Shown: positions 1-54,529 of the stretch, one piece after another
Position numbering within the stretch: position 1 is the first letter of the stretch
How the letters are laid out: each line of letters begins with the position of its first letter
Assembly (NCBI GenBank): GCA_964531405.1
Contig: CAZHHK010000002.1
Span: 1 to 54,529 of the forward strand
Origin: an uncultured Spirochaetales bacterium
Lineage (GTDB): Bacteria; Spirochaetota; GWE2-31-10; JAFGQB01
Direction of reading: 5' to 3'
DNA: 54,529 nt
The notes under the pieces: generated by a model
Seen by the model: only the letters and a program-made list of their open reading frames with translations
What the model was told of the DNA's origin: nothing
Database searches by the model: none
Translations under genes and position numbers: made by a program

Positions 1-494
1 TTTTTTCGTGCATAAAATATTCTCATTTTAATTGTTTCAACAGGCAATCCAAGTATTAAAGCGATTTCTTCATATTTCAAACCTTCATATTCAACCATCA
101 GGAGAGGTATTTTTAAATCATCGTTAAGCTTTTCCAGTGCTTTGTTGACGATTATTCTTGTTTCTGTTGTTTCTATTTTGTCGGACTCGTTTTTTATCAG
201 ATTGAGTTTTTTTGAAGCAATTATTTTTCTTAATGCGTCTATGCTTTTATTTACCGTTATACGATATAAATAAGTATAGATACTGCTTTTACCATTAAAT
301 CTGCCTACAGATCTGTAAAAATCCAAAAGCACTTCCTGTACAATATCCTTACTCGCCTCTTCATCATTAATTATTTTATTAGCTATATTTATCAATTTTT
401 TCTTGTAAGAATTAACTATATAATTATAAGCTTCATTATCATTGTTTTTAAGCTTCGCAATAAGTATTTCTTCGTTTGTGATAGCCAGTTCCAT
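1..494 (-). CDS. ECF-type sigma-70 family RNA polymerase sigma factor (C-terminal end cut by window edge)
   Basis: Not in the ORF track because it runs off the edge. Manual reverse translation from ATG (complement of 494-492) gives MELAITNEEILIAKLKNNDNEAYNYIVNSYKKKLINIANKIINDEEASKDIVQEVLLDFYRSVGRFNGKSSIYTYLYRITVNKSIDALRK ... DDLKIPLLMVEYEGLKYEEIALILGLPVETIKMRIFYARKK. The region-2-like (YLYRITVNKSID) and region-4 HTH-like segments are typical of ECF sigma factors. Confidence 0.75.
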   Translation of the reverse strand, partial: MELAITNEEILIAKLKNNDNEAYNYIVNSYKKKLINIANKIINDEEASKDIVQEVLLDFYRSVGRFNGKSSIYTYLYRITVNKSIDALRKIIASKKLNLIKNESDKIETTETRIIVNKALEKLNDDLKIPLLMVEYEGLKYEEIALILGLPVETIKMRIFYARK

Positions 495-510
495 AAAATT
501 AGGATAATTA

Positions 511-536
511 TGCAGGGCATAACGCCTCGCCCTGCA
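511..536 (-). terminator. GC-rich hairpin between the LTXXQ gene and the sigma-factor gene (possible attenuator or weak terminator)
   Basis: tgcagggc (511-518) pairs with gccctgca (529-536) as a perfect 8-bp stem, the only GC-rich element in this spacer. The clean T-run (544-551) is on the plus side. The minus strand has only a weak U-tract, so the role is uncertain. Confidence 0.3.
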
Positions 537-556
537 TTAAAACTTTTTTTTATAGT

Positions 557-1069
557 TTAATCAATATTTTTTTCAAAATCACAATAATTTTTATAACTAT
601 TATGCATGCCTTTATTTCTAAAATTCATATTTCTTGGTTTTTCAGGAGGATGCTCTCTTTTAAATATGAATCTCCATTTTTCCAACTGTTCTTTTGTAAG
701 TATCGATTTTATGTCCAAATCCCTTTTTATCATGAAAAATTCGATTTTACTCATAATCTCATTTTTATCCTTTATCAAAGCTTTGATTTTATCCATGTTT
801 GGATTATCTTTAATTAATTCCTCTCTTAGATTAAGTTTGGCTCTTTCATGATCTATCTTCAATTGATCTACGGTAACCCTAAAATCATCCATTATTGTAG
901 CTATTTTATTTTCCTGCTCTTTGGTTAAATTTAAGTCTGCCTTAATTTTATCAATTTTTTTATTTCGATCATTTTTATAACCCTGTGAATAAGCATTAAA
1001 AGATAATATCAAAATTATTAATGCCAATAAAAAAACTATACTCTTTTTCAATTTTGTGTCTCCTTGCAT
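557..1069 (-). CDS. Periplasmic Spy/CpxP-family (LTXXQ motif) protein
   Basis: 170-aa ORF with an N-terminal signal peptide (KKSIVFLLALIILILSFNAYSQ). Two LTXXQ motifs (LNLTKEQENKI, ILTKEQLEKW) sit in a helical K/E-rich body. It lies directly upstream of an ECF sigma gene on the same strand. Confidence 0.6.
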   Translation of the reverse strand: MQGDTKLKKSIVFLLALIILILSFNAYSQGYKNDRNKKIDKIKADLNLTKEQENKIATIMDDFRVTVDQLKIDHERAKLNLREELIKDNPNMDKIKALIKDKNEIMSKIEFFMIKRDLDIKSILTKEQLEKWRFIFKREHPPEKPRNMNFRNKGMHNSYKNYCDFEKNID

Positions 1070-1206
1070 AATAAAAATATTTTTTTATCAAGCATTTTAC
1101 AAATGCTTTGAATATTAGTCGTATAAGCCTATAAAAAAGTTTTATTAATTATTAAAAAAAATTAAATTGACAAGAAAAACAAATAAGTTAAACTAATTTA
1201 ACAATT

Positions 1207-2208
1207 ATGATCAAAATAAGTATTATATTTACAATAGCAGTGCTTTTATTATATTTATTTATATTTACCCGTCTAAATAAAATAATTCTGGCAAACTTTG
1301 CAGGACGTATGCTCTACATTCTAACAAAATTGATTAGATCTATAATAAAATATACTCCCGAGGATAAAATTGTAGGATTATATCCGCTTGTAAATAAACA
1401 CATCTTAAAAAAATACGGTTTGAATGAAGATTTAATAGGTATTCCCATGCCGATCTGGAAAAGAATGATACTCGGAAACAGAGTTATTTCTGCAGAGCAC
1501 GGTACAAATTTTTTTGTAATCGGAAAAACCAATTTCTGGGGCATGTCGTCATTTTTAAATCCGGATGATTTAAATAGATACCATCTCTGGTATGGAATTT
1601 ATCTTTTGCCTCTTAATTGTATCTATGAAATTAGAGGCGGTTTAAAATCAAAAATCGATATTTTTGGTTATGATGTAGTAAAGAATAAAATTAATATTGA
1701 CGAGGTTTTTCTTATTATTCAATATGATTATTATAATTATTTTCGATTCAGTCAAAATAAGTTTTTTAAAAATAATCCTGAAGTATTTTTAAAAAAATAT
1801 AAATTTGAAAATTTAAATCTAAAAGCGAAAGAATCAAACTACTGTAATTACTGCTGGGAATTAGAGGGGTCTGTTTACGGTAAAAATTTAATGAATAAAA
1901 CAAAAAATCCCCTGCACTCATTTTTACAGGCTATGACAATTGGTTGGATACCGAAGAATAATGAACAAATTCATGGACACTCAAAATATAAAGGCAGGAT
2001 GGTGATTGCATACAGAGATAAAGAAGGCAATATTGTAAATCCATCATCTAAAGATGCCAATATTCTTTCGTGCGGATATGTTTTTGGTATTCATTGGGAC
2101 AATAATAAAAAAGAAACTCCTAATTATATTATCGAAGAGCTTGCCTCTGATTTTGCGAAGATTAAATATAAAATCATTAATAAAAAGTCTGCAAAGAGCT
2201 TCCTGTAA
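1207..2208 (+). CDS. Hypothetical protein with N-terminal membrane anchor
   Basis: 333-aa ORF with a hydrophobic N-terminus (IKISIIFTIAVLLLYLFIF). No motif I can assign. Its length in an AT-rich, stop-rich background supports coding. Confidence 0.5.
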   Translation: MIKISIIFTIAVLLLYLFIFTRLNKIILANFAGRMLYILTKLIRSIIKYTPEDKIVGLYPLVNKHILKKYGLNEDLIGIPMPIWKRMILGNRVISAEHGTNFFVIGKTNFWGMSSFLNPDDLNRYHLWYGIYLLPLNCIYEIRGGLKSKIDIFGYDVVKNKINIDEVFLIIQYDYYNYFRFSQNKFFKNNPEVFLKKYKFENLNLKAKESNYCNYCWELEGSVYGKNLMNKTKNPLHSFLQAMTIGWIPKNNEQIHGHSKYKGRMVIAYRDKEGNIVNPSSKDANILSCGYVFGIHWDNNKKETPNYIIEELASDFAKIKYKIINKKSAKSFL

Positions 2209-2263
2209 TCACAGGATATTTTTTATTGTCAAAAAGTAAAAAAAATTATATGTTAATATACAC

Positions 2264-3154
2264 TTGAAACAAACAACAGCAGGAGAGACTGCCATGAACA
2301 ATAATATTAATTTGATGATGTCAATGGGATTGATTGAAATCTGTGGCACAACTTTTTCGATTATAAAAAAAAATTTTATTTTTTTACTTAAGCTTTTTCT
2401 TGTGTTTATAATTCCTCTGGCTATACTTATAGTATTTTCTGTTTTTGAAGCAATTAAATTCAACGAAATCATACAGGCAGATCCTAATGATCCAAAAGCT
2501 TATGTTTCTTTTTTTTCTCTCATAACCATGCTTGTATTATTTGGGGCAGTTAATCTAATTTATAAAAGCAGTCTTGTAATAACAGCAAAACGCATAGTTT
2601 TAGATGAATACTTATCTCTAGAAAAAATAATTATTTCTTCACTAAAATCTTTTTTGTTTTTATTCCTGACATGCTTAATAGGCAACATACTTATATCTTT
2701 AGGATTATTGTTTTTTATACTTCCCGGGATTTTCTTAATAGTTGCATTCTTATATATACCCCAGGTTTATTTTATTGAAAATAAAAATTTGATTTTAAAT
2801 ATAAGTAAGAGTTTCATTATGGGAATGAAATCTTTTATCACAGTTTTTTTGATACCTATTTTTTTATATATGACTTATGCCGGATCTGTATTACTTTTTA
2901 TGAGCTTTTTTAGCTCAGATTTTATAATGAAGCTGTTTACCGGAGAAAGTATCCCGGCAGATAAGATAGGCTATTTTTCAAAAAGCCTCTCCTATAAATC
3001 ATTTCTCATTAGTCAGCTTGCCGTATTCTTCATTTTGTTTTATTTCTTCTTTACCTTTGTACAGATAGCTGTTACTTTGAAATACTTAAATGTTAAAACA
3101 GTTGAAGAAGGACGTCTTGAAAGTAATGAGGTTAAAAATCAAGGAAGCCAATAA
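2264..3154 (+). CDS. Multi-pass integral membrane protein, function unknown
   Basis: 296-aa ORF with at least 5-6 hydrophobic segments. An alternative start is at M11 (2294). Its 3' end overlaps the convergent udp gene by 16 nt. Confidence 0.5.
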   Translation: MKQTTAGETAMNNNINLMMSMGLIEICGTTFSIIKKNFIFLLKLFLVFIIPLAILIVFSVFEAIKFNEIIQADPNDPKAYVSFFSLITMLVLFGAVNLIYKSSLVITAKRIVLDEYLSLEKIIISSLKSFLFLFLTCLIGNILISLGLLFFILPGIFLIVAFLYIPQVYFIENKNLILNISKSFIMGMKSFITVFLIPIFLYMTYAGSVLLFMSFFSSDFIMKLFTGESIPADKIGYFSKSLSYKSFLISQLAVFFILFYFFFTFVQIAVTLKYLNVKTVEEGRLESNEVKNQGSQ

Positions 3155-3963
3155 GATGATTTTCCTTTTTGATTATCCATCAAATTTAAAACTTCAAATG
3201 CACCTAAAGCTGTTTGTATAGCGTTGTTTTCGGCTTTTAATTTATCATCGGGCTTTATAAATTTATTTTCCTGTCTTAAAGCAAAAACACTGCAAACACA
3301 GCCTGCTCTAAATCCCCTCAGGGTAGCAAGAGTTAAGAGGGCACTTGCCTCCATCTCAAAATTAAGAACATTCTGTTTTACTAATCTGTCAAGTAATGTT
3401 TCGTCTTTAATCGGGAATCCCGGTACATGCCTACCCTGTGCTCCATAAAAACCCGGGCAGGTTGCTGTAACACCTAGATGATAGTGAACATTGTTTGTCT
3501 TGGCAGATTTTAAGAGTGACAGGATTACTTCGTGATGTGATAATGCCGGATAGCCGTTTTCAACAAAAAAACCGGTTGTATTCTCGAGTCTGACTGCACC
3601 AGAGCTTATTATAACATCGCCTAACTTTATATTTTTTTGTAATGCCCCGCATGTACCACACCTTATTATGGTCAATGGGAATTTTAATTGACAGAGCTCT
3701 ATTACAGCGATTTCGGTATTATCGGCTCCGATACCTGTCGACATTACAGTCAGATCAAAATCCTTATATTTACCAGTAAAAGTAACAAATTCCCGATTTT
3801 GTTTTTTTACCCTGACTTCGGTAAAATACTCGGCGACTCTTTGCGCCCTGTCAGGATCACCGACTATTATTATCCTATCGCTTATCTCATCAGTTGTCAA
3901 TCCGATGTGATATTGCCTGCCTTTATCATCCTTTACAATTTCTGCACTCTGATAATCACTCAT
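3139..3963 (-). CDS. udp: Uridine phosphorylase (PNP/UDP_1 nucleoside phosphorylase family)
   Basis: 274 aa. It aligns by eye with E. coli Udp through these motifs: IVGDPDRAQRV, MSTGIGADN, IRCGTCGAL, AVRLENTTG, GVTATCPGFYGAQGR, NFEMEASALLTLA, FRAGCV. It is adjacent to deoC. Confidence 0.75.
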   Translation of the reverse strand: MSDYQSAEIVKDDKGRQYHIGLTTDEISDRIIIVGDPDRAQRVAEYFTEVRVKKQNREFVTFTGKYKDFDLTVMSTGIGADNTEIAVIELCQLKFPLTIIRCGTCGALQKNIKLGDVIISSGAVRLENTTGFFVENGYPALSHHEVILSLLKSAKTNNVHYHLGVTATCPGFYGAQGRHVPGFPIKDETLLDRLVKQNVLNFEMEASALLTLATLRGFRAGCVCSVFALRQENKFIKPDDKLKAENNAIQTALGAFEVLNLMDNQKGKSSYWLP

Positions 3964-3966
3964 CTT

Positions 3967-4626
3967 TTAAGCCTTTTTAAATTCATTTATAATTTTAACC
4001 GAACTGCTGGTACCGATCCTGGTAGCGCCGGCTTCGACCATTTTTAATAGTTTTTCTAAAGAATCAATGCCGCCGCTTGCTTTGATCTCGATCTTATCAC
4101 CAACATGATCTTTGATCTTTTTTATAATTTCCGGATCCGCTCCTTTACCTAAAAAACCAGTAGAAGTTTTTATGAATTTTGCTCCTGCCTCGACACAGAC
4201 ATCGCAAGTCTGCAAAAGCTCATCTTCCGTCAGCATAGCTGATTCTATTATGACTTTAACAGGGAGTTCTATATCAACAACATTCTTTATATCTTCGCTA
4301 ACATCAGTAAATAATCCACTTTTAACAGCGCCCAACGCTATCATCATATCAATTTCATCAACCCTGTAAAGCGCGGCTTCAAGAGCCTCCTGGCGTTTGT
4401 TTCGCGTCATGCCAAAGGGAAATCCTACAACCGTGCAAATTTTGACATTTGATTGTGCCAGGATATCCTTTGCAAACCTTACCCACCAGGGATTTACACA
4501 TACAGAATAAAACCCATTGTCATAGGCTTCTATACAAAGCTTTTCAATATCTTTTACCGTTGCTTCAGGTTTTAATAAAGTATGATCGATTATTTTGCCA
4601 AGTCCTTCTCTCGTTTGAATATTCAT
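3967..4626 (-). CDS. deoC: Deoxyribose-phosphate aldolase
   Basis: 219 aa. Contains IDHTLLKPEAT, VCVNPWWV, VVGFPFG, IKTSTGF (Schiff-base Lys context) and KASGGI, all DeoC hallmarks. It sits 3 nt upstream of udp. Confidence 0.9.
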   Translation of the reverse strand: MNIQTREGLGKIIDHTLLKPEATVKDIEKLCIEAYDNGFYSVCVNPWWVRFAKDILAQSNVKICTVVGFPFGMTRNKRQEALEAALYRVDEIDMMIALGAVKSGLFTDVSEDIKNVVDIELPVKVIIESAMLTEDELLQTCDVCVEAGAKFIKTSTGFLGKGADPEIIKKIKDHVGDKIEIKASGGIDSLEKLLKMVEAGATRIGTSSSVKIINEFKKA

Positions 4627-4654
4627 GTTATTCCCCCTTTTAAAATATTATTTA

Positions 4655-5530
4655 TTAAAAACTGTCCTTGTATTTCATTGCATTGGCAAGTATTTCATTG
4701 CCTTCATTTTTTACTTTGTATTTTACATTTTTTTCCCAAGTGTCATGATAAGCTTTACCTGTAATATTAAGAATCAAATTAGAGTATGCATCATAAGCTA
4801 TGAAATAGGGTTTGTCGCCGTTCATGTCCTGCTTATTGACTATCATATAAATAACAACGCCGACTGTAACAGCGATTTCGTCACTCTTTTTTACAGGATT
4901 AAAATAAATATTTTTAACAGTGTCTATAAGGCTTTTAAATTGGCTCTTACTGAATCCGATTTTAATCCGTACATATTTAAAATCTCTGTCTGCTACATGG
5001 TCTATCTTATTCCCCAGATAGATTTTATAAAAATCATAAAGCTCTTCCGTCAGAGTCATTACATCATTTTCTGCATTTTTACTATTGTTATATAACTTAA
5101 CGTTAGTTTTTGTCTCAAGAGATTTTAAGCATTTTATCAGAGACTCAAGACTCTCATTATCAGGAGAATCAACCCTGCTTTTTAGTATTTCGCATACGAT
5201 TTTATATACTCCATTTTGATCTTTAGTAAAGTATTTTTCAAATACAGCCTTCTTATCCTCTGAAAGAATTTTATCATTAAAATAGATACCAGCAAGAGCT
5301 TCCGATATATCATCAATAATCTTATCATTCTGCACCGGATAAGTAAACTCCTTCGTCGTATCCATTTTTATAAAGTCTTCGCTGGTCAGCTTCATATCTC
5401 TGATTACATCTTCAAGAGTGTAATATTTCGTAGTATCTTCTATTTTTGTTTCTTTACCCGTTATACATGAAAACAATAATAAGATAAATACCATTAATAT
5501 CATTAATCTGCTCGTCATATTATGCTCCAC
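4655..5530 (-). CDS. Putative lipoprotein, function unknown
   Basis: 291 aa. A signal peptide ends in the lipobox-like LLLFSC. No recognisable domain. Confidence 0.5.
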   Translation of the reverse strand: MEHNMTSRLMILMVFILLLFSCITGKETKIEDTTKYYTLEDVIRDMKLTSEDFIKMDTTKEFTYPVQNDKIIDDISEALAGIYFNDKILSEDKKAVFEKYFTKDQNGVYKIVCEILKSRVDSPDNESLESLIKCLKSLETKTNVKLYNNSKNAENDVMTLTEELYDFYKIYLGNKIDHVADRDFKYVRIKIGFSKSQFKSLIDTVKNIYFNPVKKSDEIAVTVGVVIYMIVNKQDMNGDKPYFIAYDAYSNLILNITGKAYHDTWEKNVKYKVKNEGNEILANAMKYKDSF

Positions 5531-5533
5531 AAA

Positions 5534-6304
5534 TCAAATTTTTATATCAGCAGAATATAAATCTAAAATATGCAGATACTGGACTACAAGCCTGTATGCA
5601 AGCACGTCGTCGGAAAATCTGCATGTATGCGTTTTTTGATAATCCTTTATAAAAGGCGCAAATCCTTTTTTCAATATGCTGCCCCAGCATTTATATCCAT
5701 CAAATATTATTTTTTTATCAAGCTCAATAAATGCTTTTTTAAAATATTTTGACTTCATAGTCAACAGAAAATCACTTGATATTCTTACAAAGGGATACAA
5801 AAGCACCTCATCTCTCATCACGAAAATAAAAATAAACGAATTATTGAATAATTTGATTTTTAAATGAACAGCAAAATATTTATCAGTATGACCAAGGCGT
5901 GAAGGATCTAAGAAATTCTCAGCAGTTATTATATCGATTTCGTTAATGCCGGTAATTTTTTTTAATCGTAAAACCATTGTCTTAAAATATTTTAAAAGTC
6001 TGTCTTCAGATATTATCTCATTTATACTTTTATAATCATCTTCTCTAATAAGGAATCTTAATTTACCATTTATTGTATTAAGGCGGTTATTTTTAATAAG
6101 CATCCATTTATCATATCTTAAATTGTTAAGCCTGTATTCTTTATCTTTAAGTATTATAATTTTCGCATTAGCATCAAAATGATTTCTTAAACCATGAATG
6201 AAATCATAAAAAAGGTAATTAATCATCACTGAAAAAAAATTCCATAATGAATACTTTTCAAATAAATTTAAACTAGTCGTTTTTCTTAATATTATAAATT
6301 TCAC
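5534..6304 (-). CDS. Hypothetical protein
   Basis: 256-aa ORF. The annotated start overlaps the end of the GGDEF gene by 32 nt, and an alternative start is at M27 (6226). No motif assigned. Confidence 0.45.
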   Translation of the reverse strand: MKFIILRKTTSLNLFEKYSLWNFFSVMINYLFYDFIHGLRNHFDANAKIIILKDKEYRLNNLRYDKWMLIKNNRLNTINGKLRFLIREDDYKSINEIISEDRLLKYFKTMVLRLKKITGINEIDIITAENFLDPSRLGHTDKYFAVHLKIKLFNNSFIFIFVMRDEVLLYPFVRISSDFLLTMKSKYFKKAFIELDKKIIFDGYKCWGSILKKGFAPFIKDYQKTHTCRFSDDVLAYRLVVQYLHILDLYSADIKI

Positions 6305-8663
6305 TTCCTTTTTTTAATTTTTTTTCCTTGTATAACATTTCATCGGCTTCTGAAATCAGCGATTCGAATACCGTTGTCTTATCTATATGATAATGCGAAT
6401 AACCAAGACTCATAGATATATTATAAGGCTTTTTTGAAGAATCATTGTAATCCTTTATATTCTCAAAAAGACGTTTTTTGATTTCATCCTCATCGTTTTT
6501 TGCAGTGTCAACGGATAGGACGGTAAATTCATCACCACCAATTCTTGCAATAATATCTGCCTGCCTGAAAGTCTTTTTGATTATCTCACCAGCTTTAAAT
6601 AATACATAATCTCCTTCCTTATGACCATAGGTATCATTTATAATTTTTAAACCATCCAGATCGATAAAAAAAACAATGAATTCCTTATTCATTCTCCGGG
6701 CTAATTTTAAATGCTGTTCGCCCAATGTTAAAAATCCTCTACGATTATATAAGCCTGTCAGTTCATCCTTAAGCGAGAGACTTCTTAACTGATCATTAGA
6801 CTTTTCAAGCTCGCTTAAAGCTTCCTTTAATTTCATTTCGGTTTTTCTTCTTTCAGCGATTTCCTTCTGTAGCTGCATATTGGATTTTGTAAGATCAATG
6901 GTTCTTTCTTTTACCTGCTCTTCAAGACTTTGAGCCTGTTTTTTGATTTTTTCAATAAGCAGTGAAACCTTCAAAGCATTTGAAAGATTATTGCGCAAGA
7001 TTTCATAAATCTTGGCTTCCTTAGCTCCGATTTCAAACAAAACAAAACCTATATGATCGTTACCATCGGATAATTCTTCAATTATAAATTTAAATCTTTT
7101 TGTTTTATCTATTAAATTATCAGGGACGAGTTTGTTTGATAAAAATACTGGTCCACCTTTCTCGATATTAATCCGTCCATTTTCGTTAAACGCAAGCATA
7201 AGTTTTGAGTACTCAAGATTATCAGATGAGTTGTCATAAAGGGACAGATAGCAGCTTTTAATGCCAAATCTTGGCAACTCTTCATAAAGAATACTCATCT
7301 GTTCATCTATATTCAAAGCGGACATCAATCTTTCTCCGATTTCACGTAAACTCTGCATCTCATATAATTCGAGTATCTTCTGGAAACTGTCTGCTCTCTG
7401 GCTTGCTTCAGCGAGCATAACTCGCGCCTGCTGGAAAATATCCTCTATATGAATCATCATATTACGATCATCTATAAATGGTAATAAATTTTGACGAAGA
7501 ATACTTATTACATCATGTAACAGATAAAGATTAAAACCTTTTGCAATCGCCACAGATATGACTTCATTCCAAATTTTTATAAAATCATTGCTTTTTACGC
7601 TTTTAATTTCATTTAAAAGGGATTCTACAATTTCATTAAACAGCATCGAATAAATAAGCTTTTCATATTGATCAAGGTCTTTAATTATTTTATTTATTTC
7701 ATTTAACAGAATGTGCTTTTCAACCATATTGTCTTCAAAAAGTTTTGTCTTTTCAAAGGCATTTGAAGCGGCTTTTATAGTATTTAGTGAAAAACATCCG
7801 CATGATTCTCTTATTATAAGCTTTGTCTGTATTTTTTTTACCGGTTCAATCTCTTCACCCTGTATGAGCTTTATGGCAAGCTCGCCGGAGACTTTGCCCT
7901 GCTCATAAAGCGGCTGTCTTACTGTTGTAAGCGGAAGTATTGCATATTTACCCATTTCTATATCATCAAATCCTACAACAGCAACCTCCCTGGGGACTTT
8001 GACATTCCTAATCTGCAAAGCATCAAATGCACCCATTGCCATATTATCATTTGCTGATATTATAGCATCAAATTTAACTTTACGTTTGTCTAACAGCATA
8101 TTAACTGCTTCCATACCGGACTCAAGGGTAAATTTACCATCAACAACAAGATCATCATCAAGCTCAATATTGTGCATTTTTAAAGCTTCAACATAAGCCG
8201 AATATCTATCCTGAGCCTCTGCATTACCGTCTGGACCTTTAATAAAAGCTATACGCTTATAAGAATGCACTTCAATCAAATGCCTTACTAGATCCAGCAT
8301 ACCTTTATTATCAACCAATACCGAAGGAAAATCTTTAAGTTCGAGTGCTATACTAACTATTGGAATATTTTTAAAACTCATACAATAGTCATTCATCGCT
8401 TCCGGACCAATATAATTAGCTATTGTCCCCGATAAAACTATCAATGCATCAACATTATTTTTTGTAATTAGGTTAGCAATTACATTTCTGGTTCTTTCGT
8501 ATTCCCTTGGAGCATTAAGTCCACCTATAACGAAAGTCAAAAGATTTATATCGTATTCTTCTGCAAAATCGACAACGCCGTTAAATATTTTGATTTGATA
8601 GGGCTCTTCTGTCCAATCGATTAATAAACCGATTGTAATGCGGCTTAAATCTTTTTTGACCAT
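6273..8663 (-). CDS. Diguanylate cyclase with an N-terminal LacI/GalR-type (periplasmic-binding-protein fold) ligand-binding domain, a central helical/coiled-coil region and a C-terminal GGDEF domain
   Basis: 796 aa.
- The N-terminal ~290 aa resemble a LacI-family effector domain (ITIGLLID..., AIISANDNMAMGAFDAL, VAVVGFDDIEMGKYAILPLTTVRQP) but have no HTH and no signal peptide.
- A coiled coil follows (QAQSLEEQVKERTIDLTKSNMQLQKEIAERRKTEMKLKEA).
- The GGDEF domain has LTGLYNRRGF, an intact RIGGDEF and RQAD five residues upstream (I-site RxxD). Confidence 0.85.
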   Translation of the reverse strand: MVKKDLSRITIGLLIDWTEEPYQIKIFNGVVDFAEEYDINLLTFVIGGLNAPREYERTRNVIANLITKNNVDALIVLSGTIANYIGPEAMNDYCMSFKNIPIVSIALELKDFPSVLVDNKGMLDLVRHLIEVHSYKRIAFIKGPDGNAEAQDRYSAYVEALKMHNIELDDDLVVDGKFTLESGMEAVNMLLDKRKVKFDAIISANDNMAMGAFDALQIRNVKVPREVAVVGFDDIEMGKYAILPLTTVRQPLYEQGKVSGELAIKLIQGEEIEPVKKIQTKLIIRESCGCFSLNTIKAASNAFEKTKLFEDNMVEKHILLNEINKIIKDLDQYEKLIYSMLFNEIVESLLNEIKSVKSNDFIKIWNEVISVAIAKGFNLYLLHDVISILRQNLLPFIDDRNMMIHIEDIFQQARVMLAEASQRADSFQKILELYEMQSLREIGERLMSALNIDEQMSILYEELPRFGIKSCYLSLYDNSSDNLEYSKLMLAFNENGRINIEKGGPVFLSNKLVPDNLIDKTKRFKFIIEELSDGNDHIGFVLFEIGAKEAKIYEILRNNLSNALKVSLLIEKIKKQAQSLEEQVKERTIDLTKSNMQLQKEIAERRKTEMKLKEALSELEKSNDQLRSLSLKDELTGLYNRRGFLTLGEQHLKLARRMNKEFIVFFIDLDGLKIINDTYGHKEGDYVLFKAGEIIKKTFRQADIIARIGGDEFTVLSVDTAKNDEDEIKKRLFENIKDYNDSSKKPYNISMSLGYSHYHIDKTTVFESLISEADEMLYKEKKLKKGSEIYNIKKND

Positions 8664-8697
8664 GTTAAAATAATTATATTTTATTTAATTTAATAAT

Positions 8698-9813
8698 TCA
8701 AGAAGTTAGTTTAAAAAAATCATATCCTTTTAAATTTAATTCATCTCTCATTTGAATAAGTTCTTTCATTAGATCATCATTCACAGGCACACCTTTATCC
8801 TTTCTGAATAGCCAAGAAAGGTATTCTTTCTCACCGGCTGTATATATTCTTTCCTGTCCTGGCATCTTTTTTGAGTTTCTTAAGTCTCTTAGAATATTTC
8901 CGGTAGTTTTTTTAAATTCATCCAACTCTATAAAATTTTCAATGTTTATAGCTATAAAAAAATGTCCAAGATTATATGGCACCTGTTTACCATCTTTTAT
9001 ACCATTAAGCATTTTTAGATAACTCCCAGCCTGAAGACTGGCGGATAAAATCTCTACAACCGTTGAGTAACCATAGCCCTTATAACCTGCATTATCTTCA
9101 CCTATTCCACCCAACGGTGATAAAGCAGCTTTGCCTTTTATAAGATCGTCGAGAATCAATTTTGAGTCTGATTTTGTCTCTCCGTTTTCATCTATGACCC
9201 AGCCTTCAGGACAAGGTTTGCCTTCTCTTGCATAAAGCTCGATTTTGCCTCTTTGAGTTAAAGATGTTGCACAGTCCAGGACAAATGGAAAATCTTCATC
9301 GGTCGGCATACCAAAAGTTAATGGATTTGTCCCCAGCATATTTTCTACGCCAAAAGTTGGAGCGACCGAAGGTCTTGCATTTGTGCCTGTTATACCTATC
9401 ATCCCTTCGTTAACCGCCATTATTACATAATAACCTGCTATCCCATAATGAGTGGAATTTCTTACCGCTGTCATTCCCATACCATATTTTTTTGCCTTAT
9501 CTATTGCGATCTGCATTGATTTTTTGGCAATAACATGTCCCATACCGTTATGGCCGTCTATAACAGCAGTAGTCGGGCTCTCTCTTACTATCTCAAATTT
9601 GGTTTTTGCAAGCTGTATGCCTTTTTTTATCCTGTCGTAATAAATCGGCTTTAATCTATTTGTGCCATGCGAATCTATACCTCTTTTATCCGACGTGATC
9701 AAAACATCGGCACAAATTTTTGCCTCATCTTCTGGCACGCCCAGGCCTTTAAAAACATCGGTCATGAATCTTTCCATTGTATTAAAATCAATCCATGTTA
9801 TTTTTTCTGCCAT
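8698..9813 (-). CDS. Ldh_2 family (malate/L-lactate/sulfolactate-type) NAD(P)H-dependent oxidoreductase
   Basis: 371 aa. Contains DVLITSDKRGIDSHGTNRL, NSTHYGIAGYY, GTNPLTFGMP and GYKGYGYS, typical of the Ldh_2 family. Substrate not inferable. Confidence 0.75.
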   Translation of the reverse strand: MAEKITWIDFNTMERFMTDVFKGLGVPEDEAKICADVLITSDKRGIDSHGTNRLKPIYYDRIKKGIQLAKTKFEIVRESPTTAVIDGHNGMGHVIAKKSMQIAIDKAKKYGMGMTAVRNSTHYGIAGYYVIMAVNEGMIGITGTNARPSVAPTFGVENMLGTNPLTFGMPTDEDFPFVLDCATSLTQRGKIELYAREGKPCPEGWVIDENGETKSDSKLILDDLIKGKAALSPLGGIGEDNAGYKGYGYSTVVEILSASLQAGSYLKMLNGIKDGKQVPYNLGHFFIAINIENFIELDEFKKTTGNILRDLRNSKKMPGQERIYTAGEKEYLSWLFRKDKGVPVNDDLMKELIQMRDELNLKGYDFFKLTS

Positions 9814-9985
9814 CTTTTTATTCCTTAAAATTATATATTTTTATTTATACTTATCCATTCGGTACTAAACTTTAAGACAACATCAAAGTTTAATACTCTT
9901 CTCATATTTTATGTAAAAATGAATTTGAATAATATAATATTTTACATTATTATACTAGATAAATAATTGATTTTTTGAATAAAGA

Positions 9986-10024
9986 TTAACACAAAATTAA
10001 CAAAAACATCTTAAATTCTTTACA
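9986..10024 (+). promoter_or_regulatory. Pho-box-like phased hexamers upstream of phoB
   Basis: TTAACA (9986-9991), TTAACA (9997-10002) and TTTACA (10019-10024) lie at offsets 0, 11 and 33 bp. They match the TT(A/T/C)ACA repeat logic known for Gram-positive PhoP boxes. Confidence 0.35.
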
Positions 10025-10150
10025 CAATTTTAATATACTGCTACACTGTTTTGAGAAGTTTTATAAATTTGCAGGAATTGCATTAAAAGTATTCCATTTG
10101 TCCGCCCCTGACCTTTTTTACAATCAGTCAAGGGGCAAAAGGGGATAAAA

Positions 10151-10852
10151 ATGAATAAAACAATTGCTATCGTTGATGATGAAAAAGATATCGTTGAACT
10201 TGTCAGTATCAATTTAACTAAAAATAATTTTAAATCACTTGAATTTTATGATGCAAAATCTTTCCTTGATTCACTTAAGGCACATAAACCCGATCTTTTA
10301 TTGCTTGATCTTATGCTTCCGGATATTGATGGTATCGAAGTATGTAAAACCTTAAGGTCTAACGAAGACTATAAAGATATGCCGATTATTATGTTGACTG
10401 CCAGACAGGATGAAACGGATAAAATAATAGGGCTTGAAATCGGCGCCGATGATTACATAACCAAACCTTTCAGTCCAAGGGAGCTTATAGCAAGAATCAA
10501 AGCACTGCTTAGAAGATCGTCTATTTTACAAAAGCAGTCTGTTGAAGAAAAAATCATTAATATAGACAATAAAATATTTATAGACATTAAAAAACATGAA
10601 GTGCATGATAACGAAAAAAATAAAATATTTTTAACATCAACGGAATTCAATCTGTTATTAATATTGAATGAAAAAAGAGGATGGGTTTTTTCAAGAGAGA
10701 AGCTGTTAAATAAACTATGGGGAGAAGATAAATACGTTATTGACAGAACCATTGACGTTCATATAAAAAATCTTAGAGAAAAACTTGGAGCAGCCGGGCA
10801 ATTAATTAAAAATATAAGAGGTGTCGGATACAAGCTTGATTATGAAATCTAA
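10151..10852 (+). CDS. phoB: OmpR/PhoB-family response regulator
   Basis: 233 aa. The receiver domain has IAIVDDE, LLLLDLMLPDIDG and DDYITKPFSPRELIARI. The winged-helix output has LTSTEFNLLLIL, RTIDVHIKNLREKL and IRGVGYKL. It is followed by a PhoR-like kinase and PstS, and the symbol rests on that context. Confidence 0.8.
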   Translation: MNKTIAIVDDEKDIVELVSINLTKNNFKSLEFYDAKSFLDSLKAHKPDLLLLDLMLPDIDGIEVCKTLRSNEDYKDMPIIMLTARQDETDKIIGLEIGADDYITKPFSPRELIARIKALLRRSSILQKQSVEEKIINIDNKIFIDIKKHEVHDNEKNKIFLTSTEFNLLLILNEKRGWVFSREKLLNKLWGEDKYVIDRTIDVHIKNLREKLGAAGQLIKNIRGVGYKLDYEI

Positions 10853-12599
10853 AAAGCTTTTTCTTGAATTATTTATTATTGGATTTTTTATCACTGCAAG
10901 TATCCTTACTTTTGTATTAATCATTTCTTATTTTTTAATAAACCACAGTCATTTCACAGGAATAAAAGAAAGATTGATTGTAAAATCCGAATTCATCCAT
11001 GAAATCATAAAAGATGATTTGCAGGCAAAGCAGATTGATGAAGTAAAAGATCATTTAAAAAAATTAAATATTTCATACAATATAAAATTAAAATTATTCA
11101 CTAACAGATCGAATGTTATATATGATGCTGCACCGGAGTATCCCAATAACATTATTGTCGAATACATTAAGGCAAACAGACAGAAAGATGAAATAAATTA
11201 CATTGTAAAAAAAAATATTCCATCGGGTAAATATTATTTAATTTTTATATTCCCTGTTAAAATCAGCTCAGAAAATTTTATGACGGTGGCATTATTTGAA
11301 AATTTCGAAAATTATAAATTATCAACAATTCTTAATTTTCAAAACATTTTATTCTGCTTCTTATTGATAGTAATCTGTTCATTAATTCTTGCTTTCATTA
11401 TATCCAGAAAAATAGTTAACCCTTTAAATCAAGTTAATAAAGTTATTAAAAGTGCTTTAGATGGGGATTTTAATCAAAGAGTATATGCCGATGACTTTAA
11501 AGAAATAGAAAATCTCTCTAAAAACTTAAATGACATGATTTATAATATAGATAAAAAAATTACATCTCTAAATAATGAAAATGAAGAATTAAAAAGTATT
11601 TTTGCTTCGATTAAAGAAGCAATAATTGTAATAAATAATGATGGTTTAATCATAAGATCAAATAAAAGTTTTCTGGATTTATTTGAAATAAAGTCAGCTA
11701 ACAGTAAATATTACTGGGAAATAATTAAAGAATCAGAGATAATTAATTATATAAAAAATGAAGAAAATAAGGAAGATAATGTTCTTAAAGAATTTCTACT
11801 AAAGAATAAAAATTTATTGTGCAGTATAAATTATCTTGAAGAAAAACGATTTTATGTATTGATTTTTTATGATATCACCACTTTAAAAAATCTGGAAAAC
11901 ATAAAAAAGGATTTTATATCAAATGCATCACATGAACTTCATACTCCATTAGCCGCAATTAAAGGTTTTACTGAAACTTTAATGGACTCTGAGAAAGATA
12001 CAGAAAAACTTAAATATCTTGATATAATAAGAAGAAATACTGAAAGGTTAATCCATATTGTAAAGGATCTTCTTGTACTGTCAAAACTTGAAGCGGCAAA
12101 CAGTGAAAAAAATAATATAAATATTAATATCGAAAAGATAAGCATTGATACGTTTTTAAAATCTCTTGTGGATATGTTTGAAAAAAACCTGAAGGAAAAA
12201 AAAATCCGGTTTACTTACAAAATTCTAGATAGATTAAAAACAATAGATGGAGATTTTTTTAAGCTGGAAGAGATGTTTATAAATCTTATAGATAATGCCA
12301 TAAAATATACAGATAAAGGAGAAATTAAGATTATTATTTCGGATCTTAATGAAAAAAACAGTATAAAAATAGAAGTAATCGATACCGGTATCGGCATCCC
12401 TGAAAAAGACCTTACAAGAATTTTTGAACGTTTTTATGTTGTGGATAAATCAAGATCAAAAATATCAGGAGGTACGGGATTAGGCTTATCTATAGTTAAA
12501 CACGTTGTCATGCTACATAAGGGAGATATTAAGGTATCAAGCCGTTTGGGCGAAGGATCAAATTTCACAATAATATTGCCTAAAATAAAAAATGTTTAA
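10842..12599 (+). CDS. phoR: PhoR-like sensor histidine kinase (TM, HAMP, PAS, HisKA, HATPase_c)
   Basis: The ORF track starts at 10821, but ATG 10842 (MKSKKLF) gives an 11-nt overlap with phoB. Two TM segments are present. The H-box is FISNASHELHTPLAAIKGF, the N-box LIDNAIKYT, and the G-boxes DTGIGIP and GGTGLGLSIVKH. Confidence 0.75.
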   Translation: MKSKKLFLELFIIGFFITASILTFVLIISYFLINHSHFTGIKERLIVKSEFIHEIIKDDLQAKQIDEVKDHLKKLNISYNIKLKLFTNRSNVIYDAAPEYPNNIIVEYIKANRQKDEINYIVKKNIPSGKYYLIFIFPVKISSENFMTVALFENFENYKLSTILNFQNILFCFLLIVICSLILAFIISRKIVNPLNQVNKVIKSALDGDFNQRVYADDFKEIENLSKNLNDMIYNIDKKITSLNNENEELKSIFASIKEAIIVINNDGLIIRSNKSFLDLFEIKSANSKYYWEIIKESEIINYIKNEENKEDNVLKEFLLKNKNLLCSINYLEEKRFYVLIFYDITTLKNLENIKKDFISNASHELHTPLAAIKGFTETLMDSEKDTEKLKYLDIIRRNTERLIHIVKDLLVLSKLEAANSEKNNININIEKISIDTFLKSLVDMFEKNLKEKKIRFTYKILDRLKTIDGDFFKLEEMFINLIDNAIKYTDKGEIKIIISDLNEKNSIKIEVIDTGIGIPEKDLTRIFERFYVVDKSRSKISGGTGLGLSIVKHVVMLHKGDIKVSSRLGEGSNFTIILPKIKNV

Positions 12600-12636
12600 A
12601 AAGTAATTTGAGGCATCCTCCAATAATCAAACTTAT

Positions 12637-12685
12637 TTTACACTTCTTAACATAATATTTATAATTATTTAATCACATACTAACA
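12637..12685 (+). promoter_or_regulatory. Array of five Pho-box-like hexamers upstream of pstS
   Basis: TTTACA (12637), TTAACA (12647), TTTATA (12658), TTAATC (12669) and CTAACA (12680) are spaced 10, 11, 11 and 11 bp apart. That is one helical turn, as expected for PhoB/PhoP multimer binding. Confidence 0.4.
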
Positions 12686-12734
12686 TTTCAATTTTATTTA
12701 TAAATCAAATATATATTAACAAATGGAGGAAGAG

Positions 12735-13565
12735 ATGTTAAATACATTGAAAAAAATATTATTTACATCATTAATATTAATGTTATTAGTGCCAACATTT
12801 ACTTTTGCTGGCAGAAAAAAAGTAACAATGACAGGTTCAACAACGGTTTTGCCGATTGCTCAAAAATGTGCTGAGGTATTTATGTCTAAAAATAAAACAG
12901 CAGATATCATGGTAAACGGCGGCGGATCTGGTGTCGGCATTACTGCCTTAATCGATGGAAGGACAGATATCGCTAATTCTTCAAGAAAGATTAAAGATGC
13001 GGAAATTAAAAAGGCTAATGAAAAAAATGTAGATCCTTATGAGTATGTTATTGCAAAAGACGGCATTGTGGTAGTCGTTAATAAAAGCTTATCTAAAATC
13101 GATAATCTTTCAATTGCTCAATTAAAAGATATTTTTACAGGTAAAATCAAAAACTGGAAAGAAGTAGGTGGACCGGATGCATCTATAGTTGTTGTTTCAA
13201 GAGATACATCATCAGGCACTTATGAAACATTTGATGAACTCGTATTAAGTAAAGAAAAACCAACACAGGATGCATTAATGCTTGCTTCAAATAATGCTGT
13301 TGCTACCACAGTTTCAACAACACCTAATAGTATAGGCTACATAGGTATCGGTTACAAAGAAGCTGCAGAACTTAAATTTGTATCTGTAGAAAACGTAAAA
13401 GCATCCAAGGAAACTGTATTAAATGGAAAATACAAAATCGCAAGAAATCTTTATATGTATACAAATGGGAAGGCAAAAGGCGATGTTGAAAAGTTCATTA
13501 ATTTTGTTTTGTCAAAAGAAGGGCAAAAAATTGTTGAAGAAGAAGGTTTTATTGCGATAAAATAA
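12735..13565 (+). CDS. pstS: Phosphate ABC transporter substrate-binding protein PstS family
   Basis: The ORF track begins at 12723. The second ATG (12735) follows GGAGGAAGAG and gives a signal peptide (MLNTLKKILFTSLILMLLVPTFTFA). Contains TGSTTVLPIAQ, GGGSGVGI, DIANSSRKIK and VVSRDTSSGTYETF. Confidence 0.85.
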   Translation: MLNTLKKILFTSLILMLLVPTFTFAGRKKVTMTGSTTVLPIAQKCAEVFMSKNKTADIMVNGGGSGVGITALIDGRTDIANSSRKIKDAEIKKANEKNVDPYEYVIAKDGIVVVVNKSLSKIDNLSIAQLKDIFTGKIKNWKEVGGPDASIVVVSRDTSSGTYETFDELVLSKEKPTQDALMLASNNAVATTVSTTPNSIGYIGIGYKEAAELKFVSVENVKASKETVLNGKYKIARNLYMYTNGKAKGDVEKFINFVLSKEGQKIVEEEGFIAIK

Positions 13566-13601
13566 CCTCCTGCTTTGTAAATGTTATCATAAAAAAATAA
13601 C

Positions 13602-13632
13602 TGACCGCATTTTATATGCGGTCTTTTTTTTT
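13602..13632 (+). terminator. Rho-independent terminator after pstS
   Basis: gaccgcat (13602-13609) pairs with atgcggtc (13615-13622) as a perfect 8-bp stem with a 5-nt loop, followed by a run of about 10 T. Confidence 0.8.
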
Positions 13633-13652
13633 ATATGATAATAAAAAAAATA

Positions 13653-13681
13653 TTGACATTTTTGTTTAGCTACTATACAAT
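13653..13681 (+). promoter_or_regulatory. Near-consensus sigma-70 promoter of marR (TTGACA-17-TACAAT)
   Basis: TTGACA is at 13653-13658, followed by a 17-nt spacer and TACAAT at 13676-13681. The marR ATG is at 13690, only 8 nt after the -10 element, with no Shine-Dalgarno sequence. Confidence 0.6.
13664..13678. promoter_or_regulatory. Candidate MarR operator 1 (inside the marR promoter spacer and -10)
   Basis: GTTTAGCTACTATAC matches the perfect palindrome at 14203-14217 at 13 of 15 positions. Confidence 0.4.
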
Positions 13682-13689
13682 AAACACAT

Positions 13690-14187
13690 ATGGATAAAAG
13701 CAAAAAATTATTTGAACTCATAGAGCTTTTTACAAAAATAGTATCGAAATTTAGTTTTATCGAAAATCTTATTATGGATTTTACAAAATTGAATTTAAGG
13801 CTTTATAAATCAGAAGTCCATATGATAAAATATATTAAAGATAATCCTGAAGCGAATGTTACAGAGCTTGCAAAAATACTTGGCGTTACAAAAGGTGCAG
13901 TTTCTCAAGTCTTAACTAAGCTTGTTAAAAAAAAATTGATATTAAAAACAAATAAAGGCAAGAATGATAAAGAAATAATGTTAAAACTTACTAAACTCGG
14001 TGAAATAATATATGAGGAGCATGAAAAACTTCATAAATATGCATTCGATGATTTTTATAAGCTTATAAATAAACTGCCTGATAAAAATATATTATTTGTC
14101 GAGAATTTATTTCATATGATAGATGATCATTATGATAAAATAATAAAGGATAAACGATTTGAAAATAATATTTTTAAAATATACTAA
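13690..14187 (+). CDS. MarR-family transcriptional regulator
   Basis: 165 aa with a winged HTH (NVTELAKILGVTKGAVSQVLTKLVKKKLILKT). It sits immediately upstream of a transporter cluster. Confidence 0.75.
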   Translation: MDKSKKLFELIELFTKIVSKFSFIENLIMDFTKLNLRLYKSEVHMIKYIKDNPEANVTELAKILGVTKGAVSQVLTKLVKKKLILKTNKGKNDKEIMLKLTKLGEIIYEEHEKLHKYAFDDFYKLINKLPDKNILFVENLFHMIDDHYDKIIKDKRFENNIFKIY

Positions 14188-14202
14188 TTTTTTTAATTTA
14201 AA

Positions 14203-14217
14203 GTTTAGTTACTAAAC
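14203..14217. promoter_or_regulatory. Candidate MarR operator 2 (perfect palindrome upstream of the MMPL gene)
   Basis: GTTTAGT-T-ACTAAAC has perfect 7-bp arms and lies 20 nt upstream of the MMPL start, before the AGGAG RBS. Confidence 0.45.
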
Positions 14218-14237
14218 AATTTATAGGAGATAAAATC

Positions 14238-16643
14238 ATGATGAATTTTATTTTTAAATACAGGATACCAATAATTATAATTGGCACAATTATTACAGTC
14301 TTTTTTGCATATAATATAAAGTTCTTAAAAAAAAATGCTGGTATAGAAACCATGCTACCGCAAAACAATCCAGACTATAAGTATTTCAAGGAAATTGAAA
14401 AAGAATTCGGTAATATGGATAATATAACCATCGGTATTAGTGCAAAAGACTCGATTTATTCCAGAGAAGCTATTACAGCAATTAATGAGATTACTTCATT
14501 TTTTGAAAACAGGGAAGAAATAGAAGATGATGAAGTGTTGAGTATAACCACTGCAAAAAATATCGATAATATCAATGGCGAATTAACCGTCGAAAAACTG
14601 ATTGATGATCCGGAAAATATTACAGACGAAGAACTTAAAAATGTAAAATTTAAAATTGATGATAATCCATTATACCACGGAAAACTTGTGAGCATGGATG
14701 ATAAAAGTACAATTATAATAGCAAATGTACCCACTGAAATTTCCCTTGACGAGGTCAAATTAAAAAGATTAACGGATGCATTATATGCTAAATCTGTCGA
14801 AGTAAAAAATAAATATAAAGATATTGAAATTTATGTGTCAGGTTTTGCCGTATCAAAAGCAAAATTAAGCGAATTTATGTCTAAAGATTTAAAAACACTT
14901 TTTCCAGTTGCATTGATAGTTGTAATGTTATCTTTACTAATTATACTTAAACAGTTTAAAAGTATGATAATACCAATCATTGTTACAATTGTCAGTATCA
15001 TCTGGACGCTGGGGTTAAAAGCGCTTTTAAAATCTCCAGTGACTATTTCGGAAATCGCCATACCCGTCATGCTTATTTCGATTTGTTGTGCCGATGGAAT
15101 TCATATAATAACAGAATTCATAAAATATTTAAGAGAAGGATATACTACTAGAGAAGCTTTAAGCAAAACCATGAAGATATTGACTACTCCCGTTATTTTA
15201 ACCAGCATCACAACGGCTTTTGGCTTTTTATCCTTGCTCACTTCACCATCATCTTCATTGAGAAGTATGGGTTTCTTTTTATCCTTTGGTGTTATTGTTG
15301 CTATGTTTTTTTCATTATATTTAATACCCTCATTGATCTCATTTTACAGATCAAAAAAAATAAAAATTGATCAAAAAGATGATTCTCAAAATAAAAAACA
15401 ATATAAATCATTAAGCAATAAGTTATTTACTAAATGGGCTAATTTAATTACAATTGTAAAGTTACCAGTAATTATTTTTTCTGTTTTGATAACCATAATC
15501 AGTATTATAGGATTTATCATGGTTAAAGTAGACAACGATCCTGTCCAGTACTTTTATAAGACTAACGACTTCAGGATAGCGACAGAACATATAAATAAAA
15601 CTATGGGAGGGATAGCAGATCTTTATATCATTTTTGAAGGCACTGAAGAAAACTCAATGAAGGATCCTGTTATATTAAAAAAAATGTGGGATCTTCAAAA
15701 ATATACTGAAACACTAGATAAGGTAAGTTTTACGTTTGGTCTTACGGATTATATAAGACAGATTAATTATATATACAACAACAGCGATGAAAGATATAGA
15801 CGTTTACCTTCCGAGACAGAAAAAATTGAAAATGAGAAAGTTGAAATAATAAATGGAAAAGAAACTATTACAAAATCAGTAAAAGAAGTATCAGGAAAAG
15901 ATCAGGTTGCAAATTTGTTATTGCTTTATGAAATGGGCGGAGGCGAAACTTTGAAATCCATTGTAAATAACGATTATTCTAAAGCAATAGTGCATGTGCG
16001 TATAAAAAATACTAAAACTGAGGAAGTTATAAGGATAATCAATAAACTCGATTTATACATTAAGAATAACTTCAATAATAATGGTGTTAAAATAAAATTT
16101 TCAAACCAGTATATAAGATATGTAATAACAACGCTTATTTCCAGCAATCAAATAATAAACCTGTTTACTACTATTATTGCTGTGGGTTTCTTATTAATAA
16201 TAATTTTCAGATCCGTGTTAAGTGGTATTGTAATGGTTATTCCGACCTTTTTAGCCATTATTTTTAACTTTCTTATAATGTGGCTGTTTGGTGTACCTCT
16301 TGATATAACAACAAGCACGATAGCATCTGTCGGTATAGGTGTCGGAATCGACTATAGCATTCACTTTTTCCAGCGTTTTAAATATCATTACCTACAGTTA
16401 AATGATTACACAGAATCAGTTAAGAAAACAATAATAGACAGTGGTAAACCGATTATGTCAAATGCCCTTGCGGTGGGCTTGGGATTTGCCGTGTTAATGT
16501 TTTCTAATTTTAAAATAATTTTTGATCTGGGATGGATTGTTGCCTTCTCAATGCTCTCCACCGCTTTAAACGCATTGATAGTGCTTCCCGTTTTGATCAT
16601 TATAATAAAACCAAAGGTAAAAAATACAATTTTACCTTTTTAA
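14238..16643 (+). CDS. MMPL/RND-superfamily transporter (two 6-TM bundles with large extracytoplasmic loops)
   Basis: 801 aa with the duplicated topology of MMPL/HpnN-like exporters: TM1, a large loop, a 5-TM bundle including GIHIITEF and LTSITTAFGFLSL, then the same again with GVGIDYSIHFF and SNALAVGLGFAVL. Confidence 0.8.
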   Translation: MMNFIFKYRIPIIIIGTIITVFFAYNIKFLKKNAGIETMLPQNNPDYKYFKEIEKEFGNMDNITIGISAKDSIYSREAITAINEITSFFENREEIEDDEVLSITTAKNIDNINGELTVEKLIDDPENITDEELKNVKFKIDDNPLYHGKLVSMDDKSTIIIANVPTEISLDEVKLKRLTDALYAKSVEVKNKYKDIEIYVSGFAVSKAKLSEFMSKDLKTLFPVALIVVMLSLLIILKQFKSMIIPIIVTIVSIIWTLGLKALLKSPVTISEIAIPVMLISICCADGIHIITEFIKYLREGYTTREALSKTMKILTTPVILTSITTAFGFLSLLTSPSSSLRSMGFFLSFGVIVAMFFSLYLIPSLISFYRSKKIKIDQKDDSQNKKQYKSLSNKLFTKWANLITIVKLPVIIFSVLITIISIIGFIMVKVDNDPVQYFYKTNDFRIATEHINKTMGGIADLYIIFEGTEENSMKDPVILKKMWDLQKYTETLDKVSFTFGLTDYIRQINYIYNNSDERYRRLPSETEKIENEKVEIINGKETITKSVKEVSGKDQVANLLLLYEMGGGETLKSIVNNDYSKAIVHVRIKNTKTEEVIRIINKLDLYIKNNFNNNGVKIKFSNQYIRYVITTLISSNQIINLFTTIIAVGFLLIIIFRSVLSGIVMVIPTFLAIIFNFLIMWLFGVPLDITTSTIASVGIGVGIDYSIHFFQRFKYHYLQLNDYTESVKKTIIDSGKPIMSNALAVGLGFAVLMFSNFKIIFDLGWIVAFSMLSTALNALIVLPVLIIIIKPKVKNTILPF

Positions 16644-16671
16644 AAAATAAATAATATATGGAGGATGTATT

Positions 16672-17433
16672 ATGAATAAAATTATTCAAATTGTTTTATT
16701 TTTTGCAGTAGCATTTTATGTCTCTGCTGACCAAAAAGGTGAACAAATTGCAAAATCTAATTTTGATTTAAAAAAATCGCGAGATTCATACTCGATCGCA
16801 ACAATGGTAATAATAAGTAAATCAGGCGATAAAAAAAACAGAAAGCTTGAAATGTTTACCAAAGAAACTGCTGAAGGTACAAATTCATTTATTAGATTCC
16901 TTGAACCAGCAGATGTAAAAGGATCGACATTTTTAACTATAGCGTATAAAAAAGGAGATGATGATCAAAGATTGTATCTTCCAGCTTTGGGTAAAATTAG
17001 GAAAATAGCAAGCAATAATAAAGACGGCAGATTCATGGGAAGTGATTTATTTTACTATGATATGGAAGACAGGGATTTTGAAGATTTTCAGTATAAATTT
17101 ATCAAGGAAGATAAATACAACAATCAAGATTTCAATGTTGTAGAATATGTTTCAAATGATAAAAATTGCCCCTATTCCAAAGAATTAGTTTGGATTAGTA
17201 AAAAAGATAATTTCATTTATAAAATAGAATGTTATGACAAAAATGACGAAGCACGGCTTGTTAAAACTATAGCAATGCTTGACGTTAAAAACTATGATGG
17301 CGTACTTATCCCTGGCAAAATCGTTGTTGACAACAATAAAGATGGCACGAAAACCCTTCTTCAAAGAGAGAATATTAAAATAAACGCAGGGTTAAAAGAT
17401 AATATTTTTACAGTACAAAACATGTCTAATTAA
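16672..17433 (+). CDS. Outer-membrane lipoprotein-sorting (LolA-like) protein
   Basis: 253 aa with a signal peptide. Contains FLTIAYKKGDDDQRLYLPALGKIRKIASNNKDGRFMGSDLFYYDM, characteristic of the LolA-like family usually encoded beside MMPL transporters. Confidence 0.65.
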   Translation: MNKIIQIVLFFAVAFYVSADQKGEQIAKSNFDLKKSRDSYSIATMVIISKSGDKKNRKLEMFTKETAEGTNSFIRFLEPADVKGSTFLTIAYKKGDDDQRLYLPALGKIRKIASNNKDGRFMGSDLFYYDMEDRDFEDFQYKFIKEDKYNNQDFNVVEYVSNDKNCPYSKELVWISKKDNFIYKIECYDKNDEARLVKTIAMLDVKNYDGVLIPGKIVVDNNKDGTKTLLQRENIKINAGLKDNIFTVQNMSN

Positions 17434-17449
17434 TGATGGTGGGTTAAAT

Positions 17450-19048
17450 ATGAAAAAAATAATTATTCTTTTAATTGTAAAATTATTATTGTTATCCTTA
17501 ATTTATCCGCAGGATGATTATGACAAATTGTTTGATGATATAAACAAAGATAAAAAAGAAGATACTTCAGATGATAATATTTCCATACCGCAGTTTAAAT
17601 TTTCAATATTTGGTGATAATAAATTTAAATTCATGGTCCCGGTAACAAAGGATCATCTTGATTTTTATGGATATATCAAAGCGCCAAGATTTGAGAATGA
17701 ACTAGGCCTCCAGTTATCATATAAAACACTTAATGTAATAAGCGACTGGCAGATTGATATACGCCTCAATGAATTCGGTAGTATTGATAGTGTACTGCAA
17801 GTAAAGCCACGTGAAAACGCTATAAAATGGAGTCCATGGAAATTTAATATTAAAGCAGGATTCCAGTATTTTAACTGGGGAGTTGCTGATAAAATAAATC
17901 CAACAGACAATCTTAACCCTAAAGATTACCGGCTTGGTTTTGATGCAGAAAAATCCGCACTGCTTTCTGCCTATATTGGATTTTTCCCTTTTGATTTTAT
18001 GTCGATTGAAGCTGTATACGTCCCGTTTGAGCAATCGGATAAATTCCCTAAAGATTTTAAAAAAGAAATACCAAAAGAATTTTTTTATGGACAATCTCTT
18101 GACATTACAACCTTGCCTTTGCTAAATTTTGATATAGTAAAAAATAACAAAGATACTGATTATGAAAATTTGAAATTCGATCCATCTTCATTTTTACTCG
18201 GAGGTAAGTTAAATTTCTATTTCAGATATATTGATTTTAGTTTCAGCTATTTATACGACATTGATCCTTATTATACACCGGTTATCGATATAAAAAAAGA
18301 CAAAGTTGAAAATACTCCTTTTGGACCTATACCTGCTTACTATTTATATAGGGTCGACAGTATAATTTTAAAAAGAACCCGAATCCACAGGATAGGAAAC
18401 GATATCAAGGCTACGATTGATAGATTTGGCTTATGGCTGGAAGCATGTTACTCTATAACAGAAGATTATATTATGAACGATTATAAAATCAGAAATCATA
18501 ATTTAAGCTGGGCACTCGGTTTTGATTTTAATTATGGACCAAACAATGATTTTTATTTTAATCTTCAATATCTTGGAGAATATAACCCTCTATTTGATGA
18601 TAAATTTTATAAAGATTATGATGATGGTTATCCTGATATAAACAAGATTAGTGACAAAGATTATATGAAAAAATACTATTATAGGGCTATGGTAAATAAT
18701 CTCGGTACCGTAAGACAGGGATTACTTCACGGACTTGTACTAAATCTTAAATGGGCTGTGCTTGACTCTCTTCTTACCCCGTCAATTAAAATAGCTTATT
18801 TAATTCCTTTGATTTATGATTATGACCACGAAATAAGATATGGCAGTTTGTATATTAATCCAGAATTAGACATAATGCCAATTGATTCTTTTCATATAAA
18901 AATTGGCGCATCATTGTACTATTCATGGCATAAGATCAAAGGTGAAAATGTTGATATTGACTATGAAGACAAGATCGGCATGTTTTATTTTAATAATAAT
19001 ATTTATATAGCGATCAATTATAAATGGGATTTTGAGTGGAGGAAATAA
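17450..19048 (+). CDS. Putative outer-membrane beta-barrel protein, function unknown
   Basis: 532 aa with a signal peptide. It has alternating aromatic/hydrophilic beta-strand-like segments and an aromatic-rich C-terminus (INYKWDFEWRK). It is the last gene of the MarR-MMPL cluster. Confidence 0.5.
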   Translation: MKKIIILLIVKLLLLSLIYPQDDYDKLFDDINKDKKEDTSDDNISIPQFKFSIFGDNKFKFMVPVTKDHLDFYGYIKAPRFENELGLQLSYKTLNVISDWQIDIRLNEFGSIDSVLQVKPRENAIKWSPWKFNIKAGFQYFNWGVADKINPTDNLNPKDYRLGFDAEKSALLSAYIGFFPFDFMSIEAVYVPFEQSDKFPKDFKKEIPKEFFYGQSLDITTLPLLNFDIVKNNKDTDYENLKFDPSSFLLGGKLNFYFRYIDFSFSYLYDIDPYYTPVIDIKKDKVENTPFGPIPAYYLYRVDSIILKRTRIHRIGNDIKATIDRFGLWLEACYSITEDYIMNDYKIRNHNLSWALGFDFNYGPNNDFYFNLQYLGEYNPLFDDKFYKDYDDGYPDINKISDKDYMKKYYYRAMVNNLGTVRQGLLHGLVLNLKWAVLDSLLTPSIKIAYLIPLIYDYDHEIRYGSLYINPELDIMPIDSFHIKIGASLYYSWHKIKGENVDIDYEDKIGMFYFNNNIYIAINYKWDFEWRK

Positions 19049-19074
19049 AAAGAGGAAAGAATATTTTAAACAGG

Positions 19075-20196
19075 TTAATTATCAAAGACTTCATCATATA
19101 TTACTACTTGATTCCTGCCATGCTGTTTTGCATAATAAAGGGCTTTGTCAGCCCTCTGTATGATATCTTCATTGTTGTTGTCGCTCAATCTATACTCGGA
19201 TATCCCAACACTTATTGTAATATTAAAAACAGTGTTGGAAGCGCCTTTAAAATTAATTGTTTTAAGGTTATCCCTTAATCTATTAATAGGATATAATGTT
19301 TCTTTTGCCGTTGTTTCCGGAAGAATAACAACAAATTCTTCTCCGCCATATCTTCCTATAATGTCATTTTCTCTAAAATATTTTTTTAATAGATCACCAA
19401 GCGATTTTAATACCGCATCGCCAACTATATGTCCATGAGTATCATTAATCTTTTTAAAATGGTCAATGTCTAGCATTACACAAGAAAAAACAATCCTAAA
19501 TTTTTTAAGACTCTCGCAATTTTCGGTATTATTGATAAATTTTTCTTTTTTCCTGATAGTTCTGTTTAATTCGGCATCCATTGCCTCAAAAAGTGCCCGG
19601 CGATTAAGTATTTTTGTAAGATAATCCTGTTTGCTTAATTCATCAAGATTTTTATAGAGTTGCTCGATTTCATACTTTTGCTTATTAATTATCTCTGCAT
19701 CAACAATCGTCCTGAATGCATTTATTATATAATTTTCAAGCCTGTTTAAATCTCGCGTTCTTTGAAATACTATCTTCAAAAAAAAATATAACTGTTCGGA
19801 CAGAATTTTAGATCCTTTTTTGTGTCTGGCTAAAGGAAAAATAAAATTTTGGTCTTCCTCTATCGGCTGATTAGCTTTTTTTGCTGAATTTTGAATGCTA
19901 AAAAATAATAAATGAGGTTTTGTTATATTAAATTTTTCTGAAAAAAGTCTTTTTATCAAGATATCCAACTCAGAGTTGAATAATTTTTTATTGCATGCAA
20001 CAAGAACGTTTTCTTTTTTAATGTCTTTTAATTGATTGATTTTTTGAGATAATTTAGATAATTTTGTTATAATAAATTTAATTTCTTTATCTTTAAATTT
20101 TAATAAATCAATGTAATTTTCAAGACTATCTTCAATTATAAAGAGATATTTTGTATCTTCACTATATATTTTTTTAGATTTTCTGGTCTTTTTCAT
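19075..20196 (-). CDS. GGDEF-domain diguanylate cyclase with an uncharacterised N-terminal domain
   Basis: 373 aa. The C-terminal domain has LTKILNRRALF, DIDHFKKINDTHGH and RYGGEEF, with REND five residues upstream (I-site). The N-terminal ~190 aa carry no recognisable motif. Confidence 0.85.
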   Translation of the reverse strand: MKKTRKSKKIYSEDTKYLFIIEDSLENYIDLLKFKDKEIKFIITKLSKLSQKINQLKDIKKENVLVACNKKLFNSELDILIKRLFSEKFNITKPHLLFFSIQNSAKKANQPIEEDQNFIFPLARHKKGSKILSEQLYFFLKIVFQRTRDLNRLENYIINAFRTIVDAEIINKQKYEIEQLYKNLDELSKQDYLTKILNRRALFEAMDAELNRTIRKKEKFINNTENCESLKKFRIVFSCVMLDIDHFKKINDTHGHIVGDAVLKSLGDLLKKYFRENDIIGRYGGEEFVVILPETTAKETLYPINRLRDNLKTINFKGASNTVFNITISVGISEYRLSDNNNEDIIQRADKALYYAKQHGRNQVVIYDEVFDN

Positions 20197-20396
20197 AATT
20201 CTGATGTATAATAATATAAATATTAATTACTGTCAACTTTATATAAAATATGTTATTTTTAAAAATTATTTAATATTTATATTATTTCTTGAAAAATCTA
20301 AAATAATTTATTATTATATGAATTCATACAAATTAAAAGGACCAGTAAATACTTTATTTACTTTAAAAAATAAAAATATTAGGGAGGCTTCTTACG

Positions 20397-20888
20397 ATTA
20401 TTAATTATCAACCTGATACTCTTGGTTATTTAGATTTAACATTTGGACCAAAATGGGATTACATCCCTATCACAAAGAGTTATGTCGAAAATTTTCTTGC
20501 AATTAACCTAATTGACAAATCTAATATCAGTAAGATTGCAATGTCAGCTTCGGAGCTTCTTGAAAATGCCGTAAAGTTTTCCAATCATGACGGCATAAGA
20601 ATGATGATAAAAAAGGACAGTAAAAAGAATGAGATTGTACTGGTTGTGTTTAATTATTCGGCTAAAAAAGAAGCGGAATCATTGATTGAAAGAGTTGAAA
20701 CAATGAACAAGGAAGACCCCCTGCAGTATTATATAGCAAAGATGAAAGAATCAGCAATACGAGAAGATGGGAAATCATGCCTCGGGTTAGCCAGAATAAA
20801 CTATGAGGGTGAAGCAAAACTTGACGTAAAATATTTTGATGATGAAATAGTACAGGTCAAGGCAGTATTTAAGCTTAATAGCAAATAA
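20397..20888 (+). CDS. Small GHKL/HATPase-like regulatory protein (RsbW/anti-sigma-kinase-like), probable non-ATG start
   Basis: The ORF track gives only 20541..20888, but the frame is open back to the TAA at 20364. The upstream in-frame residues (IINYQPDTLGYLDLTFGPKWDYIPITKSYVENFLAINLID) look coding. A strong AGGGAGG RBS (20381-20387) is followed by ATT codons at 20397 and 20400. The N-box-like ELLENAVKFS supports a GHKL-like fold. Confidence 0.45.
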   Translation: MINYQPDTLGYLDLTFGPKWDYIPITKSYVENFLAINLIDKSNISKIAMSASELLENAVKFSNHDGIRMMIKKDSKKNEIVLVVFNYSAKKEAESLIERVETMNKEDPLQYYIAKMKESAIREDGKSCLGLARINYEGEAKLDVKYFDDEIVQVKAVFKLNSK

Positions 20889-20907
20889 CTATTCTTAATA
20901 GAATTCA

Positions 20908-21723
20908 ATGAAAAATAAACTTCCAATATATAAAATAGTATCATTTGATTTAGATGGCACTTTATTAAATGATAAATTAAAGCTTACAAAAGTAACAAAA
21001 GTTGGACTGTCAAAAATAATAAAATCAGGATATACATGTATCATCAACACGAGCAGGAATCTTGAAAGTACTTTATCAATAATCAAAGATTTACAAATCC
21101 CCTATTTAATATGTCTTAATGGCGCTTTAATTTATGATAATATTAATAAAAAAAATATTTTTATTAAAGCGATTAACAAAAATATTATATATAGGTTGAT
21201 AAAATTTTTAATAAAAAAACAAATTACAGCAAATATATTTTTAAAAGATAGTATTTATGCAACTGGAAAAGTCAACGGTATAAATAAAATTTACAGGGAA
21301 TCAATAAATCCTACAGTACTTAGTGAAAAAAATATTAATATTATTTGTAATAGTGATGTATTAAATATTGAATTAGTTATAAATAATAATGATTCCCGTA
21401 CTTTACTAAAATCTCTTATAAATAATTTTGCTGATTATATAAAAATATCTGAAGCAGGAAATAATTACTATGAAATTACTGAGAAATCGATTGATAAATT
21501 TAGAGCTCTTAAAATTTTATTGAATAAAATAAAAATGAAACTTAAGAATGTTATTTCGGTGGGTGATAGTATGAATGATTATTTACTGATAAAAAAAAGT
21601 GGGGTGGGGATCGCGATGAAAAACAGTAGTCTCAAAGTAAAAAGTATCGCTGATGAAATAACGATGTACACTAATAACAACAACGGCGCTATCATTCATA
21701 TAATCGAAAAATTGTCATTATAA
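20908..21723 (+). CDS. Cof-type HAD-IIB family hydrolase (sugar phosphatase-like)
   Basis: 271 aa. Contains FDLDGTLL (motif I), NTSR (motif II) and GDSMNDYLLIK (motif IV), with a cap domain between them. Confidence 0.8.
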   Translation: MKNKLPIYKIVSFDLDGTLLNDKLKLTKVTKVGLSKIIKSGYTCIINTSRNLESTLSIIKDLQIPYLICLNGALIYDNINKKNIFIKAINKNIIYRLIKFLIKKQITANIFLKDSIYATGKVNGINKIYRESINPTVLSEKNINIICNSDVLNIELVINNNDSRTLLKSLINNFADYIKISEAGNNYYEITEKSIDKFRALKILLNKIKMKLKNVISVGDSMNDYLLIKKSGVGIAMKNSSLKVKSIADEITMYTNNNNGAIIHIIEKLSL

Positions 21724-21969
21724 AATTTTTATAATGTAATGAGGAAAGCCCACAAAAAAAACACAAGAGCATAATATTTGTTGTTTTTAGGCAGATAAAC
21801 TTAAAGCAGATTTTGCAAGAATTTTTACTTTTAGTCACTCTTAACAAAAAGATAGCAAATGATCTATTTAGCTTGAATTTCTGTGATATAAGTAATATAA
21901 ATCAATATGATATTTATAATTCTCCATAGGTTTTTAAGGAATAAAAAAATTATTCCGAAATAGATATAT

Positions 21970-23859
21970 ATGAAAAGAAATCTAATTATTATCATTCTAT
22001 CAAATTCCATTTCACTTATATTAATAATTCTTTTTTTAATAACAGCTATTGCAGGAACATCAAAAAGAAATAAAATAATAAATTCAATATATTTTATTGA
22101 TGCAGGCAAATATTATTCAAATCAGATGAAAACGAAAGAAAAAGAGATTGAGGAAACACCAAAATATATAATTGCTGCACGAATCAATAAAAACATTGAA
22201 TACGAAGCAAAAAATATTACTACTTCAAAAAATTATAATGAAATATTGAATGAATTTTTAGATGAGATTAAAATCAATAATTCAAAGAATATATTTAGGC
22301 CCATAAATAATTATGAATATATCACAGATTACAGGATTGTAAACAACAACCTTGCTCTTATACTCACCGATAAAAGCATTTACATAAAAAACGGAGAAAA
22401 ATGGGAATATGTTTCTTTAAAGGGAATAAATAAAACGCTATATTTTCAGACTGGAGAAATATTCTTTTATAACAATGAACCGTATATAATAGTAGGTACT
22501 TCCTACTCCGGTGTTTTTTATAAAAAGATTTCAGATAAACTATTAAAGGAATTAAATACCGGAGTCCAGAGCCAATTTGCTACAGACAGCAAGCTGAATT
22601 TTTTTGAAACTATAAGCAAAATCTATGCAGATGAAAAAAATATTTTTTTAGGTTATAAATTTTCCAAGGGTATCGACATAATGAGCATTGAAGATCTTGT
22701 AAAAAATAAAAATCCCTCTTTTGTAAAAACAAAAGTCACTTTATCACATGATGTTTCCGAAAACATAGAATCATTCTACAAAAATGACAACAACCTGTTT
22801 GCCGATACAAATTATGCTGTCTACAAATATGACCCGACTAATTCTAGCTGGAATATAATCAACAAAAAGAAATCAACTGTAATCATAAAAAAAACCAATA
22901 TAATCGGTATTTATCTTAATCCTTACTCTATAAGCTCTACAAAAAAAATCGATAACTATATTGCAATGAGTAATGCTCTAGGAATAAACGCTTTTGTAAT
23001 AGATTTTAAAGATGATTGGGGCAATATTACATACTCATCCGATATCGAATTTGCAAAAACTATCGGCTCAGTAAAAAAAATAATCGACATAGATTATTTA
23101 ATCAAAAGATGCAGAGAAAATAAAATTAAAATCATTGCTCGAGTAGTTTCATTCAAGGACGGATTTGCCTATGACTACAACAACAACGAGTATGCTTTAT
23201 GGGATTATAAAAATGATAAGGCATGGCTTGGTCCCAAAGATGATAAATGGATTGATCCTTATAATGAAGATTACCGTAAATATCTAATAGAGGTTGGCAA
23301 GGAGCTTGAAGGCAAAGGCGTAGATGAAATACAGTATGATTATGTTAGGTTCCCTTCAGACGGAGAAATCGGCAATATCCAGTACAGGTATAGGAAGGAC
23401 GGCTACAGTAAAAATTTCATCCTATACAAATTCTTTAGCGAAGCAAAACATGAATTAAGCATACCTTTGTCTGCCGATTTTTACGGATACAACTGCTGGT
23501 ATTCAATCTGTGCAAATGTAGGACAGGATATATCATTAATTTCAAAAAGCATAGACATCGTTTATCCTATGTACTATCCTTCGCATTTTGTTGATGGATT
23601 TTATGAAAAAGATTTAAAACAATATGAAAGAAATTATTATCTTTACTATCATGGCATCTTAAGAGCTTATGATAATTCAAAATATAAAATTGAGGTAAGA
23701 CCATGGATACAAATATTTAATATTAAAGTAGATATACCTTTAAAAGACTATATTACCTCACAAATAGAAGGATTAAAAAAAGCAGATATTAATTCCTATA
23801 TTTTCTGGAGCGCATCAAGCAATTATAAAATATTATATGATGTAATAACTAAAAAATAA
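21970..23859 (+). CDS. Membrane-anchored putative glycoside hydrolase (DUF4015-like TIM-barrel) with a ~300-aa N-terminal extension
   Basis: 629 aa with an N-terminal TM. The C-terminal half has GINAFVIDFKDDWG, RVVSFKD, WIDPYNEDYRKYLIEVGKEL, GVDEIQYDYVRFP and YPMYYPSHF, which I recognise as the DUF4015 putative glycosyl hydrolase pattern. Confidence 0.6.
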   Translation: MKRNLIIIILSNSISLILIILFLITAIAGTSKRNKIINSIYFIDAGKYYSNQMKTKEKEIEETPKYIIAARINKNIEYEAKNITTSKNYNEILNEFLDEIKINNSKNIFRPINNYEYITDYRIVNNNLALILTDKSIYIKNGEKWEYVSLKGINKTLYFQTGEIFFYNNEPYIIVGTSYSGVFYKKISDKLLKELNTGVQSQFATDSKLNFFETISKIYADEKNIFLGYKFSKGIDIMSIEDLVKNKNPSFVKTKVTLSHDVSENIESFYKNDNNLFADTNYAVYKYDPTNSSWNIINKKKSTVIIKKTNIIGIYLNPYSISSTKKIDNYIAMSNALGINAFVIDFKDDWGNITYSSDIEFAKTIGSVKKIIDIDYLIKRCRENKIKIIARVVSFKDGFAYDYNNNEYALWDYKNDKAWLGPKDDKWIDPYNEDYRKYLIEVGKELEGKGVDEIQYDYVRFPSDGEIGNIQYRYRKDGYSKNFILYKFFSEAKHELSIPLSADFYGYNCWYSICANVGQDISLISKSIDIVYPMYYPSHFVDGFYEKDLKQYERNYYLYYHGILRAYDNSKYKIEVRPWIQIFNIKVDIPLKDYITSQIEGLKKADINSYIFWSASSNYKILYDVITKK

Positions 23860-23964
23860 CTTAAAGTTTGTTGTTTATCCAATTTTATTAGTATTTTTTA
23901 TTAAGTTATCGATATGTTAAATTTTGATATTAGGAATAGTTATTTAGCAAAGATGGTACATGTT

Positions 23965-25809
23965 TTATGACAATTGCTCATTAAATAACATTTCTTCGAA
24001 TCTTTTTGATTCACGTTCGTATTCTTTAACGACTTCATCATATTCTTTGTAAAATTCTTTAATTTTGTTTTCAAGTCTATGAATTTCTTTTGACAGATCA
24101 GCAATTTTATCGGCATTTTTACCAGAAGATGCTTCTATTAATTCCTCTTCAAGATTTTTATAATTATCCTCCATTTTGATTATTTCCTGCTCGATCATAT
24201 TGTATCTTTTTTCAATCGGCTTTAATACTTTTGATTTTTCCTCGATTATCGCCGCACGTATCTTTCGAATATCTTTTTTATTCCGGACAGTTTCAGGATC
24301 TTCTTCAATAATTTTATTCTGTTTTTCACTAACCCAGCCGACTTTCTCGAGAAAATCACTGTATTTGTTTTCATAAACAAAAGTTTTTCCTCCGTCAAAT
24401 ACGATCAAACGTTCGGCAATTGCATGAAGAAACATCTCATTATGTGTAACTATCACAACAGCTCCATCAAAATCATCGAGGCTTGCAAGAAGTGCATCGC
24501 ATGACTCCATATCAAGGTGATTTGTTGGTTCATCAAGGAGAAGTATATTTACAGGTTTTGACAAAATTTTTGCAAGCAATACCCTGCTTTTTTCACCTCC
24601 AGATAAAATTTTTATCTTTTTAAAAACATCATCTTCCTCAAACAGCATCGCCCCACAAATCTTTCGCGCTTCAAGTTCAGTATTTTCAGGATTAAATGAA
24701 AGTATTTCATCTAACACAGTATTTTCCTGATGAAGCTGAGGCTTGTTAGTCTGTCCGAAATAGCCAGCTTTAAATTGGGAATGTTTTTTTATCTTGCCGC
24801 ATTGAGGAGTTAATTCACCTTGAAGTAGTTTAAGCAAAGTTGATTTACCTTTGCCGTTTGGACCTATTATAGCAATTCTATCTTTTTTGCCTATATAAAA
24901 ACTTAAATCTTTTATAAGAGGATTATCTTCTTTATAGCCAAATGTCAAATTACTTACTTCCATTAATCTTGGAGGTTCAAAATCTTCATATTTAAATCTG
25001 AAATCTAAATTTTTTATTTGTTCAAGCCTTTCTTTTTTTTCTTGTTTAGCAAGCATTTTAATCCTGGATTGGATTAACCCAGCAAGCCTTGCTTTTGCTC
25101 TAAATTTGCTTATGTATATTTCAGCCTGTTCACGTTTTTTATCATCATTGATTCTCTGTTTTTCGTATATTTCTTCTTCCTGTGCAATCTGAATATAAAG
25201 TTTTGACGTATCACCCGCAATTTTTTTTATTTTTTTCCTGTGAATCGCCATTGTATGAGTAACAATCTGATCCATGAAGCTTCTGTCATGGGTTACCAGA
25301 ATAAGTTCACCCTTCCATTCTTTTAAGAATTTTTCAAGATAACGGATTGAAGTAATATCAAGAAAATTTGTAGGTTCATCAAGAATCAGCATATTTGAAG
25401 ATGACAAAAGTGTTTTTGCGAGATTCAATCTTACCATGAATCCACCTGATATCTGCATTGGATTTTTTGTTATGTCTTCACTTGAAAAACCCAATCCAAA
25501 AAGTATTTTTTCTGCTTTCCAGACTTCCTGTTTTTCATCTTCAGCAAGGCCCTTTATGCATTCTTCGATTACCGATTTTTCTGTGAACTCGATATTCTGT
25601 TTTAGATATCCGATTTTATAATTTTTTGGCATCGATATTGTGCCGCTGTCATGCTCCTCTTCACCAATTAAAATTTTCAGGAGAGTTGTTTTACCAAAGC
25701 CATTCCTCCCTACCAATCCGACTTTCTCTCCAGAGTTTATCTGAAAGCTAACATCATCAAGGAGGAGTCGTCCTGCAAAAGTTTTTGTCAAATTACTACA
25801 CTGAATCAT
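23965..25809 (-). CDS. ABC-F family ATPase (two ABC domains, C-terminal coiled coil)
   Basis: 614 aa. It has two Walker A motifs (GRNGFGKTT, GPNGKGKST), two signature motifs (ISGGFMVR, LSGGEKSR) and Walker B motifs (LILDEPTN, LLLDEPTN). There is no TM domain, and the tail is K/E-rich. Confidence 0.85.
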   Translation of the reverse strand: MIQCSNLTKTFAGRLLLDDVSFQINSGEKVGLVGRNGFGKTTLLKILIGEEEHDSGTISMPKNYKIGYLKQNIEFTEKSVIEECIKGLAEDEKQEVWKAEKILFGLGFSSEDITKNPMQISGGFMVRLNLAKTLLSSSNMLILDEPTNFLDITSIRYLEKFLKEWKGELILVTHDRSFMDQIVTHTMAIHRKKIKKIAGDTSKLYIQIAQEEEIYEKQRINDDKKREQAEIYISKFRAKARLAGLIQSRIKMLAKQEKKERLEQIKNLDFRFKYEDFEPPRLMEVSNLTFGYKEDNPLIKDLSFYIGKKDRIAIIGPNGKGKSTLLKLLQGELTPQCGKIKKHSQFKAGYFGQTNKPQLHQENTVLDEILSFNPENTELEARKICGAMLFEEDDVFKKIKILSGGEKSRVLLAKILSKPVNILLLDEPTNHLDMESCDALLASLDDFDGAVVIVTHNEMFLHAIAERLIVFDGGKTFVYENKYSDFLEKVGWVSEKQNKIIEEDPETVRNKKDIRKIRAAIIEEKSKVLKPIEKRYNMIEQEIIKMEDNYKNLEEELIEASSGKNADKIADLSKEIHRLENKIKEFYKEYDEVVKEYERESKRFEEMLFNEQLS

Positions 25810-26060
25810 AATAAAGTTTTTATAATTAATAAAATCAAATGAGTCAATAATATAGTTAAATAATAATAAAAATTTATTGATATTTATCCTTTATTAATTT
25901 ATAAAAACTATACCATTAAATAAAAGGTATTATCACCTTTCACTAAAGCACTCAATCAAGATTATAATTGTAATACTATAATTTTATTTTTGATTGAGTA
26001 CTTTAACTGACAAATAAAATACTTTTAAATATAAAGATAAAAATAATTTGAGAGGTATTT

Positions 26061-27107
26061 ATGACTCAAAACAATTTTTTAATTACTGGCGGCTCGGGTT
26101 TTTTGGGAATCAATATGATAAGATTCTTATTGAATAAAAAAATAAAGAATATAACATCTCTTGATATAGCACCTTTTGATTATCCTGAAAAAAACAAGAT
26201 AAAAATAGTAACCGGAGATATAAGAGATAAAACTATTGTTAACAAATTTATGAAAGGTATCGATGTTGTAATTCATACTGCAGCAGCTTTACCCTTATAT
26301 AAAAAAGAAGACATTTTTTCAACCGAAGTTGAAGGTACAAAAATACTTTTAGAAAGCGCATTTAAAAACAAAGTACAAAGATTCATACATATATCCTCAA
26401 CTGCTGTTTATGGAGTACCGGATCATCACCCATTATATGAAACAGATAAATTGATAGGAGTCGGACCCTATGGAGAGGCTAAAATATTGGCAGAAAATGT
26501 ATGTCTTGAATATAGAAAGAAAGGGATGTGTGTACCGATTATCAGACCTAAGTCATTCATAGGTCCCGAAAGACTTGGAGTTTTTGCCTTATTTTATGAT
26601 TGGGCAAAAGACAAAAAAAATTTCCCAATGATAGGCAGCGGGAAAAACAGGTATCAGCTTCTTGATGTTGAGGATCTTTGTGAATCAATTTATCTATGTG
26701 TAACAAAAAATAAAAAAATCGTAAACGATACATTTAATATTGGAGCTAAAGAGTTTACTACAATGAAAGAAGATTATCAGGCTGTACTGGATTATGCAGG
26801 GTATAAAAAAAAGATAATAAGTTTTCCAGCGACACCTGTTATCATAGGCTTAAAATTACTCGAGGCGTTAAAGCTCTCTCCATTGTATAAATGGGTTTAT
26901 GAAACCGCAAGCAAAGATTCATTCGTATCTATAGAAAAAGCCGAAAAGATTCTAGGATTCAAGCCAAAATATTCAAACAAAGATGCTTTAATCAGAAATT
27001 ATAAATGGTATCTGGAAAATCTTGATAAGTTTAAGGATCAATCTGGTATTTCTCACAGAGTACCGTGGAACCAGGGTATATTAAAGATAGTCAAATTGTT
27101 TTTTTAA
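26061..27107 (+). CDS. NAD-dependent epimerase/dehydratase (extended SDR)
   Basis: 348 aa. Contains TGGSGFLG (Rossmann), ISSTAVYG and YGEAK (YxxxK). Confidence 0.8.
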   Translation: MTQNNFLITGGSGFLGINMIRFLLNKKIKNITSLDIAPFDYPEKNKIKIVTGDIRDKTIVNKFMKGIDVVIHTAAALPLYKKEDIFSTEVEGTKILLESAFKNKVQRFIHISSTAVYGVPDHHPLYETDKLIGVGPYGEAKILAENVCLEYRKKGMCVPIIRPKSFIGPERLGVFALFYDWAKDKKNFPMIGSGKNRYQLLDVEDLCESIYLCVTKNKKIVNDTFNIGAKEFTTMKEDYQAVLDYAGYKKKIISFPATPVIIGLKLLEALKLSPLYKWVYETASKDSFVSIEKAEKILGFKPKYSNKDALIRNYKWYLENLDKFKDQSGISHRVPWNQGILKIVKLFF

Positions 27108-27117
27108 AATGAATAAA

Positions 27118-27155
27118 ATACATTGAAAAATCAGGCGTCTGATTTTTCAATGTAT
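27118..27155. terminator. Bidirectional hairpin terminator between convergent genes
   Basis: atacattgaaaaatcag (27118-27134) pairs with ctgatttttcaatgtat (27139-27155) as a perfect 17-bp stem with a 4-nt loop (gcgt). Both flanks are A/T-rich. Confidence 0.65.
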
Positions 27156-27183
27156 TCTTAATTTAAAAACGCTATTATCTATG

Positions 27184-27858
27184 CTAGTTTTCACTGTTTA
27201 AATATTGAATTGCTTTATATGCCTCTTCCCTGATGAATTTATCACTGTACCCCATCTGAACCTCGGATAGTATTAAAAGCGCATCTGCATAAGAAGATGC
27301 ATTCCCTTTTGCTATTGCTTTAACCGCACTTATTACCGCAAAAACAAAATTACGATCAGGTTTATATGAAGTCCTGTATGCATAAACTATAGCTCGTAAA
27401 GCTTCGCCCTTATCATTATCACCAAGCTGTGCTAAAGCATTGCAGGCTTCTGCTTTAACAGAAGAATTAGTTTCGTGTGCGAGAATATTTATTACAGCAT
27501 TTCTTGCCTCATCTCCCTTTAACTTGCCTAAAAGTACACATGCCTTTCTTCTAACCTCAGGAAAATTATTCACCAGCCTGTTTTCTTCGTATTCCTGTCG
27601 TACAGTCCCTTCTTCAGACAAAAACACAGCCAAATCCAATAATTTTTTATCCTTATATGAATACTTCTCTTTATCAAATTCATTTAAAATATTGTCTATA
27701 ACCTGTATTTTGTCTGTCATTGATCCAACTTTTGCCTGATAAGAATAGTTTAATAATCTTTGCTCTCTTTTTTGCAATAAACGTTCTTCAGCCGTTTGTG
27801 CATTTAAAAAATTTAATGTAAAGATACAGATAATTGAAAGTAAGATTATTTTTTTCAT
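27184..27858 (-). CDS. Secreted HEAT-repeat (PBS-lyase-like) protein
   Basis: The ORF track starts at 27915. M20 (27858) follows AAGGA and gives a signal peptide (MKKIILLSIICIFTLNFLNA). HEAT-like repeats are present (VRRKACVLLGKLKGDEARNAVINIL, SVKAEACNALAQLGD, IREEAYKAIQYL). Confidence 0.6.
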   Translation of the reverse strand: MKKIILLSIICIFTLNFLNAQTAEERLLQKREQRLLNYSYQAKVGSMTDKIQVIDNILNEFDKEKYSYKDKKLLDLAVFLSEEGTVRQEYEENRLVNNFPEVRRKACVLLGKLKGDEARNAVINILAHETNSSVKAEACNALAQLGDNDKGEALRAIVYAYRTSYKPDRNFVFAVISAVKAIAKGNASSYADALLILSEVQMGYSDKFIREEAYKAIQYLNSEN

Positions 27859-27896
27859 TTTAATATCCTTTTTACTAAATTTATTTTTAATTTGGA

Positions 27897-28421
27897 TTAT
27901 CTGTCGACTTTCCAAGATCCATCCTCATATACAAAATCATATACCAATTCATCTTTTTTGTCAAATAAACAAAAAACTTTTATATGATTTTTATTAATAT
28001 ACTTATAGCTTACAAATACAAGAGATTTCCCCTCTCTCGACAGCATTACAACATACTTAAAATAATCTTTAGCATCCTTTAGATTAAAATTTCTATTGAA
28101 TAAAAAATCAGATTTTTCGGTCAATGCTCGTAAATTCTCTGGATCATTTATATAATCTTTGTATTTTTGACTGATAGAATTATACCAGCTTTCATAATCT
28201 CCCTTAATAATCCTATCTTCTATATAATTAAATAAAGCCCTTATATGCTTATTAAGTTCATCTTCTTTTGTATTATCTGTTATTGTAAATTTGGTAGGAT
28301 CTATAGATGTGCTACTACTGTTACTTGAATTATTTCCACCCGGTGTTTTATTAGTTTTACATGAAAAAAATAAAAATAACAAAAAAAATATAAAAAAAAG
28401 AATTTTTTGCTTATAAAACAT
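27897..28421 (-). CDS. Putative lipoprotein, function unknown
   Basis: 174 aa. A signal peptide ends in the FFSC lipobox, followed by a low-complexity linker (GGNNSSNSSSTS). Confidence 0.5.
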   Translation of the reverse strand: MFYKQKILFFIFFLLFLFFSCKTNKTPGGNNSSNSSSTSIDPTKFTITDNTKEDELNKHIRALFNYIEDRIIKGDYESWYNSISQKYKDYINDPENLRALTEKSDFLFNRNFNLKDAKDYFKYVVMLSREGKSLVFVSYKYINKNHIKVFCLFDKKDELVYDFVYEDGSWKVDR

Positions 28422-28690
28422 TTAAAACTCCTTTTTTATGTTATAGTATTTTATTAAAAATATCAATTTTTTTTTTTAAAAAAATGTATTTTTTGACTAT
28501 TTAAACATTTTTTTAAAATTAATCTTAAAATTTTTAGCTATATCGATTTTTGACAATTAATAAAGTACTATTCTAATAAATTCGGTTAAGATTTTAATAA
28601 AATTTAAAGGTTACAGCTAAAAATATTTCAGTAGCTAAATAATAAAACGTCAAGCACAAAAGGAATAAATTAAAATTCAACTCCTTTTTA

Positions 28691-29383
28691 TTAAAGAAAT
28701 TCAAGTTTTTCAAAAAAAATTTCATAAATTTTATGAGCTTTTGATATTCCCTTTTTTTCGAATTTAGTACTCGGCCTCCAGTGGATATCTGATGCAAAAC
28801 CATTGAACTTATTCTTTAAATTTTTTATTCTGGACATATTATCTATTATTTCATTCGCATAATCTTCCCAATCGGTAGCTACATAAATATAGCCCCCTGT
28901 TTTTAACTTACTGGCCAGAGCCTCAAGAAATTTCTCTTTTAAGAGCCGGCGCTTATTGTGCCTTTTTTTAGGCCATGGATCAGGAAAAAAAATATGCACC
29001 CCATCTATTGATGACTCGGGTATCATCGAATCAATAACTTTAATAGCATCATATTCAATGATTTTTACATTATCAAGGTTATTTTTTATTAATTCGCTTA
29101 TCAGTTTGCCTACGCCAGCCTTATAGACTTCTATTGCTATATAATTATTATTTATATTATTTTTAGCAATTTCAACAGTAGCTTCACCCATCCCAGATCC
29201 AATTTCTATTATGATCTTATCACCATTTTTTCTAAATAAGCTCCTAAAATCTAAATATTTTTCCTGATAAGGTATACAAAAATCTAAATATGAATTTTCA
29301 TAATTTTTTTTTTGAAACGAAGTCATCCTCGAACGAATCACATAACTTTTAATTTCTCTTTTACTCATAAAATTCATTCCCAT
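28691..29383 (-). CDS. trmB: tRNA (guanine-N7)-methyltransferase
   Basis: 230 aa. Contains IEIGSGMGEA (SAM motif I) and IFFPDPWPKKRHNKRRL, the TrmB hallmark. Confidence 0.85.
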   Translation of the reverse strand: MGMNFMSKREIKSYVIRSRMTSFQKKNYENSYLDFCIPYQEKYLDFRSLFRKNGDKIIIEIGSGMGEATVEIAKNNINNNYIAIEVYKAGVGKLISELIKNNLDNVKIIEYDAIKVIDSMIPESSIDGVHIFFPDPWPKKRHNKRRLLKEKFLEALASKLKTGGYIYVATDWEDYANEIIDNMSRIKNLKNKFNGFASDIHWRPSTKFEKKGISKAHKIYEIFFEKLEFL

Positions 29384-29393
29384 TCATTTGTAC

Positions 29394-29597
29394 TCAATCG
29401 GAATTTCTTTTTTTATTTATTTTAATGAATAATTCTATTGACCTGTCATATAACTTTTCCATCTTATCATCGAAATAACAGGCAGGCAGCTCTCCTCTCA
29501 TTCTATGATAATGAAGACATTTGCAACACAATCCATGATTATCGCAAGGATATGAGCAATTGCAGTATTTTAAATTATCAGATACTCTACAGTTCAT
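29394..29597 (-). CDS. Small cysteine-rich protein (resembles the family annotated DUF6485)
   Basis: 67 aa with 8 Cys in the first ~50 residues (C3, CNC, C, CCKC, C). The pattern CNCSYPCDNHGLCCKCLHYHRMRGELPACYF matches, from memory, a conserved Cys-rich mini-protein family. It is 18 nt downstream of the giant gene and 10 nt upstream of trmB. Confidence 0.55.
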   Translation of the reverse strand: MNCRVSDNLKYCNCSYPCDNHGLCCKCLHYHRMRGELPACYFDDKMEKLYDRSIELFIKINKKRNSD

Positions 29598-29615
29598 TTT
29601 AATTTACACCTCGTT

Positions 29616-32600
29616 TTATTTTAATTTATTATATCTTGAATCATATAACTTTTTTATTTTATTTCTGTCAAATGAAAGTTTTTGAAATAAATCTTTATCA
29701 TCATTTATAATAGTTGCTATTTGTTTAATCTCATGGCATAAATTCAACAAATTTTTCCTGTTTAAATCTGAATTGCCAAAATAATTTTTACTTATCGCCA
29801 TTAGATCCTCAAGAGTTTCACTGGATTTAATAAGCCTTTCAAGTTTTTTATTTATTTCCTTTTCGGCAATACTCAATACTTCTCTCTGATTTTTATTGAT
29901 AAAAGCCCTGCTATTTTTCATTATGCTATCTACTTTAGCATCGTTTTTCTTTTTGTCAGGCGGTTTAAGCCGAGGCATTTCTTTTTTCTTTATATTTTCA
30001 GATACTCTTTGTTGAATTTTATTTTCTTTAGGCTTTTCATGTTTTTCTTTAACGGATTCCTTATCAGATACAAGACTATTCAAAACTCCACCGGTTTTAT
30101 TCAAACTGTATTTATCAAGATTGTAATTGAGTTTTCTAAATTCCGTTTCATCCTTGACCCCCAGGAATTCAAATATCTCTTTTTTAGTTTTAAATTTTTT
30201 TATAAACTCATTGAGTTTCGCATAAAATATCGATCTATCGTTTTGTGGAATCAAATTGGAATTAACTAAAAAATTTATAAAACCTCTGCCTATAAAAGTA
30301 CTTCCATCATAAGTGAATATTTTGCCTTCATCATAAAGCCTTTTTATAATGCTTTTTCTTTTTTCAACAGAATATTCTGTTTCATCCATTTTATTTGCTC
30401 TTATTATATCCAGCATGAATAAATGCGGTTTTACAAATCTGTTTGAAGTGATTAAAGCTTGTTCTATTGGAGATAATTCAGGCTGCTCCGGTTTTTCTTC
30501 TGTATGCTGTTCATTGAATTTTATATCATTTGATGAATCAGCAGGAATAGAATTCTTATATTCACCAATATTTACATGTCCCTCATTTTTTGTGTTTTTA
30601 TTTTTTGTTTCTACTTCTATTTCATTAAATTGCTCTTGTTTAATTTCGGGATTATTGTTTTCATAAACAATTTCTTTGTCATTAAATGTTTCTTCAATTA
30701 CTGCTTCATTATGAGCAGGCTTTTCATTAGTTATATTTGCTTTCTCATTTTTAATCTTTTTTAAATTATCTTTTGCTTGATTATATTTTACCATTTTGAC
30801 TATAATATTTTTTAAAACGATTTTATATTTATCCTCAAGATTCAATTTATTTACAAGGTCATAAAACTCAGAGTCTTTTGCTTTTGATTCTGCCGAGATT
30901 TTTGTCAGATAGTCATCCAGCATATTTAATTTGCTTTTTAAAAATTCATTGTTTATTCTGGTTAAAAAATTATTTTTTAATTCTGTAAGAACATTACTGA
31001 TATTGATTGTATTTAAATAAACAATGATGCTTCCTATCCCCTTTGCTTTACCTAAATCCTCGGTTTTTTTTGTTTTTAGTTCTTCATCATAAATTTTAGA
31101 TTCTTTATCCCAGATTTCTTTAATTTTATTGGTTATGTTTCTTATGTTTAAAATATTTTCCGGACTTAATGTTTTTTCTAAAAATTTTATATTTTCTTCA
31201 GGGTCTTTGCCGTTCATCGCAAGATTAAAAACAGAATTATTTATAGATTCTAAAAGATTGTGTACATCAAGATTCAAGGTATCTTCCCTAAAAACTGGAA
31301 GGATTTCTTCTGATATTATTCTTGGGACGGCTTCGGGATAACATGTAGCAAGATATGCTAACAACTCGCTAATTTTATCTTCTTTCTTTTTATTTTTGTT
31401 TTCATATATTGAATGCGCCTTCTCTTTAATCTTTTTAATATTTTCTTTATTCTTTTCTTTTGCTTTTTCTTCTAGTTTTTGTATGATTTTTTTTCTCTTT
31501 TTTATATCTTCAATAATTGTCTGTTCGGCGATTATTTCCTGCAAGGACTTATGAATCATGGCTGGCTTTGATTTATTAAGGTTTTTAATTTCTTCGGCAG
31601 TAAATCCTTTTTCACTATCATCACTAAAATTTAAAACTTTTGGACCGTCTGTGCTTTTTTTAATTTCATCATAGTCGTTATTTAGATTAAAATTATCTAA
31701 CCGTTCAATATTATTTTTGATTTTTTCAGGTATGATTTCAAAAGTAGGTTCGTTTTTTGATAAATCTGAAGTCTCGGTAATTTCTTCTTTTACAAAATGA
31801 GACTCATTTTTATTTTCTGTTGTCTTGTTGTCATTTAAATCATTATCATAAATTAATTCATCGGTATAACTATCGCTTTTATCAGTAGATTTTTTTCTTA
31901 AATCCTCAATATATTTATTTATAATGTTATTTGTTATTTCAAATTTTTCTTTATATTTAATGACATTTTCATCATCAGATGATTTGAATCTTTCAAGATA
32001 TTTTATTTTTATATCATCTGATTTATCCTGATATAGTATCGCAAGAGAATTATAAGCGATCATTTCATCAGTAATATTTAATTTGTCTTTTAAAAATATA
32101 TTATTATCATCAGATTTTGCAATCTTTAACAGATAAAGAAAATTTTTTTTGTCCTGCATTTTAATAGTATATCTGCCGGATAACGACTTTAGCCTTTCTG
32201 CCGGATTATTTGTATCTGTGGCAAATAGATAAAACAGTAATTTTCTTTTTGACTGAAGTAATTTATCACCATCTTTATCGTTATCAATCTGGTATTTAAT
32301 GAAGCTCTGTCTGTTATTGGGTAATTCCATTACTTTTTCAGCCAGCTCTACTATATCTTTTATAATTTCGATTTTTTTATGTAATATTTTGTTTATCTTT
32401 TCTTCTGCTTTGTTATCCAGATAGTCTTTACATTTTTCATATTTTGACCAATTTTGTCTCGTCTTAATCCAACTTAATTGTTCATCATCTGTTTTATTGC
32501 TCAATTGTGAATCAATGAATTCTTCATTTATATCTTCCTCGGTTATTCCAAGCTCTTCTTTTAAATTGTGGAGAAGATTGTTAATCACATGTTTAATCTG

Positions 32601-35549
32601 TTTGAACTCAGGGTCGTTGAGTTTTTCTTTTAAATATCTTTGTTTGTCTTTTGATTTATCAAGACCATCCAAAAGTTTGTGGATCAAACCTCCTTCATGG
32701 CTCTGTATAGTCTTAAATCTTTCAATTTCTTTATTTAAAAATTCAACTATATGATTTTTGTCTTTATATTCATTTTGGATCCAGTCTTCAATCATTGTCG
32801 TTTTTGCTTCAATTGTATAAAGCGGCTCGACTTCTTTTTTTATCCTTCTTACTACATCAACAATTTCAGAAAGTTTTGTTTTTGTGTTATCATCATTAAT
32901 CGATTTTACAGCTATTATAAAACCTTTTTCTTTCCTGTCATAATCGTAATCACTCTCATTAAATATGTTTTCTAAAGAATTTAATTTTTCTTCATCACTT
33001 TCGTTTTCTTTCATTATTTTATTTATGAATGCATCCGGTTTTCCGTCTGCTATAAGTTCATCTATTTTTTTTAGTTTATCGATATTCTGGTTTATGCCTT
33101 CAATCAGATAGTTTGCATTTCCTGCAAGCTCGACTGACTCATCTGTATTTTCCATTTTAAATAGAGATATATCTTCATAAACATCTTCAATGATTAACTC
33201 AAGATCATCGGTAGATACATCCCTATTATTGACATTGTGCGATATATCGCTGAGTTTGTATTCGACAGCTTCTTTTTTATATTCATCTTTTTGAGGCTGT
33301 TTGACGCCCAGAAGCTCCGCAACATTTATTAATGAAAGTTCGCCATCTTCGAATTTCTGTATTGAATCAATAATTTCATCGTTTACCTTTGGAAGTTTTT
33401 CCCTGTAATTTGCTACATTACGATTTATTATTGAAACATAATTATTTATCTTTTGTGACAAAGCCGGCTCATATATAAATAAATCTTCTATATCGCTTTT
33501 TATACTTGCAAATAACGCTATTTGATTGTCTACAGGGAGTTTTTTTACTTTATCATATATTTCATTAAAATGATCTCTTATCAGTATTCTTTCCATATTT
33601 TTTACAACACCAAATATTCCCCTGTATCTTGGATCTTTGGATAGCCTTTGGAGCTCAAGGATTTTCTCGGCACTGTTTCTACATTTTCCCAATTTTTCCT
33701 GCATAAATTTAAGTTTTTTTGTACTTTGAGAATGAACGCTTCTTAAATGACTTTTCATATTGATTACTTTTTTTGTAAGGATTGAGTTTTTACCGATTTT
33801 TAAAGACAAACGGTTTGCCAGATCATCCAGATATTCCTCGCTGGCGATCATTCCTAAATTTTTTTCAATGTATTTCACTTTTAAAGTAATTAATCCTAAA
33901 GCCCTACCATAGTCCATATTATACAAAATGTCTTCAACTTCATTAAAATACTCTTCAAATCTTGAATCAAAATTAATCGTATTTATGACATCCATTTTAA
34001 TTATTTCAGGAAGACTTTCAATTTTGCTTTTTAAATTTTCGATTTTACCAGTTGTTTCAAATTCATCATTAATTTGATTAAAAAAAATATTTGCCTGCAC
34101 TATATCATTTGAAAGATCCTCCTCGTTTTTATCTGCTTGATTGCCGGCTAGTAAATTGAATAAAAACAAAAATTTATCCAATATATCATACATATGATTT
34201 TTAAAATTTTCGTCCTGAATGGATTTTAAATTTTTATTTTTAAAAATTTCAAGAAATTTAATTTTGTCATCAATCGATTTTATGTTATGGAGATTATTTA
34301 TTATTTCATTTATTATCTCTACTTCCTTTTGAAGGTCATACTTCAAATATAAATAATATATAAAAAAATCATCGAATACAAGAAGTATCCCTTTTCTGCC
34401 AGTTTTCTTTATTTGGGGGATTTCAAAAAAATTTAAATAAGCTTTTTTTAAAATTTCTGTTGAAATATTATCTGTATTAATAAGAGAAGACAGTTTCAAA
34501 TTATTTATGTCAATGTTTTTAAAAGTCTCAGTTATCTGAATAAAAATTTTTTTTATTATTTCCTTTACTATATATTCCTTAACATTCGCAACAATTGTTT
34601 TATATCTACCCTGTTGCAAACCGTGATACCATGCAGAATAATGTGCTAATTTATTTGTGAATTTAAGTTTTTTTTTGATTTCCAACCATTTTTTTGGGAG
34701 CACTACATTCCTATATTCCTGAGATTTACTCAAAAGATAATCAACGTCATTTTTGTAGATTCCATCATCATTATTCTCCTGAATATATTTTACAAAATTT
34801 CTTTTCCCTTCCATTATTTGTATACTGTTAAAAATATCCATCAAGGCAACCGATACTTTTGTTGAAATTTTTTTTTCATTTTCTTCTATATCTTCATATA
34901 TATTACTTATATCTCCATTTAAAATTTTATTTTCCGTTGCATGAATTATATCGTTTACGGATTTATCATTCTCAAGATTCTTAAAGAATTTGCTAATTAT
35001 TGGATGAAGATTATTCAATCCTGCATCAAATTTAAACAAATCTTCAAGATTTTTATAAATTATTTTGTTGTTTTCTATTAAAAAGGAATTCTTTGCTAAA
35101 ATATCTTTTAATGATTCTACATTATAATTACTTTCTTTTATTAATTCGTTTATAATCTCAGCTTGCATTATATCCATATAAAACGTTCTATATTTCTCAA
35201 ATTTATTTGCAGCCAATTTTAATACTTCTTTCCTTAAAAGATCTTCTTTTTTTTCTCTTAAAGGATTTAAAATATTTCTTACTTCATTGTAATTATTTTT
35301 AAATTTTTTAAGATTCATGACTAATTTGTTTTTTTTTCTGATAAAATTTCTTACATATTTATTTGCGACATTTTCTTTATTGTAAAAATAAAGTGAAAAT
35401 TCATATTTTTTTGAATCATTTGGAAGAAATTTCTGGATATTATCTACATTTATAGGTTTAGGCAAATCTCTTACGAATTGTTTTCTTGCAACAGCAGAAT
35501 TTATTGATATAAAATCATTTGCTATTTTTTTTTCTTCAGCCGAGTTCAT
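29616..35549 (-). CDS. Giant (1977 aa) K/E/N/I-rich, predominantly helical cytoplasmic protein of unknown function
   Basis: An uninterrupted 5.9-kb ORF in a stop-rich AT background. It has no signal peptide, TM segment or Walker motif, and contains long coiled-coil-like stretches. A more globular segment near the C-terminus reads ...FVKPHLFMLDIIRANKMDETEYSVEKRKSIIKRLYDEGKIFTYDGSTFIGRGFINFL.... Confidence 0.7.
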   Translation of the reverse strand: MNSAEEKKIANDFISINSAVARKQFVRDLPKPINVDNIQKFLPNDSKKYEFSLYFYNKENVANKYVRNFIRKKNKLVMNLKKFKNNYNEVRNILNPLREKKEDLLRKEVLKLAANKFEKYRTFYMDIMQAEIINELIKESNYNVESLKDILAKNSFLIENNKIIYKNLEDLFKFDAGLNNLHPIISKFFKNLENDKSVNDIIHATENKILNGDISNIYEDIEENEKKISTKVSVALMDIFNSIQIMEGKRNFVKYIQENNDDGIYKNDVDYLLSKSQEYRNVVLPKKWLEIKKKLKFTNKLAHYSAWYHGLQQGRYKTIVANVKEYIVKEIIKKIFIQITETFKNIDINNLKLSSLINTDNISTEILKKAYLNFFEIPQIKKTGRKGILLVFDDFFIYYLYLKYDLQKEVEIINEIINNLHNIKSIDDKIKFLEIFKNKNLKSIQDENFKNHMYDILDKFLFLFNLLAGNQADKNEEDLSNDIVQANIFFNQINDEFETTGKIENLKSKIESLPEIIKMDVINTINFDSRFEEYFNEVEDILYNMDYGRALGLITLKVKYIEKNLGMIASEEYLDDLANRLSLKIGKNSILTKKVINMKSHLRSVHSQSTKKLKFMQEKLGKCRNSAEKILELQRLSKDPRYRGIFGVVKNMERILIRDHFNEIYDKVKKLPVDNQIALFASIKSDIEDLFIYEPALSQKINNYVSIINRNVANYREKLPKVNDEIIDSIQKFEDGELSLINVAELLGVKQPQKDEYKKEAVEYKLSDISHNVNNRDVSTDDLELIIEDVYEDISLFKMENTDESVELAGNANYLIEGINQNIDKLKKIDELIADGKPDAFINKIMKENESDEEKLNSLENIFNESDYDYDRKEKGFIIAVKSINDDNTKTKLSEIVDVVRRIKKEVEPLYTIEAKTTMIEDWIQNEYKDKNHIVEFLNKEIERFKTIQSHEGGLIHKLLDGLDKSKDKQRYLKEKLNDPEFKQIKHVINNLLHNLKEELGITEEDINEEFIDSQLSNKTDDEQLSWIKTRQNWSKYEKCKDYLDNKAEEKINKILHKKIEIIKDIVELAEKVMELPNNRQSFIKYQIDNDKDGDKLLQSKRKLLFYLFATDTNNPAERLKSLSGRYTIKMQDKKNFLYLLKIAKSDDNNIFLKDKLNITDEMIAYNSLAILYQDKSDDIKIKYLERFKSSDDENVIKYKEKFEITNNIINKYIEDLRKKSTDKSDSYTDELIYDNDLNDNKTTENKNESHFVKEEITETSDLSKNEPTFEIIPEKIKNNIERLDNFNLNNDYDEIKKSTDGPKVLNFSDDSEKGFTAEEIKNLNKSKPAMIHKSLQEIIAEQTIIEDIKKRKKIIQKLEEKAKEKNKENIKKIKEKAHSIYENKNKKKEDKISELLAYLATCYPEAVPRIISEEILPVFREDTLNLDVHNLLESINNSVFNLAMNGKDPEENIKFLEKTLSPENILNIRNITNKIKEIWDKESKIYDEELKTKKTEDLGKAKGIGSIIVYLNTINISNVLTELKNNFLTRINNEFLKSKLNMLDDYLTKISAESKAKDSEFYDLVNKLNLEDKYKIVLKNIIVKMVKYNQAKDNLKKIKNEKANITNEKPAHNEAVIEETFNDKEIVYENNNPEIKQEQFNEIEVETKNKNTKNEGHVNIGEYKNSIPADSSNDIKFNEQHTEEKPEQPELSPIEQALITSNRFVKPHLFMLDIIRANKMDETEYSVEKRKSIIKRLYDEGKIFTYDGSTFIGRGFINFLVNSNLIPQNDRSIFYAKLNEFIKKFKTKKEIFEFLGVKDETEFRKLNYNLDKYSLNKTGGVLNSLVSDKESVKEKHEKPKENKIQQRVSENIKKKEMPRLKPPDKKKNDAKVDSIMKNSRAFINKNQREVLSIAEKEINKKLERLIKSSETLEDLMAISKNYFGNSDLNRKNLLNLCHEIKQIATIINDDKDLFQKLSFDRNKIKKLYDSRYNKLK

Positions 35550-35560
35550 AGATAAGATTA

Positions 35561-35589
35561 ATTATATAGCAATATTTTATTAAAGACAA
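35561..35589 (-). promoter_or_regulatory. Candidate sigma-70 promoter of the giant gene (TTGTCT-17-TATAAT)
   Basis: On the minus strand, TTGTCT is the complement of 35584-35589 and TATAAT the complement of 35561-35566, with a 17-nt spacer. The ATG is only 11 nt downstream and there is no SD sequence. Confidence 0.4.
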
Positions 35590-35717
35590 ATTTTAAAATT
35601 TTTTTAAAAAAATCAAAGATATATAAACAGATCTTTTTTACTTTCTCGCTTATTGGGTCTGACCTTTTTATAATTTAAGGATATTAGTTAAATTTAACGC
35701 AGGTAAATGAAATACTT

Positions 35718-36194
35718 TTAAGTATAAATATAATTGTTTATTTTCTTAAGCCATGCATAATATTCGCCTTTAAAGCTTACTTTAATTTCTTCATTATGTA
35801 TTATATCAACCGATAAACTTATTTTCCCATTTGATTTCTTTTTAACTCTTTCCCTAAAATTCACCCATGCATCATTACACAAGACATTACATACCGCTTT
35901 AAAATCCGCTGTTACAGGATTTAAATATGTAATACTACTTGAATATACAGCAACTTCAACATCCAGTCCTTCTTCTTTAAGCTTTTCTGATATATAAGCC
36001 CAGCCGGTCAATACTGCAACAGAATACAGACTCCCCGCAAAAGCAGTGCCTTTATCATTTTTATTAAGATGCAAAGGAGCATTGATAACCAAACCACTGT
36101 CATCAAATTTTAAAATTTCCACCCCCATAGATTTTGTTATCGGGATATTTCTGTTTAACCGTTCTTGAAGTTTATAAATTTTTTCTTTAAGCAT
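35718..36194 (-). CDS. YiiD C-terminal-type (hot-dog fold) putative thioesterase
   Basis: 158 aa. NAPLHLNKNDKGTAFAGSLYSVAVLTGWAYI matches the YiiD_Cterm putative thioesterase signature as I remember it. Confidence 0.55.
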   Translation of the reverse strand: MLKEKIYKLQERLNRNIPITKSMGVEILKFDDSGLVINAPLHLNKNDKGTAFAGSLYSVAVLTGWAYISEKLKEEGLDVEVAVYSSSITYLNPVTADFKAVCNVLCNDAWVNFRERVKKKSNGKISLSVDIIHNEEIKVSFKGEYYAWLKKINNYIYT

Positions 36195-36220
36195 AATTGT
36201 ATTAATCCGGATTTGTTAAT

Positions 36221-37744
36221 TTACTTCTTACCCATGTAAGGTACGTCTAGCATCTGGCTATTTATTTTGTCATTTGAGAATATCGTACTTAATATTCTTT
36301 TTGCAGGGAATTTTGTTTTAATTCTTTCCAGCTCTTTTTTATAAAGCTCAACATTTTTTTTAGTCTGCATTGATGTCTGACATTCTTTTTCCAAACTTGC
36401 CTGATAGAATTCTTCCAGTCTCTCAGCAATAAAATGATAATTTTCATGAACAAAATCATGATAAATGGAAGCTACATCTCTTATTTCTTCCGATACCTCA
36501 AAAATGGCATCGGATATCCTTAAAAGCTCTCTTATCGTTTCAGGAGTCGGATTTGAAATCCATTCATAAAAAAGCATCTCAAGTCTTTTTTTGATTTTAT
36601 CCTGATTGTAATTTTCCTTGCCATATTGAATATTAGTTTTTATATCATTCAAACAGGCAGTCAATAAATTTATATAAAAACTTAAAATATTCTGCCATTT
36701 TGATGGATTATTCTTTTTTATTTCCTCAGCGAGTTTTTTTGAAGTATTATTTGTATCATCAATATAATTACGCTGCTCAAGATAGATTTCTCTTAAATTA
36801 AGCCTTGTACCTTTAACATCGACCAAAAAAGGATCACTAATACTAAAACTGTTTATAGAAACATGACTGTTTGTAGGAGTATCCTTATACTTTTCATACT
36901 TACGGTATAATTTTTCACTTATTAAAATACCGGATTTATTGGGCTTTTTTGTATTAATTATTTTAGAAATTCTACTCGCTTCAGAAATTAATGAGCCTAT
37001 TATCCTCCCATTTTTATTGATAAAAACCTTGCCGCCTGTTGTAACCGCAGCATTAATCTCAAAGGGTTTTATCATGGGGTTACTGATATCAATATGATGG
37101 AATGCCTTTGGATTAGAGTTTGGATTAAAAGGTTTTTGTCTACATAACTCGATTATACATAATACAGCATCGAAAATGAAAATTGGATTTTCTGGTCCAA
37201 TTATTATGAGAGCATCACCTTCCATTTCATATACAATACATTTACAAAAAGAACATATCGTTTCAATTTTTTGAGGCATTATATCGCCGAATTCCTGTAA
37301 AGGTGTTTTGTTGTATTTAATGTCTTTCGAAAACTCTGTGTATCCATGAAAATCCATGACCGCAACTGTTCCGCTAAAATCATCAAAACTCCTCAACAGA
37401 TCACCGTTTTGATCCACCATCATTGAATATAATTCTGGAAATTTAGTTTTATTTAAACCAGAAAATTCACCCCACCAATAGGATTTAAAAAGCTGCGTGC
37501 TTATATTAAATTGATTTTCTATTTCGTTGTTTAATTCCTGATAGCAGTCAATATTTCTGTTTTTATATGGTATAACAAGATTTTTTGGTATGGTCTCTTC
37601 GACATTTTTTTTAAGTAAGACAAAAAACTTTTTAATAGTGAGTATGCTATTTATTTTTCTTGATACTATTTGAAAATTTATTTCATTAACATTCTTAATA
37701 ATATTATTAAGCACTACCCCAAATAAATGTTCATTTCCAGCCAT
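36221..37744 (-). CDS. Class III nucleotidyl cyclase-like (CHD-like) protein with unknown N- and C-terminal helical extensions
   Basis: 507 aa with three by-eye matches to class III cyclase motifs:
- GTVAVMDFHGYTEFS resembles the hhFxDIxGFT metal-Asp motif.
- YEMEGDALIIIGPE resembles the K-x-IGDaxM second-Asp motif.
- AAVTTGGKVFINKNGRIIGSLISEASRI resembles hGhhxG...GxxVNxAsRh, with Arg present and Ser at the Asn position.
The C-terminal ~200 aa are helical and unassigned. Confidence 0.45.
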   Translation of the reverse strand: MAGNEHLFGVVLNNIIKNVNEINFQIVSRKINSILTIKKFFVLLKKNVEETIPKNLVIPYKNRNIDCYQELNNEIENQFNISTQLFKSYWWGEFSGLNKTKFPELYSMMVDQNGDLLRSFDDFSGTVAVMDFHGYTEFSKDIKYNKTPLQEFGDIMPQKIETICSFCKCIVYEMEGDALIIIGPENPIFIFDAVLCIIELCRQKPFNPNSNPKAFHHIDISNPMIKPFEINAAVTTGGKVFINKNGRIIGSLISEASRISKIINTKKPNKSGILISEKLYRKYEKYKDTPTNSHVSINSFSISDPFLVDVKGTRLNLREIYLEQRNYIDDTNNTSKKLAEEIKKNNPSKWQNILSFYINLLTACLNDIKTNIQYGKENYNQDKIKKRLEMLFYEWISNPTPETIRELLRISDAIFEVSEEIRDVASIYHDFVHENYHFIAERLEEFYQASLEKECQTSMQTKKNVELYKKELERIKTKFPAKRILSTIFSNDKINSQMLDVPYMGKK

Positions 37745-37796
37745 CTATTAAAATCCATTTTTTAGTAAAAATACTATACCATTTTATTTTATAAAA

Positions 37797-38624
37797 TCAA
37801 ATACTTTTAAATATTGTTTCAATTTCATTATTTGATTTAAATTTAATAATTCCATATCTATTATCTTTAACAGCGCCCGGATTAAATATTATAGTATCGT
37901 CAATTTTTGCCGTATTATATAATTCATGAAAATGTCCGCATAATACTAACCGTGGTTTTGTTTTTTTAATTCCTTCGGTTATTATATTTGAGCCTACATT
38001 TGGCAAACCGTTTAACTTATCCAGTGCATTAAATGGCGGAGAATGAGTAAGAATTATTCCCCCTTTAAGACTTTCAACACTTTTAAACAAAATTTCAACT
38101 TCTTCTTCCTTAAAATAATCAAATTTATCTATATAATCCTTTGACGCATTATATGTTTCTTCTTCATCAAGTATATCTATGGAATTATCATTGCCTACAT
38201 TGATACCACTGAATTTCAGTAAAAAATTTAGATTGCTGAATCTAAAAAAATCTAAAATTATTTCTCTGTTGTTCATAAAATAATTTCTATATAATTGCAA
38301 ATCTGCCCATAAATCTCTGCAATAACCTATACCTGCAAGAGGTAAACCATTTACAGTAGTATTTTTTAAGTGGATAAATTTTAATTTTTTTTGCATGTAT
38401 TCTATAACTTTTGGATCTTTATCACAATTTCCGGGTACAACAAAAGTATTTTCAGGGAGATAATCGATAATTTTTCTTACGAGATTTAAATCCGGCTTAG
38501 ACGGATTTAAAAAATCCCCCCCACATAAGATTAAATCATAACCGGAAAAATTTATCATTTTAATAGCTTCATAATTTTGATGTATATCTGTGATGAAAAT
38601 AATATTCATATGCTTATCATTCAT
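37797..38624 (-). CDS. Calcineurin-like metallophosphoesterase (YfcE/MJ0936-like, GNCD type)
   Basis: 275 aa. Motifs occur in order: IFITDIHQ (DxH), CGGDF (GD), VPGNCD (GNxD with Cys, as in YfcE-like phosphodiesterases), LTHSPP and CGHFH (GHxH). A ~100-aa insertion lies between GNCD and the next His. Confidence 0.7.
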   Translation of the reverse strand: MNDKHMNIIFITDIHQNYEAIKMINFSGYDLILCGGDFLNPSKPDLNLVRKIIDYLPENTFVVPGNCDKDPKVIEYMQKKLKFIHLKNTTVNGLPLAGIGYCRDLWADLQLYRNYFMNNREIILDFFRFSNLNFLLKFSGINVGNDNSIDILDEEETYNASKDYIDKFDYFKEEEVEILFKSVESLKGGIILTHSPPFNALDKLNGLPNVGSNIITEGIKKTKPRLVLCGHFHELYNTAKIDDTIIFNPGAVKDNRYGIIKFKSNNEIETIFKSI

Positions 38625-38825
38625 AAAATTAATATATTATAAAGGAAAAATAATTTTAAATCTAGATTAAATTTAGTTAAATTCCCTAAATTTGAGCTCT
38701 GTCCCCTCATTGATAGACGATTATGGTGAATTTTAAAAATACAGAATCATTTACCCTTGACAAATCTTTACATTTTATATATTCTAAAATCTTCTAAAAA
38801 AGCTATTATTTTGGAGAAATATTTA

Positions 38826-39617
38826 ATGGAAATGCAAGAAATTTATACAAATTTAGTCGATTTGCAGAAAATTTTAACTGAAAGATTCAAACTTGAAGAA
38901 AAAATGGAAGAATTGCCAAGAATGCTCTCTTCAAGAATTGAAGTTTTAAATAGATTGAAAAAATCCTATCTTGCTAAACATGAACAGTTTAAAAAACTTG
39001 AAGAAAATATTTTTTCTCATCAAAAAATGATGGGTGAATTATCTCTTCATCAAAAAAGACTTTCAGAAAAAGTAAAAGCGATTTCAACCCAAAGAGAATA
39101 TGAAGCTTTAGACAATGAAATTGCAATGGCTAAAAAAAAAGAAGAAGAATACAGATTTCATCTTTTGCAGGATCAGAGAGTTATCGAAGATTTACGTGGA
39201 GCGTTAAGTAAAGATGAAATAGCAATTAAACAACAGGAAGAGGATATCGTAAAAGAAGAAGAAAGAATCAAATCCGAGTTAGATAAAATTAAAAAAGAGC
39301 ATGAGGCTTTACTAAAAAATGAAGAAAATTTGACTAAAGAAATCGATGAGAATATAAGATATAAATTTGAGAAAATAGTTAAAAATAAAGACGGAATAGG
39401 TATTGTAAGCGTAACAAAAGGATACTGTAACGGTTGTTATCTTGCCATACCTGCAGAATTTATTAATAAAATCAGAGAAAATAAAGAAATTCAGTTTTGC
39501 CCAAATTGTTCCAGAATTTTATTTTACGATGATAACCCAGAGAGTCTATTTGCCATAGATCAAATGGAAGAAGAAGATATTAATGATTTCTTTGGTGATG
39601 ACGATAATGATGAGTAG
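38826..39617 (+). CDS. COG1579-type coiled-coil protein with C-terminal C4 zinc ribbon
   Basis: The ORF track starts at TTG 38757, which is the TTGACA of a likely promoter. ATG 38826 lies 9 nt after GGAG (38813-38816). The protein has a long coiled coil, then CNGCYLAIP...FCPNCSRILF (C4 ribbon) and an acidic tail. Confidence 0.7.
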   Translation: MEMQEIYTNLVDLQKILTERFKLEEKMEELPRMLSSRIEVLNRLKKSYLAKHEQFKKLEENIFSHQKMMGELSLHQKRLSEKVKAISTQREYEALDNEIAMAKKKEEEYRFHLLQDQRVIEDLRGALSKDEIAIKQQEEDIVKEEERIKSELDKIKKEHEALLKNEENLTKEIDENIRYKFEKIVKNKDGIGIVSVTKGYCNGCYLAIPAEFINKIRENKEIQFCPNCSRILFYDDNPESLFAIDQMEEEDINDFFGDDDNDE

Positions 39618-39637
39618 TTTTTTTAGGGTTAATTGTT

Positions 39638-40216
39638 TTGAAAATTAATGATAAAATTATTCTAAATGCACTAAAAAATGATACTGAATCCATAAAGAGA
39701 ATTGCTAACGAACTTAATATTAGTTATGAAGAATTATCTTTATACTTATCAAAGAGTAAAAAAATTAAAAAGCCAACTAATGAAACTGTTATATTTATAG
39801 ACGGAGCTTCCAGAGGCAACCCAGGCGAATCAGGTATAGGCATTAAAATAATTGAAAATAATAAGGCATTAGGGTATTATCGATATATCGGCAAAAAAAC
39901 TAATAATCAAGCTGAATACAATGCATTGATAAATGCCTTAAGGCTCATTGATAAAAATAAAAATCAGTCGATTTCGGTTTTTTCTGATTCGGAGTTATTA
40001 TGCAATCAAATTAATGGTATCTACGCTGTTAAAAACGAAGAAATTGCCAAATTATACAATGAAGCTATTAATTTGATAAAAGGTTTTAAAAATTTTAAAA
40101 TAAAACATATCCCAAGAAGTAAAAACGAAGATGCCGATAAATTGGCAAATATAGCAATAGAAAAAAAACAAAATGGTGAGATAGAGCTTGCAGTCGCCCG
40201 ACCACTAAACTTATAA
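39638..40216 (+). CDS. rnhA: Ribonuclease HI with a ~45-aa N-terminal helical extension
   Basis: 192 aa with a TTG start and no in-frame ATG before the catalytic core. Contains IFIDGASRGNPGESGIG (Asp 1), NNQAEYNALINAL (Glu), VFSDSELL (Asp) and NEDADKLAN (Asp). The last 39 nt overlap the 5' part of rnpB. Confidence 0.8.
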   Translation: MKINDKIILNALKNDTESIKRIANELNISYEELSLYLSKSKKIKKPTNETVIFIDGASRGNPGESGIGIKIIENNKALGYYRYIGKKTNNQAEYNALINALRLIDKNKNQSISVFSDSELLCNQINGIYAVKNEEIAKLYNEAINLIKGFKNFKIKHIPRSKNEDADKLANIAIEKKQNGEIELAVARPLNL

Positions 40217-40306
40217 TAATTGGCTTTTTTTAAAATTTCTGCTTTTAAATTATTAATTTAAAGCAAGAATAAACTTTAGCAAAATATTTAAAGTTTAGTG
40301 GTCGGG
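40195..40306 (+). repeat. Repeat copy 1: long AT-rich hairpin at the rnpB P3 position
   Basis: cgcccgaccactaaacttataataattggcttttttt...gcttttaaattattaatttaaagcaag...aaactttagcaaaatatttaaagtttagtggtcggg. The closing stem cccgaccactaaactt/aagtttagtggtcggg is 16 bp. The sequence is near-identical to 40488-40604. Confidence 0.85.
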
Positions 40307-40352
40307 AGGAAAGTCCGGGCTCCAAAAGACATGATGCCAGATAACTTCTGGG

Positions 40353-40462
40353 TCGAGCACTCAACTGTCTAAATTAGCATACTTATTATTTTTGTTTGAT
40401 GAATATAATCAAAAGCAAAAATGAATAAAAATATTGTTTAATATAAGCAGTTGAGTGCTCGA
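40353..40462 (+). other. Long AT-rich hairpin at the rnpB P9 position
   Basis: tcgagcactcaactg (40353-40367) pairs with cagttgagtgctcga (40448-40462) as a perfect 15-bp closing stem. It encloses an inner hairpin (tttttgtttgat...atcaaaagcaaaaa). Confidence 0.75.
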
Positions 40463-40487
40463 ACGGATAGTGCAACAGAAAATATAC

Positions 40488-40604
40488 CGCCCGACCACTA
40501 AACTTATAATAATTAGCTTTTTTTGGTATTTCTTGCTTTTAAATTATTAATTTAAAGCAAGAAAATATAAACTTTAGCAAAATATTTAAAGTTTAGTGGT
40601 CGGG
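40488..40604 (+). repeat. Repeat copy 2: long AT-rich hairpin at the rnpB P12 position
   Basis: cgcccgaccactaaacttataataattagcttttttt...cttgcttttaaattattaatttaaagcaag...aaactttagcaaaatatttaaagtttagtggtcggg. It differs from copy 1 by a few substitutions and small indels. Confidence 0.85.
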
Positions 40605-40840
40605 TAAGGGTGAAAAGGCGAGGTAAGAGCTTCACCGCATAAATGGCAACATTTATGGCACTGAAAACCCCATCAGGAGCAATATCAAGCAGGGGATGGG
40701 TAGTCTGCTCATTAATCCCCGGGTAGATAGCAATACCATTATAGCAATATAATGGATAGACAGATGACTGCTTTAAACAGAACCCGGCTTACATGTTCTA
40801 TCTCTTTTTTTATAAATTTTATACTTGCCATTAGTTAAGT

Positions 40841-41254
40841 TTATTTGGCTAGTTTGGCTATATAAAAGTATTCCATCTGTATTGAAGCTATAAGATCTAT
40901 AAGGATTTTTTCATAACTTTTTTTATCAACGAAGTTCAGACTTGATAAAACATAATAATCTTTTTCAGCCATGTCGTAAATTCTAAACCAGTTTATTTCA
41001 TTTTTAAATGAATACTTTTCATTATTAAATTCAAATTCTGTAATTATTTTAGCCTCTGGATTTTTGTAAAGCTCTAAATAACGAAAAAGAAAGTCATTGT
41101 TTGAAAAAACAATCTTTATACCATCATAAGTTATATCTTCAATTTCAATATTCTCAGAATAAGTTTTATCTTTTATAAATATGGTTATTTTACCCATAAT
41201 GCTGACTCTATCTCTAAAGGTAATTCTTCTATTTGAGAAATATTTTTTACTCAT
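40841..41254 (-). CDS. Stand-alone PilZ-domain (c-di-GMP-binding) protein
   Basis: 137 aa. The N-terminal RRITFR matches the RRxxxR motif exactly. DITYDG lies ~30 residues later and is close to (D/N)x(S/A)xxG. Confidence 0.6.
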   Translation of the reverse strand: MSKKYFSNRRITFRDRVSIMGKITIFIKDKTYSENIEIEDITYDGIKIVFSNNDFLFRYLELYKNPEAKIITEFEFNNEKYSFKNEINWFRIYDMAEKDYYVLSSLNFVDKKSYEKILIDLIASIQMEYFYIAKLAK

Positions 41255-41426
41255 TTTAAAACCTTTTTTATAATGTAGTTATTTTTTCGGAATGTTTATT
41301 TTTATACTTAACAGTATGCTTCCTATTATGCCAAAGAAGTCATGAAAGGATCGGTTTTGAATTTAGTAACTAATGAAATATCAAATACTATATCATACAG
41401 TATTTAATGTAACTAAAAATAAAAAA

Positions 41427-43022
41427 TTATTCATTAGACAATCTGATTAAATCTTCTAGCTTTTCCAGTGCTTTTTTTGATCTGGCTATTTCTCTGGCAA
41501 GGTCGTATCCTTCTCTTATACTTCCAGACAATCCATAAACATAAAAAGCAGCCCCTGCATTAAGATAAGCTAAATCCGCTTTTGGAGAATCCTCCCCGGT
41601 AATTACACTTAAAGTGATGCTTTTATTTGTTTCTACGTCACCACCTGCCAATTCACTGTGATCGTAGAGTTTGAGTCCTATAGACTCCGGATTAAAAATA
41701 TATGATCTAATCCAGCCTTCATTTAATTCGGTTATTTTTGTAGGCGCGGTAAGGGATATCTCGTCAAGCCCGTCTAACCCGTGAACAACCAAAGCTCTCT
41801 TAATACCAAGCAGGTTTAATGCCTGACACATTGTTTCAGTAAGATCTTTATCAAAAACTCCTATTATCTGATGTGTCGCATAACCTGGATTTGACAGAGG
41901 ACCAACAAGATTAAATATTGTCCTATAGCCCACGCTTGCCCTTGCATTTGCCGCATGACGCATTGCGCCATGAAATTTTCTTGCAAACAAAAACGTCAAT
42001 CCAATTTTATTAAAAATCTCAAAACATTTTTCATTGGAAATATCTATGTTGACTCCAAGTTTCTCAAATAAATCGGCACTTCCGCTTTTTGATGTTACTG
42101 CTCTATTGCCATGTTTTACAACTTTGGCTCCCCCAGCCGAAGCAAGAAGAGATACGATAGTCGATACATTAAATGTTTTTGAATCTTTTGAGCCTCCAGT
42201 ACCACATGTGTCGAGTCTTTTTTCATCAGGACTGCAAGCAGGAAAACTCAATGCTTTTTTCTTAAGCACTCCAGCAAATCCAGCGAGCTCTTCGGCTGTT
42301 ACGCCTTTCATCTGGAGACTTGCAAGCATTGACCCAATTTGAGCTTCACTCAAATTGCCTTCCGTAAGCTCATCCATAATATCATAAGCTTCACTTTGTG
42401 AAAGATTTTTTTTATCAATCAAATGATGGAGATATTTTTTAATCGGCACTGCATCATGTCTATAATTCAAGAAATTTTTAACCATTATTTCTCCGTCCTT
42501 TGTACCTATACTCTCAGGATGAAATTGCACGCCGACCAGACAATAATCCTTATGCTCGACAGCCATAACCTCACCGTCTTCCGCTTTTGCAGAGATGGTA
42601 AAACAATCAGGTATATCATTTTCTTTTGCTGCTAAAGAATGGTATCTTGTTGCAAAAGTAGGTTGTGCGATATTCCTGAATATTCCTTTTTCATTATGAT
42701 TGATCCTGTCGACTTTACCATGAACAATCCGTGAAGCGCTTACTATGGGTACATCAAATGCCGCAAGTATCGACTGATGTCCCAAGCATACACCAAAAAT
42801 TGGATATTTACCTTTTAATTTTTTTACCGTATCTATGCATATTCCAGCTTCATAAGGAGTACCAGGACCCGGTGAAACAACTATATGTGAAGGATTCATC
42901 TGAATGATTTCATCAACTGTAATTTTATCCGATCGAACAACCTTAAGGTTGCAATTTAATTTTAAAAATAGTTGATAAAGATTATATGTAAAAGAATCAT
43001 AATTGTCCAGTAATAGTATCAT
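41427..43022 (-). CDS. trpGD: Bifunctional anthranilate synthase component II (glutamine amidotransferase) / anthranilate phosphoribosyltransferase
   Basis: 531 aa. The N-terminal GATase has LLLDNYDSFTYNL, GVCLGHQ and QFHPES. The C-terminal TrpD has DTCGTGGSKDSKTFNVST, KHGNRAVTSKSGSADL and NLVGPLSNP. Confidence 0.9.
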   Translation of the reverse strand: MILLLDNYDSFTYNLYQLFLKLNCNLKVVRSDKITVDEIIQMNPSHIVVSPGPGTPYEAGICIDTVKKLKGKYPIFGVCLGHQSILAAFDVPIVSASRIVHGKVDRINHNEKGIFRNIAQPTFATRYHSLAAKENDIPDCFTISAKAEDGEVMAVEHKDYCLVGVQFHPESIGTKDGEIMVKNFLNYRHDAVPIKKYLHHLIDKKNLSQSEAYDIMDELTEGNLSEAQIGSMLASLQMKGVTAEELAGFAGVLKKKALSFPACSPDEKRLDTCGTGGSKDSKTFNVSTIVSLLASAGGAKVVKHGNRAVTSKSGSADLFEKLGVNIDISNEKCFEIFNKIGLTFLFARKFHGAMRHAANARASVGYRTIFNLVGPLSNPGYATHQIIGVFDKDLTETMCQALNLLGIKRALVVHGLDGLDEISLTAPTKITELNEGWIRSYIFNPESIGLKLYDHSELAGGDVETNKSITLSVITGEDSPKADLAYLNAGAAFYVYGLSGSIREGYDLAREIARSKKALEKLEDLIRLSNE

Positions 43023-43024
43023 GT

Positions 43025-44479
43025 TTATTCTCCCTCTTTTTTCTTTATGCCTAAAGCAGTCATCAAAGCTGCCACTTTATTTTCAGTTTCTTCAAATTCT
43101 TTTTCAGGATCAGAGTCATAAACAACTCCAGCACCAGCCTGAAGCCATATTTTATTATTTTTATATACAGCACACCTTATGACTATACAACTGTCAAACG
43201 ATCCATCCTTTTCAAAGTAACCAACCAACCCTGCATAAGGACCTCTCCTGCAATTTTCAAGTCGATCTATAGTTTTAACAGCCTGGATTTTTGGAGCACC
43301 TGACACAGTACCTGCAGGGAATGTCGCTTTTATAGCATCTTCAGTTGTCATGCCTGGAGCAAGTTTGCCCTCGACCTGACTTACAAGGTGCATAACCTTT
43401 GAATAGCGCTCAACTATCATTTCATCAACAACTTTTACCGATCCACCTACACTGACTCTACCAACATCGTTTCGTCCGAGATCAACAAGCATTAAATGCT
43501 CGGCTTTTTCCTTAATATCATTGGTCAATTCATTCTCTAAAGCCAAATCCTCTTCTCTTGTTTTGCCTCTTTTGCGTGTACCGGCAATAGGTCTGACTAT
43601 TACTTTTCCGTTTTTTACTTTCACCATAACTTCCGGGGAAGCACCAAATATTACGAAATCCTTAAAGTCAAGATAAAGCATATAAGGTGACGGATTTTTC
43701 ATCCTCAAATTCCGATATGCTACAACAGGAGATAAATCGGTATCAATCTCTATCCTTCTTGAAGGCACACACTGGAAGAGATTCCCCTTTATTATTTCTT
43801 CTTTTACAATGCTGACTATATTCATATAATTTTGTTTATCATCCGGATTATAAACAACTTTTGATTCCTTTTCCTCAAAGATCGGATCATCGAATTTTTC
43901 AGCTAAAATTCTCTTAATATTATCATCAATACTTTCCAATTCTTTTTCAAGATCGATGTCCGCAATCTCGCCATCATATTTAACGGCTGCTATTATAGCC
44001 TGATCATGAAGATGATCAAATATCAAAAAAGTCCTGCCAAATATGAATGCCGAATCATAAAGTCCTCTGTCGTCGGTAGTAAATTTAAAATTTATTTCCT
44101 CAATCTCGTCAAAAAATTCATAACCCAAATAACCTACTCCACCTAATGGAAGAGGAAATTCATAAAGCTCTTTGTCCTCAGGAGCCCTGTTTCTGAATTC
44201 TTTTAAAATTTCTAAAAAACCGCCGCTTTTTGATTTTATAAGATAATCCTTACCGTTGTAATCTTTAAGATAATATTTGCCATTTTTTTTATATATTAAA
44301 AATGCTTCCTTCAAAACAATTATTGAATACCTGCTTTTGCCCTGCACAGTATCTGCGGATTCAAGTAACACTTTTAATCCCATCTGGGAAAGTATTTTGA
44401 CTGGAGTAAGACGATCTGCAGCAATTGTTTTAATCAGGATTTTTGATTGATTTTGAGATTTATTTGATAGATTAAACAT
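43025..44479 (-). CDS. trpE: Anthranilate synthase component I
   Basis: 484 aa. Contains chorismate-binding motifs (GASPEVMVKV, RPIAGTRKRG, DLGRNDVGRV, GTVSGAPKIQA, RGPYAGLVGYF). It lies 2 nt upstream of trpGD. Confidence 0.85.
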   Translation of the reverse strand: MFNLSNKSQNQSKILIKTIAADRLTPVKILSQMGLKVLLESADTVQGKSRYSIIVLKEAFLIYKKNGKYYLKDYNGKDYLIKSKSGGFLEILKEFRNRAPEDKELYEFPLPLGGVGYLGYEFFDEIEEINFKFTTDDRGLYDSAFIFGRTFLIFDHLHDQAIIAAVKYDGEIADIDLEKELESIDDNIKRILAEKFDDPIFEEKESKVVYNPDDKQNYMNIVSIVKEEIIKGNLFQCVPSRRIEIDTDLSPVVAYRNLRMKNPSPYMLYLDFKDFVIFGASPEVMVKVKNGKVIVRPIAGTRKRGKTREEDLALENELTNDIKEKAEHLMLVDLGRNDVGRVSVGGSVKVVDEMIVERYSKVMHLVSQVEGKLAPGMTTEDAIKATFPAGTVSGAPKIQAVKTIDRLENCRRGPYAGLVGYFEKDGSFDSCIVIRCAVYKNNKIWLQAGAGVVYDSDPEKEFEETENKVAALMTALGIKKKEGE

Positions 44480-44680
44480 GTTTTTTACCTCAATTTAAAA
44501 ATTATTAGATTTCTACATACAATTGTCATTAAAAAATATTCTTTACAGTTTGAATATTTTATAGCAGAAATCAATAATTTTATGATAAATTACCATAAAG
44601 AAGAACATTTTAAAATACATTTTTTTAACAAATTTGTATTTTTTAAAAATCGTATTTTAATATAGATTTTTGTAAATGAG

Positions 44681-45598
44681 GTGTTGCAATTGTCTGATGA
44701 AATAATTCTCAAGATAAAAAAAGCTGCAAACGGTATCAGAAAAAGAGTACTGGATTACACGATAAAAAACGGCGGTGGATACCTAAGCCAGGCATGTTCG
44801 TCCGCAGAAATATTAGCAAGTTTATATCTTCACATTATGAAGCTTCCGCCTGTAAAAAAACCCCTTGTACCAAAACCATTCTCTGGCGTGCCTTCAAATA
44901 ATAATAAAAATTACACTATTGGCAATTATTTTAACGGTGGGCATAAAAAAAATTATGATAGATTTATCCTATCTCCGACTCAGTATTCACTTGTATTATA
45001 TGCGACACTTATAGAGTCCGGCAGAATGAGTGAAGACAGTCTATCTGATTTCAATAAGGATGGATCGTCTCTTGAAATGATAGGAGCCGAACACTCTCCT
45101 GGTATGGAGGTAATGACTGGGTCGCTCGGGCAGGGATTAAGTCAGGCAATCGGTATGGCCCTTGGCAGACGTTTAAACGGTGAACCTGGTAAAACATGGC
45201 TCATGATGTCTGACGGGGAATTTCAGATCGGCATGGTCTGGGAGGCATTACAGTTTATGAGTTACTATAAAATGGATACTATTTGCATCTATGTTGATAT
45301 AAACGGACAGCAATGCGATGGTGCGGTTAAGTCCGTAATGGCAATAGATCCTCTGGAAGAAAAATTAAAATCATTTGGAGCCGAAACTATAGTAGTTGAT
45401 GGCCATGATATAATGTCGCTTATTGATGCATCAAAGACTTATCATAAAGATAAGCCTCTTGTAGTACTCTGCAAGACCGATCCAACCAGAGGTATACCTG
45501 AGCTTAAAAATAATGCAGTCAAGCTTCATTATATAAGAATAAAAAACGAAGCAATGAAAAAGCAGTTTGCCGAAATATTGAATTCAATGAAGGTGTAA
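44681..45598 (+). CDS. Transketolase-family protein, N-terminal (ThDP pyrophosphate-binding) subunit, divergent
   Basis: 305 aa. The start is ambiguous (GTG 44681, TTG 44684 or TTG 44690), and GAGGTG at 44678-44683 favours 44690. GSLGQGLSQAIGMALG and SDGEFQIGMVWEA...DINGQQ match the ThDP motif region. The usual SGHxGG and SKGH motifs read GGGYLS and SPTQYS here. Confidence 0.7.
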   Translation: MLQLSDEIILKIKKAANGIRKRVLDYTIKNGGGYLSQACSSAEILASLYLHIMKLPPVKKPLVPKPFSGVPSNNNKNYTIGNYFNGGHKKNYDRFILSPTQYSLVLYATLIESGRMSEDSLSDFNKDGSSLEMIGAEHSPGMEVMTGSLGQGLSQAIGMALGRRLNGEPGKTWLMMSDGEFQIGMVWEALQFMSYYKMDTICIYVDINGQQCDGAVKSVMAIDPLEEKLKSFGAETIVVDGHDIMSLIDASKTYHKDKPLVVLCKTDPTRGIPELKNNAVKLHYIRIKNEAMKKQFAEILNSMKV

Positions 45599-45599
45599 A

Positions 45600-46607
45600 A
45601 TGGAAATAGTATCACAAGCACATGCAAAAAACTTAATTTCATTTGCAAAAAATAAAAAGGATGTAGTTGTCTTAACAGCCGATCTTACCGACTCATGCGA
45701 AGCGGGACAGTTTAAATCAATCTATAAAGATAGATTTTTTTCCTGCGGCATATCCGAACAGAATATGATGAGTATAGCAGGCGGCTTGGCTCGTGAAGGA
45801 TTTATCCCTCTCGTGCATACTTTTGCAGTATTCATTTATCGAAGAGCCTATGACCAGATTGCAATGTCCATAGCATACCCAAATCTTCCTGTAAAGATGT
45901 TTGGTTTTCTACCCGGGATTGTAACTCCGGGCGGCGCCACACATCAGGCTATAGAGGATATATCGGTCATGCGGTCATTGCCCAACATGACAATACTGGA
46001 ATGCGGTGATGCAACCGATGTTGAATCAGTAATCAATGTTGCATACAACGTAAAAGGTCCTGTTTATATAAGGATGCTCCGCGGCGAAATACCCAGACTT
46101 TTTGATAAATCAAGTCCTATGATTTTTGGCAAATCCCGGATTTTATCCGAAGGCGATGATATTGTTTTAATAAGCACAGGCATTTGTACCGAAGAAGCAA
46201 TACGTGCAACAAACGCTTTAAAGAAATTCAATATCGGTATAAAACATTTTCATGTGACGACATTAAAGCCTTTTAATGATGAAAAAATAATAGATGCAAT
46301 TGATAAATCAAAATTTGGCGTGATTACCATGGAAAATCACTCGATAATAGGCGGTATAGGGACTATCATTGCAGAAAAAATTGCCGAACTTAATCTAAAT
46401 AAAAAGCTTGTACGGATTGGGATTAACGATACGTTTGTGCATGGAGCAAGCAAGGCATATCTTATGAAGGAGTATGGACTTGATGCCATGTCATTGATAA
46501 GGCAGATCGAAAATATCACCGATAATAGATTTGGGATTAGCGATAAAGACCTTGAGGCAGTAAGGATAACTCCAATTCATTCTGCAGCAAAAGAAGACTT
46601 GATGTAA
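45600..46607 (+). CDS. Transketolase-family protein, C-terminal (pyrimidine-binding) subunit
   Basis: 335 aa. Contains TADLTDSCEAGQF, DRFFSCGISEQNMMSIAGGLA, FAVFIYRRAYDQI and the C-terminal transketolase domain. It begins 1 nt after the N-terminal subunit gene. Confidence 0.8.
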   Translation: MEIVSQAHAKNLISFAKNKKDVVVLTADLTDSCEAGQFKSIYKDRFFSCGISEQNMMSIAGGLAREGFIPLVHTFAVFIYRRAYDQIAMSIAYPNLPVKMFGFLPGIVTPGGATHQAIEDISVMRSLPNMTILECGDATDVESVINVAYNVKGPVYIRMLRGEIPRLFDKSSPMIFGKSRILSEGDDIVLISTGICTEEAIRATNALKKFNIGIKHFHVTTLKPFNDEKIIDAIDKSKFGVITMENHSIIGGIGTIIAEKIAELNLNKKLVRIGINDTFVHGASKAYLMKEYGLDAMSLIRQIENITDNRFGISDKDLEAVRITPIHSAAKEDLM

Positions 46608-46620
46608 AAAAAGGATTAAT

Positions 46621-47742
46621 ATGTCAAAAAAGGTTTCAGGCGAGAGATTTACAATCACTTATAAATTGACAGGCTGTGAAAAAGATGCTTTGTCTCTCGC
46701 AAAAGATATATGCATAGAACAAACAGTTGAATTCCCTGAAGATTTGATAAAGGATGATTTTATCAGAAATAATATTTTCGGACGAATAGAATCATTTAAA
46801 AAAAATAATGAAAATACATTTACTGCCGAGATAAGCTTTGCTGTGGAGGTATCAGCTTTTGAATTCACACAGTTTATAAATGTAATCTTTGGCAACATAA
46901 GTTTAAAACCTGGAATAAGGATAGTAAATATAGAGTTTCCCGATAATTTTATTAAAAATTTTAAAGGACCGCGTTTTGGCATAACCGGAATAAGAAATAT
47001 TTTGAATATCTATGACAAACCTTTGATTGCATCTGCACTAAAGCCTATGGGAATGAATACTGATGAACTTGCGAATCTTGCTTATCTTTTTGCGAAAGGC
47101 GGGATAAATATAATCAAGGATGACCATGGATTATCAGATCAGAATTTTTCAAATTTTAAAGAAAGGGTCAGAGCTTGTTGTAAGGCTGTAAAAAAAGCTA
47201 ATATGGAAACAGGAAATAAAACTCTTTATTTCCCAAATATAACTGCACCATTTAATAAAATAATCGATAGGATAAAATTCGCAAAAGACAACGGAGCTAG
47301 CGGATTATTGATTTCACCTGCAATAACAGGGTTTGACTGTATGAAATCTATTGCTGATGATGATTCGATTGATATGCCTGTTATGAGTCATCCGGCATTC
47401 ATGGGGACATATCTGTCTGGAATATCTGGATTTAGCCATGGTGCTTTACTGGGGCAGCTTACTCGACTCGCTGGAGCCGACATAACGGTCTATCCTAATT
47501 TTGGCGGCAGATTTTCATTCACCAAAAATGAATGCCTTGATATTATTAATGGATCTACCTGCAAAATGAGTCATATAAAACCGATTTTCCCTGCCCCGGG
47601 CGGAGGCATGAATTTCTCTAATATACCAGAAATGACTTGTTTTTACGGCAAAGATGTTGTTTACCTTATGGGTGGAGGACTATTCAAACGAAGTGATGAT
47701 CTTGTTGCAAACTGTATTGAGCTTGTAAGATTGATATCCTAA
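46621..47742 (+). CDS. RuBisCO-like protein (form IV RLP), not a carboxylase
   Basis: 373 aa. PLIASALKPMGMNTDELANLAYLFAKGGINIIKDDHGLSDQNF aligns by eye with RuBisCO [44 protein letters not shown]. Lys175, Lys201 and Asp203 are kept, while Lys177 becomes Met and Glu204 becomes His. Later matches are MSHPAF, PAPGGGM and LMGGGLF. Confidence 0.8.
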   Translation: MSKKVSGERFTITYKLTGCEKDALSLAKDICIEQTVEFPEDLIKDDFIRNNIFGRIESFKKNNENTFTAEISFAVEVSAFEFTQFINVIFGNISLKPGIRIVNIEFPDNFIKNFKGPRFGITGIRNILNIYDKPLIASALKPMGMNTDELANLAYLFAKGGINIIKDDHGLSDQNFSNFKERVRACCKAVKKANMETGNKTLYFPNITAPFNKIIDRIKFAKDNGASGLLISPAITGFDCMKSIADDDSIDMPVMSHPAFMGTYLSGISGFSHGALLGQLTRLAGADITVYPNFGGRFSFTKNECLDIINGSTCKMSHIKPIFPAPGGGMNFSNIPEMTCFYGKDVVYLMGGGLFKRSDDLVANCIELVRLIS

Positions 47743-47882
47743 GAAGTTATTAAAAAATAAATAATAATTTAATTTAAGCAATGGTAAATCCATATTTTAA
47801 ATAAAATTAATTGCAATAATTATTTACCATTGAAATACCTTTAGGTATAAATAGTAGCAAATAAAAAAGCTCTGTCCCTAAA

Positions 47883-48335
47883 TTAATTCCCAACTCTTTC
47901 CAGTTTCCAATTGCCTTCTTGAGAAAAATCAACTGAATTGGTAAAATCACAATCAGTTATGCTATCGCCCGATCCTATGCCTGTATAATAATTTAAAGTC
48001 CCATCGAGTTTAAGTTTTATCAAATCCTGCTGTCCATCTCCGTCTAAATCAGCATAACCTTTAAGCTTTGCTTTAAAAGTATCGTTTTCTGTATAAGTAT
48101 AATCACCTTTAAGATTTATATAAAATCTATTATTTGAATTAGGCAAAATTTCCAGATAAGATTTTATTTCATTGTTTTCAAGAAAATAAATACTAAAATC
48201 TCCATCTTTATTAATATTTATAGTTCTATATTTTCCTTCCCAGATAGTGGATTTTATCAGCTCCTGTGAACATGATAAGAATAATATTGCTACGGGAAAA
48301 AGTAATATAACAATTTTAATTATAAATATTTTCAT
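47883..48335 (-). CDS. Putative lipoprotein with an FG-GAP/Ca-binding-like DxDxDG motif
   Basis: 150 aa. A signal peptide ends in LFLSC. Contains ADLDGDGQQDLI. Confidence 0.5.
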   Translation of the reverse strand: MKIFIIKIVILLFPVAILFLSCSQELIKSTIWEGKYRTININKDGDFSIYFLENNEIKSYLEILPNSNNRFYINLKGDYTYTENDTFKAKLKGYADLDGDGQQDLIKLKLDGTLNYYTGIGSGDSITDCDFTNSVDFSQEGNWKLERVGN

Positions 48336-48386
48336 AATAAAAATATTAATACAAAATTACAAAATTAACAAATTTATTTGATAAAA

Positions 48387-48872
48387 TTAATCAACTTGCC
48401 TTTTTAAAAGGCAAACTGCATAAACTTCTACAGCCTTACCCTTTCCAACGCTATCGATCTTTTCTTTTGTCTTAGGCTTAATGGAAATTTGATTTTCATT
48501 GACTGCCATTAAACCAGCCATTTTTCTTACAATATCCGCAAGATAATCCTTTAATTTTGGTTTCTGACAAACAATTGTTACATCGATATTGATTATTTCA
48601 TAGTTATTTTTTTTTATCAGCTTGATCGTCTCTTCAAGCAATATACCAGAATCAATATTTTTATACTTTACGTCATTATCAGGGAATAACAAACCTATGT
48701 TACCGAGATTGGCAGCCCCCAGCAAAGCATCGATAACTGCATGTATAAGTACATCTCCATCAGAATGTGCAAGAAAACCTTTTTTAAATGGAATTTCTAT
48801 ATTACCGAGGATAAATTTTCTGTTTTTAATCAATCTATGAATATCATAGCCGTTGCCGATTCTTATTTCCAT
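48387..48872 (-). CDS. ispF: 2-C-methyl-D-erythritol 2,4-cyclodiphosphate synthase
   Basis: 161 aa. Contains IRIGNGYDIHRL, LAHSDGDVLIHAVIDALLGA and GLLFPDND. Confidence 0.9.
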   Translation of the reverse strand: MEIRIGNGYDIHRLIKNRKFILGNIEIPFKKGFLAHSDGDVLIHAVIDALLGAANLGNIGLLFPDNDVKYKNIDSGILLEETIKLIKKNNYEIINIDVTIVCQKPKLKDYLADIVRKMAGLMAVNENQISIKPKTKEKIDSVGKGKAVEVYAVCLLKRQVD

Positions 48873-49579
48873 AATTTTTTATTATTTGAAAGTATTGCTC
48901 TTGCAGTTTTTAGATCATTTTTATATGTTATTTTAAAAAGATCGAGATCACCTTGCACGATCTTTACACTGCTAAATAATGTAGAATAAATTTCGGTATC
49001 ATCGGTAAATATCTGCTTTGAATCCTTTATATTTTCATATGCACTCATGATATCTGACAATTTGAATATTTGAGGAGTCTGTATAGCTACAAGGTTAGAC
49101 CTTTTTAAATGCGTCTGCACAATATAGTTTTCATCACATATTTTTATTGTATCTACAAGGGGTATACCTGGAGCCGCAGCCTGATATGCAATACAGGCCT
49201 TATATGTATCTTCAATAACACCCTTTTTTAAAAAAGGTCGTGCAGCATCATGGATTGCCACGTAACAGTCATTAAACGATGAATTTATTTTGTACAATGC
49301 ATTATACACCGAATCCTGTCTTTTCCTGCCTCCGATAATAAAATCTTTGAATTTATCTATTTTTTTAAAATATTTTTCTTTAATAATTTTAGCATAACAC
49401 AGCATATCTTTTGCTACAACAATATAAATATTGTCAACAAAATCGCATTTTTGAAATGAATAAGCCGAATACCATATGATGGGCTTGCCGTTGAATATAA
49501 TAAAGGGTTTTGGAGTATTATTTTCAAAACGCTTACTTTCTCCGGCAGCAACTATTATAACATTAAGATTTTTTTCCAT
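48863..49579 (-). CDS. ispD: 2-C-methyl-D-erythritol 4-phosphate cytidylyltransferase
   Basis: 238 aa. Contains VIIVAAGESKRF, GGRKRQDSV, VAIHDAARPF and IQTPQIF. It overlaps ispF by 10 nt. Confidence 0.85.
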   Translation of the reverse strand: MEKNLNVIIVAAGESKRFENNTPKPFIIFNGKPIIWYSAYSFQKCDFVDNIYIVVAKDMLCYAKIIKEKYFKKIDKFKDFIIGGRKRQDSVYNALYKINSSFNDCYVAIHDAARPFLKKGVIEDTYKACIAYQAAAPGIPLVDTIKICDENYIVQTHLKRSNLVAIQTPQIFKLSDIMSAYENIKDSKQIFTDDTEIYSTLFSSVKIVQGDLDLFKITYKNDLKTARAILSNNKKLWK

Positions 49580-49595
49580 TTGCCAAGATCGACCC

Positions 49596-50291
49596 TCATG
49601 ATTTTTTTATATTTTCCTGATGGAATATATTATACATTAATGCTCCGTTAAATCTTCCTACAATTTCTAAAGAATTTATCATGTCTTCATCTGGAAGCTC
49701 ATTATTTGCTAACTTCAGTCCCACAAAAATTCCGATTACTCTTCCTGAAAATATAAAAGGGATGAATAATTCAAAATCGGATTCTTCTATATCTTTATCG
49801 CTTAAAATATTTCCAAATTCAAAAAATTCTTCATTTTCCTGTGTTAAAAGATAATGATTTTCTTTAACGATTTTTTTATAAATATTACAGAATTTCAAAT
49901 CAAATGATATTTTATCTAATGAATTTTCTTTTATATTCTTGCCGCTCCAGTAACTGAATTTATTTTTACGCGGAGAAAAAATAAACATAATCGCTTTTGA
50001 AAAGTTATAATTTTTAATTATCAGATCAGTAAATTTCTTACATGCATTTTTATTTAAGTTAATCTTTGCTGCTTCTATTGAAATATTATTGATTATGTCA
50101 TAATACTTCAGAGGTTTCTCAAAAAGCATGCTTTTTTCGGCTAACTGCTTAAGATACTCACTGTCCCTTTCATCAAAACCCGACTGTTTTCTAAACCCCA
50201 GATATTCAAGAGTCCTATTTAATAAGCTACCGCCTGTTAATTTTTTTAAATATTCCTCTCTATATTTTAAAGCCTTTTTAAGTAAGCCCAT
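49596..50291 (-). CDS. Hypothetical protein with a GAF-like C-terminal half
   Basis: The ORF track starts at 50330, but that version would overlap a terminator stem. ATG 50291 (MGLLKKAL) follows AAGGG. The C-terminal LFIPFIFSGRVIGIFVGLK resembles the GAF beta-strand signature. It lies 16 nt upstream of ispD. Confidence 0.45.
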   Translation of the reverse strand: MGLLKKALKYREEYLKKLTGGSLLNRTLEYLGFRKQSGFDERDSEYLKQLAEKSMLFEKPLKYYDIINNISIEAAKINLNKNACKKFTDLIIKNYNFSKAIMFIFSPRKNKFSYWSGKNIKENSLDKISFDLKFCNIYKKIVKENHYLLTQENEEFFEFGNILSDKDIEESDFELFIPFIFSGRVIGIFVGLKLANNELPDEDMINSLEIVGRFNGALMYNIFHQENIKKS

Positions 50292-50316
50292 TATAAACCC
50301 TTTAAAATTAATACAT

Positions 50317-50358
50317 AAAAAAACCACCATTCATTGATTGTTACAATAAAATGGTGGT
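50317..50358 (-). terminator. Rho-independent terminator-like hairpin after the acidic-protein gene
   Basis: On the minus strand, accaccat (complement of 50351-50358) pairs with atggtggt (complement of 50323-50330) across a 20-nt loop. A T-run of about 7 follows (plus-strand A-run 50317-50323). Confidence 0.45.
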
Positions 50359-50374
50359 GTTATTTCATTTCTAT

Positions 50375-52843
50375 TTAATGTTCTATTTTTAATTCATCGA
50401 ATAAATTTTTATATAGATCAAATGTTTTTGATTCAGCGAATTCCTTAATTTTTTCTTCAGGCAGCGCATCGAGAAGCTGATCCAGATACTTTAAAACTTC
50501 CCTCACATTTTTTTTCAGTGAATCCTGATCACCAGCTATAGTCTCAGATTGTTTTTGCTTCATCATTTCATTTTTTAGATTTCCATAGACATCATCACTT
50601 GATTCGATTTGATCAGCATTAACTTCCTGTAATTCTATTTCATCGGCATGCACTTCCTGAAGGTCCGCATCAAAATTAGACAGATCTATCGTTTCGGTCA
50701 TTTCATCAAACTCATCCACTTTAGCCGCAGGTTTTTCTTCATTCAAATCGGTATCTTTGATAATATTGTCAAGCTCTTCACTCGATAATCCAATGGTTTC
50801 CTCTTCTTCTTCCTTTGGCATTGAAATAGTTTCACTTGGAATATTTTCAAGATCTATTTCTGACATATCAATATCAATTTTTGAGTCATCACCGCCTTCA
50901 TCCAATTCCAGATCGATACTATCATCCAAAACAGAGTCCGCATCAGCAAGAGGAGAAATACTATTTGAGTATTCTTCATCTCCCGAAATCTTGACACTTG
51001 CTATATCTTCATCAAGCTCAGGCATTGACTCATCATCCGGAAAGATTTTATCTTCGATATCCGAAAGATCGGCTTCTTCAAGTTTTATTGCTTCTTCATT
51101 AAGATCCAAAGATTCATCTTTTTTTGATTTCATGGCCTCTCCAACTATTTCAGATTCAAGTGTTGAGGGTGTTTTGTCTATTGATTCAAGATCAAGTTTA
51201 TCATCAACTTTTTCTGCATTACTCATATTAATAAATTCTTTATCATTAATATCTAAATTATCCTCATCTATAGTCAAGTCCTCGCTTGACATATCAGAAT
51301 CAATAGCGATCTCCATTTCATCTTCTGACTTATTATTCGTATTTATTTGTGCAGGCTCCTCAACAAGATCAAGACTGATATCATCCGTTGATATATCGCT
51401 TAATTCATCATCTGCTGATTTATCAATTTCTAAAGGGATATCTTCATCAAGATTTAATGTATCATCACTTTTTTTTGCTTCTCCATTTTTGTCGTCTTTA
51501 AAATCCCCGGTTTCAAGATCAAGCTCAAACGAGAGCTCATCTTCCAGATCAAGACTGCTATCACCCAAAACATTTTCCTGCGCATGAAAATCCTGTGATC
51601 CGGCAATATTTTGATTTAACGTTTCGTCTTCTTCTATTTTTATATCATCATCGGATATATCTCTAATTTTATTATCAAACTCAATATAGTCGTTTTTAAC
51701 TATATCTTCTTCAGCCGGCTGTTCAGTATTTTTTTGTTCATTTAAATCCAGTGAAACATCTTCATCGAGATTCAAATCTTTTAGAGTATCGGTAACATCA
51801 TCGAGTTTTAAGTTACTCTCATCAAGGTTATCTATATCATCGATATTATCTAAGGATATATCGTTATTAAACTCGATGTTTTCGACTGCTGATCCGTCAG
51901 CACTATTTAAATCTTCATGCAAAAAATCTTCCTGCTCATCATTAATTGATAAAGGTTTTTTCTCAGGAAAATTGATTTTTTCTACTTCAGTGTCTTCTTC
52001 AAGCTGTTTAAAATAGCTTTCATCTTCGAGTACAGCACCAGCGTTCATTGATTCTTCCATTGCCGCAGAATCAATCGTTTGAGGATCCTGTTTTAAATCT
52101 ACACCATATTCCTCTTCTGATGATCTTAAATTATCATCAGACAGGTCAATATCAAAGTTAGAATTATCAATGTTTAATTCTTCATCTTCAGATAATGACA
52201 ATTGATCCTTAAGTCCAAGATCAGTTTTTAAATTCAATTCGAGATCATCAAGATTATCTTCAAGTTTCATTGTTTCTTGATCTTCTGAAATATCGTCCAG
52301 ATTCAGATCTTCCTCAAGTCCGTCGAGTTTTATGTCATCATCCATACTGATTTGCTCATCAAGATTTAAATCCGAATCTATGCTTTGAGACATATCATCT
52401 TTATTACTTATTGACGTTGTTTCATTAAGATTATCAAGCCCTTCAAGATCACTATCTTCTATTGAGATATCTTCAAGTTGCAAATCATCCAGGTTTAAAT
52501 CATCGGTATTCAAAGAATCGATATTCTCCGGTGATAAATCATCCTCCTTCTTTTGATTTTCAATAGAAATATTATCACCAAGATCCATTGACAGATCAAG
52601 GTTGCCTATGTCATCATCTTTTTGAGTATTATATGTATCGGTTGGAGCGCTGTCATCGCTTTCCAGATCTTCGATGCCGGCATCCGTATCAATATCTTGA
52701 ATGTCACCGCCATCAGAAATATCCGACAAGTCAACATCTTCATCCAGATTTAAGGAAATATCTTCTAAATTTAACTCATCCGGAATTTCTATTTCTGAAT
52801 TTTGATTATCCCCTATTTTTTGCGGTTTTTTGACTTCAGGCAT
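50375..52843 (-). CDS. Hyper-acidic (D/E/L/N/S/I-rich) 822-aa low-complexity protein with a short ordered C-terminal domain
   Basis: An uninterrupted 2.5-kb ORF with an AAGAGG RBS 5 nt upstream. It has no signal peptide or TM segment. Degenerate L(D/N)L(D/E)(D/E)-type repeats run throughout. Only the last ~60 aa look globular (NVREVLKYLDQLLDALPEEKIKEFAESKTFDLYKNLFDELKIEH). Confidence 0.7.
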   Translation of the reverse strand: MPEVKKPQKIGDNQNSEIEIPDELNLEDISLNLDEDVDLSDISDGGDIQDIDTDAGIEDLESDDSAPTDTYNTQKDDDIGNLDLSMDLGDNISIENQKKEDDLSPENIDSLNTDDLNLDDLQLEDISIEDSDLEGLDNLNETTSISNKDDMSQSIDSDLNLDEQISMDDDIKLDGLEEDLNLDDISEDQETMKLEDNLDDLELNLKTDLGLKDQLSLSEDEELNIDNSNFDIDLSDDNLRSSEEEYGVDLKQDPQTIDSAAMEESMNAGAVLEDESYFKQLEEDTEVEKINFPEKKPLSINDEQEDFLHEDLNSADGSAVENIEFNNDISLDNIDDIDNLDESNLKLDDVTDTLKDLNLDEDVSLDLNEQKNTEQPAEEDIVKNDYIEFDNKIRDISDDDIKIEEDETLNQNIAGSQDFHAQENVLGDSSLDLEDELSFELDLETGDFKDDKNGEAKKSDDTLNLDEDIPLEIDKSADDELSDISTDDISLDLVEEPAQINTNNKSEDEMEIAIDSDMSSEDLTIDEDNLDINDKEFINMSNAEKVDDKLDLESIDKTPSTLESEIVGEAMKSKKDESLDLNEEAIKLEEADLSDIEDKIFPDDESMPELDEDIASVKISGDEEYSNSISPLADADSVLDDSIDLELDEGGDDSKIDIDMSEIDLENIPSETISMPKEEEEETIGLSSEELDNIIKDTDLNEEKPAAKVDEFDEMTETIDLSNFDADLQEVHADEIELQEVNADQIESSDDVYGNLKNEMMKQKQSETIAGDQDSLKKNVREVLKYLDQLLDALPEEKIKEFAESKTFDLYKNLFDELKIEH

Positions 52844-52989
52844 AATAACCTCTTTGCATTAAGATAGTCTTTTATAGTTAATATTCGGCAAAATGGGAAA
52901 TTTTTTTACACCTTATATAGTAAAATTTAATCCTTTCTGGCTTTTTGTCAATAGATTATTATTTTTATTTAATTATTTAATAAATTTAG

Positions 52990-53904
52990 CTATATGCCGG
53001 TATATCTTAAGTATGCGATTATATAATTAACCGGATTTATTAAATTTAGCATAATTATTATAGCAAATGTTATTAATATCCCAGCGACAATAAAAGGAAT
53101 AACTTTTATTTTTCTTTCATTAAGAAACATTATTGTTAAAATAGACAACCCGGCTGCCATTATTATAAAACTTAAAATATAATTAAGGATTGCATTATGA
53201 TTCTCTAAAAAATATGAAAACTGAAGCAGATAGATATTTATTAAATTTAATGATCCAAAGATTATAAGTATACCAATAATTATTATAAATATTCCGGATA
53301 TGATTTTAATAATGTTAGAATGTTTTTTAAAAAAATCTAATAATGGTTTCATGTAATTAAAAAATAGTGCTGTTATAAAAAACGGGAGCCCCAATCCAAT
53401 CGAATAAATCAATAAAAATACTATACCTTTTAATATTGATCCCTGAATTGCAACCAATCCTAAAATTGTAGCCAGGATTGGTCCAACACACGGACTCCAT
53501 CCTGATGCAAAAGCCATTCCCATAAACAATGAGCCTATTGAATTGATCTTTATTTTAGTGAAATCAAATTTTTTCTGCTGGTTTAAAAAAAATAATTTAA
53601 TGACTCCCGATATATGAAGCCCGAAAATAACAATTATAATACCAAATATTATATTAAGGTAAAATTTAATGTTTTTGGCTAAAAAAAACAAAAGACTGGT
53701 CAATATTCCGAGTGTAATAAATACTATTGAAAATCCAAGAATGAATAATAATACATTTATTATGTAATCCTTTCTGTTATCATTCTGACTGTCGACTTTT
53801 AAACCTGTTATATAAAAAATATAAGCCGGTATGAGAGGGAGAATACATGGCGATATAAAGGTTAATAATCCGGCAAAAAATGACATTATGGTTAAATTTA
53901 TCAT
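52990..53904 (-). CDS. ccdA: Cytochrome c biogenesis / thiol-disulfide electron transporter CcdA (DsbD transmembrane domain) with extra C-terminal TM segments
   Basis: 304 aa. Contains FFAGLLTFISPCILPLIP (first Cys) and ASGWSPCVGPILA (second Cys). It is 4 nt downstream of a TlpA-like gene. Confidence 0.75.
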   Translation of the reverse strand: MINLTIMSFFAGLLTFISPCILPLIPAYIFYITGLKVDSQNDNRKDYIINVLLFILGFSIVFITLGILTSLLFFLAKNIKFYLNIIFGIIIVIFGLHISGVIKLFFLNQQKKFDFTKIKINSIGSLFMGMAFASGWSPCVGPILATILGLVAIQGSILKGIVFLLIYSIGLGLPFFITALFFNYMKPLLDFFKKHSNIIKIISGIFIIIIGILIIFGSLNLINIYLLQFSYFLENHNAILNYILSFIIMAAGLSILTIMFLNERKIKVIPFIVAGILITFAIIIMLNLINPVNYIIAYLRYTGI

Positions 53905-53908
53905 GACA

Positions 53909-54466
53909 TTACTTCAATAATTCATCTATTAATGCTTTTACATCACCGGAATTCCATTCCCGACCGCCGATAAAGCCTGCAATAATGTATCCTTCCTTAT
54001 CAATAAGGTATGTCGTAGGAATAGAACCTGAAGAATAATATTTGCTTATTTCGTTATATAGATCTATATAAATAGGGAAATTATAAGAACCCTTTACAAA
54101 ATTTTTTACAGTATCAAAATTCTCTCCCTGGCTTACGGCTATGATAGAAAGATCTTTATTTTTATATTCATTATATAATTTTTCGATTGAAGGCATTTCT
54201 GCTCTGCACGGAGGGCACCAGGTAGCCCATAAATTAAGCATGATTACCTTGCCTGAAAAATCGGATAATCTTGCCTGTTTATTATGCAAATTCAAAATCC
54301 GTGCATCAAAAAATTTTGTTGTTTTTTTTGGTACTCTGCCGCTTAGAGCAGTAATTAACTGTGTAACCTTTGTTTTATCGTATTTATTTTTTTTATCATT
54401 GTCCCCTGCATTAATTAACAATATTAATAAAATTAAAATGGAGAATAAAATAATAAATTTTTTCAT
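53909..54466 (-). CDS. TlpA/ResA-family thiol-disulfide oxidoreductase (membrane-anchored thioredoxin-like)
   Basis: 185 aa with an N-terminal anchor. Contains the WATWCPPC active site and a thioredoxin fold (GKVIMLNLWATWCPPCRAEMP...IPTTYLIDKEG). Confidence 0.8.
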   Translation of the reverse strand: MKKFIILFSILILLILLINAGDNDKKNKYDKTKVTQLITALSGRVPKKTTKFFDARILNLHNKQARLSDFSGKVIMLNLWATWCPPCRAEMPSIEKLYNEYKNKDLSIIAVSQGENFDTVKNFVKGSYNFPIYIDLYNEISKYYSSGSIPTTYLIDKEGYIIAGFIGGREWNSGDVKALIDELLK

Positions 54467-54529
54467 TGATATTTCTCCTCCTATAAAAAGTCAAGCCCCA
54501 TTAAAAGAGCCTGCTAATTTTTTATTTAT

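Follow-up and report, generated by a model that had tools for sequence, protein, structure and literature searches.

A type-A RNase P RNA gene of a Spirochaetota-like bacterium with three long helical arms at P3, P9 and P12

The rnpB gene and its neighbourhood

The window, i.e., the whole 54.5-kb stretch of DNA analysed here, carries on its forward strand a gene for a bacterial type-A RNase P RNA (rnpB) of 627 nt, located at 40178-40804. When the window was searched with the Rfam covariance model RF00010, the locus was matched over the full model (positions 1-367) with 207.2 bits, twice the family threshold (gathering score 100), and it was the only Rfam rnpB match within the 54.5 kb. The conserved regions CR-I to CR-V and the pairing of P1, P2 and P4, by which type-A membership is judged, were all found, the regions being in order, with the strings GAGGAAAGUCCGGGCUCCA, ACAGAAA, GGUAAGGGUGAAA and ACAGAACCCGGCUUA being conserved in the RF00010 alignment. 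The match began at 40286 because the model was unable to absorb the P3 arm, while the true 5′ end lies at 40178, where GAGAUAGAGC (40178-40187) pairs with GUUCUAUCUC (40795-40804) to form P1; this end and this pairing give an RNA of 627 nt. The 5′ strands of P1 and P2 together occupy 40178-40195, a stretch 100% identical in the nearest relative (L011), and pair in the fold with 40795-40804 and about 40764-40770, respectively, both helices being contained in the centroid fold. The P1 3′ strand is followed by a U run (40795-40811) that sequence reading and fold mark as the likely transcript 3′ end, and a terminator scan of the rnpB region returned nothing beyond it. About 77 nt upstream of the gene, a candidate sigma-70-like promoter (40073-40101, forward strand) agrees with 10 of 12 consensus positions, a weak indication since the region is AT-rich and many such matches are expected by chance. 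The type-A core in canonical order, the P1/P2 pairing and a length of about 627 nt had all been proposed in a preliminary description of this DNA, and are borne out.

The start of rnpB overlaps the last 39 nt of an RNase HI-family gene (39638-40216, forward strand; Pfam RNase_H and RVT_3), and in several relatives P1/P2 encode the C-terminal GEIEL(A/T)V residues of RNase H. A Zn_ribbon_9 (CT398-like) gene identified with Pfam precedes it on the same strand (38757-39617), and the order Zn-ribbon, RNase H, rnpB was also observed in L012, L033, L036 and L037. The relatives keep rnpB beside RNase H, all with one rnpB there, and the gene of the window is orthologous and syntenic with theirs. A contig scan with the RNase H protein retrieved only four distant relatives, belonging to Omnitrophota and Patescibacteria, in which rnpB was normal. 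The closest matches of the window proteins were from Spirochaetota, of which the organism is probably an uncultured member, and the contig also has IS110-family transposase genes in the vicinity. Searches of 37 window proteins against Pfam and of 9 more against NCBIfam revealed neither RNase III nor RnpA nor a 23S intervening-sequence protein in the neighbourhood.

RNase P RNA is a textbook size-constrained ribozyme. The RNA of the window shares with the type-A family (RF00010; E. coli M1 RNA, 377 nt) the full set of conserved regions and the helices P1-P18 in canonical order, but it is about 250 nt longer than M1 RNA, its P3, P9 and P12 each spanning about 110 nt instead of about 15-35, and it lacks the usual short P9 hairpin with its terminal loop. 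Judged from its sequence, the locus is best read as the type-A rnpB that this organism uses, with putative catalysis.

Structure and history of the three arms

The additional length resides in three hairpins on the forward strand. The P3 arm (40197-40306, about 110 nt) is closed by a basal helix of CCCGACCACUAAAC (40197-40210) with GUUUAGUGGUCGGG (40293-40306), the P9 arm (40353-40462, 110 nt) by the canonical basal helix of UCGAGCACUCAAC (40353-40365) with GUUGAGUGCUCGA (40450-40462), and the P12 arm (40490-40604, about 115 nt) by pairing of 40490-40503 with 40591-40604. Covariance-model alignment placed a 100-nt insert in the P9 loop and an insert of about 91 nt in the P12 loop, and anchoring on conserved flanks located all three arms, with lengths of 109 (P3), 112 (P9) and 111 nt (P12) against 13-32, 14-26 and 17-37 nt in normal relatives anchored in the same way. 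The positions given in the preliminary description thus held, its own proposed covariance-model check placing the P12 insert in the P12 loop and failing to absorb the P3 arm. On folding, each arm formed a single long hairpin (-34 to -40 kcal/mol), and the P9 closing stem, previously described as 15 perfect pairs, comprises 15-16. Against Rfam the arms matched no family, only plant miRNA hairpin models below threshold.

The P3 and P12 arms (40195-40306 and 40488-40604) had been noted as near-identical, and indeed they share 92.3% identity over 117 columns (blastn E = 2e-39); their end pattern CGACCACTAAACTT...AAGTTTAGTGGTCG was present at two places in the window but in none of 100 shuffles. 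A metagenome scan with these window-specific ends gave 0 matches, the collection apparently lacking this organism. Because the two arms are so alike, the P3 5′ strand finds its partner in the P12 3′ strand in the minimum-free-energy structure, a competing fold whose cost would favour arm removal. A parallel exists in heterocyst-forming cyanobacteria, in whose rnpB P12 Vioque reportedly described short tandem heptamer repeats (STRR) in 1997, repetitive DNA that a working RNase P RNA accommodates in this helix. The window rnpB differs in that three helices are affected and no tandem array is present, Tandem Repeats Finder detecting in it only a weak 19-nt repeat of 2.1 copies and no heptamer array.

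Arms are sporadic among close relatives. Listed as P3/P9/P12, L011 carries them at the same three helices (107/119/85 nt), L037 measures 108/111/42 nt and L036 23/108/70 nt, while arm lengths are normal in L035, L013, L014 and L012. Between the window and L011 the core segments are 96-100% identical and the ribozyme 3′ 200 nt 84%, as compared to 91% for the P9 arm (88.5% in its interior), 66% for the P3 arm and 52% for the P12 arm. In this comparison of two species, the interior of the P9 arm is as conserved as the ribozyme core, although the adjoining RNase H proteins are only 63% identical and neutral sequence should therefore be saturated. The P3 arm is homologous to those of L011 and L037, with ends common to the window and L011, while the P12 interior of L011 is unrelated to that of the window, its 52% being noise. 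These alignments show the P3 and P9 arms to be older than the split from L011, where they have orthologues, and the P12 arm of the window lineage to have been overwritten by a copy of the P3 arm; the copying was recent and ran from P3 to P12, because the L011 P3 arm is homologous and the L011 P12 interior is not. The duplication or gene conversion suggested earlier for the two arms is thereby supported and acquires a direction.

The basal helix in other RNAs

All arms begin with a 13-bp helix, C-CGAGCAC-UCAAC / GUUGA-GUGCUCG-G, or with variants of it altered on both strands; the P3 and P12 arms of the window carry a variant different from that of the P9 arm, whose basal helix is identical to a motif found in rRNA genes. 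The exact 24-base helix pattern had 16 matches in metagenome contigs, 11 of them in rRNA genes (23S H27, H63 and domain I, the tip of 16S h26 and the tip of 5S helix IV) and two in the spacers rplB-rpsS and rplN-rplX; two of the four independent non-rRNA sites fall in the S10/spc cluster. The hosts include Patescibacteria and Ca. Wildermuthbacteria. Across 22 helix instances the 13 base pairs were never mismatched, and both strands had changed together at 7 positions; the 16 metagenome matches having been chosen by exact pattern, their invariance is partly by construction, and the covariation is informed only by variants found by homology or with mismatches. The inverted-repeat ends are conserved and the interiors variable. 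In 23S H27 the motif replaces a native helix of equal length and encloses the native H28-H31, and the 23S rRNA of L019 contains paralogous arms within one gene.

Several searches delimit what the helix may be. In the rRNA operons that bear the motif, the canonical 23S processing stems are without it, and for this reason nothing ties the helix specifically to RNase III. Viral contigs gave 0 matches at two spacings of the pattern, which leaves no link to phages. Rfam assigned the non-rRNA motif loci to no family, returning only sub-threshold plant miRNA hairpin models, and a literature search with the motif string found only unrelated primers. Integron attC sites were considered, as ACTCAAC and GTTGAGT fit RYYYAAC and GTTRRRY, and rejected: the boxes are internal to the helix, a degenerate 7-mer match is at chance level, and the context is that of rRNA. 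A tRNA minihelix, with 7 + 5 bp like acceptor and T stem, is unsupported, there being no T-loop and no 3′ tail.

The suggestion that a single element had occupied two or perhaps three sites stands in part. The arms do belong to a family with a common 13-bp helix, found also in rRNA genes and ribosomal-protein spacers, but the behaviour of a dispersed element was not seen: no further arm copy occurs in the ~74 kb around rnpB (the window plus about 20 kb of flanks), target-site duplications are absent, the arm flanks differing on the two sides and continuing the host helix, native hairpins are seamlessly replaced and not interrupted, and the H27 swap preserves length. REPIN, Correia and Rickettsia palindromic elements likewise form hairpins about 100 nt long whose inverted ends are conserved, and some are tolerated in genes, yet they are high-copy, lineage-specific and dispersed, whereas the window has its three copies in rnpB alone within those ~74 kb, and its ends are common across phyla.

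Among the known analogues are the intervening sequences of 23S and 16S rRNA in Salmonella, Leptospira, Campylobacter and Coxiella, which RNase III excises without ligation (PMC8708148; PMC11270868). In both cases conserved hairpins of a structural RNA gene have their tips replaced by additional stem-loops, about 100 nt in size, sporadic in distribution and closed by a long basal duplex; the arms differ in that their host gene is rnpB and not an rRNA gene (although other organisms do have the basal helix in their rRNA genes), that there are three per gene, that the P9 interior is strongly conserved, and that excision is a possibility in their case. Candidate-phyla-radiation bacteria have short ORF-less rRNA insertions that Tsurumaki et al. 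(2024; PMC11270868) called uncharacterised, and in our analysis hairpins in the 23S rRNA genes of Patescibacteria are bordered by the identical 13-bp helix. That study, however, did not report a stem sequence common to the insertions, nor did it connect them to RNase P RNA, 5S rRNA or mRNA spacers, and the host of the window lies outside the candidate phyla radiation. Lui et al. (bioRxiv 10.1101/2020.03.05.979740) have described "large extensions of helices", e.g. an extended P15, in the RNase P RNAs of candidate-phyla-radiation bacteria. Like the window rnpB they have lengthened peripheral helices that defeat standard covariance-model alignment, but they belong to another phylum and neither paralogous arms nor a shared basal motif were described for them. 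A literature search on rnpB insertions yielded nothing equivalent, in agreement with the earlier remark that no rnpB with paralogous P3/P12 expansions was known to have been described. Comparison of these sites points to the first 13 bp, common to rRNAs and ribosomal-protein operons of unrelated bacteria, as an undescribed shared RNA module.

Origin and fate of the arms

Taken as a whole, the observations are on balance best explained by a working type-A rnpB with helix-tip expansions that are related to rRNA intervening sequences and were homogenised by gene conversion. The ends of three solvent-exposed hairpins (P3, P9 and P12) would have been replaced by helical rods of about 50 bp, part of a wider class of helix-tip expansions that would share the 13-bp helix and occur in three rRNAs (5S, 16S and 23S) as well as in ribosomal-protein operon spacers of distant bacteria. 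Copying from P3 to P12 may have proceeded by gene conversion or template switching, aided by the common inverted-repeat ends, and selection at the RNA level would keep the basal helix, most simply as a site for a trans-acting factor such as a double-strand nuclease (RNase III, for example) or a binding protein.

That the locus is instead a decaying rnpB paralogue or an assembly artefact is highly improbable. Its unusual length and its internal repeat, of a kind that can break assemblies, would fit such an origin, and a Logan contig matching the 3′ 236 nt of rnpB does end inside the P12 arm; but four JGI metagenome assemblies and one NCBI assembly carry rnpB without a single difference over 633 nt (100% identity), and five independent assemblies with the same sequence do not make an artefact. 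All conserved regions are moreover intact (207 bits), the position is syntenically conserved, and L011 repeats the architecture with nearly identical core segments, so that on the RF00010 match, the agreement of assemblies and the conservation in L011 both pseudogene and artefact are largely refuted. It appears improbable, too, that a miniature DNA transposon bounded by terminal inverted repeats of 13 bp entered permissive loops independently, both in rnpB and in other genes with high transcription. Conserved ends with varying interiors, the presence of the helix in very different hosts, paralogous arms in one gene both here and in L019 23S rRNA, and the IS110-family transposase genes on the contig would speak for it, but IS110 elements have no terminal inverted repeats. 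The lack of target-site duplications, with flanks that differ and a native helix that continues seamlessly, argues against insertion, as does the lack of dispersed copies in the ~74 kb and of matches in viral contigs. Furthermore, the arms are orthologous between species rather than present or absent at identical ends, the "ends" in H27 flank native rRNA of unchanged length, and the interiors are unrelated between sites, unlike those of typical families.

There are two further alternatives. The arms could, as a tentative possibility, be true intervening sequences, with RNase III or a similar enzyme cutting the basal helices and the rods being removed without ligation, so that in the mature RNA four pieces of about 20, 47, 30 and 200 nt would be joined non-covalently through P1, P2, P4, P5, P7, P10 and P11; to our knowledge, a naturally fragmented bacterial RNase P RNA has not been reported. 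Replacement of hairpin tips, sporadic occurrence in relatives and the long perfect duplex at the base all resemble the 23S and 16S cases, the same helix occurs in candidate-phyla-radiation rRNA genes, whose short ORF-less insertions are presumed to be cleaved by RNase III (PMC11270868), and also in operon spacers, a frequent location of RNase III sites, and removal of the arms would end the risk of P3/P12 misfolding. Conservation of the P9 interior at the level of the core is however unexpected for discarded RNA, the H27 helix encloses native H28-H31, which cannot be discarded, and the canonical 23S processing stems are without the motif. Alternatively, though this seems rather unlikely, the helix may be a docking site for a protein that belongs to, or assembles, both ribosome and RNase P, the copies in ribosomal-protein spacers acting as autoregulatory mimics. 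Such a role would account for the conservation of the sequence itself, beyond its pairing, across phyla and different RNAs, for the enrichment of non-rRNA copies in transcripts of the translation machinery (the two S10/spc sites among four) and for the H27 replacement without insertion; archaeal L7Ae, a documented precedent (PMC4245976), recognises kink-turns both in rRNA and in RNase P RNA. Against it, no candidate protein emerged, the window encoding nothing relevant, the motif sits at different rRNA positions in different organisms, which a ribosomal-protein site would not do, it is unusual for a perfect A-form duplex to be read by its sequence, and the P3 and P12 arms differ from P9 in the variant that they carry.

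Within the preferred reading of a working rnpB with helix-tip expansions, the arms, and at least that of P9, are more likely retained in the mature ribozyme as expansion segments than discarded. A bolder and doubtful proposal is that the 13-bp duplex is an unrecognised portable RNA module, either as a putative target of a nuclease or RNP protein acting in trans or as the functional terminus of a novel helix-tip-replacing element. It would mark RNase P RNA, three rRNAs (5S, 16S and 23S) and transcripts of ribosomal-protein operons in bacteria as distant as Patescibacteria and a Spirochaetota-like lineage.

A bacterial RNase P RNA of 627 nt with three rods of about 50 bp, conserved in a second species, indicates that expansion segments on the scale of eukaryotic rRNA may be possible in this ribozyme, and the copying of P3 into P12 represents concerted evolution between helices within one essential RNA. 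The exact 13-bp helix connects the arms with the short insertions, termed uncharacterised, in rRNA genes of the candidate phyla radiation, for which it provides a searchable signature and the testable hypothesis that it serves in processing or binding. Should the arms be excised, no earlier case of a bacterial RNase P RNA fragmented in nature would be known to us; if the helix is a portable module, the rnpB of the window would be a naturally modular ribozyme, perhaps fragmented or decorated with protein.

A complete type-A rnpB with three long arms

The 627-nt gene at 40178-40804 (+) scored 207 bits against the Rfam model of bacterial type-A RNase P RNA, covering the whole model length and giving the sole above-threshold Rfam match in the 54.5-kb window, and the covariance-model alignment placed an insertion of 100 nt in the P9 loop and one of ~91 nt in the P12 loop. 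The alignment begins at 40286 solely because the model fails to bridge the P3 arm; the RNA actually starts at 40178, where GAGAUAGAGC pairs with GUUCUAUCUC (40795-40804) to form P1, followed by P2, both helices being present in the predicted centroid structure. Anchored on conserved flanks, the hairpins measure 109 (P3), 112 (P9) and 111 nt (P12), each predicted to fold as one rod, and the arms at P3 and P12 align over 117 columns with 92% identity (E = 2e-39) and have an end pattern with 0 occurrences in shuffled sequence. The preliminary description of an oversized RNA with long hairpins at these three helices, two of them near-identical, was therefore borne out. Five assemblies, four of them JGI metagenomes and one from NCBI, carry an identical rnpB sequence, which rules out mis-assembly; a Logan contig holds part of the gene and breaks inside the repeat.

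A Zn-ribbon (CT398-like) gene and an RNase HI-family gene directly precede rnpB, an order kept in relatives, and RNase H adjoins rnpB in Omnitrophota and Patescibacteria as well. The gene is thus shown to be a complete, conserved and syntenic type-A rnpB. The RNase HI-family ORF (39638-40216) overlaps it by 39 nt (40178-40216), and in several relatives (L011, about 1158-1211; L035, L013, L036, L037) the 5′ strands of P1/P2 encode the RNase HI C-terminus GEIEL(A/T)V; protein gene and ribozyme therefore share conserved sequence, and the two may be co-transcribed. The window (G+C 30%) codes for ordinary free-living functions, i.e., Trp synthesis, IspD/IspF, GGDEF proteins, RND transporters and a RuBisCO-like protein. 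Among named homologues, its ABC-F protein is closest to proteins of Spirochaetota MAGs (53-60% identity), and the protein at 50375-52843 matches Treponema family TP_0179, so the host probably belongs to an uncultured lineage resembling spirochaetes. A 1977-aa ORF occupies 29616-35549 (-), and a RuBisCO large-subunit-like gene (46621-47742, +) stands beside split transketolase genes.

Arms in relatives

DNA beside RNase H homologues was fetched and the same hairpins were measured likewise (P3/P9/P12). Long arms were found in the nearest relative, L011 (RNase H 63% identical; 107/119/85 nt), in L037 (108/111/42 nt) and in L036 (23/108/70 nt), whereas L035 (20/26/17 nt), L013 (32/17/20 nt), L014 (13/14/37 nt) and L012 (15/14/21 nt) have hairpins of ordinary size; full-length rnpB is 362 nt in L014 and 365 nt in L012, and that of L013 is incomplete at the contig end. 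Arm expansion, at precisely P3, P9 and P12, thus characterises a single small clade. The P9 arms of L036 (2006-2113), L037 (2091-2201) and a further relative, L033 (about 2140-2250), form a distinct, well-conserved family with GCCACAGAG/CACAGAG repeats, at ~110 nt equal in length to the motif-type P9 arms described below.

Between the window and L011, identity is 100% in P1/P2, 96% from CR-I to P8, 96% in P10/P11 and 84% in the 3′ 200 nt; it reaches 91% in the P9 arm (interior 88.5%), 66% in the P3 arm, whose ends are clearly homologous, and 52% in the P12 arm, whose interiors are unrelated. On this comparison the P3 and P9 arms predate the species split, and the P12 arm of the window is shown to have been copied recently from the P3 arm of the same gene, replacing an older P12 arm, in line with the duplication or gene conversion proposed beforehand. 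The copying would have taken place by gene conversion, or by template switching, between hairpins that share their inverted ends. In L037, too, P12 and P3 have similar bases (CCCCGCUACUAAAUUAUGA and CCCCGUCCACUAAAUUAUAA, respectively), which suggests repeated homogenisation between arms.

A basal helix common to rnpB and rRNA

All three L011 arms open with CGAGCAC(U/C)CAA(C/U) and close with its complement; the window P9 arm has exactly CGAGCACUCAAC / GUUGAGUGCUCG, and its P3 and P12 arms CGACCACUAAAC / GUUUAGUGGUCG, with two positions altered on both strands. Public metagenome contigs scanned with the pattern CGAGCACTCAAC-N60-90-GTTGAGTGCTCG, which should arise by chance about 1e-13 times per position (<1 match even for 1e12-1e13 bases), yielded 16 loci, all 16 with one more C-G pair beyond the pattern. 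Eleven lie within rRNA genes, where mapping to E. coli 23S and inspection placed the motif at the tips of 23S helix 63, 16S helix 26 and 5S helix IV, in 23S helix 27 and in 23S domain I. Two others occupy the rplB-rpsS and rplN-rplX spacers, and the remainder fall in unannotated hairpin clusters that match no Rfam family. Patescibacteria account for two of the rRNA loci, one being from Ca. Wildermuthbacteria. The 13 bp were free of mismatches in all 22 instances and had changed on both strands at seven positions; interiors are unrelated from site to site. In 23S helix 27 the motif takes the place of the native 13-bp helix and encloses native H28-H31, nothing being inserted. The basal helix is shown to be held by paired changes and to be common to rRNA and ribosomal-protein operon transcripts of distant bacteria. 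It would be under RNA-level selection, most simply because something recognises it.

A 5S rRNA gene carries at the tip of helix IV a ~75-nt hairpin (L021 497-570, -) with the motif as basal helix; we know of no report of such an insertion in bacterial 5S rRNA. Two loci (L017 1-330; L020 about 2300-2675, -) hold a conserved three-hairpin element, GAACAACCGC...GCGGUUGUUC, the motif hairpin and UUAUUGUUUCG...CGAAACAAUAA, with a terminator-like stem after it. The element matches no Rfam family and might represent an undescribed small RNA. In the 23S gene of L018 (595-4185, -), stacked short helices at RNA coordinates about 660-745 reuse CCGAGCAC / GUGCUCGG, with CCGAGCACUA...UAGUGCUCUGG enclosing CCGAGCACUUAA...UUAAGUGCUUCGG, as if this unit duplicated locally. 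The Ca. Wildermuthbacteria 23S gene with the helix-27 motif also contains a group I intron (L022 5822-6044; RF00028, 70.8 bits).

A second arm family occurs in a 4.1-kb Patescibacteria 23S rRNA gene (L019 4742-8844, -), where four additional arms, each about 100-150 nt long, map close to E. coli positions 131-177, about 540, about 1170 and 1854-1883. Their common basal helix, GUGCUUUGCAC-like (GUGC[U/A]U[U/A/C]GCAC), differs from the rnpB-arm helix, and their interiors are UAAAGU-rich; paralogy among the arms of a single structural RNA gene is therefore more widespread.

Origin and fate of the arms

The alternative proposed earlier, one hairpin element colonising several sites, holds as regards the basal helix common to the arms but not as regards dispersal: no further copy of arms or helix was found in the window plus about 20 kb of extra flank, nor the motif in viral contigs, and a dispersed repeat was to that extent rejected. 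There are no target-site duplications at the arms, whose flanks run on seamlessly as host helix, no tandem-repeat structure and no match to a known RNA family. IS110-family transposase genes flank the window on the same 164-kb contig (L039 8862-9941, just past 54529; L038 17581-17955); no link between them and the rnpB arms was found.

The arms could be excised from the transcript like the rRNA intervening sequences they resemble, and the short insertions in candidate-phyla-radiation rRNA genes have a presumed RNase III fate (PMC11270868). Near-identical arms are also a predicted folding hazard, since they create a competing nested structure: in the minimum-free-energy fold of 40178-40804 (-217.6 kcal/mol), which differs from that of the ribozyme, each strand of the P3 arm pairs with the opposite strand of the P12 arm (5′ with 3′ and 3′ with 5′), whereas the centroid structure retains the local hairpins. 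However, the P9 arm matches the core in conservation, and four species keep it at ~110 nt although L036 and L037 use the other, CACAGAG-rich family. Motif-bearing operons lack the motif in their canonical 23S processing stems. From these comparisons, retention in the mature RNA appears slightly favoured over excision.

Long helix extensions have been mentioned for RNase P RNAs of candidate-phyla-radiation bacteria (bioRxiv 10.1101/2020.03.05.979740), and uncharacterised short insertions catalogued in their rRNA genes (PMC11270868). Our literature search turned up neither paralogous P3/P12 arms in rnpB, as had been surmised, nor three ~110-nt arms in one bacterial rnpB, nor the 13-bp helix sequence. 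The rnpB arms belong with known helix-tip expansions of structural RNAs, and the 13-bp module that they have in common with other RNAs constitutes a specific, testable lead.
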